Source: Candidatus Woesearchaeota archaeon
Lineage (GTDB): Archaea; Nanobdellota; Nanobdellia; SCGC-AAA011-G17; PNOQ01
DNA length: 64,000 nt
Assembly: GCA_043812195.1 (NCBI GenBank)
Contig: JBDRML010000016.1
Span: 75,780-139,779, forward strand
Direction: 5' to 3'
Position numbers and translations under genes: made by a program. Positions 1 through 64,000 of the stretch are shown piece after piece (the stretch's first letter is position 1; each line of letters opens with the position of its first letter). Under the pieces are notes generated by a model. That model saw only the letters and a list, made by a program, of their open reading frames with translations, was not told the origin of the DNA and ran no database searches.

Positions 1-534
1 ACCACCCGCACTCTTATAACATCCAGTTACAGAACCAGAACATTCTAAATTACAATCTTGTCTATTTGTAATTCCACCAATAAATTGTTCGCCACCTAAA
101 TCAGTTCTACAAACTTTTTCTTCTTGAACACTACAAGAACCAAATTGTATGCAACATCCAGATTGACAAGCACTAACAGATTCCTTAGAAGCACCTAAAT
201 GAAAAGTGCCGCCATCTGTTTTACATCTAACTTCTTCAACATTATCTAAACAACCACCAACATCAGAAGGGACACATGCACCTTTTTGACACTCATTTAT
301 TTCTCCTTTAGTCTGAAAATTCCATTCATGCCCTCCTGCACATCCACCATAAGCATCCCAACCTTGTCCATTAGAAACTTCAACACAATAATCTCCATTA
401 TTAGTTAAACCGCAAGTATCAACATTAGCAGCTGAAACTTCTTCAGTATTTAAAACCAAAGCAAAATTAATAACAGCTACAATCATTATAACTGAGAAAA
501 ATACAGCAATTGATTTTCTAATAGCATATTTCAT
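1..534 (-). CDS. Secreted Cys-rich surface protein, partial (runs off window start)
   Basis: Not in the ORF track. ATG at 534 overlaps the upstream stop (ATGA). Translates MKYAIRKSIAVFFSVIMIVAVINFALVLNTEEVSAANVDTCG... and stays open to position 1, with a signal peptide and many Cys. Confidence 0.8.
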   Translation of the reverse strand, partial: MKYAIRKSIAVFFSVIMIVAVINFALVLNTEEVSAANVDTCGLTNNGDYCVEVSNGQGWDAYGGCAGGHEWNFQTKGEINECQKGACVPSDVGGCLDNVEEVRCKTDGGTFHLGASKESVSACQSGCCIQFGSCSVQEEKVCRTDLGGEQFIGGITNRQDCNLECSGSVTGCYKSAGG

Positions 535-1367
535 TCTTCAATTATAAAGTGAAATCTTAAAGCTTCACCATCCTCCTCATCTTCATATCCTTCTAAATAC
601 CACGGCTTAAATCCTTCATCATTAGGACCATTTGCAATTGAAGCAGCTAAAATATCTCCCCCTTGCTCATGATCCCACACATAATCATCAATTTCAAATC
701 CTTCTCCACCACATTCTCCATTCACAACATCAATAGCAATCATATAAATGTCAAACAAATTAGAATCCAAATCAATAGATAAATCTCTAAAATCAGTGCT
801 ATAACCAGATTTACTTATTTTAACTGGAAAACTAACATCCTGTCTTATTTTTTTAGGTAAAATATCAGGAGCATCTAAATTCAATTTTAAAAATTCATAA
901 TCTAAATCCAAACCTTCTCTTTCAAATTCTACAAAAGAACTACCAATACAATTCTCCAAATCTTCTCTCTGCTCAGCACTATTCATAAATAACTTTATCT
1001 GTTTAGCAACATTAAAAAGCAAAGGCAATGTATTTGCATCACCTTTACAAGCATAACCAATACTTATATTTTCAAAACATTCTTCAGAATTTAAATCATA
1101 ATCAACACACACATTTTCATAATAAACAGGATTGTAAAATCCACCTTGCCAAGAAACTAATCTAACACCTTCCATCAGCTTAGAACTCACACAATTTCTA
1201 ACAACATTCTTAATAGGTTCAACTCTAGCAGAAACAAATCTCTCAGCTTCTTCATCATCTAAATCTCCTTTAAATATAGTATCTCTAAAAAAGAATAAAA
1301 GCCCAACTATAATTAAAACAACAATACCCAGAATAATAAAAATTGTTACTTGACCTCTTTTATTCAT
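531..1367 (-). CDS. Class III signal peptide (pilin-like N-terminus) secreted protein
   Basis: N-terminus MNKRG|QVTIFIILGIVVLII is a typical archaeal type IV prepilin-like cleavage motif. Confidence 0.7.
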   Translation of the reverse strand: MNKRGQVTIFIILGIVVLIIVGLLFFFRDTIFKGDLDDEEAERFVSARVEPIKNVVRNCVSSKLMEGVRLVSWQGGFYNPVYYENVCVDYDLNSEECFENISIGYACKGDANTLPLLFNVAKQIKLFMNSAEQREDLENCIGSSFVEFEREGLDLDYEFLKLNLDAPDILPKKIRQDVSFPVKISKSGYSTDFRDLSIDLDSNLFDIYMIAIDVVNGECGGEGFEIDDYVWDHEQGGDILAASIANGPNDEGFKPWYLEGYEDEEDGEALRFHFIIEE

Positions 1368-1580
1368 TATTAACTTAAAAACAAGATAGAAACTTATAAA
1401 CTTTTCCTTTTATTAGTTTACGACATAAATAAAATATAAAAACTATTAAAGATTTTTCCATTATTTAACACCTTAAGCTATTTCTAAGATATATTAATAT
1501 AACTTACTTTTGTCCAGTAACTATATCAATCTTGAAACTATTAATAATTAGAAAAAACAAGATTTATAATATTTAATTAT

Positions 1581-1922
1581 TCACCTACCTTCTGCCCCTA
1601 TCACAATTTTATTTCCAATTTTTGTTATAGATATTTCAGTATGCTCATCCAATTTAAGTTGTTTTTCTAAGTCACTGGGTATTCTAAATGTTAAACCACC
1701 CCCGCTTTTTGACAGATGTCTATAAAGCTTTAACGGCTCAGGCCAAACACCTAATTTTCTTGCTACTTCAATTGTTTTTTGTGTTTCTTCTTCAAAAGGG
1801 AACTCTTCATTACAATTAATACATCTCTCCCCCTTAACTATAAACACATAACCTTCAATTTCTAATACTATATCCTCTACTTTTATTAAATTTCCTTTCT
1901 CACATGTTAGACATTTTCTCAT
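1581..1922 (-). CDS. Antitoxin-like protein: YgiT/MqsA-type zinc ribbon fused to AbrB/SpoVT DNA-binding domain
   Basis: CxxC...CxxC N-terminus; C-terminal LSKSGGGLTFRIPSDLEKQLKL is AbrB-like; overlaps the upstream small basic gene. Confidence 0.7.
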   Translation of the reverse strand: MRKCLTCEKGNLIKVEDIVLEIEGYVFIVKGERCINCNEEFPFEEETQKTIEVARKLGVWPEPLKLYRHLSKSGGGLTFRIPSDLEKQLKLDEHTEISITKIGNKIVIGAEGR

Positions 1923-2161
1923 TTTCCTTCAGCTCCAGTTATTATGAAAATTTCTTTATAATCCTCATCCTTTATAAATATTAATTTCCTACTTTTTCTT
2001 TTTGTCCTCATATATGCCTCATATTTATTTTTGCCAACTTTGTCAATCTTATACGCATTCTCCAATGCATTTTTTAGTGAATAAATATCATAATCCCACT
2101 TTCTCATCCATGTTAAAATAAAATGCTTGCTTGGTCTAATTTTGTAGTTACTTATGTCCAT
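1919..2161 (-). CDS. Putative toxin, DUF4258/RelE-like small basic protein
   Basis: 80 aa with SKHF...RK at the N-terminus and IFIIT at the C-terminus; translationally coupled to the Zn-ribbon/AbrB gene. Confidence 0.55.
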   Translation of the reverse strand: MDISNYKIRPSKHFILTWMRKWDYDIYSLKNALENAYKIDKVGKNKYEAYMRTKRKSRKLIFIKDEDYKEIFIITGAEGK

Positions 2162-2267
2162 ACTTTTTCACTACTTTTTGTGGTATTTTTGATATATATA
2201 AATCTTTCTTTTTTAGTAGCTAAACGGTTACTTTTTTAGAACCCTCATTTCACTTGTCTATCAACTA

Positions 2268-3017
2268 CTATTTGTTCTCAACTCTCGGAGCCAAGATAGT
2301 CATCAAATGTAATTTATCAGTAACTCTGTACTCAACTTGTAATGGATAGTCATCAGAAAACTTTATAGAAACATTATCAGCCAATCTAGCACCTTTTACA
2401 ATTTTTTTCAAATACTCTGCAGAATATTTTGCTTTTGTAATTTTATCATTATCAAACTTAAACTTATTTTCCTCACTTCTTCTAACTTCAAATCTTGCAT
2501 CACTAACATTTCCACTAGATTCTAAAACAAAAATATCACCATCTGCAACTAAAGAAATAGAATCCGCAACAATTCCCATATCATCTACAGCATCACTAAA
2601 GAAATGTGCAGCTATTTCAACACTAGCAGCAAAATTCAAATCTGGAACATTCTGGGCTTTATCCTGTAAATCAATTAAACCTATATTAAAACTTCTATTA
2701 ATCTCTCCTTTCAAATCAACTTTTAATTTATTCTTGCCTTCATCTAATTCCATTATAATACTATCAGAAGGTTTAGCTCTGCCTAAAATCTGTCTAAACA
2801 AATCTAAATTAATAGCAAAACTTTCTTCATCCTTAACATCATACTCGACAAAAGCGCTACTTAACAAATTAAAAACAACCATGGCAACATTAGCAGGATC
2901 CATAGCAACTATCTCTAATTTATTAGAATCCAATTTAATCCGAACATCATTAACAAGTTCAGAAATGATATTTATACCTTCTTTCAAAAGTCGTGGTTCA
3001 GCTAATACTAATTTCAT
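2268..3017 (-). CDS. pcn: DNA polymerase sliding clamp PCNA
   Basis: AMDPANVAMV, KYSAEYLKKI, DYPLQVEY and LAPRVE motifs; likely start at MKLVLAEP (3017). Confidence 0.97.
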   Translation of the reverse strand: MKLVLAEPRLLKEGINIISELVNDVRIKLDSNKLEIVAMDPANVAMVVFNLLSSAFVEYDVKDEESFAINLDLFRQILGRAKPSDSIIMELDEGKNKLKVDLKGEINRSFNIGLIDLQDKAQNVPDLNFAASVEIAAHFFSDAVDDMGIVADSISLVADGDIFVLESSGNVSDARFEVRRSEENKFKFDNDKITKAKYSAEYLKKIVKGARLADNVSIKFSDDYPLQVEYRVTDKLHLMTILAPRVENK

Positions 3018-3063
3018 CAAAAAAAGAGATGGGTATCTCATTTAAATCTATTTCGATTCTGTA

Positions 3064-3390
3064 CTAATACACTCGCCATCTATATCCGCATTTAGTACAC
3101 TCATAAAATTGGGTTTCAGACTCATCACTTGACCTTGTTTGTAATGTCCAGTAATATGCTTGTTTATTTCCACATTTCTTACAATCTTCTTTAACTTTTG
3201 GTAAAGTCTCTACTTTTTTATCACTAACCTCAATTTCTTGACTTTTAGTTAAAGCAACTTTTTCTTTTAAAATTATATTCTCGCTCTTTCCTCTAGGAGA
3301 ATAATTACAACTAGGACATTTCATTTTTTTCTTATCACTATCAAGAATCATTATGGTCCCACACTTTTGACAAAATAGATTCGCCATCAT
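3064..3390 (-). CDS. tfs: Transcription factor S (TFS/RpoM-like)
   Basis: Two Zn ribbons; C-terminal QTRSSDESETQFYECTKCGYRWR motif. Confidence 0.95.
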   Translation of the reverse strand: MMANLFCQKCGTIMILDSDKKKMKCPSCNYSPRGKSENIILKEKVALTKSQEIEVSDKKVETLPKVKEDCKKCGNKQAYYWTLQTRSSDESETQFYECTKCGYRWRVY

Positions 3391-3391
3391 T

Positions 3392-3976
3392 TTATATCAA
3401 CTCCGAAAACGCAATTTTTAACCAGCCAAGATAAGGCACCTTAAAAACGGCCCTCCCAACAACTCTATCTTCTGTAATATCTAATTCATTTAATCCTTGG
3501 CCACTATCCACATTATTATCTCCTTTTGTCTGGAAATGATACTCTCCATCTACATCCCAAACCTTTACAACCCTATGTATGATTGGATTGTCTAAATTTG
3601 ATTGAAATACTAGTATATCCCCTATATTTATATTTTGTGGAGATTCACCAACTAGTATCATAATATCTCCTTTATTAAATCCATTCTTAAATTCAAAGTT
3701 TTCAAAGTCTTCTATTTTTATATTATTACTCTCGTACCATTCTTTATTATCTTCCCACCAAGCAAAAAAATCATTATTATCATGCTCCATACTCCCAGAA
3801 ACAACAGCCACAATAGGAAACCCAGTTCCCAATAGTAAACCTAATCCAGGATATATTAAAAATTTAACAATTATAAATGCTAATACAAAAGATACTAACC
3901 AACTCCAAACTGAATCACTTTTCCATAAAAAATTCCAAGTCTTTTTTAAAGTACTAACCATAAGAATATATGACAA
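3392..3976 (-). CDS. sec11: Signal peptidase I (Sec11/S26B)
   Basis: VVSGSMEH, PIIHRVV and TKGDNN motifs with an N-terminal TM helix. Confidence 0.93.
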   Translation of the reverse strand: MSYILMVSTLKKTWNFLWKSDSVWSWLVSFVLAFIIVKFLIYPGLGLLLGTGFPIVAVVSGSMEHDNNDFFAWWEDNKEWYESNNIKIEDFENFEFKNGFNKGDIMILVGESPQNINIGDILVFQSNLDNPIIHRVVKVWDVDGEYHFQTKGDNNVDSGQGLNELDITEDRVVGRAVFKVPYLGWLKIAFSELI

Positions 3977-3988
3977 AAATAACCCTTT

Positions 3989-4261
3989 TTAAATCTTTTG
4001 AATTTTCTGAAGAATTTCGTTGTTTTTTTTCTTAAGTCTATCAACAGCATCAAATAAAGCTTTTCTAGCTTCTTTCTTGCCAGAAGTCTCTACAGTCAAA
4101 ACAGGATTACTAACTAATGGATGTTCTATATTATAACCAGAAATAGTTACATCAGCCTCATTCCACAACTCTTGTCTCAAAGCATCAGCTAAAGTATGAT
4201 CTTCTCCAATTATCTCAACATTAATTAATTTCTTATCCTCTTCTAAAACTTTAACTTCCAT
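3989..4261 (-). CDS. rpoL: DNA-directed RNA polymerase subunit L (Rpo11)
   Basis: GEDHTLADALR and GYNIEHPL motifs. Confidence 0.95.
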   Translation of the reverse strand: MEVKVLEEDKKLINVEIIGEDHTLADALRQELWNEADVTISGYNIEHPLVSNPVLTVETSGKKEARKALFDAVDRLKKKNNEILQKIQKI

Positions 4262-4307
4262 TTTATAAATGGAAAAAATATAGTCTTTTAAACCTTTCGT
4301 TTTTCAA

Positions 4308-4673
4308 TTATTTAACAAATTCAACATTATCAAGATTTTCAAACTCTTTATCTCCTGTAACAAACTTCCATTTCCTATTTATTGATATAGCATATCCCAA
4401 ACAATCTATATAACTAAATTTTTTTGGTTTAAATTTAGATTTTAATTTTGAAGCAAGTTTTATATCTTCTATGTCAAATGATATTAAAAGTTCTTTAAAT
4501 TTTTCAGTTATTTCATCCGCTTTTCCCTCTCCAAAAGATTTAAGAATAGCATTATGTAACTCTAAAAGATTAAGTAATGATGTAAAATTTATAGTGTCCT
4601 TAAACTTTTCATAATTATTATTTTCCTTAACAATTTCAATTAATGCATAAGTGTCTAAGAGATATTCTTCCAT
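4308..4673 (-). CDS. vapC: PIN-domain VapC toxin
   Basis: LLDTYALIE, SYIDCLGYA and VTGDKEF acidic PIN motifs. Confidence 0.9.
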   Translation of the reverse strand: MEEYLLDTYALIEIVKENNNYEKFKDTINFTSLLNLLELHNAILKSFGEGKADEITEKFKELLISFDIEDIKLASKLKSKFKPKKFSYIDCLGYAISINRKWKFVTGDKEFENLDNVEFVK

Positions 4674-4909
4674 TTCCTTTTTTCAGCTTCATACTCCTCT
4701 TTTCTAATCTCATCCTTAAATTTCTGTGTATCTATTTTCCAATTCTTTAAAGTCCCAAAAGTCTCTCTTAAAACATTCCTGCCTTCTCTTTTAACCAAAA
4801 CTGTAACTTCATCTCCTTCTTTTATATTCTCATCTTTAACTTCACCAATAGGTATAATTACACCAAACGAATTTCCCCATTTCCTTAATTTAGATTTGAT
4901 TTCTATCAT
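4655..4909 (-). CDS. vapB: AbrB/MazE-family antitoxin (VapB)
   Basis: LRKWGNSFGVIIP motif; overlaps vapC. Confidence 0.88.
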   Translation of the reverse strand: MIEIKSKLRKWGNSFGVIIPIGEVKDENIKEGDEVTVLVKREGRNVLRETFGTLKNWKIDTQKFKDEIRKEEYEAEKRKWKNIS

Positions 4910-4954
4910 GTATAAACAGTATAATTATTTATATAAAAACCTTTCGTTTTTCAA

Positions 4955-5419
4955 TTATTCTACTTTTTTGAGTATATCACCAATAGTCACAGCCTTATCC
5001 CCAAAATTCACAGATTTTTCTTTTTTAGACATACTTTGCTCAACACTCTCAACCAAATCTATTGCTAAAAACACAGAAATTTTTTTAGCTAATTTAAAAC
5101 TAGGTTTTAATCTTCCAGTCTCTAACTGATGTATCACAGATTCTTTCTCAGCAATAGCTTTAGCCAAATCTTCTTGTTTCATTCCTCTTCTCTCTCTAGC
5201 TCTTTTAATTCTATCTGGAAAATCCTCTTTAATAATATCCACATATTGAAAAGTAGCTTCTTCCTCTCGTCTCCTCTCTAATTGTTTTTCAACAACAGGT
5301 TGATTAACCGCAATTACATTGCCATGTTTAGAACAATCAAGACAAATTCTCATCATCGCACCTTCAACAATAGCATCAACTAATTCACCACCTTTTCCAC
5401 ACATTTCGCAACCAACCAT
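4955..5419 (-). CDS. mbf1: Archaeal multiprotein bridging factor 1 (Zn ribbon + HTH)
   Basis: CEMCG...CLDC ribbon followed by ARERRGMKQEDLAKAI HTH and a TIGD tail. Confidence 0.92.
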   Translation of the reverse strand: MVGCEMCGKGGELVDAIVEGAMMRICLDCSKHGNVIAVNQPVVEKQLERRREEEATFQYVDIIKEDFPDRIKRARERRGMKQEDLAKAIAEKESVIHQLETGRLKPSFKLAKKISVFLAIDLVESVEQSMSKKEKSVNFGDKAVTIGDILKKVE

Positions 5420-5456
5420 ACAAAAGGTAATCTACTTAAAATTAAAAAGATTGTGG

Positions 5457-6113
5457 TTATAAAAAACTCTCAATATCTTCAAAACTATGCAATCCATGCA
5501 AAACAACAGATTCATCAATCATCACAGCAGGTGTTTCTTTAACATTATAAGTGCTAACAAATATATCAATCACACTAACATCCAAATCAATAGGTAATGG
5601 AATCAACATTATATCTCTACCATATTTTTCTTTTAAATCTCCTAAAATACCAGATTGAACTTTCTGTTCCTGTTTTTCAAAATCAGAATTAGGATCATCC
5701 TTATAAAAATAAACAACATTATGATAATCAGCATTACACCTCTCTTTCAATAAAATAGCATTCATAAAAAACTCAGTCTTCAACAAAGCATACTTTCTTT
5801 TTTCTTTAAGCAATTTTTCATCAAATTTATTAGCTTGCTCATTCAACTCTATCTGTCTTCCTCTAGCATAAATAGCATCTGAAAACTCTAAATTTTCTTC
5901 AATTGCATATTCACAAAAATCTCTTCCCAATAACTGATAAAAATCAGTCCTTAATTTAGAATCTTGCCATCTCAACTCCAAATCCTCATAACCATCTTGA
6001 ATACCCTCGGTTCTAATGCTTTCTATATAAACACCCAATAAAAGCCCAACTATAAAAATAACCAAAGTAGCTATTGCAGCTTTCCAAAATACACTCTTTT
6101 GATTCTCTACCAT
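5457..6113 (-). CDS. Membrane-anchored protein with C-terminal thioredoxin-like fold
   Basis: N-terminal TM; VVYFY...YNVKETPAVMID pattern; coupled to the GT2 gene. Confidence 0.55.
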   Translation of the reverse strand: MVENQKSVFWKAAIATLVIFIVGLLLGVYIESIRTEGIQDGYEDLELRWQDSKLRTDFYQLLGRDFCEYAIEENLEFSDAIYARGRQIELNEQANKFDEKLLKEKRKYALLKTEFFMNAILLKERCNADYHNVVYFYKDDPNSDFEKQEQKVQSGILGDLKEKYGRDIMLIPLPIDLDVSVIDIFVSTYNVKETPAVMIDESVVLHGLHSFEDIESFL

Positions 6114-7327
6114 TCACTATACCCCTTAATCCATTTAAAAAATGAAACTATCAAAATAACAGGAAACGTAGTTAAATAAAACAAAGCATATATAATAAAT
6201 GAAAACCTAATTTTCACTTCAGCTTTCTTCAAAGTTCTTAAAGAAATTATAATTCCAACCAAAAAAATAAGAACTAATAAAATACCAAAAACAGTCAACA
6301 CATTAGGCAAAAGATTAATTTCCGGCATCCTGGCTAATCCTTCCCCTGCTTTCACACTATAACTAGCAAGTATGACCCAATTAAAAAGTCTATGCAAAAT
6401 CACACCTAAAAACACTGAAAACCCTGCAAAAGATAAAATTATATGCGTTAAAAAGAAAGGAATCACAAATACACCAAACATTGCGTAGTTTGTCTTAAAC
6501 ATATACTTCCTATGCTTCCAAAAAGTCTGAAAACCTCCAACACTCCACCGTATTCTCTGTCTCCACCAAACCTTAAGTTTACTAGGAGCTAAAGTAAAAG
6601 AATGTGCAATAGATTCCATCCTTATCTTATATTTATATCTTAACAAATTCCACGCTATTTCAATGTCTTCAGTCATAACATTTTTATCAAAACCTCCAAC
6701 TTCATTCAAAGCAGATTTTCTATACATGCTTAAAGATCCTGGAGTAACAAACACACTATCTAAAAAATCTAAAATCCTTCTTGTCCATGCAATTAAAGCA
6801 TATTCCATAGCCTGCATTTTTTCCATAAGATTATTTTTATTCTTAACTAAAGCAGTTCCAGTAACAGCACCAACTCTTTCATCCTTAAAATGTCTAGACA
6901 TCTTCCTAAATGCTATCGATTCAGGGTGAGAATCACTATCAATAATTCCAATTAATTCACCTTTAGCTATTTTAGTAGCTTGATTAATAGAATCTGGTTT
7001 TCCACTATTTGGCTTTGTAAAAACTTTAACTCCCCTATCTTCAAATGTCTTAGCAATTTCTTCAGTTCGGTCAGTACTGCCATCATTCACCACAATAACT
7101 TCAAATTTATCTTTAGGATAATCACTAGCTAAAACAGATTCCAGAGTATCTGCTATTGTATCTTCTTCATTATACGCAGGGATTAAAACAGTCAGACTAG
7201 GAGTATAATCTTCAGGAGTATCATCAAAATATTTAGACCTATTCTTAAAAAATACCATCAATGTGACTAATGAAAAGTACAGAGATGTCAAAATATAAAA
7301 CAAATATACAATAGTTAAAGCGTTCAT
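6107..7327 (-). CDS. Processive-type GT2 glycosyltransferase (PgaC/cellulose-synthase-like)
   Basis: IPAYNEE, VNDGSTD, IDSD, TEDIE and QRIRW (QxxRW) motifs plus TM helices. Confidence 0.9.
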   Translation of the reverse strand: MNALTIVYLFYILTSLYFSLVTLMVFFKNRSKYFDDTPEDYTPSLTVLIPAYNEEDTIADTLESVLASDYPKDKFEVIVVNDGSTDRTEEIAKTFEDRGVKVFTKPNSGKPDSINQATKIAKGELIGIIDSDSHPESIAFRKMSRHFKDERVGAVTGTALVKNKNNLMEKMQAMEYALIAWTRRILDFLDSVFVTPGSLSMYRKSALNEVGGFDKNVMTEDIEIAWNLLRYKYKIRMESIAHSFTLAPSKLKVWWRQRIRWSVGGFQTFWKHRKYMFKTNYAMFGVFVIPFFLTHIILSFAGFSVFLGVILHRLFNWVILASYSVKAGEGLARMPEINLLPNVLTVFGILLVLIFLVGIIISLRTLKKAEVKIRFSFIIYALFYLTTFPVILIVSFFKWIKGYSEW

Positions 7328-7376
7328 TCTACCTCAAAAACAGAAACCCCAGAATTATTATAAAGATTGTGATTAA

Positions 7377-7901
7377 TTATAAAGTTTTCAAACCTTCTAA
7401 ACTAATTTCATTTCCACCATCTAATCTCTCTTTTAATTTATCTTCAACTACATCAAAATAATCATAAAATTTAGGAGTCAACTTCAACAACCTAGTTCTT
7501 CCAAATTTCTCAGTCACTATAAAATTTTCTTCCTTCAACTTCCTAACATGATCATAAGCCTTATTTCCCCTAATTCCAATAATATCTGCCTGGATTGCTG
7601 GTTGTCTATAAGCAATAATAGCCAAAGTCTCCTGAGTAGGTTTATCTAACTCAGCATCGCTTAATAATTGTTCAGTTAAATAAATATATTCTTTCCTTAA
7701 ATTTAATTTCCATCTATTATTCTCAAAAACAACCTCTAAAGCCCCTTCCTTTTTCCCATATTCCTCTTTTAATTCTCCCAAAATCTGTTTTAAGTATCCC
7801 ACACTACCAATCCCTGCTAATTTAGATATTTCATCAATAGTCAGAAATCTCCCTGTAGTAAACAATACAGCTTCAACTCTATGCTTAGGATTATCTTCCA
7901 T
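7377..7901 (-). CDS. scpB: SMC-Scp complex subunit ScpB
   Basis: VEAVLF, ETLAIIAYRQP, IRG and TPKFYDYF motifs. Confidence 0.93.
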   Translation of the reverse strand: MEDNPKHRVEAVLFTTGRFLTIDEISKLAGIGSVGYLKQILGELKEEYGKKEGALEVVFENNRWKLNLRKEYIYLTEQLLSDAELDKPTQETLAIIAYRQPAIQADIIGIRGNKAYDHVRKLKEENFIVTEKFGRTRLLKLTPKFYDYFDVVEDKLKERLDGGNEISLEGLKTL

Positions 7902-7980
7902 AAATACATATGTGTTTTCTTAATTTATAAATCTAATGCTAAAAAGAAAGATTTAAAACAAATCCAATAAATTTAGATTT

Positions 7981-8562
7981 ATGAGAGAATTCATATATTT
8001 TTCAAGAGATGCAAGAACTTCTGGTAATTTTCAAGATTTAATGAAAGCAGGTAGAATGGATATAGCCTGCCACACAATAATAGCAGCCTTTTTCCTATCT
8101 CATAATTTAAGAGAAGACGTAAAATTGCATTTAATTTTTTACGGTCCTCCAGATCCACCAAAACATTTAGAAATTATAAGCTCAGAAAGGTTGCACGAAT
8201 TCTTAAGTAAAAAAGACGTAGCAGGACTAATAAAAAGAATGTTATTCAAATATAAAAAAGGAAAGAAAACAGAACCATTTCCATCCTGTTTCATAGAAAA
8301 AAAGCCATTATTAAATTTAATAGAAGAATTAAAAAAAGAAGGTAAAGAAATATACATTCTAGACAAAAAAGGAAATTCATTAAGAAACCAAAAACTATCA
8401 AATAAATCTGTATTTTTATTAGGAGATCACAAAGGAATACCACAAAAAGAAAAAAAGAGAATATCAAAAATCGCAGAAAAAGTTTCAATAGGTCCACAAA
8501 TGTATTTTGCTAGTCACACCTTAACTATTCTACAAAATGAATTAGATATAAGAAATCTTTAA
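7981..8562 (+). CDS. trmY: tRNA (pseudouridine54-N1)-methyltransferase, SPOUT
   Basis: AGRMDIAC, GPPDPPK, LGDHKG, SIGP and QNELD motifs. Confidence 0.9.
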   Translation: MREFIYFSRDARTSGNFQDLMKAGRMDIACHTIIAAFFLSHNLREDVKLHLIFYGPPDPPKHLEIISSERLHEFLSKKDVAGLIKRMLFKYKKGKKTEPFPSCFIEKKPLLNLIEELKKEGKEIYILDKKGNSLRNQKLSNKSVFLLGDHKGIPQKEKKRISKIAEKVSIGPQMYFASHTLTILQNELDIRNL

Positions 8563-9659
8563 ATCTTAAACCTTAAAATTGCACCCATGCCACCAATTTT
8601 TCCCAATTGTTGACCTTCAGCACTATCAATAGAAATCATTACAACACTAGCACCTATATCTTCTGCTTTCTTCTCCAACTCTTCAACTATTTTATCATCT
8701 AAATCTTCAGACAACAATAATACATCAACAGCACCCATTTCTAAAGCCTTCCTAACATCTTTCTCTTTGTAAACACCTTTATTGCCACCCTTAGTAGACA
8801 TAGAATTAAAAAACCTCTCCATAATTTTCTTTTCTTCTATAATTCCTTCTTTACCCAAAACATCGTGACTCTTATCCACAAGCTCATTCAAACCAAACTC
8901 TCCAGTATAACTTAAATCCTTTACACCAATTATTTTTTCTTTAATTCTAGCATGCAAATAATCACCATCTAAAAAAGTATCTTTAGTAGGACCAGGACCT
9001 CCGACTATAATTCCTTTTAAATCTTCCATCTCAATAAATTCTTTATTACAAGCACTTCCAACTTTCTTAAAAAAATTATGAGCAGCCTCTTCTCTTAATC
9101 TAGCATACCTGGCTTGTGATTGTCCGCCTTTAGTAGTTTTTCCAGGAACATCAGATGTAAAATTAGCAATCTTAGCAATATAATTTCCTTTCAAATATCC
9201 CAAAGTTCCTTCTCTCCTATCAACAACAAGTAAACCATAAACACCTTTATGAACCATCATATCTTTCAAAATATCAACCACAAAAGTCTGATCACATCTA
9301 TAAAGACGAATATTCAAAGGATGTGAAGGTTCAATACTAAACACTTGAATATCAATCTGGTTCTCTTTATCACTAATATTACCACCAAAAACAGCTAAAC
9401 CATTTTCAGGTGTTTTCTTAAATAATCTCAAATGTCTAATAACTTTCTCCAAAGCATCAATAACATTAGTTCTAGTTCTTTTATCTTTAATATTAGAAGC
9501 AGTTCCTTGTTCTTCCATTAAATGATGAATAATTTTAATCAAATCATAACCAGCAGGAACATAAACACTAACTAATTCAGTATGTCTACCTCTATACTGT
9601 TCCAAATTCTCAATAAATTTCCTTAACTCTCTCTTTTGTTTTACTTCCATATCATTCAA
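8559..9659 (-). CDS. prf1: Peptide chain release factor aRF1
   Basis: GRHTELVSVYVP, TASNIKD, YRCD and KGGQSQAR motifs. Confidence 0.96.
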   Translation of the reverse strand: MNDMEVKQKRELRKFIENLEQYRGRHTELVSVYVPAGYDLIKIIHHLMEEQGTASNIKDKRTRTNVIDALEKVIRHLRLFKKTPENGLAVFGGNISDKENQIDIQVFSIEPSHPLNIRLYRCDQTFVVDILKDMMVHKGVYGLLVVDRREGTLGYLKGNYIAKIANFTSDVPGKTTKGGQSQARYARLREEAAHNFFKKVGSACNKEFIEMEDLKGIIVGGPGPTKDTFLDGDYLHARIKEKIIGVKDLSYTGEFGLNELVDKSHDVLGKEGIIEEKKIMERFFNSMSTKGGNKGVYKEKDVRKALEMGAVDVLLLSEDLDDKIVEELEKKAEDIGASVVMISIDSAEGQQLGKIGGMGAILRFKI

Positions 9660-9692
9660 AATTCAAAGCCCCTGGAACGTATTTAAACCTTT

Positions 9693-10337
9693 CTAATGAA
9701 TATTTTTAATGTGCCCAACTAACTTTCTCTTCTTATGATAATGGGTAATCTTAACTTTAGTTAACTTTTTTCTCTTTTTCTCTAATCCAAATAAGATAAA
9801 GAATCCAACCAATGCCATCAGACCTACAAAAATAAAAGTATAACTAAATCCAATAAATTCTGCAATTAAAGCTCCAATTAAAGCCGTTACTGCAGTTCCT
9901 ATCCCTGCTAAAGTGGAATATAAACTCCACTCAAAACTTTCATGCTTTTTATCCAAATGAGTACTCCATAATCCCAACCAAGTAGGATGAGCAAATCCTG
10001 CTCCAATACCATTCAAAATTTGAGCTAAATAAATATGCCAGATATTGGTAGAAAAAATATAAATAAACGGAACTATAGAAATCAACAAAGTTCCAAAAAT
10101 CAGCCATTTTACTTTATTATCATGTGAGTCTACATATTTAGAAAAAGGAAGTTGAATAACACTTCTAGTAAGGATAAATAAAGCACTAGCCAATCCAGCA
10201 GCAAATATTGTTCCACCAATTAAATTTTCTTTTATAAAAATAGATAATATTGGAGCTATTAACCCAAAACCAGTAATCAAAAAAATATCAGAAAGCATCA
10301 ACAATCTAATTGTCTTATTAATTTTTACTCCAAACAT
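9693..10337 (-). CDS. Half-size (6-TM) MFS transporter-like protein
   Basis: Six hydrophobic helices with an MFS-like pattern. Confidence 0.75.
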   Translation of the reverse strand: MFGVKINKTIRLLMLSDIFLITGFGLIAPILSIFIKENLIGGTIFAAGLASALFILTRSVIQLPFSKYVDSHDNKVKWLIFGTLLISIVPFIYIFSTNIWHIYLAQILNGIGAGFAHPTWLGLWSTHLDKKHESFEWSLYSTLAGIGTAVTALIGALIAEFIGFSYTFIFVGLMALVGFFILFGLEKKRKKLTKVKITHYHKKRKLVGHIKNIH

Positions 10338-10376
10338 AAATAGATTATTAGATTCTCCTTTTTTAAATTTAACTAA

Positions 10377-12764
10377 TTACTTCCATGATATTTTCAACTT
10401 ATTCCCAAACGTTATTTGCTTTGCCCTACAAACAAATTTCAAATCTTCCAAGAAATCATTTATCTCTTTCTCATGTTTTTTATCTAAAACTAAAACAACT
10501 TCCTCTTTCAAAGATTTTTTATGTTTAGTCTTAAACTTTCTCACTTCAGATATAACTCCAACGCAATAATCTCCAACTTCTTCTAATTTATCATCAACTT
10601 TAATCTCTTCAGGCCACTCACTTAAATGAATACTTTTTAATTTCTCTTTCTTAACAAAATAATCTTGATAAATTTCCTCAGTTATATGTGGAACAATAGG
10701 CGCCATCATTTTCAAAATACTCAATAAAGAATTATACAATGTATACTGTCCAGATAATTTAGCATCTTCTCCTCTTTTATCAGGATTATACATTCTATCT
10801 TTAACTATTTCCAAATAATTATCACAAAAATCTTCCCAAAAAAACATCTCAACATGTTTCATAGCATTACTAGTATCATATTTATCAAAAGATTCAGTAG
10901 CTTTCTTAATCACTTTATTTAACTTTAATAATAACCAATTATCAAAAGCCTCTAACTTAATTTTCTTAGTCTGATAATCTTCTAATATATCAATACTAAA
11001 TTTAGATGCATTCCATAATTTAGTCAAAAATCGATTACCTGCAATTAAATCATTTTCCTGATAAGATAAATCCTCTCCAACTTTAGCACCACCAACCCAA
11101 TATCTAACTACATCAACACAATATTTCTCTAACAATTCATGACTCCACACAGCATTGCCTTTACTTTTATGCATACCTTTTCCTTCAGGATCTAACACAA
11201 AAGTTCCAATCATAACGTCTTTCCATGGAATACTCTTAAAATGTAAAAATGATTTCAAAATAGTATAAAATGCCCATGTTCTAATAATATCATGAGACTG
11301 AGGTCTTAAACTCATTGGAAAATTCTTTTTATAAAATGCCTTATTACCTAACCATTTCATAGCAACTTGAGGAGACATACTAGAAGTCATCCATGTATCC
11401 AATACATCACTATCAGCAACATAATTAATAGACCCACATTTACATTTCTTCTTAGGTTTAATCATTGTAGGATCAACAGGTAATTCTTTTTTATCAGCAA
11501 CTAAAGATTTTCCACAATCTACACAATACCAAACAGGAATAGGAACTCCATAAAATCTTTGTCTAGAAATACACCAATCCCATGCTAAATTCTTAGTCCA
11601 ATCATCATATCTAATCTTATAAAACCCAGGATACCAATTAATTTTTTCACCTTGCTTTAATAATTGATCTTTATACTTCAAAGTTTTAATAAACCATTGC
11701 TTTGAAACCAAATACTCAACAGGAGTTTCACATCTCCAGCAACAATTAACACTTTGAACAACCTTTTCTTGCTTAACCAACTTACCTTCTTTATTAAGTT
11801 TATTAATAATCTGTTCTCTTGCTCTTTGAAAAGTCAAACCCTCATACTCTCCAGCATTTTCATTCAATAAACCTTCTTCAGTAATAATAGATCTTAAAGG
11901 TAATTTATGTTCTTTCCACCATAAAATATCAGTCGTATCTCCAAATGTACAAACCATAACAATTCCAGAGCCAAATTTCATATCCACTTTAGAATCTTTC
12001 ATAATAGAAACTTTATGTCCATAAATAGGAACAATAGCATTTTTACCAATTAATTCTTTATACCTTTTATCATCAGGATGAACAAATATTCCAACACAAG
12101 CTGCAAAAAACTCTGGCCTTGTAGTTGCGATCTCTATTTTATTTCCATCCTCTAAATCAAAAGTAACATAATTTAATTTAGTTTCTCTCTCTTTACTTTC
12201 CAATTCAGCCTGTGCTAAAGAAGTCTGATGATAAGGACACCATAAACTAGGTTCTTTATTTCTATATAAATCTCCTTTTTCAAATAATTCAACAAAAGAT
12301 GTTTGTGCAACTTTCTGAGCATCTTCTCCAATTGTAGTATATAATAAATCCCAATCATAACTATGACCCATTTTCTTAAAAAATCTCTCAGCATATTCTT
12401 CCTCTACTTTCTTAGATTCTTCTAAACATAATTTTCTGAATTCAGCTCTTGATGTATCTCCCTTAGAAACTTTAAATTTCTCTTCAACATATTTTTCAGT
12501 TGGTAAACCATTATCATCAAATCCAGGAGCAAAATAAACATTAAAACCTTTCATTCTTTTGTACCTAGCAATAAGCTCAAATTGAGTATAATGTAAAGTA
12601 TGTCCAATATGTAAATGCCCGGATGAAGCATATGGCGGCGGAACATCTATAGAATAAACAGGTTTCTTACTCTTAAAATCAAATTTGAAGATTTTACTCT
12701 TCTCCCAAAACTCCTGCCATTTATTTTCAACAGATTTAGCATCATATATTTTGGATAGACTCAT
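10377..12764 (-). CDS. valS: Valine--tRNA ligase
   Basis: PPPYASSGHLHIGH, ATTRPE, WDWCISRQR, DVLDTW and GMHKSKGN motifs. Confidence 0.96.
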   Translation of the reverse strand: MSLSKIYDAKSVENKWQEFWEKSKIFKFDFKSKKPVYSIDVPPPYASSGHLHIGHTLHYTQFELIARYKRMKGFNVYFAPGFDDNGLPTEKYVEEKFKVSKGDTSRAEFRKLCLEESKKVEEEYAERFFKKMGHSYDWDLLYTTIGEDAQKVAQTSFVELFEKGDLYRNKEPSLWCPYHQTSLAQAELESKERETKLNYVTFDLEDGNKIEIATTRPEFFAACVGIFVHPDDKRYKELIGKNAIVPIYGHKVSIMKDSKVDMKFGSGIVMVCTFGDTTDILWWKEHKLPLRSIITEEGLLNENAGEYEGLTFQRAREQIINKLNKEGKLVKQEKVVQSVNCCWRCETPVEYLVSKQWFIKTLKYKDQLLKQGEKINWYPGFYKIRYDDWTKNLAWDWCISRQRFYGVPIPVWYCVDCGKSLVADKKELPVDPTMIKPKKKCKCGSINYVADSDVLDTWMTSSMSPQVAMKWLGNKAFYKKNFPMSLRPQSHDIIRTWAFYTILKSFLHFKSIPWKDVMIGTFVLDPEGKGMHKSKGNAVWSHELLEKYCVDVVRYWVGGAKVGEDLSYQENDLIAGNRFLTKLWNASKFSIDILEDYQTKKIKLEAFDNWLLLKLNKVIKKATESFDKYDTSNAMKHVEMFFWEDFCDNYLEIVKDRMYNPDKRGEDAKLSGQYTLYNSLLSILKMMAPIVPHITEEIYQDYFVKKEKLKSIHLSEWPEEIKVDDKLEEVGDYCVGVISEVRKFKTKHKKSLKEEVVLVLDKKHEKEINDFLEDLKFVCRAKQITFGNKLKISWK

Positions 12765-12815
12765 TATGCTTATGGCTGATAAGTATGTTTTTTAAAGCTT
12801 TTGGAAATGAATTAT

Positions 12816-13115
12816 TCATATATCTTTATCTTTAAGTCTCTTATTAATATCATTTATTTTATTTATAGTGTGATCCTTAAACTCTTCTAATCTACCAATC
12901 GAACCTTTCATAGGAAAAAGTATAGCAAGGATAAGAATTTGTAAAGTTAATAAAACACCAACAGTCCACATAACAATAGTTGCCATATCTGGGCTATGCC
13001 CTGTTAATTTTAATATTAACATATAAATAACAAACATAGAAAGCAAAACTGCAAGAATTGTTAGAATAATTATAATAAAATTATTTATTTTGTTTTTAAT
13101 CTTATTATTTACCAT
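12816..13115 (-). CDS. Small two-TM membrane protein
   Basis: Likely start MVNNKIK (13115); two hydrophobic helices and a charged tail. Confidence 0.6.
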   Translation of the reverse strand: MVNNKIKNKINNFIIIILTILAVLLSMFVIYMLILKLTGHSPDMATIVMWTVGVLLTLQILILAILFPMKGSIGRLEEFKDHTINKINDINKRLKDKDI

Positions 13116-13269
13116 AATCCACTCCTTAACAGATAAATTAAATACAAAACTAATAAAACAACCAGAATCCAAAATAAAAAATTTAGTTGACCTTTTTTTA
13201 ACATTATTAATAAAATTAGTTATCTTAACCTATTTAATCCTTTCGCCAAAAACCACATCAAAGAAAACA

Positions 13270-13277
13270 TTTAAAAA
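13270..13277 (+). promoter_or_regulatory. TATA box of tRNA-Phe
   Basis: TTTAAAAA preceded by a purine-rich BRE-like stretch, about 26-33 nt upstream of tRNA position 1. Confidence 0.55.
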
Positions 13278-13302
13278 GGAATTACACGCTAGCCAATTTA
13301 AT

Positions 13303-13433
13303 GGGCCCATAGCTCAACCTGAAAAGACATAGTTAAGTCTAATCTTTGGTTAAGGAGAGCACCAGATTTTCAGGTGAAACTGAAGTCCCAGGTCAGATAT
13401 CTGGCCATCCGGGTTCAAATCCCGGTGGGCCCA
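13303..13433 (+). tRNA. tRNA-Phe(GAA) with three introns (13322-13353, 13366-13378, 13386-13398)
   Basis: Acceptor GGGCCCA/TGGGCCC-A; T arm CCGGG-TTCAAAT-CCCGG. Removing three BHB introns gives D arm GCTC-AACCTGGGA-GAGC and anticodon arm CCAGA-CTGAAGA-TCTGG. A T-run follows. Confidence 0.92.
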
Positions 13434-13490
13434 CTTTTTTAAAACTTTCCAAAATATTTATAAACAACTAAAAACAAAATTAAGATATAA

Positions 13491-14039
13491 ATGAAAAACA
13501 AAAGTGGTGCAATTGAACTTTCTGTAACAACAATTATAGTTGTAGTAATTGGAATCACATTATTAACTTTAGGTTTAGTATGGGTTCAAAATATATTCAA
13601 AGACTTAGGAGAAGTTAGTGATAATAGCTTTGCAAGAGCAAAGCAATTAATTGAAGGGATAGAAAAAATAGACAAACCATTATCAATAATCCCAAGTCCA
13701 ATAGAAGTAGAACAAAATGGTGAAGAAGTAGCAATAGTAGTAATAGCTAATTTTGAACAAGAAACAAAAGTAGTAACTGTCGGCATGGTACAACCAGAAA
13801 ATGATGTTCTTTGTGGGTTCTTTGATGTTCTAAGTTCAAATAGAAAATTAAAAGCAGAAGCACCAAATAATCCTTATACTTTAGGTTCAGGAGAAAGAGT
13901 AGAAATAGCAATTGCAGTCAAAGGCAATGATGCTGATTTAGGACTAACAGGCTGTAATGTTCAATTAGTTGGAGACATACAACAAACTAAAACTTTAAAC
14001 GTAAGAGTAACACCAAAATCAAGTGGAATTTTCGGTTAA
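13491..14039 (+). CDS. Class III signal peptide (pilin-like) protein
   Basis: MKNKSG|AIELSVTTIIVVVIGITLL N-terminus followed by a beta-rich domain. Confidence 0.7.
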   Translation: MKNKSGAIELSVTTIIVVVIGITLLTLGLVWVQNIFKDLGEVSDNSFARAKQLIEGIEKIDKPLSIIPSPIEVEQNGEEVAIVVIANFEQETKVVTVGMVQPENDVLCGFFDVLSSNRKLKAEAPNNPYTLGSGERVEIAIAVKGNDADLGLTGCNVQLVGDIQQTKTLNVRVTPKSSGIFG

Positions 14040-14077
14040 AATCAAACTTAGTTTTGTTTACTAAGTCACAATTTATC

Positions 14078-15160
14078 TTATTTTGCTTTTTTAATTATCT
14101 TTTCTAATTCTACAATAAAATCTTCAGTATCAACAAAATAGTTAGGATATGCTTTTTCCAAATCTTTAGGAGTGTCTGTACCTACACGAACAACATCATA
14201 ATCATTTCTCCCTTTATGTCTTTTTTCTAATTCAGAATAATCTTTAATAGCTTGTTCTTCTTGTTTTTGAAGATATGTTTTAATACTTAATTTTCCCCCC
14301 AAAATATCTAATTCTAATAAAAAAAACTTTGCTTTTCCTTTCATCTTCTTTCTTACTTCTTCATTAAAAAATTTCATTGCATGTGCCCATCCTTCCATAC
14401 GATGAATAACTTCCAATTCTTTTGCCTTTTGTTTAATTTGAGAATACAATTTTTCTTTATTAATAGGGGTGTTATCCACAATTGGATAATTTTCCTTTAT
14501 AGCAAAAGCTGAACTTACTAATTTAAAGAAATCCGCCCAATCTGAAATTCCCTCATTAAACTTAATCGCTTGTCTTGTAAAAAAATCCACAGTTTCAACA
14601 GCAGTAGCCCAAAGATGTTGTAGTTTTGATCTTATCTGAACTTCAACACGTAACCCATTATAATCCGTCTTTCTCTTATCACTTTTATATTCATATATAA
14701 CATGAAAACTCCTATATCCATCTTTCTTAGGAGAATCAACATAATTTTTTTTCCCAACTCTTCTATGTTTTAAATTTCCTTTTAGATAATAATTGTTGTA
14801 AATTTTTTTAGCAATTTCTACATTTTTAACAATAGCCCTACATCCTGCAATATCTTGCATCTGCGATAATTGCATAGTTGGATTGCGCCCTTCATACTTT
14901 CTATTTAATTTATTAACAATTGATGTAGCTCTTTTAAGTCGTTGAGCAACCAAAGCATCCTTGTCACATTTTTTAGAAACATTTTTTAAAGTCATCTGAA
15001 AGATATGTAAAGGGTAACTATGTATGGCCCTCCAACTATTCAAAATTTCAGTAGCTTTAACCATATCTTCCTCCAAACTATTAGCATCTTTTAATATTCT
15101 TCCTGCTTTATTCAATTCATTTTTGTCATATCTTGGTTTTTTCCATGCCATACACATCAT
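14078..15160 (-). CDS. RelA/SpoT nucleotidyltransferase-domain protein (small alarmone synthetase-like)
   Basis: AQRLKRATSIVNKL, MQDIAGCR, GYRSFH and EVQIRSKLQHLWA synthetase motifs. Confidence 0.88.
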   Translation of the reverse strand: MMCMAWKKPRYDKNELNKAGRILKDANSLEEDMVKATEILNSWRAIHSYPLHIFQMTLKNVSKKCDKDALVAQRLKRATSIVNKLNRKYEGRNPTMQLSQMQDIAGCRAIVKNVEIAKKIYNNYYLKGNLKHRRVGKKNYVDSPKKDGYRSFHVIYEYKSDKRKTDYNGLRVEVQIRSKLQHLWATAVETVDFFTRQAIKFNEGISDWADFFKLVSSAFAIKENYPIVDNTPINKEKLYSQIKQKAKELEVIHRMEGWAHAMKFFNEEVRKKMKGKAKFFLLELDILGGKLSIKTYLQKQEEQAIKDYSELEKRHKGRNDYDVVRVGTDTPKDLEKAYPNYFVDTEDFIVELEKIIKKAK

Positions 15161-15189
15161 AAGAAATTAGAACTATTTAAATATATCTA

Positions 15190-15320
15190 TTTTGCGCGGT
15201 TAGTATTTTTAGAAGAATATTTTTATGCACTTTCTATTTATATACGACAAAAGATAATATTAAATTATAATACTTAGTTTTGCGCAGTTTAATCTTTAAT
15301 AAATGTAGATTTTGCGCAGT
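15190..15320. repeat. Three copies of TTTTGCGCRGT in the divergent intergenic region
   Basis: Copies start at 15190, 15278 and 15310; the GC-rich core stands out in an AT-rich background. Confidence 0.7.
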
Positions 15321-15454
15321 AATTGATTGAATCCAACAATTAGAAGAAAAAGCGATCTAGAAATAATTAAATTAGAATTTTAAATGCAAACCACCAGTCA
15401 AACATAGCAAACAAACCAAAAGCTTTTTAAAACCAATATTTCTGCCAATACTCT

Positions 15455-15859
15455 ATGAAAGCTTACGATATTAAAACAGACGAAGTAATTAAAAGAACAG
15501 CTGAAAAGCTAAAGAAAATAGAAGAAATAAAAGCACCAGAATGGTCTAAATTTGTAAAAACTAGTCCGGCAAGAGAAAGGCCTCCAGTAGAATTAGATTG
15601 GTGGTATGCAAGAACAGCATCAATTCTAAGAAAAATCCAATTATTAGGCCCAATAGGGACAAGTAAATTAAGTAAAAAATATGGTGGAAAAAAGAATAGA
15701 GGCCACAAACCAGAAAAATTCTTTAGAGGTTCAACTAAAATAATCAGAACAATATTACAACAATTAGAAAAAGCAGGTTTAACAGAACAAGCTCAAAAAG
15801 GAGCGCATAAAGGAAGAATAGCAACCAAAAAAGGATTATCATTATTAAACACAAAATAA
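15455..15859 (+). CDS. rps19e: 30S ribosomal protein S19e
   Basis: PEWSKFVKT, ERPP, WWYARTASILR and IIRTILQQLE motifs. Confidence 0.97.
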   Translation: MKAYDIKTDEVIKRTAEKLKKIEEIKAPEWSKFVKTSPARERPPVELDWWYARTASILRKIQLLGPIGTSKLSKKYGGKKNRGHKPEKFFRGSTKIIRTILQQLEKAGLTEQAQKGAHKGRIATKKGLSLLNTK

Positions 15860-15860
15860 A

Positions 15861-16034
15861 ATGGCCAGAAACATATCTACAGGTAAAAAAACCAGATTAG
15901 CAAAAAAAGGTAAACAAACTAGATGGGCACCTTTTTGGGTAGTTCCAAAAGCAGCAGGAGTTGGGAAAAAAATTCATCCATCAAGATTCACAGCAAAAAA
16001 AAGAAGCTGGAGAAGAACTAAAACTAAAGCATAA
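15861..16034 (+). CDS. rpl39e: 50S ribosomal protein L39e (below ORF-track cutoff)
   Basis: MARNISTGKKTRLAKKGKQTRWAPFWVVPK...KRSWRRTKTKA (57 aa), located between S19e and L31e. Confidence 0.92.
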   Translation: MARNISTGKKTRLAKKGKQTRWAPFWVVPKAAGVGKKIHPSRFTAKKRSWRRTKTKA

Positions 16035-16036
16035 AA

Positions 16037-16531
16037 ATGGTAATAGAAAGAATATACACAATTAATTTAAGAAGAGAATTCCAAAAAGCTCCAAAATATA
16101 AATACACGAGCAAAGCAATTAGAGCTTTAAAAGAATTTCTAAAAAAACATATGAAATCAGATAATGTAACTATAGGAAAATACCTTAATCAAGAAATCTG
16201 GAAAAATGGGCCTAAAAATCCTCCAGCAAAAGTTAATATTAAAGTAACAAAAGATGAAGATAAAATCTATGCAGAATTAGTTGGTGCACCAGAAGAAATA
16301 AAAATAGAACCTAAAGCTAAAAAAGTCAAACCAGGTAATTTAAAAGAAAAATTAGAACAAGCTATAAAAGCAAAACCAAAAGAAGAAATTAAAGAACCTA
16401 TAAAAAAAGATGAAGTTCCTAAGGCAGAAGAACTAGCTAAAAAGAAAGAAGAAACAAAAAAGAAAGTAACTAAAAAACCAGAAAAAGTTCCAACTGCAGC
16501 AGAATTAAAAGCAAAAAAGAAATCTAAATAG
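16037..16531 (+). CDS. rpl31e: 50S ribosomal protein L31e with Lys/Glu-rich C-terminal extension
   Basis: ERIYTINLR, KAIRALKEFLKKHMK and LNQEIWKNGPKNPP motifs. Confidence 0.95.
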   Translation: MVIERIYTINLRREFQKAPKYKYTSKAIRALKEFLKKHMKSDNVTIGKYLNQEIWKNGPKNPPAKVNIKVTKDEDKIYAELVGAPEEIKIEPKAKKVKPGNLKEKLEQAIKAKPKEEIKEPIKKDEVPKAEELAKKKEETKKKVTKKPEKVPTAAELKAKKKSK

Positions 16532-16714
16532 ATATTTTTTAAGATTTATCAATATTCCAAAATAAGAGGTTGGAGGAAAAAATGTCAAACAAAAGTTTAG
16601 ATTTGGTAAAAATATTAGTAAAAGAGTCATTTGGAAAAAGCCTGGAAACCAATGAATAATTCAGAAAAACTTAAATTTTACAAAGACATGATAAAAATAT
16701 TTGAGGAGGTAAAC

Positions 16715-17670
16715 ATGGAAGAAAAATTCCCATACGAAAAAATAAAAAGAAAAACATTGATAAAAAGAAAGGCAATTACAAACCCCAAATTTAAAGAAAA
16801 TAGAAATCCAATTGAATATGGAATTGTAAACATAAACAAATTCAGTGGTCCTACGAGCCACAATACTACAGACTACATGAAAAAAATATTGCACATTAAA
16901 AAAGCTGGTCATTCCGGGACCTTAGTGCTATAAAACAAGGAAATCCTGGTGTAACTGGCACTTTAGTAATAGCAATAAATGATGCAACAAGAGTAGTTCA
17001 AACCCTATTAAAAGGTGGAAAAGAATATATTTGCTTAATGCATATCCATAAACCAGTAGAAGAAAAAACAATAAGAGAAGTTATGGATAAATTCATAGGA
17101 AGCTTAACACAAAAGCCACCAGTAAGATCAGCAGTTAAAAGGGTAGAAAGACAAAGAGATATTTATTATTTAAATATTTTAGAAATAGATAAACAAGATG
17201 TTCTTTTCAAAGTTGGATGTCAAGCAGGAACTTACATCAGAAAACTATGTGACCAAATTGGAAGGAAATTGGGAACAGGTGCAAACATGACTCAATTAGT
17301 AAGAACAAGAGTAGGGCCTTTTAATTATAAAGACTCAAAAACACTTCACGAAATAAAAGATGCATTTGAAGAAAAAAAATTAGATAAAATTATTCTCCCA
17401 GTAGAATCAGCAATTCAACACTTACCAAAGATTTGGATAACAGACACAACAGTAGATCCTGTTTGTCATGGTTCAGATTTAGCAATTCCAGGAATTTCAA
17501 AACTAGAATCAAACATAAATGAAGATGACACAGTTGCAATCCTAACATTAAAAGATGAATTAGTCTGTTTAGGCATAGCAAAACTAACAGACAAAAAAAT
17601 AATGGAAAATGAAAAAGGAATTGCAGTAAAAACAAAAAAAGTTTTCATGATAAGAGGAACTTACAAATAA
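16715..17670 (+). CDS. cbf5: H/ACA RNA-guided pseudouridine synthase Cbf5; two exons, join(16715..16925,16943..17670), 312 aa
   Basis: SD GGAGGT at 16705. NKFSGPTSH, then KAGHSGTL[D]PGVTG restored by splicing, KEYICLM, QKPPVRSAVKR, CQAGTYIRKLC and a C-terminal PUA domain. Confidence 0.93.
16926..16942 (+). other. 17-nt BHB pre-mRNA intron in cbf5
   Basis: GGA-CCTT-AG|T-G...C-AAGG-AA|A-TCC forms helix-bulge3-helix4-bulge3-helix. Excision rebuilds G|AT (Asp) and the reading frame. Confidence 0.9.
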
Positions 17671-17772
17671 ATTAATAAAATTCAACTTCTCCGTGGTTAC
17701 ACAATGTTTAAATAAGAAAAAACTCAAAATTAAATTAACATAGTTATAAAATTCAAAAGGAGGTAAAACTTA

Positions 17773-18123
17773 ATGGCAAAAAAAGGTAGAACTCCATGGG
17801 ACAAATGGTCATTTAATCTGGCATGGATATTAGCAGTCCTTTTAGCATTAGGTGGATCATTCGGATTAGCATTTACATCCGGAAGTTGGTGGCCACTAAT
17901 ATTGTTAATCTTAGGACTGGTAGTTGGTTTCATGCATTCATTAAAAGACGTTACACCAATGGTATTACTAGTATTAGCAGTTGCTATATTTGGAACATCA
18001 AGCCTAGCATTAATTCCATGGCTCGGAATTTTCGTTGCAACCGCAATAGCTCAGTTTATGGCATTCTTAACCCCTGCAGCATTAGTAATAGCACTAAGAA
18101 AGGTCTTTGAGATAATGAAATAA
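17773..18123 (+). CDS. Small 4-TM membrane protein
   Basis: SD GGAGGT upstream; highly hydrophobic 116 aa. Confidence 0.75.
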   Translation: MAKKGRTPWDKWSFNLAWILAVLLALGGSFGLAFTSGSWWPLILLILGLVVGFMHSLKDVTPMVLLVLAVAIFGTSSLALIPWLGIFVATAIAQFMAFLTPAALVIALRKVFEIMK

Positions 18124-18198
18124 ATTTCCATTTTTATTTTTTTATTTTTAATTCTAAAAAAGAAAGATTTTAATACTGATTAAGAAAGTTATCAAAGT

Positions 18199-19794
18199 AT
18201 GACTAGTAATACCCATTGGGCAACTAAAGCAGCAGAAAACATAATACATAAGTACCCTCACAAAAAGATATACACACTAGCTGCTGGAATTTCTCCAAGT
18301 GGAACAGTCCATATAGGAAATTTTAGAGATTTGATCACAGCAGAAACAGTAGAAAGAGAATTAAAAAAGAAGGGTAAAAAAACAAGATTTATTTTCTCAT
18401 GGGATGATTATGATAGATTCAGAAAGATACCAAAAAATATTCCTTCAGAATTTGAAAAATATTTAGGATTACCTTTATCAAAAATACCAAGTCCGTTCAA
18501 AGGAAAAGAAAAATCATATGCCGAGCATTTTGAAAAAGAATTAGAAAAATCTCTTACCAAACTAGGAATAAATCCAAAATTTATATACCAAACACAGATG
18601 TATGAATTAGGAAAATATAGAAAAGGAATCATAACTGCTATGAAAAAAAGAAAAATCATAGCAGAAATATTAGCAGAATTCAGAACACAGGGATTCACTA
18701 AAGAAGAAATAGAAAACTATTATCCTTTAGAAATATATTGTGAAAAATGTAAAAAAGATACAACAAAAATTACATCTTTCGATGAAAAGAACACAATTGT
18801 AGAATATACATGCTCGTGTGGTTATCAAACCAAAGTAAATATATCAAAAAAAGATATCGGAAAACTACAATGGAAAGTAGACTGGGCAATGCGTTGGGCA
18901 TACGAAGATGTCTGCTTTGAACCAGGCGGACAAGATCATTCTTCCCCTCAAGGAAGTTACCAAGTATCAAAAAGAATTGCAAAAAAAGTATTCAACATAG
19001 AACCACCCATATACCAACCATATGACTTTATTGGTCTATCTGGACTATCTAGTAAAATGTCAGGATCAACTGGAATAAACATAAGCCCAGAAGAAATGTT
19101 ATTAATATATGAACCAGAATTATTACGGTGGTTATTCTTAAGAGTATTACCAATGAAAAGATTCAACTTCTGTTTCGATTCAGAAATAATAAGGCAATAT
19201 GAAGAATTTGATAAAGAAATAAAAAAATATTTAGAAAAAAAACTAAGTGAAGAAAAAGAAAAAGCATTAGAATTATCACAATCAAAAACAAATTTCATTA
19301 AAAAAAATAACATTCCTTTTAGACTTATATCCAGTATAGGCCAACTAACTCAGGGAAACTTAAAAGAAATAAAAAGAATATTAAAAGACTTAAACACTAA
19401 ATATAATAAAGAATCCATAAAAAGAAGATTAATACTATCTGAAAATTGGTTAACAAAATATTCTCCAGAAAATAAAATTATGCTTTTAAAAGAGGCAGAC
19501 AAAAAATATTTCAAAAAATTAAGCAAAGATGAAAAAAAACAAATTGAAAATTTCTTCTTAGAAATAGAAAAAAATTGGGAACTGGAAAAATTAACCAACT
19601 TAACATATAAAATCCCAAAAAAAGAAGGATTAAGTGAAATTGAAATCAAAAAAAGACAAAGGTTGTTTTTTAAAAATGTTTACATGTTATTAATAGGAAA
19701 AGAAACTGGACCAAGATTGGCAACCTTTATGATTTCAATTGGTAAAAAGAAAATAAAAGAAATGACAAAAGAAATCATTCTGAAAAAAGAATAA
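18199..19794 (+). CDS. lysS: Lysine--tRNA ligase, class I
   Basis: GISPSGTVHIGNFRD, KLQWKVDWAMRW, EPGGQDH, KMSGS and GPRL motifs. Confidence 0.96.
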   Translation: MTSNTHWATKAAENIIHKYPHKKIYTLAAGISPSGTVHIGNFRDLITAETVERELKKKGKKTRFIFSWDDYDRFRKIPKNIPSEFEKYLGLPLSKIPSPFKGKEKSYAEHFEKELEKSLTKLGINPKFIYQTQMYELGKYRKGIITAMKKRKIIAEILAEFRTQGFTKEEIENYYPLEIYCEKCKKDTTKITSFDEKNTIVEYTCSCGYQTKVNISKKDIGKLQWKVDWAMRWAYEDVCFEPGGQDHSSPQGSYQVSKRIAKKVFNIEPPIYQPYDFIGLSGLSSKMSGSTGINISPEEMLLIYEPELLRWLFLRVLPMKRFNFCFDSEIIRQYEEFDKEIKKYLEKKLSEEKEKALELSQSKTNFIKKNNIPFRLISSIGQLTQGNLKEIKRILKDLNTKYNKESIKRRLILSENWLTKYSPENKIMLLKEADKKYFKKLSKDEKKQIENFFLEIEKNWELEKLTNLTYKIPKKEGLSEIEIKKRQRLFFKNVYMLLIGKETGPRLATFMISIGKKKIKEMTKEIILKKE

Positions 19795-19860
19795 TAAACC
19801 TTATAAACCCCCCATTCTCTCTTAAAATACATTAAAACGCATTTAGGAGGTGCAACTAAT

Positions 19861-20022
19861 ATGTTGATTGTAAAATCAAAAATAAAGGAAAATGTTGGTG
19901 ACTTAAATGTATCAAGTGACTTCGCAACTGCGCTTGATGGAACTATTAAAGACTTAATAGAAAAAGCCGCTGCAAGAGCAAAAGCCAACGGTCGAAAGAC
20001 AGTGCAAGCCCGCGATCTTTAG
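19861..20022 (+). CDS. Small histone-fold protein (DUF1931/face-to-face-type), 53 aa, missed by ORF track
   Basis: MLIVKSKIKENVGDLNVSSDFATALDGTIKDLIEKAAARAKANGRKTVQARDL; SD GGAGGTG at 19846-19852. Confidence 0.9.
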   Translation: MLIVKSKIKENVGDLNVSSDFATALDGTIKDLIEKAAARAKANGRKTVQARDL

Positions 20023-20047
20023 ATCGTGGCTTTTTATTTCTTTTTTA
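20006..20047 (+). terminator. Hairpin plus T-run overlapping the histone stop codon
   Basis: AAGC-c-CGCGATCT-TT-AGATCGTG-GCTT followed by T-rich tracts. Confidence 0.55.
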
Positions 20048-20121
20048 TTATATATTCTTTAATATAGATTGACAAGTACCTACATAGAGTTTATAAATAA
20101 ATTTCTCCATTAAAGAGATAT

Positions 20122-21069
20122 ATGGAGATAGGTATAGATTCATCAATTGAATGCAAAATTTGTCAAAAAAACATGAAGACAATTACAAATAGCCACTTAA
20201 AAAAACATAATATAACACCTAAAGATTATAAAAAAAGATTTTCAGTAACTAAACTTCAAAGCGAAGATAGTAATAAAAAATTTATAAATTCTATGACTGG
20301 GAGAAAACTTCCTGAAGAACTAAAAAGAAGGCTTTCTAAAATCCATAGGGGAAAAATCATTAAAGAAGAAACTAGAAGAAAAATAAGTAACACCCTTAAA
20401 GGAAGAAAAGCAAGCAAAGAACGTATAGAAAAATTAAAAGAATTTTATAAAATTCACGGGTGTTCAAATAGGGGAAGAAAACATACTGAGAAAACAAGAA
20501 AAAAGATAAGTGAATCCGGAAAGGGAAGAATCCCGTGGAACAAAAACAAAAAGTGTTTTTATAAAATAAAAATAAGTAAAAAACTAAAGGGAAGAAAATT
20601 AAGCTTGGAGACCAGGAAAAAAATGAGCATAGCGTTCAAAGGAAGAATAATGTCAAAAGAAGCCAAGGAAAAAATGAGTATTGCAAAAAAAGGAGTACCA
20701 CTATCATTCGAACATAGAAAGAAAATTATGGAATCACAACGGAGATGTCCAAATAAATTCGAAAAGACATGTATAAAATTATTTAAAGAAAACAATTTAC
20801 CCTTAGAATATGTGGGAGATTATAGAAACAAAAAATTTTTTATAGGGGGAAAGGTTCCGGACTTCGTATCAACAAACAACAAAAAAGTGATAATAGAAGT
20901 ATTTCATGATTATTTCAAAATTAGACAATATGGTTCAGTAGAAAACTATAAAAAAGAAAGAAAGAAAATATTCTTTGAATATGGATGGAACACTTTATTT
21001 TTTACATATTATGAAATAAATTCAAATCCTAATAAATGCATATCAACTATAATGGAGGAACTAAAATGA
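20122..21069 (+). mobile_element. Free-standing homing-endonuclease-like gene: Zn finger, multiple NUMOD3 repeats, C-terminal Vsr/PD-(D/E)XK-like nuclease
   Basis: CKIC...HLKKH; repeated GRKHTEKTRKKISES-type motifs; PNKFE...PDF...IIEVFHDYF...GWNTL. Confidence 0.8.
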
Positions 21070-21455
21070 CATCAAAGAGTAAGGGAACTCGATATGAGCG
21101 AGAATTGCTACATATGTTCTACAGTACAAATTCATGGATTGCTAGTAGGATGGCTGGTTCAGGCTCAATTCCAATTCCCTCTCCAGATTTAATAGCAGGT
21201 TATAAAAACAGATCTCTAGCAATAGAATGCAAGGCTCTCAAAAATTGCTATTATCATTTCGCAGAATTTAAGATTAAAGAATTACTAGAATTTTCAAACA
21301 AATTTGGAGCAGAACCATGGCTAGCTATAAGATTCAATAATAAGGGCTGGCACTTCATAAAACCTGAGGATTTAAAAGTAAGCCCAAAAGGATATTCTGT
21401 AAATCTAGAACTATTAGAAACAAAAGGAATTAAATTTAATGATTTGATAAAATAA
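21066..21455 (+). CDS. hjc: Holliday junction resolvase Hjc
   Basis: KGTRYERELL, RMAGSG, PDLIA and AIECK motifs; ATG at 21066 overlaps the upstream TGA. Confidence 0.93.
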   Translation: MTSKSKGTRYERELLHMFYSTNSWIASRMAGSGSIPIPSPDLIAGYKNRSLAIECKALKNCYYHFAEFKIKELLEFSNKFGAEPWLAIRFNNKGWHFIKPEDLKVSPKGYSVNLELLETKGIKFNDLIK

Positions 21456-21492
21456 CAAAACTTTTTAATATCATTCAACTATCTAAAATAAA

Positions 21493-22923
21493 TTGAAAAT
21501 AATAATTACAATATTTATTCTCCTAATAACACTGCAAACAGTAGAAGCTTTAACAATAAACGAAATAAACTACAATCCAGAAGGAAATGATAACAATAGA
21601 GAATACCTAGAAGTAATAACAGAATTAAACTTAACTGGTTTCATAATTCAAGACGCAAACTCAGAGGACATTTTAGAACCATTAAAAGAAATTAATTCAA
21701 CATACGCATTAATAGTAGAAGAAGGATTTGATTATACAAATATCAATGCTTCAATATATTCAGCAGGTGCAGCAATTGGAAATAATTTAAACAATGATGA
21801 AGACTATATAATAATAAAAAATAACACAGAAATTCTTGATGTAATCCACTATTATGATTATTGGGGAGCAGACAACAATGGAAAATCATTATGCAAACTT
21901 CCAGATTTAACAGGTTCATGGCAAGAATGTGCTCAAACTCCAGGTTCAATAAATTCAGAATTCATGCAAGATTATACAATTAAAATATCAGAATTCTTAC
22001 CAAATCCAGAAGGAGATGACAATGCACCAATGCCAGATGGAGAGTGGATAGAATTATTCAACTATGGAACTATACCTATAGACTTAACAAGTGTAATCTT
22101 AAAAGACAATGCAAACCATAAAATCATAATATCATCAACAACTACTTATAACCAAACTATACAATCAAATAATTATCTAGTAGTTTACACAAACGGCTTT
22201 TCAGGATTCCTCAATAATGAAGATTTAGAAAAAGTAAAGTTATATGATCCAAATAATAATTTAATAGAAGAAATGAGCTACACAGATTCAATAGAAGGAA
22301 ATTCATGGTCAAAAATAGATAATTATTGGAAAATGACAAAACCAAGTCCAAATAAAGAAAATTACAAAGAAGACCAAGAAAAAGATTCAACAATAGAAAT
22401 AGCAACAATATATTTAGGAAATGATAACCAAGCAAGATTTGGAGATAACCTAAGAGTTAAAGTAGATGTATACAAAGGAGATGAAACTAAAAATGTTATT
22501 GAAGCTTACATAGAAAGAAATGATAAAAAAGTAAGTAAAATAACAAAATTCAACATAGAAAAGAAATACTCAGAAAACACATTAACAATTCCAATTCAAA
22601 TTATTCCAAACTGCAACCTAAAAGAACCTGAAGGAAATTATAAATTAATAGTGAATGGATTAGGAACAAATGATAAAGAAGATATAAAAATAGAAGGAAT
22701 TACAAAAGATTTATGTGAAGAAATAAAAATAATAAAAGAACAGTCAACATCAGAAAAAATAGGTTCCGAAAACATTATAAACGAACCACAAAGTCAAATT
22801 ATTAGTAATCCAATAATATACGAATCAACATCAGAAAAAGCAAATAAACAAGCAATATACTTTTTTAGTATAGCACTGATATTAACCCTAATTCAATCAC
22901 TAAGAAAAAAATGGAAACCATAA
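21493..22923 (+). CDS. Secreted lamin-tail-domain protein with C-terminal anchor
   Basis: Two LTD repeats (INEINYNPEG...EYLE...TPG; ISEFLPNPEG...EWIELFN...SP). Confidence 0.8.
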   Translation: MKIIITIFILLITLQTVEALTINEINYNPEGNDNNREYLEVITELNLTGFIIQDANSEDILEPLKEINSTYALIVEEGFDYTNINASIYSAGAAIGNNLNNDEDYIIIKNNTEILDVIHYYDYWGADNNGKSLCKLPDLTGSWQECAQTPGSINSEFMQDYTIKISEFLPNPEGDDNAPMPDGEWIELFNYGTIPIDLTSVILKDNANHKIIISSTTTYNQTIQSNNYLVVYTNGFSGFLNNEDLEKVKLYDPNNNLIEEMSYTDSIEGNSWSKIDNYWKMTKPSPNKENYKEDQEKDSTIEIATIYLGNDNQARFGDNLRVKVDVYKGDETKNVIEAYIERNDKKVSKITKFNIEKKYSENTLTIPIQIIPNCNLKEPEGNYKLIVNGLGTNDKEDIKIEGITKDLCEEIKIIKEQSTSEKIGSENIINEPQSQIISNPIIYESTSEKANKQAIYFFSIALILTLIQSLRKKWKP

Positions 22924-23327
22924 AAGTAAAAACAATAATAGAAATTGTAGGAACTCCAAAAGAACATGTAGAAGAAACTATAAACAAAGTTGTAACTTTA
23001 ATCAATGAAAATAAAAAATTCGATTTAATATCTCAAGACGTGGCAGAAATAAAAGAAGTAGATTTAGTAACAGATGTCAAAAACGTATGGTCAAGTTTTG
23101 GTGAATTTGAAATAGAATTCAAAAATATTTTAGACTTAACAGATTTCTGCTTTGAGTTCATGCCATCTTCAGTAGAAATTATAGAGCCAGAAATAGTAAA
23201 AACAGATGGAAAAGATTTAGGACAATCATTAAACGATTTTTTAGCAAAATTACATCAATATGATATGACCCTTAAAAAAATTATTCTACAACAAAGAGCA
23301 AATCTCAAGAAGCAAAACGAGAAGTAG
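22911..23327 (+). CDS. Conserved archaeal hypothetical protein
   Basis: IIEIVGTPKEHVE...FMPSSVEIIEP pattern; coupled to the upstream gene. Confidence 0.65.
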   Translation: METIKVKTIIEIVGTPKEHVEETINKVVTLINENKKFDLISQDVAEIKEVDLVTDVKNVWSSFGEFEIEFKNILDLTDFCFEFMPSSVEIIEPEIVKTDGKDLGQSLNDFLAKLHQYDMTLKKIILQQRANLKKQNEK

Positions 23328-24555
23328 GCAACCAAAACCCCTTATTTTGTTTTTTTCTATGTTTAATATAAAGAATATAAATCACAAATAAAATTACAGC
23401 AAAAATAAAACCAAATAAAATCCAATAATTAGTTTCACCATCTTCTTCAGTTTCCGGCTCATAATTCTCTTCATCACCAATAAAGATAGAATCATCTGGA
23501 AGAACAACATCAGGAACAGATTCTTCAACAAAATAAATATCAAAAACAAACTCTTTAACATCCCCATAATTCATAATTAACTTACCTGTATAATATCCTA
23601 AAGCATTTTTATCACTATTTAAACGCACATTTTGTTTAGCAATCTCACCAGGACTTAAAATATCTAAATTAGAATACCCTAATGAAGAAATCAAACTAAT
23701 GTTCCCTTCCAAACTAAATTCTATATCTTCAACTGTTAAATTACCTTTATTCTGAAACTCTATAGAAATATACTTAGACTTATTTTTATTTATTGTTATA
23801 TTAATAAAATCTTGTTCAGTTAAAAATTCAATAGAAACACCTTCAATACTAATATTTTCTTCAGGAGTATTATTAATTGGAGTTTCATTCTTTACAGCAA
23901 CACCTTCACCACCTAACCAAATAGGAATAGAATAACTACCTCCATTATAATTAATACTCAAATATTTTGTATCAACATCACCTATTAATTCACTAACATA
24001 AACATCTAAATAACCACTAGTAGACAAAGGCAATTCATCTTCAGACAAACTAATATATTCACTATCAACAGAAAAATCAACTAAAGTAAGTTCTCCATGA
24101 TTATACAAATAAATATTAAATGTATTTTGACTATCTAAATCATCAGCCATTATAATTCCAGGATCCACAGAAATAACAGTCTCCTTTTCAACAATTGTAA
24201 AATCTGCAGAAAAATCACCTTGAACCAATAATCCATTCTCATTAGTATAAATTACATCTTCAACAACAATAGAATAATTATCTAAATCTAAATCAATTGG
24301 CAAATTAAAATAAACATAATAATCATCTTTTAACTTATTCAAAAAAGGTGTTACAGAAACTCGATTCATAGAACCATCAATTAATTTTATATTATTAATA
24401 GACAATTCTTCTTCAATTTCATCAATAATAAGATATGCCTGCAAAGTTTCTCCAGCTGCATATTCAGTTTTACCCAAATTTATTTCAACAGCAGAACCAT
24501 AAACAGAAAATAAAAAACAAGACAAAACTAAAGCAACCAACAGAATTAGTTTCAT
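23305..24555 (-). CDS. Secreted acidic beta-sandwich protein with C-terminal TM
   Basis: Signal peptide, N-glycosylation sequons, TM helix and basic tail. Confidence 0.7.
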   Translation of the reverse strand: MKLILLVALVLSCFLFSVYGSAVEINLGKTEYAAGETLQAYLIIDEIEEELSINNIKLIDGSMNRVSVTPFLNKLKDDYYVYFNLPIDLDLDNYSIVVEDVIYTNENGLLVQGDFSADFTIVEKETVISVDPGIIMADDLDSQNTFNIYLYNHGELTLVDFSVDSEYISLSEDELPLSTSGYLDVYVSELIGDVDTKYLSINYNGGSYSIPIWLGGEGVAVKNETPINNTPEENISIEGVSIEFLTEQDFINITINKNKSKYISIEFQNKGNLTVEDIEFSLEGNISLISSLGYSNLDILSPGEIAKQNVRLNSDKNALGYYTGKLIMNYGDVKEFVFDIYFVEESVPDVVLPDDSIFIGDEENYEPETEEDGETNYWILFGFIFAVILFVIYILYIKHRKKQNKGFWLPTSRFAS

Positions 24556-26333
24556 TTTTTGTCTTTTCTAAGTAACTCCCTTGCCTTCTTCAAGGATTCA
24601 TCTAATTGTTTTTCTAACGCAGTCTCAGCACCAGAACGTTGAGGTCTAGGTTGCATTCTAGGTTGAGCCATTGCAGCAGATCTTGCAGGAACCCTCTGTC
24701 TAGTCATAGGATAACTAGGTTGAACAGGTTTATAGACCCCTTTTCCTTTTCCAAATTTACCCTTAAAAAATTTATTATAAGCAAAGTAAAATGCGATAGC
24801 AGCAACTAATACAATAATACCAACTATTAACCAAACAATGCCAGAACCCTTATCCTTTTTTTCACAATCTCCAGAGTCTATATTACATTCATAACCATCT
24901 TGACATTCACTATCTGTTCTACACTCTGGTTCTTTTTGATCTTTATTTACACAAGTATTAGTAAATAAATCACAACGCAAATTAGAACCAACGCAATCTA
25001 TATCACTATTACACCTTCCAGGAGGAAGGTCACCAGCTACACAAACACAATCAGGAGTACAATCATATTCATATCCTTTATTACTACAATCCTCTTTTAA
25101 AACACAATCATCAGTTTTAGAACATCCAGCTTGGCTATTTGGAGTACACTTATTATATCTACATGTAAATCCTATATTACAATCATCATTAATTGTACAT
25201 TCATCTCCTTCACCACCCTCATCACCATCGTCATCATCGTCATCATCGTCATCATCTCCATCAGTCTGTCCTAAATCTCTACTAAAAGCAGCATACAAAA
25301 CAACAGAAGTAGTTAAAATGTCACCACCCCAAGAACCATCGTCTCTTTGTTTAAACTTCAACCACTCTAAAGCCTCAGAAGCTGCAGCGCCATTTCCTTT
25401 CTTCAAGGCCATATAAGCAATTGCAGTTTGAAACTCATCACCATCAAAACTACCATCACTTTTCTGTAAATCAACTAATCTAGAAATACTTTCTCCAGTA
25501 ACTAAATACAACAAACTAAGTTCAACAACAGCATCATGACATTGAGATCTCAAATAAGGCTCACTATAAGTATCTTCTCTCATTAAATCTAAAGACCATG
25601 CAGCAAATGCAGTGTCAGTACAACTACACTGATGTCCACTACCAAAACATCCATTCTCAATAACAAAAGGCCTATCTTCATCAACTATATAATATTCATT
25701 ATTATAAGTTCTAAACAATATAGAAGGACTAACTCCTCCTAAAAAACAAGAAATATCCATAGATTCATTTAAATCAGCAGAATTCCCCTTAATACATTCT
25801 TCAAAATCAACCCAATTAGGATCAGAAAGATAACAGTCATCTGTACTTACATCAGTTCCATTAATAATAAATTCAAAAGTATCACCATCATAAGTAACCT
25901 TACACTGGCCTTCTTCATCATTAACTAAAAATTGTATTAACCATCTACCATCGCTTAAAGCAGTAAACTGTTCATCTAGTAGCCATTCAATATTGTCATC
26001 AACATCATTTCCTTCTTTCCACAAAGTAAGAGTAGCCAAAGCACTACTAGAAATACTATCCCAATGATCATTACTCTCTTGGTCTTTTAATTCAGCAATA
26101 CCATTAGTTACATCATAACCTTCATTTCTCAATGCCAAAATAGTAAATGCTAAAGCATCAGTAGATAACTCCCAATCTTTATCAACAGTCTTATTATACA
26201 ACCAATCAAAACCTTTAGAAGAACTATAACTTACATTAGATGCAGCATTCACAAAACTAATGCTAATTAAAAATATAATAAAAACTATTCCACCTAACAA
26301 AAACCTCTTTTTAGTATCCATGTATCTACTCAC
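24552..26333 (-). CDS. Surface protein with prenyltransferase/squalene-oxidase-like (alpha/alpha) repeats, poly-Asp linker, Cys-rich repeats and TM
   Basis: LQKSDGSF and WLKFKQRDDGSWG repeats; CxxDxDC repeats; Pro/Gln/Arg-rich cytoplasmic tail. Confidence 0.7.
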   Translation of the reverse strand: MSRYMDTKKRFLLGGIVFIIFLISISFVNAASNVSYSSSKGFDWLYNKTVDKDWELSTDALAFTILALRNEGYDVTNGIAELKDQESNDHWDSISSSALATLTLWKEGNDVDDNIEWLLDEQFTALSDGRWLIQFLVNDEEGQCKVTYDGDTFEFIINGTDVSTDDCYLSDPNWVDFEECIKGNSADLNESMDISCFLGGVSPSILFRTYNNEYYIVDEDRPFVIENGCFGSGHQCSCTDTAFAAWSLDLMREDTYSEPYLRSQCHDAVVELSLLYLVTGESISRLVDLQKSDGSFDGDEFQTAIAYMALKKGNGAAASEALEWLKFKQRDDGSWGGDILTTSVVLYAAFSRDLGQTDGDDDDDDDDDDGDEGGEGDECTINDDCNIGFTCRYNKCTPNSQAGCSKTDDCVLKEDCSNKGYEYDCTPDCVCVAGDLPPGRCNSDIDCVGSNLRCDLFTNTCVNKDQKEPECRTDSECQDGYECNIDSGDCEKKDKGSGIVWLIVGIIVLVAAIAFYFAYNKFFKGKFGKGKGVYKPVQPSYPMTRQRVPARSAAMAQPRMQPRPQRSGAETALEKQLDESLKKARELLRKDKK

Positions 26334-26378
26334 AACATAATTAAGAGTAAATTATTTAAAAAGTTATTGTTTTAGAGT

Positions 26379-29189
26379 TTATTTAAATAAACTTTCAAAA
26401 GGAGATATAATCCACCCAACCACAGAACCAGTTAAGCCCTTATCCTTCCCCTTAGCCTTTTCATTGGATTTTCCATTAGAATCCTTATTTTTATCTTTCT
26501 CTTCTTGTTTATTTTGTTTTTCTATTTGCCTAGCTTTCTTATTCTCTTTAGTCAATTCTGATATTTTTTGATTCTTTTCATATAAAGTGTTTATAGCTTC
26601 AAGTACAGAAAATTTAGACTCTTCTGAAACAGAGACATATACTAAATTTAAATCATAACCTCCTTGAAAAACATCCTCTTCTAATAATTCTTCAATTTCT
26701 TCAGTATCTTCTCCAGATAAAACCGCATCTTCAACCATGATTTCAGTCTCCTCTATCTTATCTTGATATTCTATCAATAACTCTTCAACTTCTTCTTCTA
26801 ATGTTTTTTCTTCATCTTCAATTATTTCTTCTTCTAAAACAATCTCTCCTTGATCTTTCAAATAATCATCTTCAGAAATAAACAACTCTTGAAATATTTC
26901 TTCCTTAACTTCTTCTAAAATTATCCTAGCTTCATCTAAACGTATTTCAGCAGCTTTCTGGGGTGCAGATTCTTTTAATCTTTCTACAGCTTCTTCTTTG
27001 TTTTCATCAGAAAATTCTATAGCATTCTTAATATTCCCTTTCATTAAGCCTGCAACCCTAGTATCCTTTTTCAGAGCTTCCCCCAGAATCTCTTTGTGAG
27101 CCAAACCAGACTCTGCAATTAATTTGTCAGTTTCAGGCAAATATTCGTCTTCTTTTATTGCTGCTCTGACAACTTCCCGATTTTTTTGGAGATGGTATTC
27201 ATAAGATTCTAATGCTAAATAAACATCTTTAGCCTCCCCATTTTCCAATAGCACAAACATTTCTGCTAATCTCTCATCAGCATATTTATTCAATTTTTCT
27301 ATTTTTCTATTTTTATCAAAAGTTAGAGCGAGTGATATTTCTTCTTGAAGAACTTCAAAACCATAAAAAGGGGAATCAGGAGTCAATCCAGGATCAGGAC
27401 ATTTATTTAACCAACCTAAAGGCAATTTACTCTGTTTTTGCAAACCATAAGGAAAATCTCTTTTCATTAATCCTGGAGGTAACCAATTGCATGTTTCATT
27501 TGAAGGAGTTTCATTCACGCCACCACATTCACCACAATCAGTTTTACAGTCACTACAGCTTTCATCTTCATTGCAAGTTCCATCTCCACAATAAGAAGTT
27601 TCATTAACAGGAGTCTTATTTCCTCCACAGATTCCACAATCTATTTCACAATCATAACAAGTTTCATCTTCATTGCAAGTTCCATCTCCACAATAAGCTC
27701 CTTGTACAACACACGCCCCATCAACACATAAACCCCCATATTGATCGCACACAAAATATCCCCAATTTCTCAGTCCAGCAGTAGGTCCACACCAATTCTC
27801 AATCAACCTCCCTTTTGAATCGCAACTATCTGTATATTCTTTATATTCATTAGGCATTCCAGGAATATACTGATATGCATTAAGTGTTCCCTTTGCAAAA
27901 AGATTAAAACCAATCATATGCTCTTCATCCATATCGGTATCATTGCATTCTGGGTAATATGGTTGAAATGATTTTGTCTCAGATTGATGGACTTGACCAT
28001 TAGAATATCCTTTAACGTAATAAGAATAAACACTATTAACATCGCTCGCTTCCCCATCGCCATATGAAACACCTACAGTTTCCTGTTTATTTGAGTACAA
28101 TAAATGGAAATCACCACCATCAATACTTTTGTATAACTCAAAAAAAGCTGGTCGGGAATCATCATAAGCAAATCCTATTGCAAGGTAAACACTATTTTCT
28201 TTTGAATTTGCTACTTGTTGAACATTCAAAACAAGATTAGAAGATTCATTAACAGGAGTTTCATTAATACCCACTCCAAAATTAACACACTCCCCATAAG
28301 AACATCCACTATAACCATTCTCTACGCAATCGATTAATTTATATTTAGGGTAATCTCCAACACAATATAATTCCTTTAATACACTAGGATCAGTTTTAGA
28401 ACATCCATCATAATACGTATATAGGGTGTTTCCATAAACTCCTCCAACACTCCCAAAAGTCCCGTAATCCAAACCACCATCGTGATCTCCACAACTATAT
28501 TGGCCATTAGCACAAGTAAAGTATTTCGCACAATCTTCAGGACAACCAGAACAAGTTTCTTCAAAAGGATTACAAATCCCATCGCCACAAGAAGGCTCCG
28601 GTATAACGCATGCTCCATCAAAACAAACAGCACCATAACGATCACAACCAATATGTATAGTTTGTGAAACTGAAAAACCAGAAGGTCGACACCATTTTTC
28701 CATCAAAGTTACCTCTGAATCACACATTTCAAAAGTTCCTTTTACAAAAATATTAAATCCAAGCAAATGTTCATCATCTTTATCCTCATCATTACAATAA
28801 GGATAAGAAGGTTGAATTGATTTTGTCTCAGATTGATAGACTTGGCCATTAGAATATCCTTTAACATAATAAGAATAAACAGTATTAACATCGCTTGCCC
28901 TACTATCTGCCCATGAATTCGAATACAATGCAGTATTACCAGAAATTTTCAATTCAAAATCTCCACCATTAACACTCTTATAAACTTCAGTATATGCTAT
29001 TCTATGATCATTAAAGCCCCAGCCAACAGAGGTATAAAGTTCATTATCTAAATAATCTGCATACAGCTTAAGGTTAAGGTATAAACTTCCATCAGTTATA
29101 GGAGTATCATTAACCCCAGCACTCACAGTTCCAGAAATCAATAGAAAAAACACAATAGAAAAAACAGAAATAAACATTAATTTATTCAT
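26379..29189 (-). CDS. Secreted Cys-rich repeat protein with C-terminal DUF5667-like helical domain
   Basis: Duplicated module (SDVNxVYSYYVKGYSNGQV), CGDGxC repeats, PGLTPDSPFY...YADERLAE. Confidence 0.7.
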   Translation of the reverse strand: MNKLMFISVFSIVFFLLISGTVSAGVNDTPITDGSLYLNLKLYADYLDNELYTSVGWGFNDHRIAYTEVYKSVNGGDFELKISGNTALYSNSWADSRASDVNTVYSYYVKGYSNGQVYQSETKSIQPSYPYCNDEDKDDEHLLGFNIFVKGTFEMCDSEVTLMEKWCRPSGFSVSQTIHIGCDRYGAVCFDGACVIPEPSCGDGICNPFEETCSGCPEDCAKYFTCANGQYSCGDHDGGLDYGTFGSVGGVYGNTLYTYYDGCSKTDPSVLKELYCVGDYPKYKLIDCVENGYSGCSYGECVNFGVGINETPVNESSNLVLNVQQVANSKENSVYLAIGFAYDDSRPAFFELYKSIDGGDFHLLYSNKQETVGVSYGDGEASDVNSVYSYYVKGYSNGQVHQSETKSFQPYYPECNDTDMDEEHMIGFNLFAKGTLNAYQYIPGMPNEYKEYTDSCDSKGRLIENWCGPTAGLRNWGYFVCDQYGGLCVDGACVVQGAYCGDGTCNEDETCYDCEIDCGICGGNKTPVNETSYCGDGTCNEDESCSDCKTDCGECGGVNETPSNETCNWLPPGLMKRDFPYGLQKQSKLPLGWLNKCPDPGLTPDSPFYGFEVLQEEISLALTFDKNRKIEKLNKYADERLAEMFVLLENGEAKDVYLALESYEYHLQKNREVVRAAIKEDEYLPETDKLIAESGLAHKEILGEALKKDTRVAGLMKGNIKNAIEFSDENKEEAVERLKESAPQKAAEIRLDEARIILEEVKEEIFQELFISEDDYLKDQGEIVLEEEIIEDEEKTLEEEVEELLIEYQDKIEETEIMVEDAVLSGEDTEEIEELLEEDVFQGGYDLNLVYVSVSEESKFSVLEAINTLYEKNQKISELTKENKKARQIEKQNKQEEKDKNKDSNGKSNEKAKGKDKGLTGSVVGWIISPFESLFK

Positions 29190-29293
29190 TTACTTAAAAT
29201 CACCTCAAATATTTTAATAATATATTAGATATTTAATACTTTCTGAAATAATAAAAAAGTAAGTTATATAAAATTCCTAAAAAGTATTAATTC

Positions 29294-29869
29294 ATGCTTA
29301 AACTACCAATAAAAGTAAAAAACATAGAATTCTTTGATAAAGGAAAAAGATCTTTAATATACACAGGAACATACAAAAATAGTAAAGTAGCAATTAAAGT
29401 AAAGAATCCAACTTCTAAAGCTATAAATAGAATAGAAAACGAATCCAAATATCTAAAGATTTTAAACAAATACAAAATAGGTCCTAAACTAATAAAATCA
29501 AATAAAAAATGCATAATCTATGAATTTATAGAAGGAAAACAATACATAGAAATAATCAAAGCAAACAATAAAACAAAAGTAAAACAAATATCAAAAAAAA
29601 TATTAAATAAATGCAGACAAATAGATAAACTAAAAATAAACAAATTAGAATTCATAAGACCAACAAAACACATTTTCATTAAAAATAATAAAGTTAAAAT
29701 AATAGATTTTGAAAGATGTTATAAAACAGACAAACCAAAAAATGTCACACAATTCTGCCAATTTCTTCTAAACAATAAAATTTTGCCAAAATCTTCAATT
29801 AAAATCATAAAAGAATACAAAAATAATCAAACAGAGAAAAACTTCAAAAAAATTCTAAATGAAATTTAA
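29294..29869 (+). CDS. Small archaeal Ser/Thr kinase-like protein (Bud32/RIO-related)
   Basis: KGKRSLIY, VAIK, IGPKL, IIDFER and KPKNVTQF motifs. Confidence 0.8.
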   Translation: MLKLPIKVKNIEFFDKGKRSLIYTGTYKNSKVAIKVKNPTSKAINRIENESKYLKILNKYKIGPKLIKSNKKCIIYEFIEGKQYIEIIKANNKTKVKQISKKILNKCRQIDKLKINKLEFIRPTKHIFIKNNKVKIIDFERCYKTDKPKNVTQFCQFLLNNKILPKSSIKIIKEYKNNQTEKNFKKILNEI

Positions 29870-30456
29870 ACAATTTTATTCTTATTGACCTTAGCAACAT
29901 CTAATAATTTCTTATCTGCTTGTTTAAACAATTTTAAATAAATTTTTTTAAAATAATTATTAGAAACATGAGTTTTCAAATCCACATCTTTAAAACAAAT
30001 CTCAGAAAAACCACCACTTACAGTAATGGAATATTTTTTCCCCCTATATATTTTTTCAATACTCTCTCTAATTCTTTCTCCAACTTCTAAAGCATCTGCT
30101 AATCTAGCAAACTGCAAAACTACAACAAACTCATCACCACCCCATCTAGATAAAACATCACCCAATCTAGTATTTTTTTCTAAAACTTTAGCAAATTCAA
30201 TTAAAACTTTATCACCTTCTTTATGTCCTTTTTTATCATTAAATTGCTTAAATCCATCCAAATCAAAAATACCCAAACATAAACAACTTTTAGCTCTTCT
30301 AGCCATACTTATAGCAGAAATAACTTCATGTTCAAATCCAGTTTTATTTGATAAACCAGTTAATGAATCTCTAAAAGAAATTACTTTAAGTTTTTTAACC
30401 TCTCTTTTTAAATTTCTATTTTCAGATTTTAAATTTTTAATTAAATTCTCAGACAT
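29866..30456 (-). CDS. Diguanylate cyclase (GGDEF domain) with N-terminal coiled coil
   Basis: DSLTGLSNK, DLDGFKQFND..GH..GDKVL, RLGD I-site, RWGGDEF, ITVSGG and ADKKL motifs. Confidence 0.9.
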   Translation of the reverse strand: MSENLIKNLKSENRNLKREVKKLKVISFRDSLTGLSNKTGFEHEVISAISMARRAKSCLCLGIFDLDGFKQFNDKKGHKEGDKVLIEFAKVLEKNTRLGDVLSRWGGDEFVVVLQFARLADALEVGERIRESIEKIYRGKKYSITVSGGFSEICFKDVDLKTHVSNNYFKKIYLKLFKQADKKLLDVAKVNKNKIV

Positions 30457-30501
30457 TACAAAAATTAATAAAAAAACATACTTATAAATCTTACCAAAAT
30501 A

Positions 30502-31425
30502 TCATTTCTTTTTTAATTTATAAAAACGGGCATCATCATCTTTCTTTAAAAAAGTCATTTTATTAAATGGAATATTATGTCTATTTCTAATTATTAACCA
30601 TATACTAACAGCAACAACAATCAATACTCCAACGCCTACAGCATACGGAATTATACCCTCAATAAACAATTTACCAAATGGAAATTCTGGTTCTCCATTA
30701 TCTCCATCAACAATTACACATCCAGCATCTTCATCGCTACATATATACCCTTCTTCACAATTAATATTACTAGACCATTCTAAACAATTATCATTATCAT
30801 AATGTCCACATTCCCTATAACTAATATTAGTCAAACAACTAAAATCAGCAGCAGCACAATCATTACTACAATTACCGCCTAAAACATTACTTACATCTGT
30901 TTCATTATTATCATTAGCATTTAAACAACCAGGATCTAAAGGATAATCAATTAAGCCATCATTATCATTATCATCGTTATCATCACACTCAGAATCTGCT
31001 CCGGGAGGACCAGGAGGATCAAGACAAGTCCCACAATCAGCTACACAACTACTACAAGTCTCACCACCATTACATTCACCATCTCCACAATAAGCATCTA
31101 CACATTCACTAATTAAATCAAGATTAGTTAAACCAAAAGACTCAAAAATAGAAGAACCAACTATTTCTCCTCCAATATAAAATCCAATTTCATCTTCAAC
31201 ATTATTAATATCTCCTTGAATAATAATATGATAACCTCCACTAACAACCACAATATTAGAATAATCAGAACCGTCTAATTTAATTAATAAACTAGTCCCA
31301 TCAGCAATAGGATCATCATTATCACATTCAACATCACCATAAAACTCATGATAAAGAGGAGGTTGAGCAAATACTATCCCAGCTAACAAAAACACTGCAA
31401 ATATCCATATTATTATATTTTTCAT
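30502..31425 (-). CDS. Secreted Cys/Asp-rich protein with C-terminal TM
   Basis: Signal peptide; CGDGECN and CDDNDDNDNDGLIDYPLDPGC motifs; TM helix. Confidence 0.7.
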   Translation of the reverse strand: MKNIIIWIFAVFLLAGIVFAQPPLYHEFYGDVECDNDDPIADGTSLLIKLDGSDYSNIVVVSGGYHIIIQGDINNVEDEIGFYIGGEIVGSSIFESFGLTNLDLISECVDAYCGDGECNGGETCSSCVADCGTCLDPPGPPGADSECDDNDDNDNDGLIDYPLDPGCLNANDNNETDVSNVLGGNCSNDCAAADFSCLTNISYRECGHYDNDNCLEWSSNINCEEGYICSDEDAGCVIVDGDNGEPEFPFGKLFIEGIIPYAVGVGVLIVVAVSIWLIIRNRHNIPFNKMTFLKKDDDARFYKLKKK

Positions 31426-34400
31426 AGTCTTGAAAATAATACCTCTTTAATTATTTGCCATATTCTTTGGAATAAACTTATTTCTGGTGCAAACCTAAAT
31501 GATTCAGAAGCTTCTATCCAATATAAATTACCTGGTTCAAAGTTATCAACATACGGATCCAATTCAACATAATTGTCAGCACCATCCCAACCCCATACAG
31601 AAATTACATATCCAATATTGCTTCCTAAATAATCAGATATCAAAACAGGAGCTTCTTCACTTATTCCAACTAAATTCCAACCCACATTTAAGTCTATTGT
31701 TTCAATAATTGTATTTCCTTCTAAAGTTATACTATCGATATTTTTCATTATTATTATATAGGCCTTTTTAGTTTCAATTATATTTAATGTATTAAATTGG
31801 AATTTGTCAGGATCTGTATGATAAACCTTCCAACCATTATCATAAGTATAAATAGAATCAAGAGTATCACGGCTTATTAATTCTGAAAACACAGATTCTA
31901 CAGACATATCATCCAATAATAAAGATATTGAAATAAAGTTTTGTCCAGGTTCAAAATTATAAACATAAAAGCATGTACATTCAGAATCATCACAATCCAC
32001 ATATCCATCACCATCATTATCATAATTATCACTACATGTGTCTACGCAATCAAATTGATTGTCAACACAAATACTTAAACTACTTCCCTCACTTCCCTGT
32101 TCCGGAGGAGCATTCTCAGCTAAGTCACAAGAATCAATTCCTGTTATTGCCCAGTCACAACTTCCAAATCCATCACAATATCCCTGACTTGGCAATTTAT
32201 AATCAAGAACATTATAAGCACCATTTCCTCCACCAGTATTAGAACATAAATAAGTATTATCACATATTACATCTGTTCCCATATAAGAAACTAAATTACA
32301 ATCTTCATTAGCATCTGCACACTCATCAATTCCTTTACAATATTGAACATCCTCATAATCACTACATGTATTATCTAAAGGATCACAATCATAAAGAGAA
32401 CAATCTAAATCTTGTGTTTCATCATAAAGAGGATTAGGATTATTATTATTTTCACAAATGCAGCAGGTTCCACAATCTCCTCCATTCATACTACAATCTC
32501 CCCATAATCCATTAGCTAAACACGTTTGAGTTCCTAAACATACATCACTTCCACAAGCTTGTGTATCTCCAGGATTACATGCAAAACAATCAGGATCATT
32601 TCCATCAAATAATCCATCACAATCATCATCTAAACTATTAGAACAACTACTTTCAATTCCACCACAATCTGAATCTATTTCATCCTCACAACCATCACCA
32701 TCATTATCATAATTATCACTACATGTGTCTACGCAATCAAATTGATTATCAACACAAATACCTAAACTACTTCCTTCACTTCCCTGTTGCAGAGGAGCAT
32801 TTTCAGCTAAGTCACAAGAATCAACTCCTGTTATAGCCCAATCACAACTTCCAAATCCATCACAATATCCCTGACTTGGCAATTTATAATCAAGAACATT
32901 ATACGAATTATCACCTCCCCCTGTATTAGAACATAAATAAATATTATCACAAAGCATTCCTACTAATTTAAATTCATCAAGAGGGCAGTCAACACTACTA
33001 CCTGTACAATATTCAGCTAAGTCACAAATTCCATTAGCTACCCTGCATTCAAATGTATCTGGTCTAAATAAATCAGAAGGACAGTCAACATTTACACCGT
33101 CACAATATTCGACTAAATCACAATCTCCTGCAATAGCCCTACATTCTGTAGTTGGAAGCATAATTTGTTGGTCACATTCATTATTGCCTAAATTACAAGT
33201 TGCACTAGCACAATCTCCAACTAAACTACTACAATCATTATCTACTTGACAACATAAAACACCACCCACTCCATTTTGTCCAGCACAATCTGTATCAAAA
33301 CAATCCACATCTCCATCTCCATCATCATCATCACCGTTATCACAGATTTCACCAAAAGACATAGATTTTACAAAACTTAATACTCCTTGATCAGAAGCAA
33401 CATACATGCTTCCACCACTATTTATACTAACAAGATTTCCATTAACATAAACATCATATAGCTCATTAGGAATAAGATCAACAATAAGAAAATCAACCGT
33501 TCCACCAGCGTTAACAAAAAATTGTGTTGAAGAAATCTGTTCGCCGCCCTTACTAAACATCACCACATTTTTACTTTTTAATAATGCACCAGACATCTTA
33601 TTATCATTAGAATTAATAAGCACAGAATCAACCATAACAGTTTGTCCATTATCGGTTGCCCAAAAAACTTCCAAAAAATAATCTTCATTACCTTGATTCT
33701 TATTTTTAATTTCTATACGCCAATCACCTGCAGGTGTAACTGGATAATATTGAGGATTATTCCTAGTTTGACGTTTTTGTTCTGTATAGGCAGTTGAATG
33801 ATAACCTTCTTCCTCAGGAAATACCAAGCTTGGAGGATTATTATTTCCTTGATACCACCATTCATAAGAATCTCCAAGAGCATCATAACCAACAGGATCA
33901 AAATCAAATCTAGATTGGACAAACTCATTATCATTAACATTAGCACCTCCAATTTTATGTATTAAAACATCATTTAGTACAGGAAGTAATGTTTTACCAA
34001 ATAATTTTGAATTTCCTCTTTCTACTGAAAATAAGGTTGAATCATCTGATTCAAAGACTCCACCATAACTAGTTCCTTCTATTATGTTTTCACTACCATC
34101 AAGAACCGGTTCTTCTACCATATGCCAAACAGTAGTTTTATTAAATTGCGGATCTGCTTTTACTCTATCAAAAACAACAAACAAATCTGGTCTAAGATAC
34201 ACAAATTGTCGTGTCCATTCTTCAACCTTTCCGGGTCTAAATGCATAAGAAGCATTAGATCCTTTTAAATAAACATACTCATCAGAATCCTCAAACTCAG
34301 ATATTTCTCCTGCATAAGAGGCTGGTTCTCCACCAGCAGCAACAAATGGAAATTTCTCGGCACCAACCACCAAATCACCGCAACACTCTCCGCCATCATT

Positions 34401-36068
34401 ATCAAAAGGCATAGAATATTCTGTTCCTCCAATATTTAAAACATAATCACCAAAATCCTCATTTGGATCATAAACAAGTAAACTATTATGTGCCACTGAA
34501 CGAATATACCAATTCTTCATAAAATACAAATAATCAGCACACATAAAATTAGCACCCTTTATAAGAAGCGAATCATCTCCTCTTGAAATAACAAAGTGAT
34601 TACGTGCACCGTGTATCCAATCCAACCATGGATATGCTTTATGTCCATCAAAAAACATTCCGTGAACAGAAGAATCATAAGTAGGGCTATCTCCTGATAT
34701 ATTCCAATCACTTCTAAAATAAACAGAATCCATGCCTGTAAAATACTTTGACCTTGGTAAATTTATATAATCTCCAACAGGAACTGCATCATCATAATAC
34801 ATAAAAAATTGAGCGTAGCATATCTCTGTCTTACATCTTTCTTTATAGTACTCAGCTACTTTTTTAAGAATTGGATCTTGATAAGCATATGAATGAATAG
34901 GAGCTACATATTTCATATCCATATAAGGAATATTATATTTACCAACATAATCTCCATATTTCCTATCTGATCTCATTCTATACAACCAAAAATAAGCGCT
35001 ATTCTGTAAAAAAGAAGATTGATCCCATATATCTAATTCTGTATCTGTAAAACCTGATTGAAAAGTCAATGCAGCAATATAAAAATTTTCAGACTTACTA
35101 GAATAACCCCACATTTCTCCAGTAGTGTACAGTTCATCATAAGCTGGAATTTTAATATCTTTAATATATTTAATAGTATCATTTACAGCCAAATAAGAAA
35201 GAGTATCATTAATATCTTCATCATATATAGCTAAGTAAGGAGCCAGATAGTCTATATAAAATAAGCTATAAGCTGAATTAAACCATGCTCTTGGATATGA
35301 TTCATTATTATAGTAATAATCCACTTTATCAATTATATACTGTTCATAAATTGGTTTCTCTTCTGGAGTTAATTCATCATAAAACCAATCATAATACAAT
35401 ACAATAAGATCATATTCCATTATAAAACCATTATTTGCAGAAATACCAGTAGTTATATTATACATAGCTTCATGTGCCCAATCACAAAGTTCAACATCTT
35501 GACTAAATAAACATGCAGGCACTGCCATTTTTTGTGCATATCCATCACTCCTTCCACCAATACCCATATATCCTCTTGAAACAGACATCATTTTATTAAA
35601 TTGTTCACTTAAAACACCAAAACTATTACAATATCCTTCATATCCTAAAGTTCCAACCTTACATCTAATATTATTAACTAACTCAGGTGTAAGCAAAATT
35701 CTTGGATGCCCTGGACGCACATGAAAAGGACATTCATTTCCGCAAATCACACCACAATCAATACCTTCTTCACCATCATCCATAATACCATTATCACATA
35801 AAGCAGTAATGGGTCCACCGCCATCACTTTCACCTTCAGCTGGAGAAAATAAAGGTTTAAAGAAAGGTGCCTCTTTACCAATAAGCAAACTTGGTCTAGG
35901 ATTATCTTCCTTAACATCTATTAATTTAGAAAGAGTAATTCCCTTTAAATCCGGAACTATACTGATTAAAACAAAAATTGTTAATAAAGAAATAAATAAA
36001 ATACCTATAACTATTCTATTCCTATTAATAATAGGTTTCCTCTTTTTTGAACTCATTACGATTATCAA
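31422..36068 (-). CDS. Membrane-anchored heparinase II/III-like polysaccharide lyase with disintegrin-like and Ca-binding Cys repeats
   Basis: HPRILLTPE, YFRSDW, NHFVISR, AHNSLLVYDPNEDF, RQFVYL..VVFDRV; CRAIAGDCDLVEYCDG-type repeats; LNVGWNLVG C-terminal domain. Confidence 0.72.
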   Translation of the reverse strand: MIIVMSSKKRKPIINRNRIVIGILFISLLTIFVLISIVPDLKGITLSKLIDVKEDNPRPSLLIGKEAPFFKPLFSPAEGESDGGGPITALCDNGIMDDGEEGIDCGVICGNECPFHVRPGHPRILLTPELVNNIRCKVGTLGYEGYCNSFGVLSEQFNKMMSVSRGYMGIGGRSDGYAQKMAVPACLFSQDVELCDWAHEAMYNITTGISANNGFIMEYDLIVLYYDWFYDELTPEEKPIYEQYIIDKVDYYYNNESYPRAWFNSAYSLFYIDYLAPYLAIYDEDINDTLSYLAVNDTIKYIKDIKIPAYDELYTTGEMWGYSSKSENFYIAALTFQSGFTDTELDIWDQSSFLQNSAYFWLYRMRSDRKYGDYVGKYNIPYMDMKYVAPIHSYAYQDPILKKVAEYYKERCKTEICYAQFFMYYDDAVPVGDYINLPRSKYFTGMDSVYFRSDWNISGDSPTYDSSVHGMFFDGHKAYPWLDWIHGARNHFVISRGDDSLLIKGANFMCADYLYFMKNWYIRSVAHNSLLVYDPNEDFGDYVLNIGGTEYSMPFDNDGGECCGDLVVGAEKFPFVAAGGEPASYAGEISEFEDSDEYVYLKGSNASYAFRPGKVEEWTRQFVYLRPDLFVVFDRVKADPQFNKTTVWHMVEEPVLDGSENIIEGTSYGGVFESDDSTLFSVERGNSKLFGKTLLPVLNDVLIHKIGGANVNDNEFVQSRFDFDPVGYDALGDSYEWWYQGNNNPPSLVFPEEEGYHSTAYTEQKRQTRNNPQYYPVTPAGDWRIEIKNKNQGNEDYFLEVFWATDNGQTVMVDSVLINSNDNKMSGALLKSKNVVMFSKGGEQISSTQFFVNAGGTVDFLIVDLIPNELYDVYVNGNLVSINSGGSMYVASDQGVLSFVKSMSFGEICDNGDDDDGDGDVDCFDTDCAGQNGVGGVLCCQVDNDCSSLVGDCASATCNLGNNECDQQIMLPTTECRAIAGDCDLVEYCDGVNVDCPSDLFRPDTFECRVANGICDLAEYCTGSSVDCPLDEFKLVGMLCDNIYLCSNTGGGDNSYNVLDYKLPSQGYCDGFGSCDWAITGVDSCDLAENAPLQQGSEGSSLGICVDNQFDCVDTCSDNYDNDGDGCEDEIDSDCGGIESSCSNSLDDDCDGLFDGNDPDCFACNPGDTQACGSDVCLGTQTCLANGLWGDCSMNGGDCGTCCICENNNNPNPLYDETQDLDCSLYDCDPLDNTCSDYEDVQYCKGIDECADANEDCNLVSYMGTDVICDNTYLCSNTGGGNGAYNVLDYKLPSQGYCDGFGSCDWAITGIDSCDLAENAPPEQGSEGSSLSICVDNQFDCVDTCSDNYDNDGDGYVDCDDSECTCFYVYNFEPGQNFISISLLLDDMSVESVFSELISRDTLDSIYTYDNGWKVYHTDPDKFQFNTLNIIETKKAYIIIMKNIDSITLEGNTIIETIDLNVGWNLVGISEEAPVLISDYLGSNIGYVISVWGWDGADNYVELDPYVDNFEPGNLYWIEASESFRFAPEISLFQRIWQIIKEVLFSRL
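32005..32951. repeat. Intragenic ~260-bp direct duplication (32005-32264 / 32692-32951)
   Basis: Near-identical DNA encoding CDNxYLCSNTGGG...CVDTCSDNYDNDGDG twice. Confidence 0.9.
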
Positions 36069-36091
36069 ACTATTTTAGTATTTAAAGATTA

Positions 36092-37210
36092 CTAATAATC
36101 TCGTTCTAATACATAAATTTCCCTATCAATAATACTTTTATCTTTTTTATACATAATAGGCAATTTAATATTGTCACAAAGCTTAACTATTTTAAATCCA
36201 GTTTTCCTAAAAAGCTCATCAAAATCAATCTTAACTCTTCCACTTTTTGTTTTAAACATAGGAAAAATAATAGCAACTTTTCCATTTTTTTTCAAAACAT
36301 CTTTCAAGGAATTAAAAAACTTAGAATAAAGTTCATTTAAATTTGAAATAATTTTCAAAGCTTCTTCACGTGTAGGTATTTTTTTTAAATAAGGTCCTAA
36401 AAAAGGCTCACTAACAACACAATCTATAGAATTTTTTTTAAATATCTTATTTATATTAACAACATCATTATTATAAATCTTAAATCTTTTATTAATTTTA
36501 TATTTATCAACTGTAAACTTAATATTTTTCAAAGCACTCTTAGAAGTATCTTTTTCTAATTCAACCCCAAAAACATTAATATTCATCAACAAAGCTTCTT
36601 GTAAAATAATTCCCATTCCACAAAAAGGATCTAACAAAATACTATTTTCTTTAGCCTGTGACAAATTGATTAAAATCTTAGCTAACCTAATAGAAATGCT
36701 CTTAACAAAATCATTGTATGGTCTCTCATCATCCCTTTTTTTATATTCAGAAGGATTAGAAACAGCTACAGTCTTAGAAACACAATTATCAAACAAAATA
36801 AACTCTAAAATATTTTTATTCATATCTCTAGGATCAAAACTTAATTTTTCTTTCTTTTTTCTATTTGCTTTGATTTTATTTTCTTTAAACCATTTTTTTA
36901 AATAATCTTCAAATTTTTCAAATAATTTAGATTTACCATAAACACCTATACAATAATTTAATTTATTCTTAGTTCCATCATAGACATTTATATCATCAAA
37001 ATTTTCTTCAGAAACTACTAGCCCGATTTTTATAATTCCTCCCAATCTAGAGATAGCCTTGCTATAATCAAATTTATCTAAACTAAAAACTGCAATTTCA
37101 TCATTACATTTTTTCAATTCATAATTAATATTATTTACTTTAAAATAACTTATCAATTCCAAAAAAGACAATTCAGGATCTCTTCCTAAAACAAACACAT
37201 AGTCCTTCAT
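36092..37210 (-). CDS. Trm11-like tRNA methyltransferase (SAM-dependent)
   Basis: ISIRLAKILINL, LDPFCGMG and VSEPFLG motifs; likely start MKDYVFVLGR at 37210. Confidence 0.8.
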   Translation of the reverse strand: MKDYVFVLGRDPELSFLELISYFKVNNINYELKKCNDEIAVFSLDKFDYSKAISRLGGIIKIGLVVSEENFDDINVYDGTKNKLNYCIGVYGKSKLFEKFEDYLKKWFKENKIKANRKKKEKLSFDPRDMNKNILEFILFDNCVSKTVAVSNPSEYKKRDDERPYNDFVKSISIRLAKILINLSQAKENSILLDPFCGMGIILQEALLMNINVFGVELEKDTSKSALKNIKFTVDKYKINKRFKIYNNDVVNINKIFKKNSIDCVVSEPFLGPYLKKIPTREEALKIISNLNELYSKFFNSLKDVLKKNGKVAIIFPMFKTKSGRVKIDFDELFRKTGFKIVKLCDNIKLPIMYKKDKSIIDREIYVLERDY

Positions 37211-38490
37211 TTTATCAATAACCATTTCCATAATGGAATAAACCTAATACCTTGCTCTTTCTTTTCTAAATCTCTGGTTAACACCATAATCTCTTTAGTT
37301 TTTTTAAATAGTTTCTTAAATTCTAATAAAGATTTAATCTCCCTCTCATCAATTTCATTTGCATAGCAAACATTTATAGCAGTTAGAGTTTGGTCCCTAT
37401 TCTTAATCACAAAATCAACTTCTCCTTTATTTTTCCAATAATAAACATCCTTTTCTCTCCTTTTTAGTTCAATAAAAACCAAATTTTCTGCCAAACGTCC
37501 TTCATCCTTTGAAAATTTAAATGAAACAGCATTCCTTAAACCATTATCTATACAAAATATCTTAGAAGCAAGAATCTTTTGCTCTTTAAATGAATAAGAA
37601 AAATGATCCAAAATAAAAAACAAAAAGCTCTCATTGTAATAAGATAAATAATCCTTAATAGTATCATAAGAAATGCCCAAAGAATTTCTTAAGTTCCTCA
37701 AAGAAATCAAACTTGTAAAATTTGTTACTAAAAATAATGCCAAATCTTTTACTTTTTGGCTATTTAAATTATATCTGTCAATAACATCTTTATATAAAAT
37801 ATCATCAAAATACTGTTCTAAAATTTTAATTTTGTATCTTTCTGGTTTAAAGAAAATTTCTGGAAAGCCTCCTAAACTTAAATATTTCTTAAAATGTTTT
37901 AATATTATATATTTTGTTTTCTCCAATAAAATACCTTTTTTTAGCTTCACTTTATCTACGAATATTTTTTCAAATAAAAGATATTCAGCAAAAGAAAGAG
38001 GAAACACATCAAATGTTAAATTTCTTCCTGTAAGAAGAGTAGAATACTCTTTTTTTAATAAATAAGAACAAGAACCTGAAATAATAAATTTATCATCAGT
38101 TTTTAAATCATATTTTTTTCTAATCCACTGCTCCCATCCACTCTTTTTATGAATCTCATCCAAGAATATATATGCTTTTTTATCAGGGTTCAAACTTTCT
38201 TTATACATATTATATATATCTTCAAGACCTAAATTAACTAATTTTTTATCCTCCAAATTTACAAATAATATTTGTTTTGGATTTATTCCTTTTTTAATCA
38301 AATTATCAACCATTTGATACATTAAAGTGCTTTTCCCAGACCTCCTAACACCAGTAATTACTGTTATCTCTCTAATATCAATAGAATTAACCAAATCAAT
38401 ATAATCAGACCTATCTTTTCCTTTCAAATCCCTTATTAATCCTGGCTCTTCCCACCAAGGATTCCATTCTTTTAAAATTTCTATTATCAT
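37207..38490 (-). CDS. AAA_14 ATPase with DUF4143 / C-terminal PD-(D/E)XK-like domain
   Basis: NPWW, GVRRSGKST, FLDEI, GGFPE, ENLVFIEL, EVDFV and IPLWKWLL motifs. Confidence 0.9.
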   Translation of the reverse strand: MIIEILKEWNPWWEEPGLIRDLKGKDRSDYIDLVNSIDIREITVITGVRRSGKSTLMYQMVDNLIKKGINPKQILFVNLEDKKLVNLGLEDIYNMYKESLNPDKKAYIFLDEIHKKSGWEQWIRKKYDLKTDDKFIISGSCSYLLKKEYSTLLTGRNLTFDVFPLSFAEYLLFEKIFVDKVKLKKGILLEKTKYIILKHFKKYLSLGGFPEIFFKPERYKIKILEQYFDDILYKDVIDRYNLNSQKVKDLALFLVTNFTSLISLRNLRNSLGISYDTIKDYLSYYNESFLFFILDHFSYSFKEQKILASKIFCIDNGLRNAVSFKFSKDEGRLAENLVFIELKRREKDVYYWKNKGEVDFVIKNRDQTLTAINVCYANEIDEREIKSLLEFKKLFKKTKEIMVLTRDLEKKEQGIRFIPLWKWLLIK

Positions 38491-38543
38491 GTTACGTTTT
38501 AGTGTAACATCTTATATATAAATGTTACGTTTTAGTGTAACAT
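38489..38543. promoter_or_regulatory. Two identical 22-bp palindromic operator-like sites flanking a TATA box
   Basis: ATGTTAC-GTTTTAGT-GTAACAT at 38489-38510 and 38522-38543, with TTATATATAA between them. Confidence 0.8.
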
Positions 38544-38697
38544 TCACTTCTTTTTCCTCCCCTTAAGTTTGAAATAAACAAACCTTCATTTTATCAACAG
38601 CCATTTCCATAATGGAATAAAACTAACTTATTCTTAGATAGTATGAAAAACCAAACATTTATATAATCTTTCTTACATATCTTACTACTAAGAAAAA

Positions 38698-38952
38698 ATG
38701 AAAGAAGAAATAAAAGATATAAGGACCGTAAAAATAACGGAGAAAGGGCAAATTTGTATTCCTAATGTTGCGAGAGATCTCGCAGGATTTAGTAAAGGAA
38801 CAAAAATAAGCATAGTAGTTTATAATGATAGAGTCGAATTAAGACCCTTAAAAAAAATTAGCAAAGATATGCTTTCTGCTTTAATCTCAGAGGAAGTTCT
38901 TGCAGAAGCATGGAATACTCCAGAAGAGGATGAAGCATGGAAAGATTTGTAA
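38698..38952 (+). CDS. mazE: AbrB/MazE antitoxin
   Basis: KITEKGQICIP motif and WNTPEEDEAWKDL tail; overlaps the toxin gene. Confidence 0.85.
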   Translation: MKEEIKDIRTVKITEKGQICIPNVARDLAGFSKGTKISIVVYNDRVELRPLKKISKDMLSALISEEVLAEAWNTPEEDEAWKDL

Positions 38953-39278
38953 ATTACGAAAAGGGTGATGTGGTTATTTTTCAATTTCCTTTTTCTGAAG
39001 GGGAAAAGGTAAAAAAGAGACCTTCTTTAGTTGTAGCTAAACTCAAGGGAAATAGTGTTATACTCTGCCAGATTACTGGACAACCAAGACCAGACCCCAA
39101 CATACTTGAATTAAAAAGTGAGGAATTTCTATCAGGAGGAATTTTTAGAGATAGTTATATTCGCCCATCAATTTTATTTACAATTAATAAATCTCGGATA
39201 GATTACAAGGCAGGAAAACTAAAACAAGAAAAAATTAAACAGGTTGAAAAAGAACTTATAAAAATTTTTACTCAATAA
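38937..39278 (+). CDS. mazF: PemK/MazF toxin
   Basis: KGDVVIFQFPFS...KKRPSLVV...CQIT motifs. Confidence 0.88.
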   Translation: MERFVNYEKGDVVIFQFPFSEGEKVKKRPSLVVAKLKGNSVILCQITGQPRPDPNILELKSEEFLSGGIFRDSYIRPSILFTINKSRIDYKAGKLKQEKIKQVEKELIKIFTQ

Positions 39279-39297
39279 AATTCCCCCCAAGATTAAT

Positions 39298-40506
39298 TCA
39301 TTTTTTCTTCCTATTCTTAAATTTGAAGTATACAAACCAGCCTATATTAATTATCACTAATAATCCTATAGCAATTATAGTCCAATTAGCTCCGCCTCCA
39401 CCAGGACCTCCAGTAACAGCACCTGTTCCAAATGCATCAAAATATATAGAAGTTAAAGATATATGTGCTTTCATATCTTGCGATTTGCTTTGTTGATTAT
39501 AATAAAGAACAATAGTTGCATCATAAACTCCTTCATCAATTCCAGCTGTATCCCAATATGCAATCAATGTTTCTTTGGACAATGCAGATACGTCCTCGCT
39601 AGCGCTCTTAAATTTACCTATTTCTGTCCCGCTTTCTTTAATAATCAATTCTGTATAAACTTCTTTCATAATATCTGCCCAATTATTTTCAACCAAAATT
39701 TCAAATTTGGCTATTTGACCTAATTTAAAGTCTCTCACACTAATATCTTTTATCTCAATTTCAGCATTACCAACATTAAAAGTCTTATCAGCTTCTGTTA
39801 CATCTCCGTCATAACTAACACTTAATTTAGCATAATATTTTCCAGGATTAATACTTCCACTCCATACAGCATTAAACTCTGCTCTTTCTTTAGATTCAAT
39901 AGAACCAGATTCAGAAACAACACTAGCTATTTTCTCATTAGTAGGTCCATAAATATCTATAGTTCCTTTAGCCTCGACAATTTTTTGAGTACCCAAATTA
40001 TTTACAACAACTATAAAATTAACCTGATCAGTTCTTCCAGTTTCAGCTACTTTTAATTCAGCAATAGCGTATTTTCCAGGATAAGGAACATTAATTTTTA
40101 ATTGTGAAACAACAGCTATACTTGCACTAACAGATGTTCCATCTAAAGCTTGTTTTATAGGAATCTCTCTAGCTACAATCTCTATAGTATGTTCTCCAGG
40201 TTTTTCTATATTCTGAGGCAGTTTATATTTATATGAAACTTCTTTCTGATCTTCAGAAGAACTAAATATCAATTCAGTAGTACTTAAACTTACTAAATTA
40301 GCTAACTCACCTTCAGCATATAAAACAACTTTCATATCTTTTTGATCATTATTAACGATTTTAATTCCAACACTCTCTTCTAAACCTGGCTCAAAATAAA
40401 CAACCTTCCTAGCAGGAGCAATACCTAAAGCAAAAACATTTTGTATTAATAAAATTGCAAAGACTAACAAAACAATACACAATCCTATTTTTTTATCCAT
40501 TTTCAT
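39298..40506 (-). CDS. Secreted multi-beta-sandwich surface protein with C-terminal TM (paralog of 62413-63567)
   Basis: ALGIAPA, FEPG, LP..PG.H and VPYPG motifs have counterparts in 62413-63567. Confidence 0.75.
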   Translation of the reverse strand: MKMDKKIGLCIVLLVFAILLIQNVFALGIAPARKVVYFEPGLEESVGIKIVNNDQKDMKVVLYAEGELANLVSLSTTELIFSSSEDQKEVSYKYKLPQNIEKPGEHTIEIVAREIPIKQALDGTSVSASIAVVSQLKINVPYPGKYAIAELKVAETGRTDQVNFIVVVNNLGTQKIVEAKGTIDIYGPTNEKIASVVSESGSIESKERAEFNAVWSGSINPGKYYAKLSVSYDGDVTEADKTFNVGNAEIEIKDISVRDFKLGQIAKFEILVENNWADIMKEVYTELIIKESGTEIGKFKSASEDVSALSKETLIAYWDTAGIDEGVYDATIVLYYNQQSKSQDMKAHISLTSIYFDAFGTGAVTGGPGGGGANWTIIAIGLLVIINIGWFVYFKFKNRKKK

Positions 40507-40982
40507 TTTTGCCTTATAGTATAATTCTCTCCTTTCTCAATATTTATTTCATCATCAATATCTAAAACAGCACCACCTGTAATTCCACCAATTAGAATAG
40601 GAGTATTTCCTTTATTCCTCAATTTATTATCTACTTCTACTTTAATCATAGAATCAATAATAAAATAACCAGTAATACTTTCTTTATCATTTGAAATGAC
40701 TTTCCAGTAATATTCTCCAAATTCTAAATTGTCTTCAAACTCAAATTTATTATCCTCCAATAAAACATCAACTATTGGAGCATTAAACTCAGAATCTTCT
40801 CCAACTAACAATCTATAATCATTATCAAATCCGCTCCAGCTCAAAACCGGTTCTCTATCATAAATCACACCAACAGGAGATAATAATATAATATTATTTA
40901 ATAAAATCACAATTCCAATTATTACTATACTTACTACTAATGAAATCCATCCAATCATCCTTTTTTTATTTTTTATTTTCAT
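40503..40982 (-). CDS. Membrane-anchored FN3-like small protein
   Basis: N-terminal TM; PVLSW...YRLLV...GEYYWKV. Confidence 0.6.
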   Translation of the reverse strand: MKIKNKKRMIGWISLVVSIVIIGIVILLNNIILLSPVGVIYDREPVLSWSGFDNDYRLLVGEDSEFNAPIVDVLLEDNKFEFEDNLEFGEYYWKVISNDKESITGYFIIDSMIKVEVDNKLRNKGNTPILIGGITGGAVLDIDDEINIEKGENYTIRQK

Positions 40983-43900
40983 ACTTCAGACATTACTCCC
41001 TTAAACACTACTTCTGATGTCTTAAATCCTACAGGCTCATCAATCGGTGTAGTCAATAAAATATCAACTTCAGCAGTATCACTAGCAGCATTATATAATA
41101 AATCTCTTATAACAACAACTAAATCTGCAATAATCGATGTCCATGTAGTTATAGAACCAGTTGTATTAAACGAACCAGCTTCGCCAGTGCTGTCTGCCTT
41201 AAACTGATAATTATCCTCTCCCAATAAAGCCTGTTCAAATAATTGTGAAGCATTCACACTAACATTAGTTAAAACATTTCCATCATTCTCAACAACAAAT
41301 GGAGAAGGAGTATTATCAGTGCTATTATCAGTAGCACCTGGAGCCAAATTTCCAAAGTCAAGAGAATCTGTAACTAATGATATTGATAATAAACTTTCTA
41401 TTGTAAAATTCCAAGTAGCACTCCAAGTTCCATTTCCAGCACCAAATCCAGAATCTGCAGCTCTAACTTTCCAATAATAATTTGTATCAAGACTTAAAGT
41501 ACCATCAACAGGGGTATACGTTAAAGCTTCTATTTCTGATACATTTATTTCAGGAGCGCCAAATCCAGAATCATCATCCACCTGAATCTGAAAATTAAAG
41601 ATATCATTATCTGAATCGCTAGCATTATTCCAAATAAAAGTGGGTGACCTATCTCGAGTTACATTCTCATCTTCAGGAGAAGACAAAGTTACTTGGGTAG
41701 GCAAAGTATTCAATATTTGAACAGAAGTCGAATTATATCCATCCCCCACATTATCACCATCTGAAGGTATTATTTCGCATATCCATTCTTGCTGTTTATA
41801 AGTATCTGAAGTATTCGTTAAATTAACAGCAGATGTTGTTCCATTTTTAACTTCAAGCTGTCCAGTTTCATAAACATCTCCACTAGTATTATTAAACCAA
41901 TTATAATTTGCTAAAACAGTAGCATTATCTGGGTCTATTATTGTAAAAGTGCAATTAAGAGCATTATCAGTATATGCTGTAGAGGGATATATTATAGGTG
42001 TAGATGCATTTGGTGTTAAGTCTGCAACATATTCTAATTCAATAGTGTCTGTGAATACTGAATTATGTGAATAATCTGAATTTTTATTTTTATAATGTTC
42101 AATATAATAACCTTCAGCAGCAAATTCTATTTTTTTGTATTCTTTAGGAGCATTAAATTCTAAATAATATTCATCTCCTTGATTCATAATTAAATAATTA
42201 TTATCAGATTTGCTTAATAAAATCTTATTTATAAGATTATCATCAAAACCGTATTTGTCTTTTCCAATAGATTTTAATTCAATTACTTTTTCTCCGTTAA
42301 CCAATAAATAAATTTTATCTAGATAAGTTGTTTCATCTAATTCTTCAGTTATTTTTAGTTTGATTTTATTATTTTCAATCTCACTGTTACTTATATCTGT
42401 AAATGATTCATATTCTTTTTCAGGAGCTGTTGCTCCTGCAATAAAGTCTGAATTAAATTTATATTCTTCATTTTTATAAATATAAACAAATGGGGAAACA
42501 AGTCCGTGGCAATCATCCCAGTTAATACAAGCTGTGCAATCAATATTGCAACCTTCATTCCCTGCACAAGTAATACCATCTTCCACATAACTATCATACC
42601 AATAGCCACCTGTCCATTCGCATACCTCTTGTTGTCCTGAATCACAAACCTCATCGCCTTCTAAAATACCATTACCACAATTAGCACCAACATACTTCCT
42701 ACTACTAACCAAAACAGCAACTCTCTTATCACTTGAATTTATAAAATCATTAGCACCAGAACTAATAGTCTCAAGTACAGTCTGATCAGTAGCACCAGTA
42801 AAGTCAGTATAATTAACTTGATACCAAAAAGCTCCAGTCCAATTCCAAAAACTAATATTAGTCAAATAATTAGCCTCAGTCTCCCCATAACCTTCCCAAG
42901 TAACAGTTAAATTAGCAACATCAGTATAATTTATAGTATAAACAAATATCTGACTGTCAATTTCTCCATCTGTAGCAGCCAATGTAGTACTCCATCTAGT
43001 ATTATCACTAGAATTTACTGCATTGTAATCATCTTCTGTAGAAGTATTATCAAAATCACTCGGAACAGTAGGCACCCCCAAATTCTCATATGCTATAAAA
43101 CTATTATTGATAGTAAAAGACCAATTAGCACTCGCCCAATCACTAGTTCCCTCAGCATCATAAGCCAAACAATTCCAAATATATCCGCCATTTGTAACAT
43201 TAGTTAAATTAAATTTCACAATGCCACTAGTTCCACTAACATCTATTGTTAGATTACTAGTCCAATATCCACTTTGATTGGTGTACAAAGTAAGATTTTT
43301 TAAATTTACATCTTCGCTAGCATTACAAGTCAAACTAATATGAGGAGATATTGTATTATAAGTAGTGTCTGGAGATTCTAGTGTCACATTCGGTGCTAAA
43401 TTAGTATTATAAGTCAAAGGCATATAATCAATCTCCCCTTCTCCTAAATTATAACCAGCTTCACAAATTCCATCTCCACTACTATCTGTACAATTCTCAG
43501 AATATCCAGTTTCAGTAGGATTAGCCCAGTAATTTCCAGCTATAAAGCTCCCGCTAATTATATTAGTTCCACTTTCTTTTGTAGCATTCCAAAAATTATC
43601 AGCACCATTAACAGTAGGTGCATTATTACTATTATTAAAGAAATTATCATAAACAAAATTGTTATCATCTGTACTTACAGAAAAATAAATTCCATAATTA
43701 GAATTATTTGTAATATTCATTCTAGTAAAATTATTATTATTAAAACTACCATTTGAAACAATACCATCATAATTATCCCTTATAATTGAATCACTAAAAT
43801 TATTATAATCGTTTCCAGAAAAAGAATAAATCCCTCTATCATCAGTACCATCTTGATCTTCAATAGTTAAATTATAAAATGCATTGTAATCAGAACCAGA

Positions 43901-46900
43901 TAAATACAATCCATTTCTAACATTAGCATAGAACCTAGAATCTTTAACTATATTAAAGTCTGCATTACTAAAAACAATTCCATCACGAGAATTAGTATGC
44001 AATGTTAAATTAGTAAAGTTGTTATAAGTTATAACATTAGTAGAAAATCCTTCAAAACCATTAGCAGTTGCAGTCAAATTATCAAAATAATTATTATCAG
44101 AATTACTTATTAAAAACCCATGAACATCAGCATCATCACCAGATGTATTATATATAAAAGATTCATCAACATAAGCCCAATAAACACCATAATTAAAATC
44201 ACTTAAATGACAATTTCTTATAGTTATATTAGTTAATTCATTACCTGAAGTACGGGCAGAGTATATTGCATTCCCAGAAATTGTTCCATCTAAAGCATAA
44301 TTTCCACAATCTAATTCAACATCATCAGAATCAATAATTATACAATCAGAGTTATAATCACTAACACTAGCATTTATTCTATAACTGCCTGGACCAGTAA
44401 TATTATCTCCACATGTAACATTATTAGTAATAAAAGATACGCTGCTATTAACACCAGTTCCATAACTTATTCCATCATAAGGTATTATCCCACATGTCCA
44501 ATTTTCTCCATTCGAAGTATTTCCACTGCCCAAATAAATTATAGCTTCAGTATTATTAATCACTTCATCCTGTCCACTTAACTGAACAACTCCATCTTGA
44601 TACCAAGTATAATTAGCCAAAATAGTGACATTATCTTTATCAGTCAAAGTAAATGTACAATTCAAATTATTATAAAGTTTAGCTGTTGTAGGAATTAAAG
44701 TTGGACCTGATTTAATAGTTGATTTTGCATAAACATCTAATACAATATAATTACTATTCAAAGAGCCACTTAACCCAGCCCCTTCTTCAGCAGAAACCAA
44801 AACAACCACTTTGTTAGTACTAAATTGAACATAATTAGTAGGGGAAGTTGTAGATGCTGTTAGATTCATATCCTTAGCTTCATCAAAATCATAACCATCA
44901 AATGGTGACCACCCTTCAGCCACATAATTCAATAAAGAAATATTTGTATTTTGTATAGATACGCTAGCAGGTCCATAACCTACCCAACGGACAGTAAGGT
45001 TACCTATATCAGCAGCAGCAAAATCACTATAAAAAACAAATATCTGAGATTCAATTCCACTATCTGCGCTTAAATCAGTTTGCCATCTCACTAAATCACT
45101 AGAATTTAAAGCATTATAATCTTCTTCAAGAGCTTCAGAATCAAAATCACTATCATCAGTTGGAGTTCCTAATTTTTCATAAGCTCTAAAACGATTGCTT
45201 ATATTAACTGTCCAATTTGAATTACCCCAATCACTATTATCATTAGTATCATAAGCCAAACAATTCCATATATAACCGCCATTAGTCACATTAGTCAAAT
45301 TAAATTTAACACTTGAGTTTCCACTAATACCCACACTTTGATTCAACATCCAGCTACCCGTCTGATTAGTATAAAGAGATATATTATTCAAATTTCCATT
45401 ATCAGTAGCATTACAAGTTAAACTAACATATGGAGAAATTGTAACATAACCTGTATCTGGAGATTCTAACGTTACATTTGGTGAATCAAAATCTCCAATT
45501 GTAATTTCTCTAACCTCTGTAGAATTAGTTGCAGAAAAAGAATCAATTGCAAAAGTTTGGTATGTATAATTCCCTTTATCCAAAACACTAGTAGCATTTT
45601 TAGTCTGATTTATATTTAGGTTCCATTTACCAGAATCATATTTATTTAAATTAGATTTATACATAAATTGAATCTCATCTGGACTAAGACTTTTGTTCCA
45701 AATTCTGACTTCATCAATTAGACCATTCCAGCCCGTAACAAAAATATTATGTTGACTTATCTGTAAAATACCATTAGAATGTGTAATTCCATCCGTATAA
45801 ACACTAGAATCAACTAAAATCCCATCAATATATAACATTACTGTTGTTCCATTATAAACTCCTGTTAAATATATCCATTTATTATCATCTGCAATTGTAG
45901 TAGTTGCAATATTAGTATAATTAGTAACCCAAAATGCTATATCATTATTAGTCTCAATACTCCCCAACATATAACCATCTTCCCAATTACCATTACTCAT
46001 TTTTGATACAACACTCCCATAAATATGCCAATCATAACGATAAACCCATGCAGCTATTGTTATATTAGCAGGTTTTAAAGAACCAGAATCATTAACCTGA
46101 ATACCATCATCAGCGATACCAGTAGAAAATCTTCCAGCTCCACCATATTTTCCACTAGAATTCCATCTCATACTATATCCAGCTGTAGAAGATCCACTAT
46201 TATTATATCCACTTAAATCAACCAAGTAAGAATTCTCACCACCCTCACCAGAAATATCTTCACCAATCTCACTCACATTATCAAAATTATACATCAAAAC
46301 AAGATTATCATCATATATTGAATAATTAGTTCCATTCCAATTATATATAACTTGATTTATGTCATCACCGCTATCATTTATACTTACATTTATAATAAAA
46401 GAAGTATTCAATGTTGATGTAGCATTCGCAGGCGTAGGTTCTGAAAAAGATATGCTTGGAGCAGGATAAGTTCCAGAATTTAATTCTATATAGTCTGTGT
46501 ATAATGTATTATGTAAATGATTCTCATTAGAAGCAAAATTTATATTATCTGAATTAGAGTATTTATTATCTTGAGCATTTAAATTTCCATTAATTAATGT
46601 AGAACTAAAAATTAAAAGAATTATTAAAATTACCATAAAAATAAACTCCAAAATAAATATCCATTTTTCATTTTTCTTAATAACAAACAAATAAGCTAAA
46701 ACAGCAAAAGGAATTGAAACAAAAATTAGATATTTTATAGGATAAAAGATAGGAACTAAAATAAAAGAAGCAGCTAATAAAATGCCTATTATTCTTTTGC
46801 CATTATTTAACCCGAAAATGGTAGGAATTGTTTTTATTGAATTAAATTTATCTCCATAATAATCTTTAATATCTTTTAATGTTGAAGATATCGTAAATAT

Positions 46901-49900
46901 AAAAAAGATTAATAAAATAATTTCAGAGGGGATTATAGAAAAAGTATTTTCTCCTAAAATTAAGGAGGCCCCAAATAATACAGCCAATAAACTACATAAT
47001 CCAATAAGAACATTAGGTATTAAAAAGTATTTTCTAAATCTAAATGGTGGAGCAGAATATATAAAAGAATATGCAATCATAAAATAAATAATTAAATTAG
47101 TAGAATAATAATTCACAAAAGCAGCAAATAATACAGAAAGTATGAAAAATAATAAGATATAAATTTTATAAGTTTCCTTATTTATTATTCCACTAATAAG
47201 AGGTCTATTTTTATTAGAAATCTTATCTATTTTTACATCAAATAAGTCATTAAGACCCACTGCAAACAACCAAGCAAATATCATTGATAGCAACAAAAAG
47301 ATAATTTTTAGTATGTTAAGATCCATTATATTCCCATTTTTATAGAAAATTGCAAGAGAAATACCAAGAAGAGTTAATAAAGAGTAATGAATTGTCCTAA
47401 ATAGTCTTATATTTTTTAATAGGATTAAACAAATCTTTTTGTTTATTTTAAAAAATTTGAAATCAATAAATTTTTGTATCTTAATTCCGTGATTAATCAA
47501 CAAAAAGATAATTATAGTAATAACACTAATTACAAAAAGTATAATAAAAAAGTCTAGGGGATACTTTAATGTATAATCAATATTAAAAATAGATAACACA
47601 AAATCAAAAATAGCAGGTAATGCCATATAAAAAAATATGATGGTATAAACTCCTAAGATAGATATTAATGTTCTTATCCAACTTTTTGTTTTAGATAATA
47701 TGTAAACACCAACCATAAAACAAATTATTGCTATTTCAATCTTAATACCAATTGTAGCCCCAAAGTTAAATAAAGATGAATTATAAAATGAAAAATAATT
47801 TTTCAGTATATTATTAAATATATAGGTCATTATAAAATGTTTATTAAAATAAAGGATAGCATCCAATAAAGGTGCAATTAATGTAATAAGCCAACCAAAT
47901 GTTACAATCTTGGATACTTTTGAGATATTCTCTTTAGATACAAAAGCTAAAAATAATGTAATTGAAAAGAATAAAGCTATCCAAAAAAATGAAAATTCAA
48001 AATGATGTAACCAAGATAATAATAAAGAAGGAGTCTCTATAATATTTTCCAAAAAATCTCTAATTAAAGTTATTGATAAAAAAGAAACAATCCATAATAA
48101 AATAGGTGCTCTAATATTTTCTATCTTACTAAAAAAAGCGTTACAATTAGCAAGTTTATCATTAATATATTTATTTTTCAATCCAGTATAGATTAACAAT
48201 CCAAGAAGGGAAATTACAAACACAAAAATTAAAATATATCTAATTAATTCTTTATCATTTGCCTGTAAATTTTTTTCTTGTATTTTTCCTAAATCATTAA
48301 AAGTTTCATTGTTAAATTCATTTATTAAATTATTTTTTATATAATAACCCTCAGCAGCGAATTCTAAATTGGTGTAATCATAAGGTATCGTAAAATCTAT
48401 ATAATATTCATCACCTTTATTTACAATTAAATAATTATTATCTGATTTTTCCAATAATGATTGGATGTTATAGTTAGAGATATTTATTCCAGTTATTTTA
48501 TCATTATCAATTCTTAAATAAACATAATCCAGATAAGTCGTTTCATCCAACTCTTCTGTTATTTTTAATTTTACATTTCCATTATTATTTTTTAGATTAC
48601 TTATATCTGTAAATGATACATATTCTTTTTCTACAGAATTTGCTTTAGGAATAAAATCGGATATTTTGTAATATTCATTTCCATCATAACCATACAAAAA
48701 TGGTGAAGCTGGTAAAGAATAATTTACTTCCACAAAAACAAGAGTTATTCTTATATCAATAGATCTTCCTGCTGAAACTGATTTTGCTCTTGAGTGAACA
48801 GTAACAGAATTTATCATTGAATCGGTTGGAATATTAGAAGAAGGAATATCATATAACTCTGTAACTCCATATCCACCTTCAATATTTTCATGTATACCTA
48901 TCTGTAAAGAATCTATGTCTGATATTTCCCATGAATTACTATCAGAGGGCCTTGTTGTCCATGAACTACTAAAGTTTAAGTAGCTAGTTGGGGTAGACAT
49001 ACCAACACCACAAGTTACTATACTATTTTCTAAAACACATCGAGAATGTCCCATATAAACAAGTGGCTGAATACTTGTTTGAGCCACATATGTAGTGTCA
49101 TCATCTGCAACGCTCTCATTAACTTTATCATAATGAGATCCAGAATCTGGATATTGAGTAGTATAATTAGTACTAATTCCTGCAGCATTAGGTCTTAAAA
49201 TAGCTCTGCATGTTCCATCACCATTATCAAAATGTCCTTCTCCACAACTAACAGCACCTGCAGCATATTTTACACTACTAACCAAAACAGCAACTCTTTT
49301 ATCACTTGAATTTATAAAATTATTAATTCCAGATCCAATAAATCCATAAAGTGTCTGATCTGCAGCACTAGTAAAATCAGTAGCATTAACTTGATACCAT
49401 TGGCTTCCTGTCCAATTCCAAAAACTTATATTTGTATAATATCCTGCCTGTGTTTCTCCATAACCTTCCCAAGTAACTGTTAAATTATCAAAATAAATAT
49501 CAGTAGTATTAAAAACAAAAATTTGGCTATCATATTCTCCATCTGCAGTTGCCAAATCAGTTACCCAATGAGAATCATCACTTGCAGTAAGGTTTGTATA
49601 TCCACTTGAGCTTGCTTGACTAGTATAATTATCAAGTGAAATTGGAATTCCTATTGTCTCAAAAGCACTTAATTTACCACTACTGTAATTATATGCAGTA
49701 TTATTAGCATAAGCAATTTGCCCACCATAATTAAATTCCAAATAATGCCCACCACTAGTCAAAACCTTACTAAACTCATAACCAGTTTCATTGCAAGAAT
49801 AATCTGAAATAAAAACAGAATCATTAATCCAAGAATAATCTAATAAATTATCACCACATTTTACTTCTAAAAACTTAAGGTCATAATTTTCATTTTCATT

Positions 49901-51382
49901 ACTCCATTCAGTACCTTCAATTGTTCTTATACTTAAATTAGCCTCGCCAGTTGTATTAAACATTACAGTCCAATTTCCGCCGACCATTGGATAGCTCCGA
50001 ACATTTAATATGGTTATAGAAACTTCATAAGTCTCATTACTCAAACTAGGAACAATCCACTCTATATAATCAACCAAACCGTTTTCATTTAAATCATAAG
50101 CATCAAAACTAACTTCTTTTTTAGAATCGTTAACCAAATGATATAATCTAACAGAATTTAGATTAACATCACTTAAATTAGTATATGCTAAAATATTTAC
50201 ATAATGTTCTTCACTAGAAATAGTTATTATTTTCCTAAAATTATCAACATAAGATTCATCAGAAACAGGTCCAGGCATTAAATACTCAACTTTAACTTCT
50301 TCAAGAGGAACACCAATCTTAATTTCTTTATCATTATTTTTAACTTTTTCTTCATAAATAACTAAACCTGTAAATGAAAATATCTTATTTAAAAATTTTA
50401 ATATTTTTTCAAAATCTTTTTCAATATTCTTAACAACATTACCTGTAATAAGATTTCCAGAATCAGATTCTTCTTCAACTATATCTCCTATTTCTTCAAA
50501 TTCTATTTCTGTCTCAACATTATTCTTTATTTCTTTGACAGAAGTAATATTTGCATCGCCAGGTAATTTTATTGTCAAATTACTAGTTTCTTTATTTAAT
50601 TTTATTCTTTTTTCCCATCTAACTGGTTGGTTTATAGTAACATTATAATAAGTTGTAGTTTCATTTCCAGAATCACTTATATTAATTAAACTAACATTAG
50701 AACTAATATTAGATAAATTACCAGAAATATTAAAAGAAACATTTGTAAAATTACCAGAGATATTGTTCTCATTTAAAGATAAATTTAAAGGAATTATAAT
50801 GCCGCCAATGCTTTCATTAATTTCAACACTTTCATTTATTTCAATACTTTGATTAATTTCAGTTGCATTAACATCTGTTTGATTTGTCTCACTCTCATTA
50901 ATTTCAACTTCAGTCTCATTTGTTTCAACACTTTCATTTAACTCAGTTTCATTAATTTCTATACTTTCATTAATCTCTCCTTCTTCTATAATTTCACTTT
51001 CATTAATTTCATTTAAAATTTCACCATCAGAAATAACTTCTTCTTCTCCCCCAGAATCACCATCATCAATAATCTCCTCTTCAGAAATAACCTCTTCAGA
51101 AATAACTTCTTCACTATCAGCAGAAGAATCAGAAGAAACTTCTTCTTCACTAATCAAATCCACAATATCAACAACATCTAAACCAGTATAAGAAAAATAG
51201 CCAGCTAAAGCAAAAATAACAAAGAATACACCAATTAAAAGAGCTGTAAGTAAACTAGAAGCTTTTGGCTTTTCAGTTCCTAAATAAACGCTTTTTACTT
51301 TGCCATCTTGAGTTCTGACACTCTTAAAATAGTATGGACCAAATTTTTTTCCACCTCTTTTAATATATTTCTTATAGACCAA
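40979..51382 (-). CDS. Giant (~3470 aa) surface protein: N-terminal basic motif + TM, acidic linker, repeated beta-sandwich domains, LamG, beta-helix (NosD-like), FN3; contains two intein-like inserts and a UbiA domain
   Basis: Likely TTG start at 51382 (MVYKKYIKRGGKKFGPYYFKSVR) after GGGGTG. LamG (LVLMYNFD...WNGLIDEVRIWNKSLS), beta-helix ending IAGNYWANP, many sequons. Confidence 0.85.
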   Translation of the reverse strand: MVYKKYIKRGGKKFGPYYFKSVRTQDGKVKSVYLGTEKPKASSLLTALLIGVFFVIFALAGYFSYTGLDVVDIVDLISEEEVSSDSSADSEEVISEEVISEEEIIDDGDSGGEEEVISDGEILNEINESEIIEEGEINESIEINETELNESVETNETEVEINESETNQTDVNATEINQSIEINESVEINESIGGIIIPLNLSLNENNISGNFTNVSFNISGNLSNISSNVSLINISDSGNETTTYYNVTINQPVRWEKRIKLNKETSNLTIKLPGDANITSVKEIKNNVETEIEFEEIGDIVEEESDSGNLITGNVVKNIEKDFEKILKFLNKIFSFTGLVIYEEKVKNNDKEIKIGVPLEEVKVEYLMPGPVSDESYVDNFRKIITISSEEHYVNILAYTNLSDVNLNSVRLYHLVNDSKKEVSFDAYDLNENGLVDYIEWIVPSLSNETYEVSITILNVRSYPMVGGNWTVMFNTTGEANLSIRTIEGTEWSNENENYDLKFLEVKCGDNLLDYSWINDSVFISDYSCNETGYEFSKVLTSGGHYLEFNYGGQIAYANNTAYNYSSGKLSAFETIGIPISLDNYTSQASSSGYTNLTASDDSHWVTDLATADGEYDSQIFVFNTTDIYFDNLTVTWEGYGETQAGYYTNISFWNWTGSQWYQVNATDFTSAADQTLYGFIGSGINNFINSSDKRVAVLVSSVKYAAGAVSCGEGHFDNGDGTCRAILRPNAAGISTNYTTQYPDSGSHYDKVNESVADDDTTYVAQTSIQPLVYMGHSRCVLENSIVTCGVGMSTPTSYLNFSSSWTTRPSDSNSWEISDIDSLQIGIHENIEGGYGVTELYDIPSSNIPTDSMINSVTVHSRAKSVSAGRSIDIRITLVFVEVNYSLPASPFLYGYDGNEYYKISDFIPKANSVEKEYVSFTDISNLKNNNGNVKLKITEELDETTYLDYVYLRIDNDKITGINISNYNIQSLLEKSDNNYLIVNKGDEYYIDFTIPYDYTNLEFAAEGYYIKNNLINEFNNETFNDLGKIQEKNLQANDKELIRYILIFVFVISLLGLLIYTGLKNKYINDKLANCNAFFSKIENIRAPILLWIVSFLSITLIRDFLENIIETPSLLLSWLHHFEFSFFWIALFFSITLFLAFVSKENISKVSKIVTFGWLITLIAPLLDAILYFNKHFIMTYIFNNILKNYFSFYNSSLFNFGATIGIKIEIAIICFMVGVYILSKTKSWIRTLISILGVYTIIFFYMALPAIFDFVLSIFNIDYTLKYPLDFFIILFVISVITIIIFLLINHGIKIQKFIDFKFFKINKKICLILLKNIRLFRTIHYSLLTLLGISLAIFYKNGNIMDLNILKIIFLLLSMIFAWLFAVGLNDLFDVKIDKISNKNRPLISGIINKETYKIYILLFFILSVLFAAFVNYYSTNLIIYFMIAYSFIYSAPPFRFRKYFLIPNVLIGLCSLLAVLFGASLILGENTFSIIPSEIILLIFFIFTISSTLKDIKDYYGDKFNSIKTIPTIFGLNNGKRIIGILLAASFILVPIFYPIKYLIFVSIPFAVLAYLFVIKKNEKWIFILEFIFMVILIILLIFSSTLINGNLNAQDNKYSNSDNINFASNENHLHNTLYTDYIELNSGTYPAPSISFSEPTPANATSTLNTSFIINVSINDSGDDINQVIYNWNGTNYSIYDDNLVLMYNFDNVSEIGEDISGEGGENSYLVDLSGYNNSGSSTAGYSMRWNSSGKYGGAGRFSTGIADDGIQVNDSGSLKPANITIAAWVYRYDWHIYGSVVSKMSNGNWEDGYMLGSIETNNDIAFWVTNYTNIATTTIADDNKWIYLTGVYNGTTVMLYIDGILVDSSVYTDGITHSNGILQISQHNIFVTGWNGLIDEVRIWNKSLSPDEIQFMYKSNLNKYDSGKWNLNINQTKNATSVLDKGNYTYQTFAIDSFSATNSTEVREITIGDFDSPNVTLESPDTGYVTISPYVSLTCNATDNGNLNNISLYTNQTGSWMLNQSVGISGNSSVKFNLTNVTNGGYIWNCLAYDTNDNSDWGNSNWTVNISNRFRAYEKLGTPTDDSDFDSEALEEDYNALNSSDLVRWQTDLSADSGIESQIFVFYSDFAAADIGNLTVRWVGYGPASVSIQNTNISLLNYVAEGWSPFDGYDFDEAKDMNLTASTTSPTNYVQFSTNKVVVLVSAEEGAGLSGSLNSNYIVLDVYAKSTIKSGPTLIPTTAKLYNNLNCTFTLTDKDNVTILANYTWYQDGVVQLSGQDEVINNTEAIIYLGSGNTSNGENWTCGIIPYDGISYGTGVNSSVSFITNNVTCGDNITGPGSYRINASVSDYNSDCIIIDSDDVELDCGNYALDGTISGNAIYSARTSGNELTNITIRNCHLSDFNYGVYWAYVDESFIYNTSGDDADVHGFLISNSDNNYFDNLTATANGFEGFSTNVITYNNFTNLTLHTNSRDGIVFSNADFNIVKDSRFYANVRNGLYLSGSDYNAFYNLTIEDQDGTDDRGIYSFSGNDYNNFSDSIIRDNYDGIVSNGSFNNNNFTRMNITNNSNYGIYFSVSTDDNNFVYDNFFNNSNNAPTVNGADNFWNATKESGTNIISGSFIAGNYWANPTETGYSENCTDSSGDGICEAGYNLGEGEIDYMPLTYNTNLAPNVTLESPDTTYNTISPHISLTCNASEDVNLKNLTLYTNQSGYWTSNLTIDVSGTSGIVKFNLTNVTNGGYIWNCLAYDAEGTSDWASANWSFTINNSFIAYENLGVPTVPSDFDNTSTEDDYNAVNSSDNTRWSTTLAATDGEIDSQIFVYTINYTDVANLTVTWEGYGETEANYLTNISFWNWTGAFWYQVNYTDFTGATDQTVLETISSGANDFINSSDKRVAVLVSSRKYVGANCGNGILEGDEVCDSGQQEVCEWTGGYWYDSYVEDGITCAGNEGCNIDCTACINWDDCHGLVSPFVYIYKNEEYKFNSDFIAGATAPEKEYESFTDISNSEIENNKIKLKITEELDETTYLDKIYLLVNGEKVIELKSIGKDKYGFDDNLINKILLSKSDNNYLIMNQGDEYYLEFNAPKEYKKIEFAAEGYYIEHYKNKNSDYSHNSVFTDTIELEYVADLTPNASTPIIYPSTAYTDNALNCTFTIIDPDNATVLANYNWFNNTSGDVYETGQLEVKNGTTSAVNLTNTSDTYKQQEWICEIIPSDGDNVGDGYNSTSVQILNTLPTQVTLSSPEDENVTRDRSPTFIWNNASDSDNDIFNFQIQVDDDSGFGAPEINVSEIEALTYTPVDGTLSLDTNYYWKVRAADSGFGAGNGTWSATWNFTIESLLSISLVTDSLDFGNLAPGATDNSTDNTPSPFVVENDGNVLTNVSVNASQLFEQALLGEDNYQFKADSTGEAGSFNTTGSITTWTSIIADLVVVIRDLLYNAASDTAEVDILLTTPIDEPVGFKTSEVVFKGVMSEV
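42062..42496 (-). other. Intein-like element copy 2 (145 aa, Ser...His-Asn|Ser)
   Basis: SPFVYIYK...KLKITEELDETTYLD...EFAAEGYYIEHYKNKNSDYSHN|SVFTD. Confidence 0.55.
46508..48706 (-). other. Intein-like element copy 1 (733 aa, Ser...His-Asn|Thr) carrying a UbiA prenyltransferase
   Basis: SPFLYGYDG...KLKITEELDETTYLD...EFAAEGYYI-[~608 aa membrane cargo with NDLFDVKID, RPL, YSAPP, KDIKDYYGD]-HN|TLYTD. Confidence 0.55.
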
Positions 51383-51546
51383 CGAACACCCCTTCCCACA
51401 ATCGAGACCCACCACCGCAAATTCCGCCCATGCAAGTTCTAGAACCTATAAATTCAAAAATATCAGCATCAATTTCCTTCCCAGAATCGAAGCCCAAAAC
51501 ACTTCCCATTATCAGGGCTTTTCCTTCCCAAAACCTAAATTTAATC

Positions 51547-51596
51547 TTCATTTTCTCTACTCTGCCATTCATTTTCTCTACTCTGCCATTCATTTT
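51547..51596. repeat. 21-bp tandem repeat (2.4 copies)
   Basis: TTCATTTTCTCTACTCTGCCA twice plus TTCATTTT, at the 3' end of the AlbA_2 gene. Confidence 0.85.
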
Positions 51597-52960
51597 ATTA
51601 CAACTTTCCAGTGTCCTCCTTTTGCAGGACCGACTCTTTTCAGTAATTTCTTTTTCTTAAGTTTGGATAAGTTCTCTTCAATTTTTCTTGAAGAAATCTC
51701 AATTTGTTTAGATAATTCAACTGCTGAAATAGAAGGTTTTTTTATAATAAGTTCAAGTATTCTTTTTTGGTTTTCTGTTAATTTTTCTCCGACCCTTTCT
51801 CCGACCCTTTCTCCGACTCTTTCGGACAATTCTAAAGAATCTTTACTTTTAAAAAATATAACCCTAAAGAAACCATTTGTTTTAAATTTTACTTTTAAAT
51901 CCCTTTCCTTAATTTCTTTTTTAATTCTATTAATTCCCGAACCTACTTTTTCAATTAAATTTAATCTATGGAAAACGTCAAAGAGAATTGGATTTCTAGG
52001 CATACTTATTTTTCCCAAATCCTTTTTATCAAAAAATAATTCACCTTTGTTAACAATTTCTACCCTATCATCAAATATTTCTACAAATACTCCAAATCTA
52101 TCTTCAAAATAATCTCTATGGATTAAAGCGTTTATTATCGCTTCTTTTAATGATCTATAAGGTATTTCGGGAATTTCTTTTCTAGGACCAAATCCTTTAA
52201 ATTCATATTTTAATCTTAAATGTTGTTCTAAAAATGCAAAAGTATTTTCATAATTACTTAATAAATCTCTATTAAAATCTTTTCTATCAATAATATCAAC
52301 TTTTTCTCTGCCTTTATATAAAACACAAGTAACAAAATTTTGTCTAAAAAATCTTTCGGGATTTTTAGCAAATAACAGAATCCCTGCATTATTCAGTATG
52401 AATTTGTTTTTTGTAATAGAACCTAAAGAAAGATTTATTAGCATCTCTTTTATAGGAATCACCTTAGAAACATTAATCCTTTTCAAAAAATCTGAAAATT
52501 TATTTTTATTAAAATCATGGGGGAACTTAAATTTTTCATTAAATTGCTCATCCCACTTTATTTTTCCAAGTCTTGTGACTAACTTTAATATTTCATCTCT
52601 TGATAATTTTTGAGAATTTGCTCCCTGTCTTAAATAAAATCCAGAAGAACATTTGTAAGGTTTATCTTTTCCTTCATGAACATTAATTATTAAGATATTC
52701 TTAAACTCTTCCAATGTAATTTTTATTGAAGGGTCGCAGTTTCTTGTTATATCTTGTATTTGTGATTTTAGCTTGTTGGTAATTTTTATTTCTTTTATCA
52801 CTCCATTATCACTCACTCCCAAAAAAATGCTACCGCCGTCTGAATTTGCAAAAGCAACAATTTCTCTAGCAATAGATTTATCAAAAGACTCTTTAAACTC
52901 AATCTTTAACCCTTCACCTTCCTGTAAAATAAATTCAAGTTCTTTTTCTTTCATTTCCAA
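51590..52960 (-). CDS. AlbA_2 (Schlafen-like) + HATPase_c_4 + C-terminal HTH protein
   Basis: GEGLKIEFKES, AFANSDGG, GVSDNG, EAIINALIHRDY, PRNP, EKVGSGI, ERVG tandem repeats and RVGPAKGGHW. Confidence 0.88.
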   Translation of the reverse strand: MEMKEKELEFILQEGEGLKIEFKESFDKSIAREIVAFANSDGGSIFLGVSDNGVIKEIKITNKLKSQIQDITRNCDPSIKITLEEFKNILIINVHEGKDKPYKCSSGFYLRQGANSQKLSRDEILKLVTRLGKIKWDEQFNEKFKFPHDFNKNKFSDFLKRINVSKVIPIKEMLINLSLGSITKNKFILNNAGILLFAKNPERFFRQNFVTCVLYKGREKVDIIDRKDFNRDLLSNYENTFAFLEQHLRLKYEFKGFGPRKEIPEIPYRSLKEAIINALIHRDYFEDRFGVFVEIFDDRVEIVNKGELFFDKKDLGKISMPRNPILFDVFHRLNLIEKVGSGINRIKKEIKERDLKVKFKTNGFFRVIFFKSKDSLELSERVGERVGERVGEKLTENQKRILELIIKKPSISAVELSKQIEISSRKIEENLSKLKKKKLLKRVGPAKGGHWKVVIK

Positions 52961-53879
52961 TCCTTACCTTATCAGCATCAAAACTAAACTCTTTGCTCTC
53001 ATCAAACCAAGCGCATTTAATATTCTCCAATCCAACCTTAGTTCTAAAAGACAAGCCAAGAGCATACCTAAACAACTGGGAAACCACAGAATCAACATTT
53101 TCCTTAGAAGCATTTGGTTTATAATCAAGAATCCAAATCTTACCATACTTAACTTGTAATATATCAATATGCCCGCAAACACCAACATCCTTTTCTTTAT
53201 CCCAATACCAAACAGGAACCTCAACAGCAACAGTATCTCTATCACAACTAAGCAAAAAATCCTCAATAATAGAATGCCTCTGTTTATTACTTTTAATAAC
53301 TTTCAATGCAGAGCCAATTTTTTTATTTAATTTAGTATTGTCAAAAACTTTAACACTAACAGAAACATCTGACTTAACCTGAGAACACCTACTGCTCAAT
53401 GAATTAAATAACTTATCATCAATGCCTCTGCTTATAGAACTAATAAACTCTCTTAAGCCATTAAATTTACCAAACTCTTTTAGTTTTTCTTTATGATACC
53501 TAAAATTATAAATCAAATCAGAATGCTTGAACATCCTTCCAACAATTAAAGAAGGACCATATTTCCTGATAATTCTACTTCTTATATTCAAATAGCCCAA
53601 ATCATATTCCTTAACCCATCTTTCAACAGCACTCTTGCTAACGCTCACCCGATTCTTTCTTGAAACCAGATCACAAACTTCATCATAATTATAGCCCTGA
53701 TTATAAGCGCATACGGCATTTAAAACAACCCTAACATCAAATCTTTTTTTGCTCAACCCAAAAGAAAATTTGTGTCCGCAATCTCTGCAAAGATAAATCT
53801 GCTTTTTAGTTTTCTTTAATTTCCTACAGCCCTTTTTTACAGCATTCTCAGACCCGCAAAACTTACACTCAACTGCCAT
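52935..53879 (-). CDS. IS1-like Zn ribbon + HTH fused to C-terminal PD-(D/E)XK nuclease
   Basis: CKFCGS...KKG...QIYLCRDCGHKF; VSKSAVERWV; EVPVW...GHIDILQ...ILDYKP...QLFRYA. Confidence 0.78.
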   Translation of the reverse strand: MAVECKFCGSENAVKKGCRKLKKTKKQIYLCRDCGHKFSFGLSKKRFDVRVVLNAVCAYNQGYNYDEVCDLVSRKNRVSVSKSAVERWVKEYDLGYLNIRSRIIRKYGPSLIVGRMFKHSDLIYNFRYHKEKLKEFGKFNGLREFISSISRGIDDKLFNSLSSRCSQVKSDVSVSVKVFDNTKLNKKIGSALKVIKSNKQRHSIIEDFLLSCDRDTVAVEVPVWYWDKEKDVGVCGHIDILQVKYGKIWILDYKPNASKENVDSVVSQLFRYALGLSFRTKVGLENIKCAWFDESKEFSFDADKVRIGNERKRT

Positions 53880-54036
53880 TTATCCCTCCGGAACAAAAGA
53901 CCCTTAAATATTCTAAAATATTTGTTTTATTTGTAGGTAAACTAAACGCGAGCTCACTGTCATCCAAATAAACATTTTTAACTCTTCTATTTTCAAATTT
54001 TTTCCCATCTTTTTTAATATATTTCTTATAGACCAA
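53869..54036 (-). pseudogene. Vestigial 55-codon copy of the giant-protein N-terminus
   Basis: TTG-initiated MVYKKYIKKDGKKFENRRVKNVYLD... matches MVYKKYIKRGGKKF...GKVKSVYLG with an internal deletion and then diverges. Confidence 0.55.
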
Positions 54037-54124
54037 AGAAAGTACCCTCTTTTATTAAAGAAAAAGATACAAAAACTAATATAAAAAGCTTTCTGACTAA
54101 AACGGGTGTAGGTAAACCATAAAA

Positions 54125-54700
54125 TTATGTATTCTTACGCCTTCTAACCATAAAAAAATAAATAATAAACATAATTAAAATAATAACAAACACCCAAACC
54201 AATAAAACAAACACATCATTACCTAAAAAAATTTCACTTAAAGAAAAATCCGCACTATCTCTGTCTACTTTACTTTCAAAATTAGGAAACAAACTAGATT
54301 CATCATTTAAACCACCTAATTTTGTCCATTTAACTTGCTTATCCAAATAACTTATTTCTAGATCATTACCCCCATCATTATCAAAATCCAAAAATCCCCT
54401 ATCACCCCACTTAATAAGATATGAATCAACATTTTCCAAACTAATAATCATATAATCATAAATTTCAAGATAAGAAACTTCAAATTTATAAATAGTGGCA
54501 TCATCAAAAACAACATTAACCTTATCATTTGTATACAAATCAAGCACATAATTATCTTTAATCCTAAAATCGATAATATATTTAATTTCTTTCCTACTTT
54601 CAGTAGAGTTACTTTCATTCAAGTCAGAAGCACTCAAGTCAAAAGAACTCAAAATTATCAAAACCACAATTAATAAAATAGATTTACTAAATTTATTCAT
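54125..54700 (-). CDS. Secreted protein with C-terminal TM
   Basis: Signal peptide, DFDNDGGNDLEI motif, TM helix and RRRK tail. Confidence 0.7.
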   Translation of the reverse strand: MNKFSKSILLIVVLIILSSFDLSASDLNESNSTESRKEIKYIIDFRIKDNYVLDLYTNDKVNVVFDDATIYKFEVSYLEIYDYMIISLENVDSYLIKWGDRGFLDFDNDGGNDLEISYLDKQVKWTKLGGLNDESSLFPNFESKVDRDSADFSLSEIFLGNDVFVLLVWVFVIILIMFIIYFFMVRRRKNT

Positions 54701-54822
54701 AATAAACTCTATGAAAACATGTATTTATTACCTTTTCCATTCCAAACATTTTATAAACACAAATAATAAATTATATAAATAAAAATAACGAAAATTAGAT
54801 TAAGAAATATAAGAGATTTCCT

Positions 54823-55962
54823 ATGAAAAGAAAAAAAAGGGGGAAAAGAACTATTAAGAAGTCTAAAAAGAAGTCTATTAGAAAAAAAACTACAAAAAAG
54901 AAATCTGTAGCTAAAAAAGTTAAAAAACATTCTAAACTAAAGAAATCAATAAAAAAAGCAAAGAAACCAGCAAAAACAAAAAATCCAGTTTTAGATAATA
55001 AAATTAAAAGTGCTAATAATAAAATTCTAAAAATAAAAGAAGAAATCAAAAAAACAGTTATCGGCCAGGAAAAAGTAATAAACGATTTAATAATCTGTAC
55101 TATATGTAATGGAAGTGCAATCCTAGAAGGTGTTCCCGGAATTGCTAAAACTCTAATAATAAATTCATTAGCAACAGCCATAAGCTGCAAATTCAAAAGA
55201 ATTCAGTTCACAGCAGATTTATTACCAACAGATATAACTGGATTTGAAGCATATAGTAGAGAAAAGGGATTCTTTACAGTTAAAGGCCCAATTTTTGCTA
55301 ATTTCGTTCTAGCAGATGAAATAAACAGAGCACCTCCTAAAGTACAATCAGCTATGATAGAAGCAATGCAGGAGAGACAAATAACTATCAGTAAAAAAAC
55401 ATATCATTTAGATGAGCCATTCATAGTATTTGCAACAGAAAACCCATTAGAAAGCAGAGGAGTATACAAATTACCAGAAGCACAGATAGACAGATTCCTA
55501 TTCAAAATAATGGTAGAGTATCCATCAACAGAAGAAGAAGAAGAAATCATGGAACAAAATATATCAATCAAAAAATTCCAGAAATTTCATATTAAAAAAG
55601 TAGCAAAACCAGAAGATATAATTGAAATGCAAGAATTAGTTAAAGAAATTTACATGAAACCAGAAATAAAGAAATATATAGCCCAGATAGTAGCATACAC
55701 AAGACCAGATAAAAAAAATAAAATCTCACTAACAAAATATATAGCATGGGGAGCAAGTCCTAGAGCATCTATTAATATATTTATAGCTGCTAAAGCTAAA
55801 GCATTATTATCAGGAAGATCTTATGTAACTCCGCAAGATGTTAAAGATGTAGCATATAGTGTATTAAGACATAGAATATTATTAAATTATGAAGGAGAAG
55901 TAAGCAAAATAACATCAGAAGAAATAATATCAGAAATTCTTGCAAAAGTAGAGGTACCATAA
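54823..55962 (+). CDS. moxR: MoxR-family AAA+ ATPase with Lys-rich N-terminal extension
   Basis: LEGVPGIAKT, RIQFTADLLPTD, LADEINRAPPKVQSA, EAQIDRF and WGASPRA motifs. Confidence 0.95.
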   Translation: MKRKKRGKRTIKKSKKKSIRKKTTKKKSVAKKVKKHSKLKKSIKKAKKPAKTKNPVLDNKIKSANNKILKIKEEIKKTVIGQEKVINDLIICTICNGSAILEGVPGIAKTLIINSLATAISCKFKRIQFTADLLPTDITGFEAYSREKGFFTVKGPIFANFVLADEINRAPPKVQSAMIEAMQERQITISKKTYHLDEPFIVFATENPLESRGVYKLPEAQIDRFLFKIMVEYPSTEEEEEIMEQNISIKKFQKFHIKKVAKPEDIIEMQELVKEIYMKPEIKKYIAQIVAYTRPDKKNKISLTKYIAWGASPRASINIFIAAKAKALLSGRSYVTPQDVKDVAYSVLRHRILLNYEGEVSKITSEEIISEILAKVEVP

Positions 55963-56868
55963 ATGGGAAGATTCCCAATAGAAGTAGGTAGTTTAGGTAA
56001 ACAAATAGAAATTCTAAGCAAAAAAGCAATAAATTTTGTAACTCCAACACCTGGAGAAGGATTCTTTACTCTTTTTAGAGGAAGTGGTTTAGAATTTAAA
56101 GACTTCAAAGAATACAGCCCAAGCGAAGACGCTAAACATATTGATTGGAAAGCAAGCTTACGTTCTGACAAACTTTTAATCAGAGAATATCTTCAAGAAA
56201 GAGGAATGGATGTGATTTTTATATATGATGTAAGCAATAGTATGCTTTTTGGCTCACAAAAAAAAATAAAAGCACACTACGGAGCAGAATTTATCTTAAC
56301 AATTGCAGCAACAGTATCAGAAATGGGTTATAACATAGGATTAATCTGTTTTAATGATAAAATCAAAACCATATTATCTCCTAAAGCAAGCAAAACCCAA
56401 TTTAATCTTTTTTTCAAAATATTAGGAGATCACGCAACATATGGAGAAGGATTTGATATAACTAAAGCATTAGATATATTAGAAGGAGAATATGCAGAAG
56501 GCTCTGTAATCTTTTTAGTGTCAGATTTCTTAGGTTTTGACACACTCCCAGAAGCTCTAGAAAAAAAATTTAAAAAAATAGCATTAAAATATGATTTAAT
56601 ATCAGTTATATTAAGGGACCCCAGAGATGAAACTCTGCCTTCAGATAATATGGATATATTAATCTCAAGTCCTTATGATAATAGAGAAACAATTCTAAAT
56701 GTAAAGCAAGTAAAAAAAGAATATGAAGAATATAACAAAATACAAAAAGAAAAACTTAAAAAATTCCTAAAAGAAATTAACTCAGATTGTTTAGAATTAT
56801 ATACAGATAAACCATTCATTAATCCAACAATATCTTTTTTCAAAAGGAGGAATTCACTATCGAAATAG
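55963..56868 (+). CDS. DUF58 family protein
   Basis: FRGSGLEFKDFKEY..EDAKHIDWKAS, DVSNSM and VSDF motifs; follows moxR. Confidence 0.92.
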   Translation: MGRFPIEVGSLGKQIEILSKKAINFVTPTPGEGFFTLFRGSGLEFKDFKEYSPSEDAKHIDWKASLRSDKLLIREYLQERGMDVIFIYDVSNSMLFGSQKKIKAHYGAEFILTIAATVSEMGYNIGLICFNDKIKTILSPKASKTQFNLFFKILGDHATYGEGFDITKALDILEGEYAEGSVIFLVSDFLGFDTLPEALEKKFKKIALKYDLISVILRDPRDETLPSDNMDILISSPYDNRETILNVKQVKKEYEEYNKIQKEKLKKFLKEINSDCLELYTDKPFINPTISFFKRRNSLSK

Positions 56869-57800
56869 TATTTAGCAATCCATGGTATCTATGGTTATTA
56901 GTGGGTATATTCATATTAATAATAACCTATTATATTAGCATAGGTTGGACTAGAAAAAAAGCTATTAAATTCGCAAACTTTGATGCAATTGCAATTGTAA
57001 CAAAAAAGAAACTTTTTCCAAAAAACATTGTACCTTTAATAATTAGAATTATAGTAATCATTTTAATTGTAGTAGTAATAGCAGGGTTAGGAATCTGGTA
57101 TAGTGGCGAATCAAGCAATCAAGATTACATATTGGTAATGGACGCATCCGGAAGCATGTTGGCAGATGATTACGAACCAAATAGATTAGAAGCTGCAAAA
57201 AACTCCGCGGAAACCTTCACAAATTTATTATCATCAGAAGCAAAAATGGGAGTAGTAGCATTCGCTGGGACTCCATTATTAATTCAATCATTAACGATGG
57301 ATAAAGAATTAATAAACGATGCAATAGCTTCAATAAAAGTTATAGAAACAGGAGGAACAGCTATCGGAGATGCAATAGCATTAGCAGTTAACATCTTTGA
57401 AGCACAAAAAAAATCAGAAAAAGCAAGAACTGTAATACTTCTAACAGATGGACAAAGCAATGTGGGAATGAGCACCGATGTTGCAACTAATTATGCCATT
57501 ACTAATGGAGTTGTTATTCACACAATAGGTATTGGAACAGAAGAAGGAGGTTATTTCATAGGTGATAAAGCAATCTCACAAATAGATATAGAAACATTAA
57601 AAAAAATAGCATCAAGCACTGGAGGAAATTTCTATTTGGCCAGAAACGTAGAAGAATTAGAAGACACTTATAACATAATATTTAGCTCAACAAAAAGCCA
57701 GGTCTTTTTTGACTCCAAAAAGTATATTTTAATAACAGTATTCTTACTACTTTTAATAGAATGGGTACTTTCCCAATCAAAATACAAAACGATAGTTTAA
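56859..57800 (+). CDS. BatA-like vWA-domain membrane protein (probable ATC start at 56859)
   Basis: MIDAS DASGSM, GTAIGDAI, LLTDG. The in-frame upstream IEIVFSNPWYLWLL is BatA-like; SD GGAGG lies 8 nt before the ATC. Confidence 0.85.
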   Translation: MEIVFSNPWYLWLLVGIFILIITYYISIGWTRKKAIKFANFDAIAIVTKKKLFPKNIVPLIIRIIVIILIVVVIAGLGIWYSGESSNQDYILVMDASGSMLADDYEPNRLEAAKNSAETFTNLLSSEAKMGVVAFAGTPLLIQSLTMDKELINDAIASIKVIETGGTAIGDAIALAVNIFEAQKKSEKARTVILLTDGQSNVGMSTDVATNYAITNGVVIHTIGIGTEEGGYFIGDKAISQIDIETLKKIASSTGGNFYLARNVEELEDTYNIIFSSTKSQVFFDSKKYILITVFLLLLIEWVLSQSKYKTIV

Positions 57801-57845
57801 AAAATAAGAAAGGATATTTTATTTAGTAATAAAAAGGGGTGTAAA

Positions 57846-58280
57846 ATGACGAGTATAGAAAATAAAAAAAGGTGGCTAGTTTTTATACTAATTTTAGCAA
57901 TAATTCTCATTTCCACAGCATCAAGCACAATAAGCGCAATACAAAAAAGCAGTCAAGATATAATGCCTGAAATTAGTTCAAATCAGGAAATAAATTCTCA
58001 ACAACAAGAAACAATACAGAGTATCAATAAGTATAATATAAACGATCTTCCAACCAGCTTCACATTAAAATTAGGAGAAGAATTCTATTTAGATATTGAC
58101 CCTGAAAACAATAAATACAAATTCTCAGATAATACAGATTTATTTAATATAAATAAAGAAACAGGAGAAATAAGATTTACGCCGCAAGAGGTAGAAGAAT
58201 ATAATGTAGTAATAATCGCTTTAGAGAATGTTAAAAATTTCAATTATAAACTAATTAAACTAAAGGTGATAAACGAATGA
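57846..58280 (+). CDS. Membrane-anchored single cadherin/Ig-like repeat protein
   Basis: FSDNTDLFNINKETGEIRFTP resembles the repeats of the next gene. Confidence 0.7.
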   Translation: MTSIENKKRWLVFILILAIILISTASSTISAIQKSSQDIMPEISSNQEINSQQQETIQSINKYNINDLPTSFTLKLGEEFYLDIDPENNKYKFSDNTDLFNINKETGEIRFTPQEVEEYNVVIIALENVKNFNYKLIKLKVINE

Positions 58281-60946
58281 ATTTAAGAGGATTGTTAAAA
58301 ATAGTATTTATATTTCTAGCATTCATATTCTTAATTAACATAGTAAATGCAGCCGCACCAAATTTAGATGCTATTCTAACTCCTCAAAACCTCACAGAAA
58401 ATGTTGCATTTAATTTAACTATTATTGCATCAGATCCAGAAAGTGGGCCATTAAATTTTTCAGATGATACAAATAATTTTGACATAACTAAAATTAATGA
58501 TACAAACGCTGAGATATTATTCACACCATCAAATAGTATGATTGGTTCATTCATTGCAGTCATAATTGTAATAGACAATGAAAGTTTAGTAGATGCACAA
58601 GCAGTAGAGTTTATAGTTAATGGAATACCTTCTCTAACCAATTTAGCAGATCAGAATGTAACAGCAGGAAACCAGTTTTATTATGATATAAACGCAACTG
58701 ATCCAGAAAACGGAACTAATGTAACATTTGGGGACAATAGTACTCTTTTTAATATTAATACTTCAACAGGAGAAATTAATTTCACTACAGATAATTCTAT
58801 GATTGGAATTTATAGTATAAGCATCTCAGTAAACGATTCTTTAGGAGCAAACACTTCTGGAACTTTCAATTTGGCAATAAACGACCAGCCAAATATAACT
58901 TCTCTGCCTGGAAATGTAACTCTAGAAGATCAAAGTTTTGAAATAAACATATCTGATTTAGTAACAGATACTGTAGGAACACTAACATTTTTTGACAACT
59001 CAACATTTTTTGACATTAACTCATCAACAGGATTAATTAATTTTACACCAGGACAAAACGAAACTGGAAATCATACAATAAATATCACAGTAACAGATAA
59101 TTACGGTTTAAACGACTCAAAAATATGGTCATTAAATATAACCCCAGTTAATGATGCTCCCTCATTCACAAATATTTCAAATGAAACAATAGCAGTAGGA
59201 CTCCAATTTACATTGCAAATTAACGCCACTGATGAAGAAAACGATACTATAACTTATTATGATAATAGCACATTTTTCACAATAAACCAAACAACAGGTT
59301 TAATCAATTTCACAGTAAACAACAGCATGGTAGGAACGCATATAATAAACATAACAGCAAACGATACATCAAGTGCAGCATATTCAGATACATTCAAATT
59401 AATAATAAACACAAACGCAGCCCCAATATTTGGAAAAAATTTTACTATTAACATTAATCCAAATATCGATACCTATGTTGATTCAGAATTCCCAGATACA
59501 GATTATAGAGGAAATGAATACCTACAAATATCAGGCGGAGACACTACAAGAAGAATTTATTTAAATTTTAGTACTGCAACACTTCCAACTTCCACTTCAT
59601 TCATACACTTAGCACAATTAAACTTAACTATAAATTCAAACACCCCAGATACAAACCTTTCAATATATAAAGTAACAACTAATTGGACAGGTGCGAATAT
59701 AACATACAACAATCAACCAAACATAGATTCAGATATGCTAAACAACATTACATCCACAGAAAACGAATCAGCAGATATTTTTAATATAACAGATATAGTC
59801 AGAGAATGGCACAACGGAACACAACCAAAAGTTGGATTATCTCTAAGAATATTCAATGAAAGTCAAAATATAACCTCTATCAAATATTACTCAATAGACT
59901 CTTCAAACAGTACAAAGTGGCCAGTGTTATTTATAATCTATAACAGAACATTACCAAGCCAAAGTATAATATCTGGAAATAATGAAACAAATGTTTTTGA
60001 CCTAGATAATTATTTCTTAGAGCCAGATGGACAAACCATGATATATGGTGTAACAAGTATAGCAAACAATACTGTCAACGTAACAATAAACGCAAATGGA
60101 ACAGTAGATATTTCTACAAGTAGTTCATATACTGGCACAGCAACCGCAACCTTCAACGCTACTGATGGAGCAAATACCACAATTAGTAATCAAATAACAA
60201 TTACAGTAACATCTTCTGGAACCACAACTACCACTTCAGATACTGGAACATCTACAAGCGGAGGCGGAGGCGGAGGTACAAGAACAAAAACTGCTGCTTT
60301 AAGTGTAGAATTAAACAAAAAAAGAGAGTCAATAAGAGAAGGAGAAATATTACAAGTGCCTGTTACATTACAAAACACTGGTAATGTTGTTTTGGGTGGT
60401 GTAACTCTAAGCATTAGAGCAGATAAACCTGGCTTAGTATTAAGATTAACTGCAGACAATTTTGGAGCAATGGACATAAATGAAATTGTACAATCTACAA
60501 TAATAATAGATTCATCTGCAACCACTGAAGAATCATATGTTCTAACATTAGACGCCAGATCGGCTAATCCAGTACTAAGAGAATCATCCTCATTAGTTTT
60601 AGATGTTCTAACAGAATCCGCAAAAGTAAAAGAATTATTAGATTTCACAGTAAATTTCTTTAACAACAACCCAGAGTGCTTAGAATTATTAGAATTAATC
60701 AATAAAGCTGAAATACAACTCCAAGATAAAGATTATGGCAGTGCAACAAGCAATCTTAACATAGCTCTAGAAGCTTGTAAACAAATCTTAAGAACACATG
60801 AAGAACCAAAATTAGCAAAGGGCAGATTTTCACCATTAATAAATACTCTTCTAATCTTAACAATCGCAACAGTTATAATTATAGCTCTTTATTTAGGAAT
60901 AAAAAAAATATTACCAGTTAAAAAAATAAAAAAGAAATGGTTTTAA
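58277..60946 (+). CDS. Surface protein with cadherin-like repeats, DNRLRE-like domain and C-terminal TM
   Basis: Four INATDxE...DNSTxFxIN..TGxINFT repeats; DTYVDSEFPDTDY...FNITDIVREW; Thr/Gly linker; TM helix. Confidence 0.8.
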   Translation: MNLRGLLKIVFIFLAFIFLINIVNAAAPNLDAILTPQNLTENVAFNLTIIASDPESGPLNFSDDTNNFDITKINDTNAEILFTPSNSMIGSFIAVIIVIDNESLVDAQAVEFIVNGIPSLTNLADQNVTAGNQFYYDINATDPENGTNVTFGDNSTLFNINTSTGEINFTTDNSMIGIYSISISVNDSLGANTSGTFNLAINDQPNITSLPGNVTLEDQSFEINISDLVTDTVGTLTFFDNSTFFDINSSTGLINFTPGQNETGNHTINITVTDNYGLNDSKIWSLNITPVNDAPSFTNISNETIAVGLQFTLQINATDEENDTITYYDNSTFFTINQTTGLINFTVNNSMVGTHIINITANDTSSAAYSDTFKLIINTNAAPIFGKNFTININPNIDTYVDSEFPDTDYRGNEYLQISGGDTTRRIYLNFSTATLPTSTSFIHLAQLNLTINSNTPDTNLSIYKVTTNWTGANITYNNQPNIDSDMLNNITSTENESADIFNITDIVREWHNGTQPKVGLSLRIFNESQNITSIKYYSIDSSNSTKWPVLFIIYNRTLPSQSIISGNNETNVFDLDNYFLEPDGQTMIYGVTSIANNTVNVTINANGTVDISTSSSYTGTATATFNATDGANTTISNQITITVTSSGTTTTTSDTGTSTSGGGGGGTRTKTAALSVELNKKRESIREGEILQVPVTLQNTGNVVLGGVTLSIRADKPGLVLRLTADNFGAMDINEIVQSTIIIDSSATTEESYVLTLDARSANPVLRESSSLVLDVLTESAKVKELLDFTVNFFNNNPECLELLELINKAEIQLQDKDYGSATSNLNIALEACKQILRTHEEPKLAKGRFSPLINTLLILTIATVIIIALYLGIKKILPVKKIKKKWF

Positions 60947-62416
60947 TTATTTCTTCCCTTTCTCTTTAAGTTTAATATTAGTACCCCTCAAAGATTTAAC
61001 AATAAATATTGTTTGGTTAACTAAGTTACTAAGTTTAGCTTGAGATATTGGGGTTTTATGATAAGATGTATCAGAAATTAATCCAACAAATGATACAACT
61101 CTTCTTTTATTTCTTAGTTTTCTACTATTTAATTCATTAACCAACTCTTGAAATGTAAATCTATAATTTATAGAATAATATTCTGAAAAGAAATATCTGA
61201 TAATACTAAAGTACTCTTTAATCATTTTTTCAGAATATCCTTTTTTAATATCTATCTTAAGTTTATTTAACTTATGAATAGTAGATGTAACAATCTTTCT
61301 GCCATCTATTTTTTCTTTTTCTTTTTTCTTCTTCATTGAAATACTAAACAATTTTATTCCAAAAATCTTCTTTCTGAATATATAAACAAAAATCAAAATA
61401 ACTATCAAAACCAATACTATTGCTCCATAAATCATATCTCTCATAGGTAATAAAGGAAATTCTAATGCTTCAACACTAAATATTGAAGCATCTTCATAAT
61501 CATTAAAATCATAATTTACAACAGAATAAAAGAAATAATAATCAGAATCTAAATCATTATCAACTGTTAGGCCTTGTGTAAAAATAGTTTCTCCTGACAC
61601 CAATAAAACATTTTCACTCTTAGAATTATATATTTTTCCATCTCTATTTCTAATAGAATATTCAATATCTACTGAAACAGATTCATTATATTTGCTAGTA
61701 ATCTTAACTTCAGCCATTACTTTTTCACCTGGCTGTATTTCTTTACTATCTTCTAAAATAGTAACTTCAACTAAGATAGGTGCATCTTCTTCAAAAATAC
61801 GAAGCAGAATTTCAAGATTTTTTTTAACGCCATCCGCCTCTCCAACAATACTCCCAATATAAATTCCGGGATCAGCATTATCTGATATTAATATATCAAT
61901 ATTAAATTCCTCACTCCTTCCAGGCTTAACACTAACATAATCTCTATCTATAAAAACAAAAGATTCTACATCCTCAACGTCAAGATTTACTCTTGCACTC
62001 ATACCACCAATATTTTTTACTTTTGCTGTTTTTGTTATAGAATCTCCCTGTGCAAGTCTCTCATCTATGATATTGGGATCAAATACAAAATTAGTTATTT
62101 TCATAGCTCCCCCACCACCGCCAGCAGAGCCACCATCAATAACAGTTACTGGCTCTTCTTCAGCAGGACATGATCCACAATCTAAATTGCATTCTGGAGC
62201 AACATTTGTATCTCCACAAGTTTCAGTAGCAGCATTGCAGGCCCCATTACCACATCCTTCTATTACAGTAACATTAATAACACCGATTGCACTTACACGT
62301 GAAGTAGATAATAAAACTGATTCTGAACGATAAATAAAATATACTGGCATAATCAAAGATAAAATTATCACCAAAATACAAAAATAAAAGATTATCTTTT
62401 TCTGAATATCCTTCAT
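60947..62416 (-). CDS. Surface/membrane protein with Cys-rich motif, beta-sandwich domains and cytoplasmic helical tail
   Basis: N-terminal TM, CGNGAC motif, GGGGG linker, PGIYIG, second TM. Confidence 0.7.
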   Translation of the reverse strand: MKDIQKKIIFYFCILVIILSLIMPVYFIYRSESVLLSTSRVSAIGVINVTVIEGCGNGACNAATETCGDTNVAPECNLDCGSCPAEEEPVTVIDGGSAGGGGGAMKITNFVFDPNIIDERLAQGDSITKTAKVKNIGGMSARVNLDVEDVESFVFIDRDYVSVKPGRSEEFNIDILISDNADPGIYIGSIVGEADGVKKNLEILLRIFEEDAPILVEVTILEDSKEIQPGEKVMAEVKITSKYNESVSVDIEYSIRNRDGKIYNSKSENVLLVSGETIFTQGLTVDNDLDSDYYFFYSVVNYDFNDYEDASIFSVEALEFPLLPMRDMIYGAIVLVLIVILIFVYIFRKKIFGIKLFSISMKKKKEKEKIDGRKIVTSTIHKLNKLKIDIKKGYSEKMIKEYFSIIRYFFSEYYSINYRFTFQELVNELNSRKLRNKRRVVSFVGLISDTSYHKTPISQAKLSNLVNQTIFIVKSLRGTNIKLKEKGKK

Positions 62417-63567
62417 CCTTTTCCTCTTTTTTTAAATTTATTAAGTATCTTCTTTCTAAAGATTATAAATATAGTTATAACAATAATAATTAAAGCAACA
62501 ATTATATAAACAACATTATCTGTCTTAGTTTTAACTTTAATATCAAAATCTACACTATTAGAAGAATCTCCATAATAAACCGTAAATTCAGCCGGATATT
62601 TTCCTTTCTCCATATTCCTAGCATCTATAAAAAAATTAACAGCTTTTTCTTGCCATCCATCCATAGAAAAAGATTCACTCTTAAAACTTTTTCTATCATT
62701 ATTATAATTAATAACTAATTCAACATGTACACCTTCAATAGGAGAATTCCAAGTAGATAAAATGGTAGCAGCATATTCACTTATTTTCCCTTCTTCAACA
62801 TAATTTTGCAATTTTAAAATATCAATGTAATAATAACCCAATTTAAATTCAGTGTTCGCTTCATAAGTATTTTTTCCATATTCAATTAAAAGATTGGCTG
62901 TATAAAATCCTGCAGATTGTCCAATAGAATCCCATTTAAAAGAAATCTCTTTTTCTTCATTAATAATTAAAGAATCTTCAAAGGAAATATCTCCAACCTC
63001 ATCACCAACAGAATCAAAAATAGTGATAGTTCCTTTCAAATAATCAATAGGTTCATCACCTAGACTTCTCATAAGAACAGAAAAAGGAACTTTAAATCCT
63101 TTTTCCATATCAGCAGAATGAAATTTGGCATCTAAATAAGGACCGTCATAAGGAACAAGAACTAGTATACTAGCCCTAACTGCAACAAATGCACCAACAC
63201 CCATACCCTCAGCTTTATCAGATAGTTCTGTCTGTCTGATAACTATTCCCCCAGTATGATTACCAGGCCTATCAAAATTAGATGGTAAAATCAAGTTAAA
63301 GTTGAACCCTCTTTTTTCTCCTGGTTCTAATGTAATATTTCTGCCTTCAAAATCTGTATATTGTGCTAGTTCACCATCTATAAAAATTTCCGCATTAAAA
63401 GGAGTATCATCATAACTATTTATTGCAAAAAATTCAATTTGATGTTTAAAATTAGGTTCAAATCCCATAGTGATACTACCAGGACTTATCCCAATTGCAG
63501 AAACATTAATAGGTACAAATAAACAAAATAATAAGATTAATAGTATCACCCATTTCATTATAATCAA
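62413..63567 (-). CDS. Secreted multi-beta-sandwich surface protein with C-terminal TM (paralog of 39298-40506)
   Basis: AIGISPG, FEPN, LPS..RPGNH and VPYDG motifs. Confidence 0.75.
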   Translation of the reverse strand: MIIMKWVILLILLFCLFVPINVSAIGISPGSITMGFEPNFKHQIEFFAINSYDDTPFNAEIFIDGELAQYTDFEGRNITLEPGEKRGFNFNLILPSNFDRPGNHTGGIVIRQTELSDKAEGMGVGAFVAVRASILVLVPYDGPYLDAKFHSADMEKGFKVPFSVLMRSLGDEPIDYLKGTITIFDSVGDEVGDISFEDSLIINEEKEISFKWDSIGQSAGFYTANLLIEYGKNTYEANTEFKLGYYYIDILKLQNYVEEGKISEYAATILSTWNSPIEGVHVELVINYNNDRKSFKSESFSMDGWQEKAVNFFIDARNMEKGKYPAEFTVYYGDSSNSVDFDIKVKTKTDNVVYIIVALIIIVITIFIIFRKKILNKFKKRGKG

Positions 63568-63604
63568 AATATTTAAATGAAGTATTTAAAAATTACTATT
63601 TTAC

Positions 63605-64000
63605 TTATGTTGCAGAACAAGTAAATGTTACAGTACCATTATGATATCCAGTAGGTTCATCACTAGGAACTGTTAAATTAAAGCCGATAGTAACATTATC
63701 TAATGGTGTTCCTCCTGCATTTGCGACAGGGGTTAGTTTACTAACTACAGTAACACCTGCTGCTGCTGCAGGAACATTCTGCCATGTTGTAGTACAAGTA
63801 GAATTTCCATCAGATACATTCTCACACCGAACTGCCCAATAAGCACTCGCAGCACCCTGAGTACTCCACAACCAAACACTATTCTCAACAGTTATAGTAA
63901 TATTAGTATTACCATCATTAGTCAACATCATAAAATCACCAACCAAATCACCACTACCCGTAGCATTAAGGTAAATGCTTTCATTATATTCTCCATTAGC
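63605..64000 (-). CDS. Secreted beta-sandwich protein, partial (5' end outside window)
   Basis: Open to the window end; NDGNTN...LTVPSDEPTG resembles the last domain of the giant protein (NDGNVL...TTPIDEPVG). Confidence 0.7.
   Translation of the reverse strand, partial: ANGEYNESIYLNATGSGDLVGDFMMLTNDGNTNITITVENSVWLWSTQGAASAYWAVRCENVSDGNSTCTTTWQNVPAAAAGVTVVSKLTPVANAGGTPLDNVTIGFNLTVPSDEPTGYHNGTVTFTCSAT

Follow-up and report, generated by a model that had tools for sequence, protein, structure and literature searches.

How can a functional tRNA be obtained from a gene that is interrupted three times, and would such a gene be recognised as one? These questions are raised by positions 13303-13433 (+) of the window, by which we mean the whole 64,000-nt stretch of DNA analysed here. 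The original prediction read this locus as a gene for tRNA-Phe(GAA), interrupted at positions 18/19, 30/31 and 37/38 by introns of 32, 13 and 13 nt, respectively, which would have to be removed in order. Our analysis leads us to conclude that the locus is very probably a functional tRNA-Phe(GAA) gene, and that its three BHB introns would be spliced by an alpha-type EndA together with RtcB, with intron 2 leaving before intron 3 and intron 3 leaving last. The host is an uncultured Woesearchaeota-type DPANN archaeon of groundwater; the class I aminoacyl-tRNA synthetase gene next door has its best relatives in Woesearchaeota genomes, and the stretch itself is found in groundwater metagenomes. The host assembly comprises 938 kb in 45 contigs and is 90% complete.

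Anatomy of the gene and its introns

The first 7 nt of the locus pair perfectly with the 7 nt that precede its last base, and the 3' end displays a textbook T arm followed by the discriminator A, while CCA is not encoded in the gene. Scripted excision of the three introns by their coordinates (Table 1) gives a 73-nt product, which ARAGORN reports as a full-length tRNA-Phe(gaa) with every stem paired and which has a G+C content of 61.6%, as against 29.5% in the genome. This product carries the anticodon GAA, A73 and G20, which we take to be the identity elements of PheRS, and its body resembles those of orthologous tRNA-Phe genes. Upstream of the gene, TTTAAAAA is a putative archaeal promoter element, judged by the usual archaeal spacing of TATA boxes.

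Table 1. Coordinates of the parts of the tRNA-Phe(GAA) locus, as positions in the window
Feature	Positions	Strand	Description
TATA-like box TTTAAAAA	13270..13277	+	26-33 nt upstream of tRNA position 1; read from sequence
Exon 1, tRNA positions 1-18	13303..13321	+	acceptor 5' strand, U8, A9, D-stem 5' strand, D-loop to G18
Intron 1, 32 nt, between G18 and G19	13322..13353	+	strict BHB
Exon 2, positions 19-30	13354..13365	+	D-loop remainder, D-stem 3' strand, position 26, anticodon-stem positions 27-30
Intron 2, 13 nt, 30/31	13366..13378	+	minimal BHB; 5' part complementary to anticodon loop
Exon 3, 7-nt micro-exon, positions 31-37	13379..13385	+	anticodon GAA at 13382-13384
Intron 3, 13 nt, canonical 37/38 site	13386..13398	+	BHB
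Exon 4, positions 38-73	13399..13433	+	anticodon-stem 3' strand, 4-nt variable loop, T arm, acceptor 3' strand, A73
Six-T run, two bases past discriminator	13435..13440	+	probable transcription terminator

All three introns show, in register, a 4-bp central helix and two 3-nt bulges on opposite strands. In intron 1 the central helix is AACC/GGTT and the bulges are TG-A and AA-G (hyphens mark the splice sites), flanked by an inner helix of 5 bp (AAAGA/TCTTT) and an outer helix of 3 bp (CTC/GAG). This is the strict hBHBh' form, a label we reserve for motifs whose inner and outer helices each span 2 bp or more. The GAG strand of the outer helix corresponds to G20-A21-G22, so that its register is shifted by two bases from that of the mature D stem. 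Intron 2 has the central helix CACC/GGTG with bulges AG-A and AA-A, and its flanking helices of 2 bp (outer) and 1 bp (inner) place it in the relaxed form. Intron 3 has the central helix CTGA/TCAG with bulges AG-T and AT-A and is relaxed on its inner side, where the helix is 1 bp long, while its outer helix is the 5-bp anticodon stem. As the original prediction had noted, and as we confirm in the sequence, this outer helix abuts the central helix and becomes contiguous with the motif only once intron 2 has been excised.

We carried out a splice search that used the T arm and the closing acceptor stem as anchor, removed up to three introns in any order, re-evaluated the candidates after each removal and accepted only cloverleaf products; to count as an intron, a segment needed at least 3 flanking pairs around a 4-bp central helix, with both cuts falling two bases 3' of a helix strand. 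When run exhaustively to a depth of three, this search returned a single solution at the locus, the three-intron tRNA-Phe. Introns 1 and 3 leave no ambiguity in the placement of their junctions. Shifting intron 2 by one base to the right leaves an identical product, and by eye the BHB exists only in the 30/31 register. When the introns were shuffled, an in-register 4-bp central helix appeared in 59, 28 and 299 of 20000 shuffles for introns 1, 2 and 3, respectively, and none of the 20000 shuffles of intron 1 matched both the helix and the observed flanks. The gene, its GAA anticodon, the three intron positions and their BHB anatomy are all where the original prediction had put them, as borne out by the unique search solution and by colinearity with the family genes described below.

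The locus could also be a tRNA with other junctions or another identity. In intron mode ARAGORN calls it a tRNA-Thr(ggt) with a single 36-nt intron, and its acceptor stem is identical to those of two other genes, the host tRNA-Lys(CTT) and a tRNA-Ile-like gene from G045, which is a genome of another family. However, the ARAGORN call, which we consider a miscall, leaves a body of 95 nt and disregards two of the inserts, whereas the three-intron solution is the only one found by the exhaustive search and each arm of its product lines up with those of 21 family tRNA-Phe(GAA) genes, with which it has the anticodon loop in common. A different identity or set of junctions is, in our judgement, scarcely credible.

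The gene in its genome and family

Neither ARAGORN without introns nor Rfam at the gathering threshold gives any match in the window, and across the whole genome the Rfam tRNA model yields 26 matches, among which tRNA-Phe does not appear. Because tRNA-Phe is missed by ARAGORN and by the Rfam tRNA model alike, automated annotation would report an essential tRNA as missing from this organism, and the same false gap probably arises in other DPANN genomes. According to Kaneta (2018, PMC5829648), incomplete tRNA sets in DPANN genomes point to disrupted genes that have escaped detection. The tRNA-Phe gene is one of many interrupted tRNA genes in the host. At least ten further tRNAs carry one intron, six of them at non-canonical sites, and tRNA-Trp has at least two introns, and about 12 of the roughly 25 host tRNA genes that could be resolved contain introns. 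These counts bear out the suggestion, made in the original prediction, of an intron-rich genome whose tRNAs are under-annotated. Met, Ile, Asp and Pro tRNAs were not found in the set, and a further candidate locus of 159 nt lies at C45:66627-66785.

The original prediction also called for a check that the genome holds no other tRNA-Phe, and none was found in the 90%-complete assembly. A scan of the 938-kb assembly for anticodon arms with GAA detected 44 hairpins, all in low-G+C contexts that are not those of a tRNA, and a short-word BLAST search with the spliced tRNA-Phe against the assembly hit other tRNAs through their T arms alone and revealed no second body of a tRNA-Phe. We also explored islands of high G+C as pointers to hidden RNA genes, but the 459 islands obtained were too noisy for this use. 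Within the limits of an assembly of this completeness, positions 13303-13433 are the only tRNA-Phe gene of the host.

For comparison we used 24 other genomes of the same family; the host genome is the sole member of its genus among the genomes compared. A colinear tRNA-Phe(GAA) gene was found in 21 of the 24, and 18 of these genes are intronless, two (in G020 and G003) have an intron at 18/19 and one (in G014) is interrupted by an intron of 30 nt at a different site of the D arm. The anticodon loop is identical across all 21 genes. As the spliced product aligns colinearly with every one of the family tRNA-Phe genes, homology fixes all three pairs of junctions. In the host gene the tertiary pair 15:48 connects exons 1 and 4 and reads A:T; over 33 rows, a count that includes duplicates and the host gene three times, the pair is G:C in 25 rows and A:T in 8, with no mismatch.

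The introns of G020 and G003, of 31 and 29 nt, are homologous to intron 1 and can be aligned with it. In the BHB alignment of these three 18/19 introns all 36 of 36 cells are paired, and three of the pairs are compensatory, one in the central helix (in G020) and two in the inner helix (in G003). As a control, sliding the pairing partners by 1-3 columns reduces the paired fraction to 28-56%. Two other genera thus share intron 1 with the host and show compensatory changes in it. Introns 2 and 3 stand outside the covariation test because they have no homologues among the 24 family genomes, where no tRNA-Phe carries an insert at 30/31 or 37/38. Two members of the family, G012 and G023, have exons that differ from those of G020 by one D-loop base only and contain no 18/19 intron; the gain or loss of this intron must therefore be recent.

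The intronless state of 18 of the 21 related genes, together with an assembly that is 90% complete and divided into 45 contigs, could be taken to mean that the gene is decaying or non-functional, that its inserts are disruptions which are never removed and that a working tRNA-Phe lies on unassembled DNA. Such decay is very improbable. The exon stems are all perfectly paired and the conserved tertiary positions, among them the covarying 15:48 pair, have been kept; every insert contains an in-register BHB, which is rare by chance; the compensatory changes in intron 1 occur in two other genera; and a TATA-like box and a T-run are in place around the only tRNA-Phe gene that was found. The gene also recurs without change in further metagenome contigs. 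We scanned metagenome contigs with a pattern of anticodon-arm exons that left free gaps at 30/31 and 37/38 and obtained 18 loci, and in two of them (L130 and L131) the 131-nt gene is identical to that of the host. A contig from one groundwater metagenome run (X1) is identical over 13256-13650, and this run may be the source sample itself.

Predicted order of intron removal

We computed, for every splicing state of the naked RNA, the cost of each BHB as the ensemble free energy needed to force its central helix and unpaired bulges, with or without flanks. Ten single-intron tRNAs of the host genome served as calibration and gave costs of 0.2-6.5 kcal/mol for the central plus outer helix. On the same measure and at 37 C, intron 1 costs 4.3 kcal/mol in every state. 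Intron 2 costs 7.5 kcal/mol in the full precursor, which is slightly beyond the calibrated maximum of 6.5 kcal/mol, and 4.4 kcal/mol after intron 1 has been removed. Intron 3 costs 16.3-16.6 kcal/mol while intron 2 is present (16.3 in the full precursor) and 3.0-5.0 kcal/mol once intron 2 is gone. If intron 3 is instead removed first, the cost of intron 2 becomes 18.0 kcal/mol, because a 12-bp hairpin then arises in which positions 32-43 pair with positions 27-30 and the initial eight bases of intron 2. At 15 C the costs rank in the same way. The TTCAG/CTGAA hairpin, in which intron 2 sequesters the strand that the original prediction had named, belongs to the minimum-free-energy fold of the full precursor.

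In silico, then, the intron 3 BHB forms only after the removal of intron 2. The calibrated modelling, with its drop from 16.3 to 3.0 kcal/mol in one direction and its 18.0 kcal/mol in the reverse one, supports sequential processing as originally proposed, and favours an order in which intron 3 is the last to go, intron 2 precedes it and intron 1 is not tied to any particular moment. This order is derived from nearest-neighbour equilibrium energies and could be altered by co-transcriptional folding, modification, chaperones or fit induced by the enzyme. Among the sequencing runs listed as containing the stretch none is an RNA run; two metatranscriptome runs of the study that also supplied the best DNA source yielded 0 contigs and are uninformative on its expression.

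We propose the following course of events. A precursor of about 131 nt would be transcribed with three protein-spliced BHB introns. A single alpha-type EndA, presumably a homotetramer, would cut two bases 3' of each strand of the 4-bp central helix, and RtcB would ligate the exons. Intron 1, a self-contained strict BHB in the D-loop, should be free to leave at any time, and its loss would help the removal of intron 2. Intron 2 lies within the anticodon stem, and its BHB would require a fold other than the cloverleaf, in which positions 25-28 pair with the 3' end of the intron. With intron 2 out and its exons joined, the anticodon stem would abut the central helix of intron 3, and since it does so only after the loss of intron 2, intron 3 would be expected to leave last. 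Should intron 3 leave first, intron 2 would be locked into the 12-bp hairpin with the anticodon loop and stem, which would amount to a dead end.

The introns could also be real and spliced without any obligatory order, if EndA cuts the motifs independently or in a variable sequence by means of co-transcriptional folding, chaperones or induced fit. The energies given above are equilibrium values for naked RNA, and the central helix of intron 2 can form during transcription, before the competing strand of the anticodon loop exists. In the red alga Cyanidioschyzon merolae, moreover, the order of removal tracks motif stability even though the motifs fold independently, according to Soma (2014, PMC3978253), and an order can therefore be kinetic rather than structural. 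Against such freedom, the intron 3 motif has no contiguous outer helix as long as intron 2 is present, which is a matter of topology and not of energy alone; the gap of 13 kcal/mol between the two states (16.3 vs 3.0) lies far beyond the 0.2-6.5 kcal/mol of working motifs in the same genome; and removal of intron 3 in the first place creates the 12-bp hairpin that buries intron 2. We therefore regard splicing without an obligatory order as unlikely, although it is the alternative to which we give the most weight. On the preferred reading, with intron 2 before intron 3, the gene would be a clear and internally calibrated example of a splicing order that is enforced by structure.

Multiple-intron tRNA genes of Thermoproteales, with hierarchical splicing of nested introns, were reportedly described by Sugahara in 2007 and 2008 and by Tocchini-Valentini in 2009. 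In the accounts of Soma (2014, PMC3978253) and Yoshihisa (2014, PMC4090602), Thermoproteales have tRNA genes with two or three introns, a hierarchical removal of nested introns and a rapid turnover of introns. The host gene resembles these in the number (up to three), short length and BHB form of its introns, which occupy canonical as well as non-canonical sites and include minimal ones (12-16 nt), in a last intron whose BHB, here by modelling, requires the prior removal of another, and in introns that come and go among close relatives. It differs from them in that its host belongs to another phylum than these Crenarchaeota, being a DPANN archaeon of mesophilic groundwater with a genome of 29% G+C, and in the form of nesting: the interrupting intron sits in the outer helix of the canonical motif, that is, in the anticodon stem, and not within another intron. 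Since ordered or nested splicing is already in print (Soma 2014, PMC3978253), the idea of an order is not in itself a new inference.

Sequential removal has been shown experimentally in C. merolae, where the 37/38 motif is always the last to go (Soma 2013, as cited by Soma 2014, PMC3978253). The host gene is alike in that its 37/38 intron would be last, which is predicted here and experimental there. It is unlike the algal genes, however, in that C. merolae is a eukaryote with a heteromeric endonuclease and independently folding motifs, whereas the 37/38 motif of the host is structurally incomplete until intron 2 is gone. In some Asgard genomes more than 90% of tRNA genes have introns, over half of them several and often at non-canonical sites (Valentin-Alvarado 2024, PMC11291895). 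The host shares with these archaea the non-canonical and multiple introns, but they belong to a different superphylum and the intron load of the host is lower. Multi-intron tRNA genes are thus already known from other archaea, and the host tRNA-Phe adds one to their number.

Splicing enzymes and inserts at 30/31

The genome contains one EndA gene (on contig G000:C3, at L001:1474-2019 of the minus strand), which encodes a protein of 181 aa with both Pfam domains, and an RtcB gene at G000:C8:182-1417 (E 1e-144). The closest relatives of this EndA with solved structures are the N. equitans alpha subunit (E 3e-34) and the enzymes of M. kandleri and M. jannaschii, and its homologues, of 171-236 aa, are named tRNA-intron lyases of Woesearchaeota, Nanoarchaeota or Nanoarchaeia. 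Neither a beta subunit nor a three-unit protomer (about 390 aa) was found in the 90%-complete assembly, where the Pfam searches gave one locus over the cut-off, and phmmer and jackhmmer searches of 4349 six-frame ORFs gave no other EndA match below E = 1. The catalytic residues Tyr115, His125 and Lys156 are invariant in all 25 aligned homologues, as is Lys120 in the loop between the Tyr and the His, and Lys42 in the N-domain is nearly so. Compared with M. jannaschii alpha, the host protein has no extra residues (172 aligned to 171) and the same loop length; in that loop N. equitans alpha exceeds it by 6 residues and ARMAN-2 by 5, which are their Lys-bearing inserts. By its architecture in sequence, then, this EndA belongs to the alpha4 type without a length insertion, although Lys120 and Lys42 are candidates for the role of such a loop. 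We also considered that a Lys/Arg-rich patch of the N-domain, PKRKK, might replace the crenarchaeal loop, and rejected this candidate, since the patch is not conserved in the 25-sequence alignment and only one of its Lys residues is kept.

According to Hirata (2019, PMC6379350), efficient cutting of relaxed motifs is confined to (alpha-beta)2 and epsilon2 enzymes, and the alpha type is narrow in its specificity. The Thermoproteales have an (alpha-beta)2 heterotetramer with a Crenarchaea-specific loop, and ARMAN-2 (Ca. Micrarchaeum) has a three-unit epsilon2 enzyme; the host, in contrast to both, has a single alpha-type subunit of 181 aa. ARMAN and other DPANN archaea are known to possess non-canonical and multiple tRNA introns (Fujishima 2011, PMC3239211; Kaneta 2018, PMC5829648), and the host is like them in being a DPANN archaeon with non-canonical and multiple introns for which standard finders give an incomplete tRNA set. 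In the account of Kaneta (2018, PMC5829648), which includes one Woesearchaeota genome, alpha4-type EndAs in DPANN lineages go with more disruption of tRNA genes. Our search of the literature on BHB or non-canonical tRNA introns in Woesearchaeota or DPANN returned essentially only this paper and an unrelated one on a group I intron. The original prediction had stated that multi-intron tRNAs are known in Thermoproteales and ARMAN and that they need broad-specificity endonucleases. The first part of this statement is in print; the second has no counterpart in a known broad-specificity architecture in this host, in which one 181-aa alpha-type EndA was found. Because the EndA of the host lineage is of the supposedly narrow alpha type, this enzyme is a good candidate for testing what sets the substrate range. 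The value of the locus would lie in a corrected annotation, in a case of structure-enforced order and in an alpha-type endonuclease that faces relaxed, non-canonical substrates.

One may go further and speculate that an alpha4-type EndA without the length insertions by which all known broad-specificity enzymes are defined handles all the non-canonical and relaxed introns of the host, including the 13-nt intron 2, and that the antisense match of intron 2 to the anticodon loop is a selected device, which blocks the premature formation of the canonical motif and makes the wrong order a dead end. If true, an essential tRNA would come with its own built-in control of splicing order or of quality. 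We consider this combined proposal quite doubtful. An antisense copy of the anticodon loop was rejected as a general trait of 30/31 introns, since ten of the 12 introns compared were ordinary in this respect. The match stands out, and weakly, in only two of them, that of this tRNA-Phe (198 of 5000 shuffles as good) and that of a tRNA-Ser(GGA) (392 of 5000).

The sites 30/31 and 37/38 are both occupied in other genes as well. Both carry inserts in the tRNA-Lys(CTT) genes of three genomes (G003, G019 and G009). In G045, the genome of another family mentioned above, a locus (L015) with inserts at 30/31 and 37/38 matches the 3' part of our query; it appears by eye to be tRNA-Ile(GAU)-like and was rejected as a tRNA-Phe, and the strict splice solver found no solution for it. 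Among the loci from the metagenome scan, four (L134, L136, L137 and L138) were likewise rejected as tRNA-Phe, being chance matches in non-tRNA DNA, and ten have no insert at 30/31 or 37/38, although one of these ten (L128) has an insert in the T arm. Two others are tRNA-Phe genes with an occupied 30/31 site: L140 carries inserts of 18 nt (30/31) and 12 nt (37/38), with no intron in the D-loop, and L143 has a 14-nt insert at 30/31 together with a D-loop insert. Such a patchy distribution of tRNA-Phe introns in close relatives, with none at all or with introns at 18/19, elsewhere in the D arm, at 30/31, at 37/38 or in the T arm, shows rapid gain and loss in this group. The three tRNA-Phe inserts at 30/31, those of the host, L140 and L143, share the 3' end GGTGAA, which provides the pairing partner for positions 25-28.

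Shared intron sites in tRNA-Phe, tRNA-Lys and tRNA-Ile-like genes

Our comparison of related genomes reveals that the pair of sites occupied by introns 2 and 3 of tRNA-Phe, 30/31 and 37/38, is also used in other tRNA genes. The tRNA-Lys(CTT) genes of three members of the same family (loci L007, L014 and L028 from genomes G003, G019 and G009, respectively) have two introns each at these same two sites, 21-23 nt long at 30/31 and 14-20 nt at 37/38, and tRNA-Lys(CTT) is intronless in other family members. Within the source genome (G000), tRNA-Lys(CTT) and tRNA-Phe have their first 14 bases in common, as well as 23 of the last 24, which comprise the T arm and the 3' strand of the acceptor stem. 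Outside the family, a tRNA-Ile(GAU)-like gene has an acceptor stem identical to that of the G000 tRNA-Phe. Its 17-nt insert at 30/31 ends in GGTGAA, the end of tRNA-Phe intron 2, while its 13-nt insert at 37/38 shows by eye one mismatch in the central helix. For this gene no solution was returned by our strict solver, a script that removes up to three introns, each with a 4-bp central helix in register and at least three flanking pairs, and requires a cloverleaf product.

The introns of tRNA-Phe itself vary among relatives. The tRNA-Phe exons of three family members (L036, L037 and L035 from G012, G023 and G020, respectively) are alike except for one D-loop base, and only G020 carries an intron at 18/19; its variant D-loop base completes the bulge-helix-bulge central helix of that intron. 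In a metagenome contig (L128), the anticodon arm of tRNA-Phe is unbroken and an insert of about 40 nt lies in the T arm.

Coordinates of the compared tRNA genes and of two protein genes of the window
Feature	Location	Strand	Description
tRNA-Lys(CTT)	G000:C1:13680-13754	+	compared with tRNA-Phe
tRNA-Trp(CCA)	G000:C29:99457-99580	+	124 nt; 21-nt intron at 30/31
tRNA-Ser(GGA)	G000:C29:76165-76282	+	one intron, at 30/31
tRNA-Ser(TGA)	G000:C16:62538-62652	-	one intron, at 30/31
tRNA-like gene	G000:C45:66627-66785	-	159 nt, near rRNA operon; closing acceptor stem and T arm
tRNA-Ile(GAU)-like gene	L015:1458-1562	+	G045, same order, other family; inserts at 30/31 and 37/38
Class I aminoacyl-tRNA synthetase	window 10377-12764	-	795 aa; Pfam tRNA-synt_1 and Anticodon_1; adjoins tRNA-Phe
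RelA/SpoT (alarmone synthetase) domain protein	window 14078-15160	-	360 aa; domain E 7e-18

Other interrupted tRNA genes of the source genome

The 30/31 introns of the two tRNA-Ser genes are 31-35 nt long and have the bulges AG|A and AA|G, given as those of tRNA-Phe intron 2. Neither has an in-register outer helix, and the motif is therefore relaxed. In the tRNA-Trp(CCA) gene, about 30 extra nt also separate the anticodon arm from the T arm; the gene contains at least two introns, and the strict solver requires three. For the tRNA-like gene on C45, the splice search gave no single convincing solution, with rival three-intron solutions leading to a TAT or a CTT anticodon.

Protein genes of the window

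The closest relatives of the synthetase are from Woesearchaeota genomes (47-49% identity), and the next-ranked are from many Clostridia (41-48%), with one Methanosarcinales genome (41%) interspersed among the latter. Judged from these sequence matches, it looks like a bacterial-type enzyme gained by transfer. The RelA/SpoT domain of the other protein is unusual among archaea.
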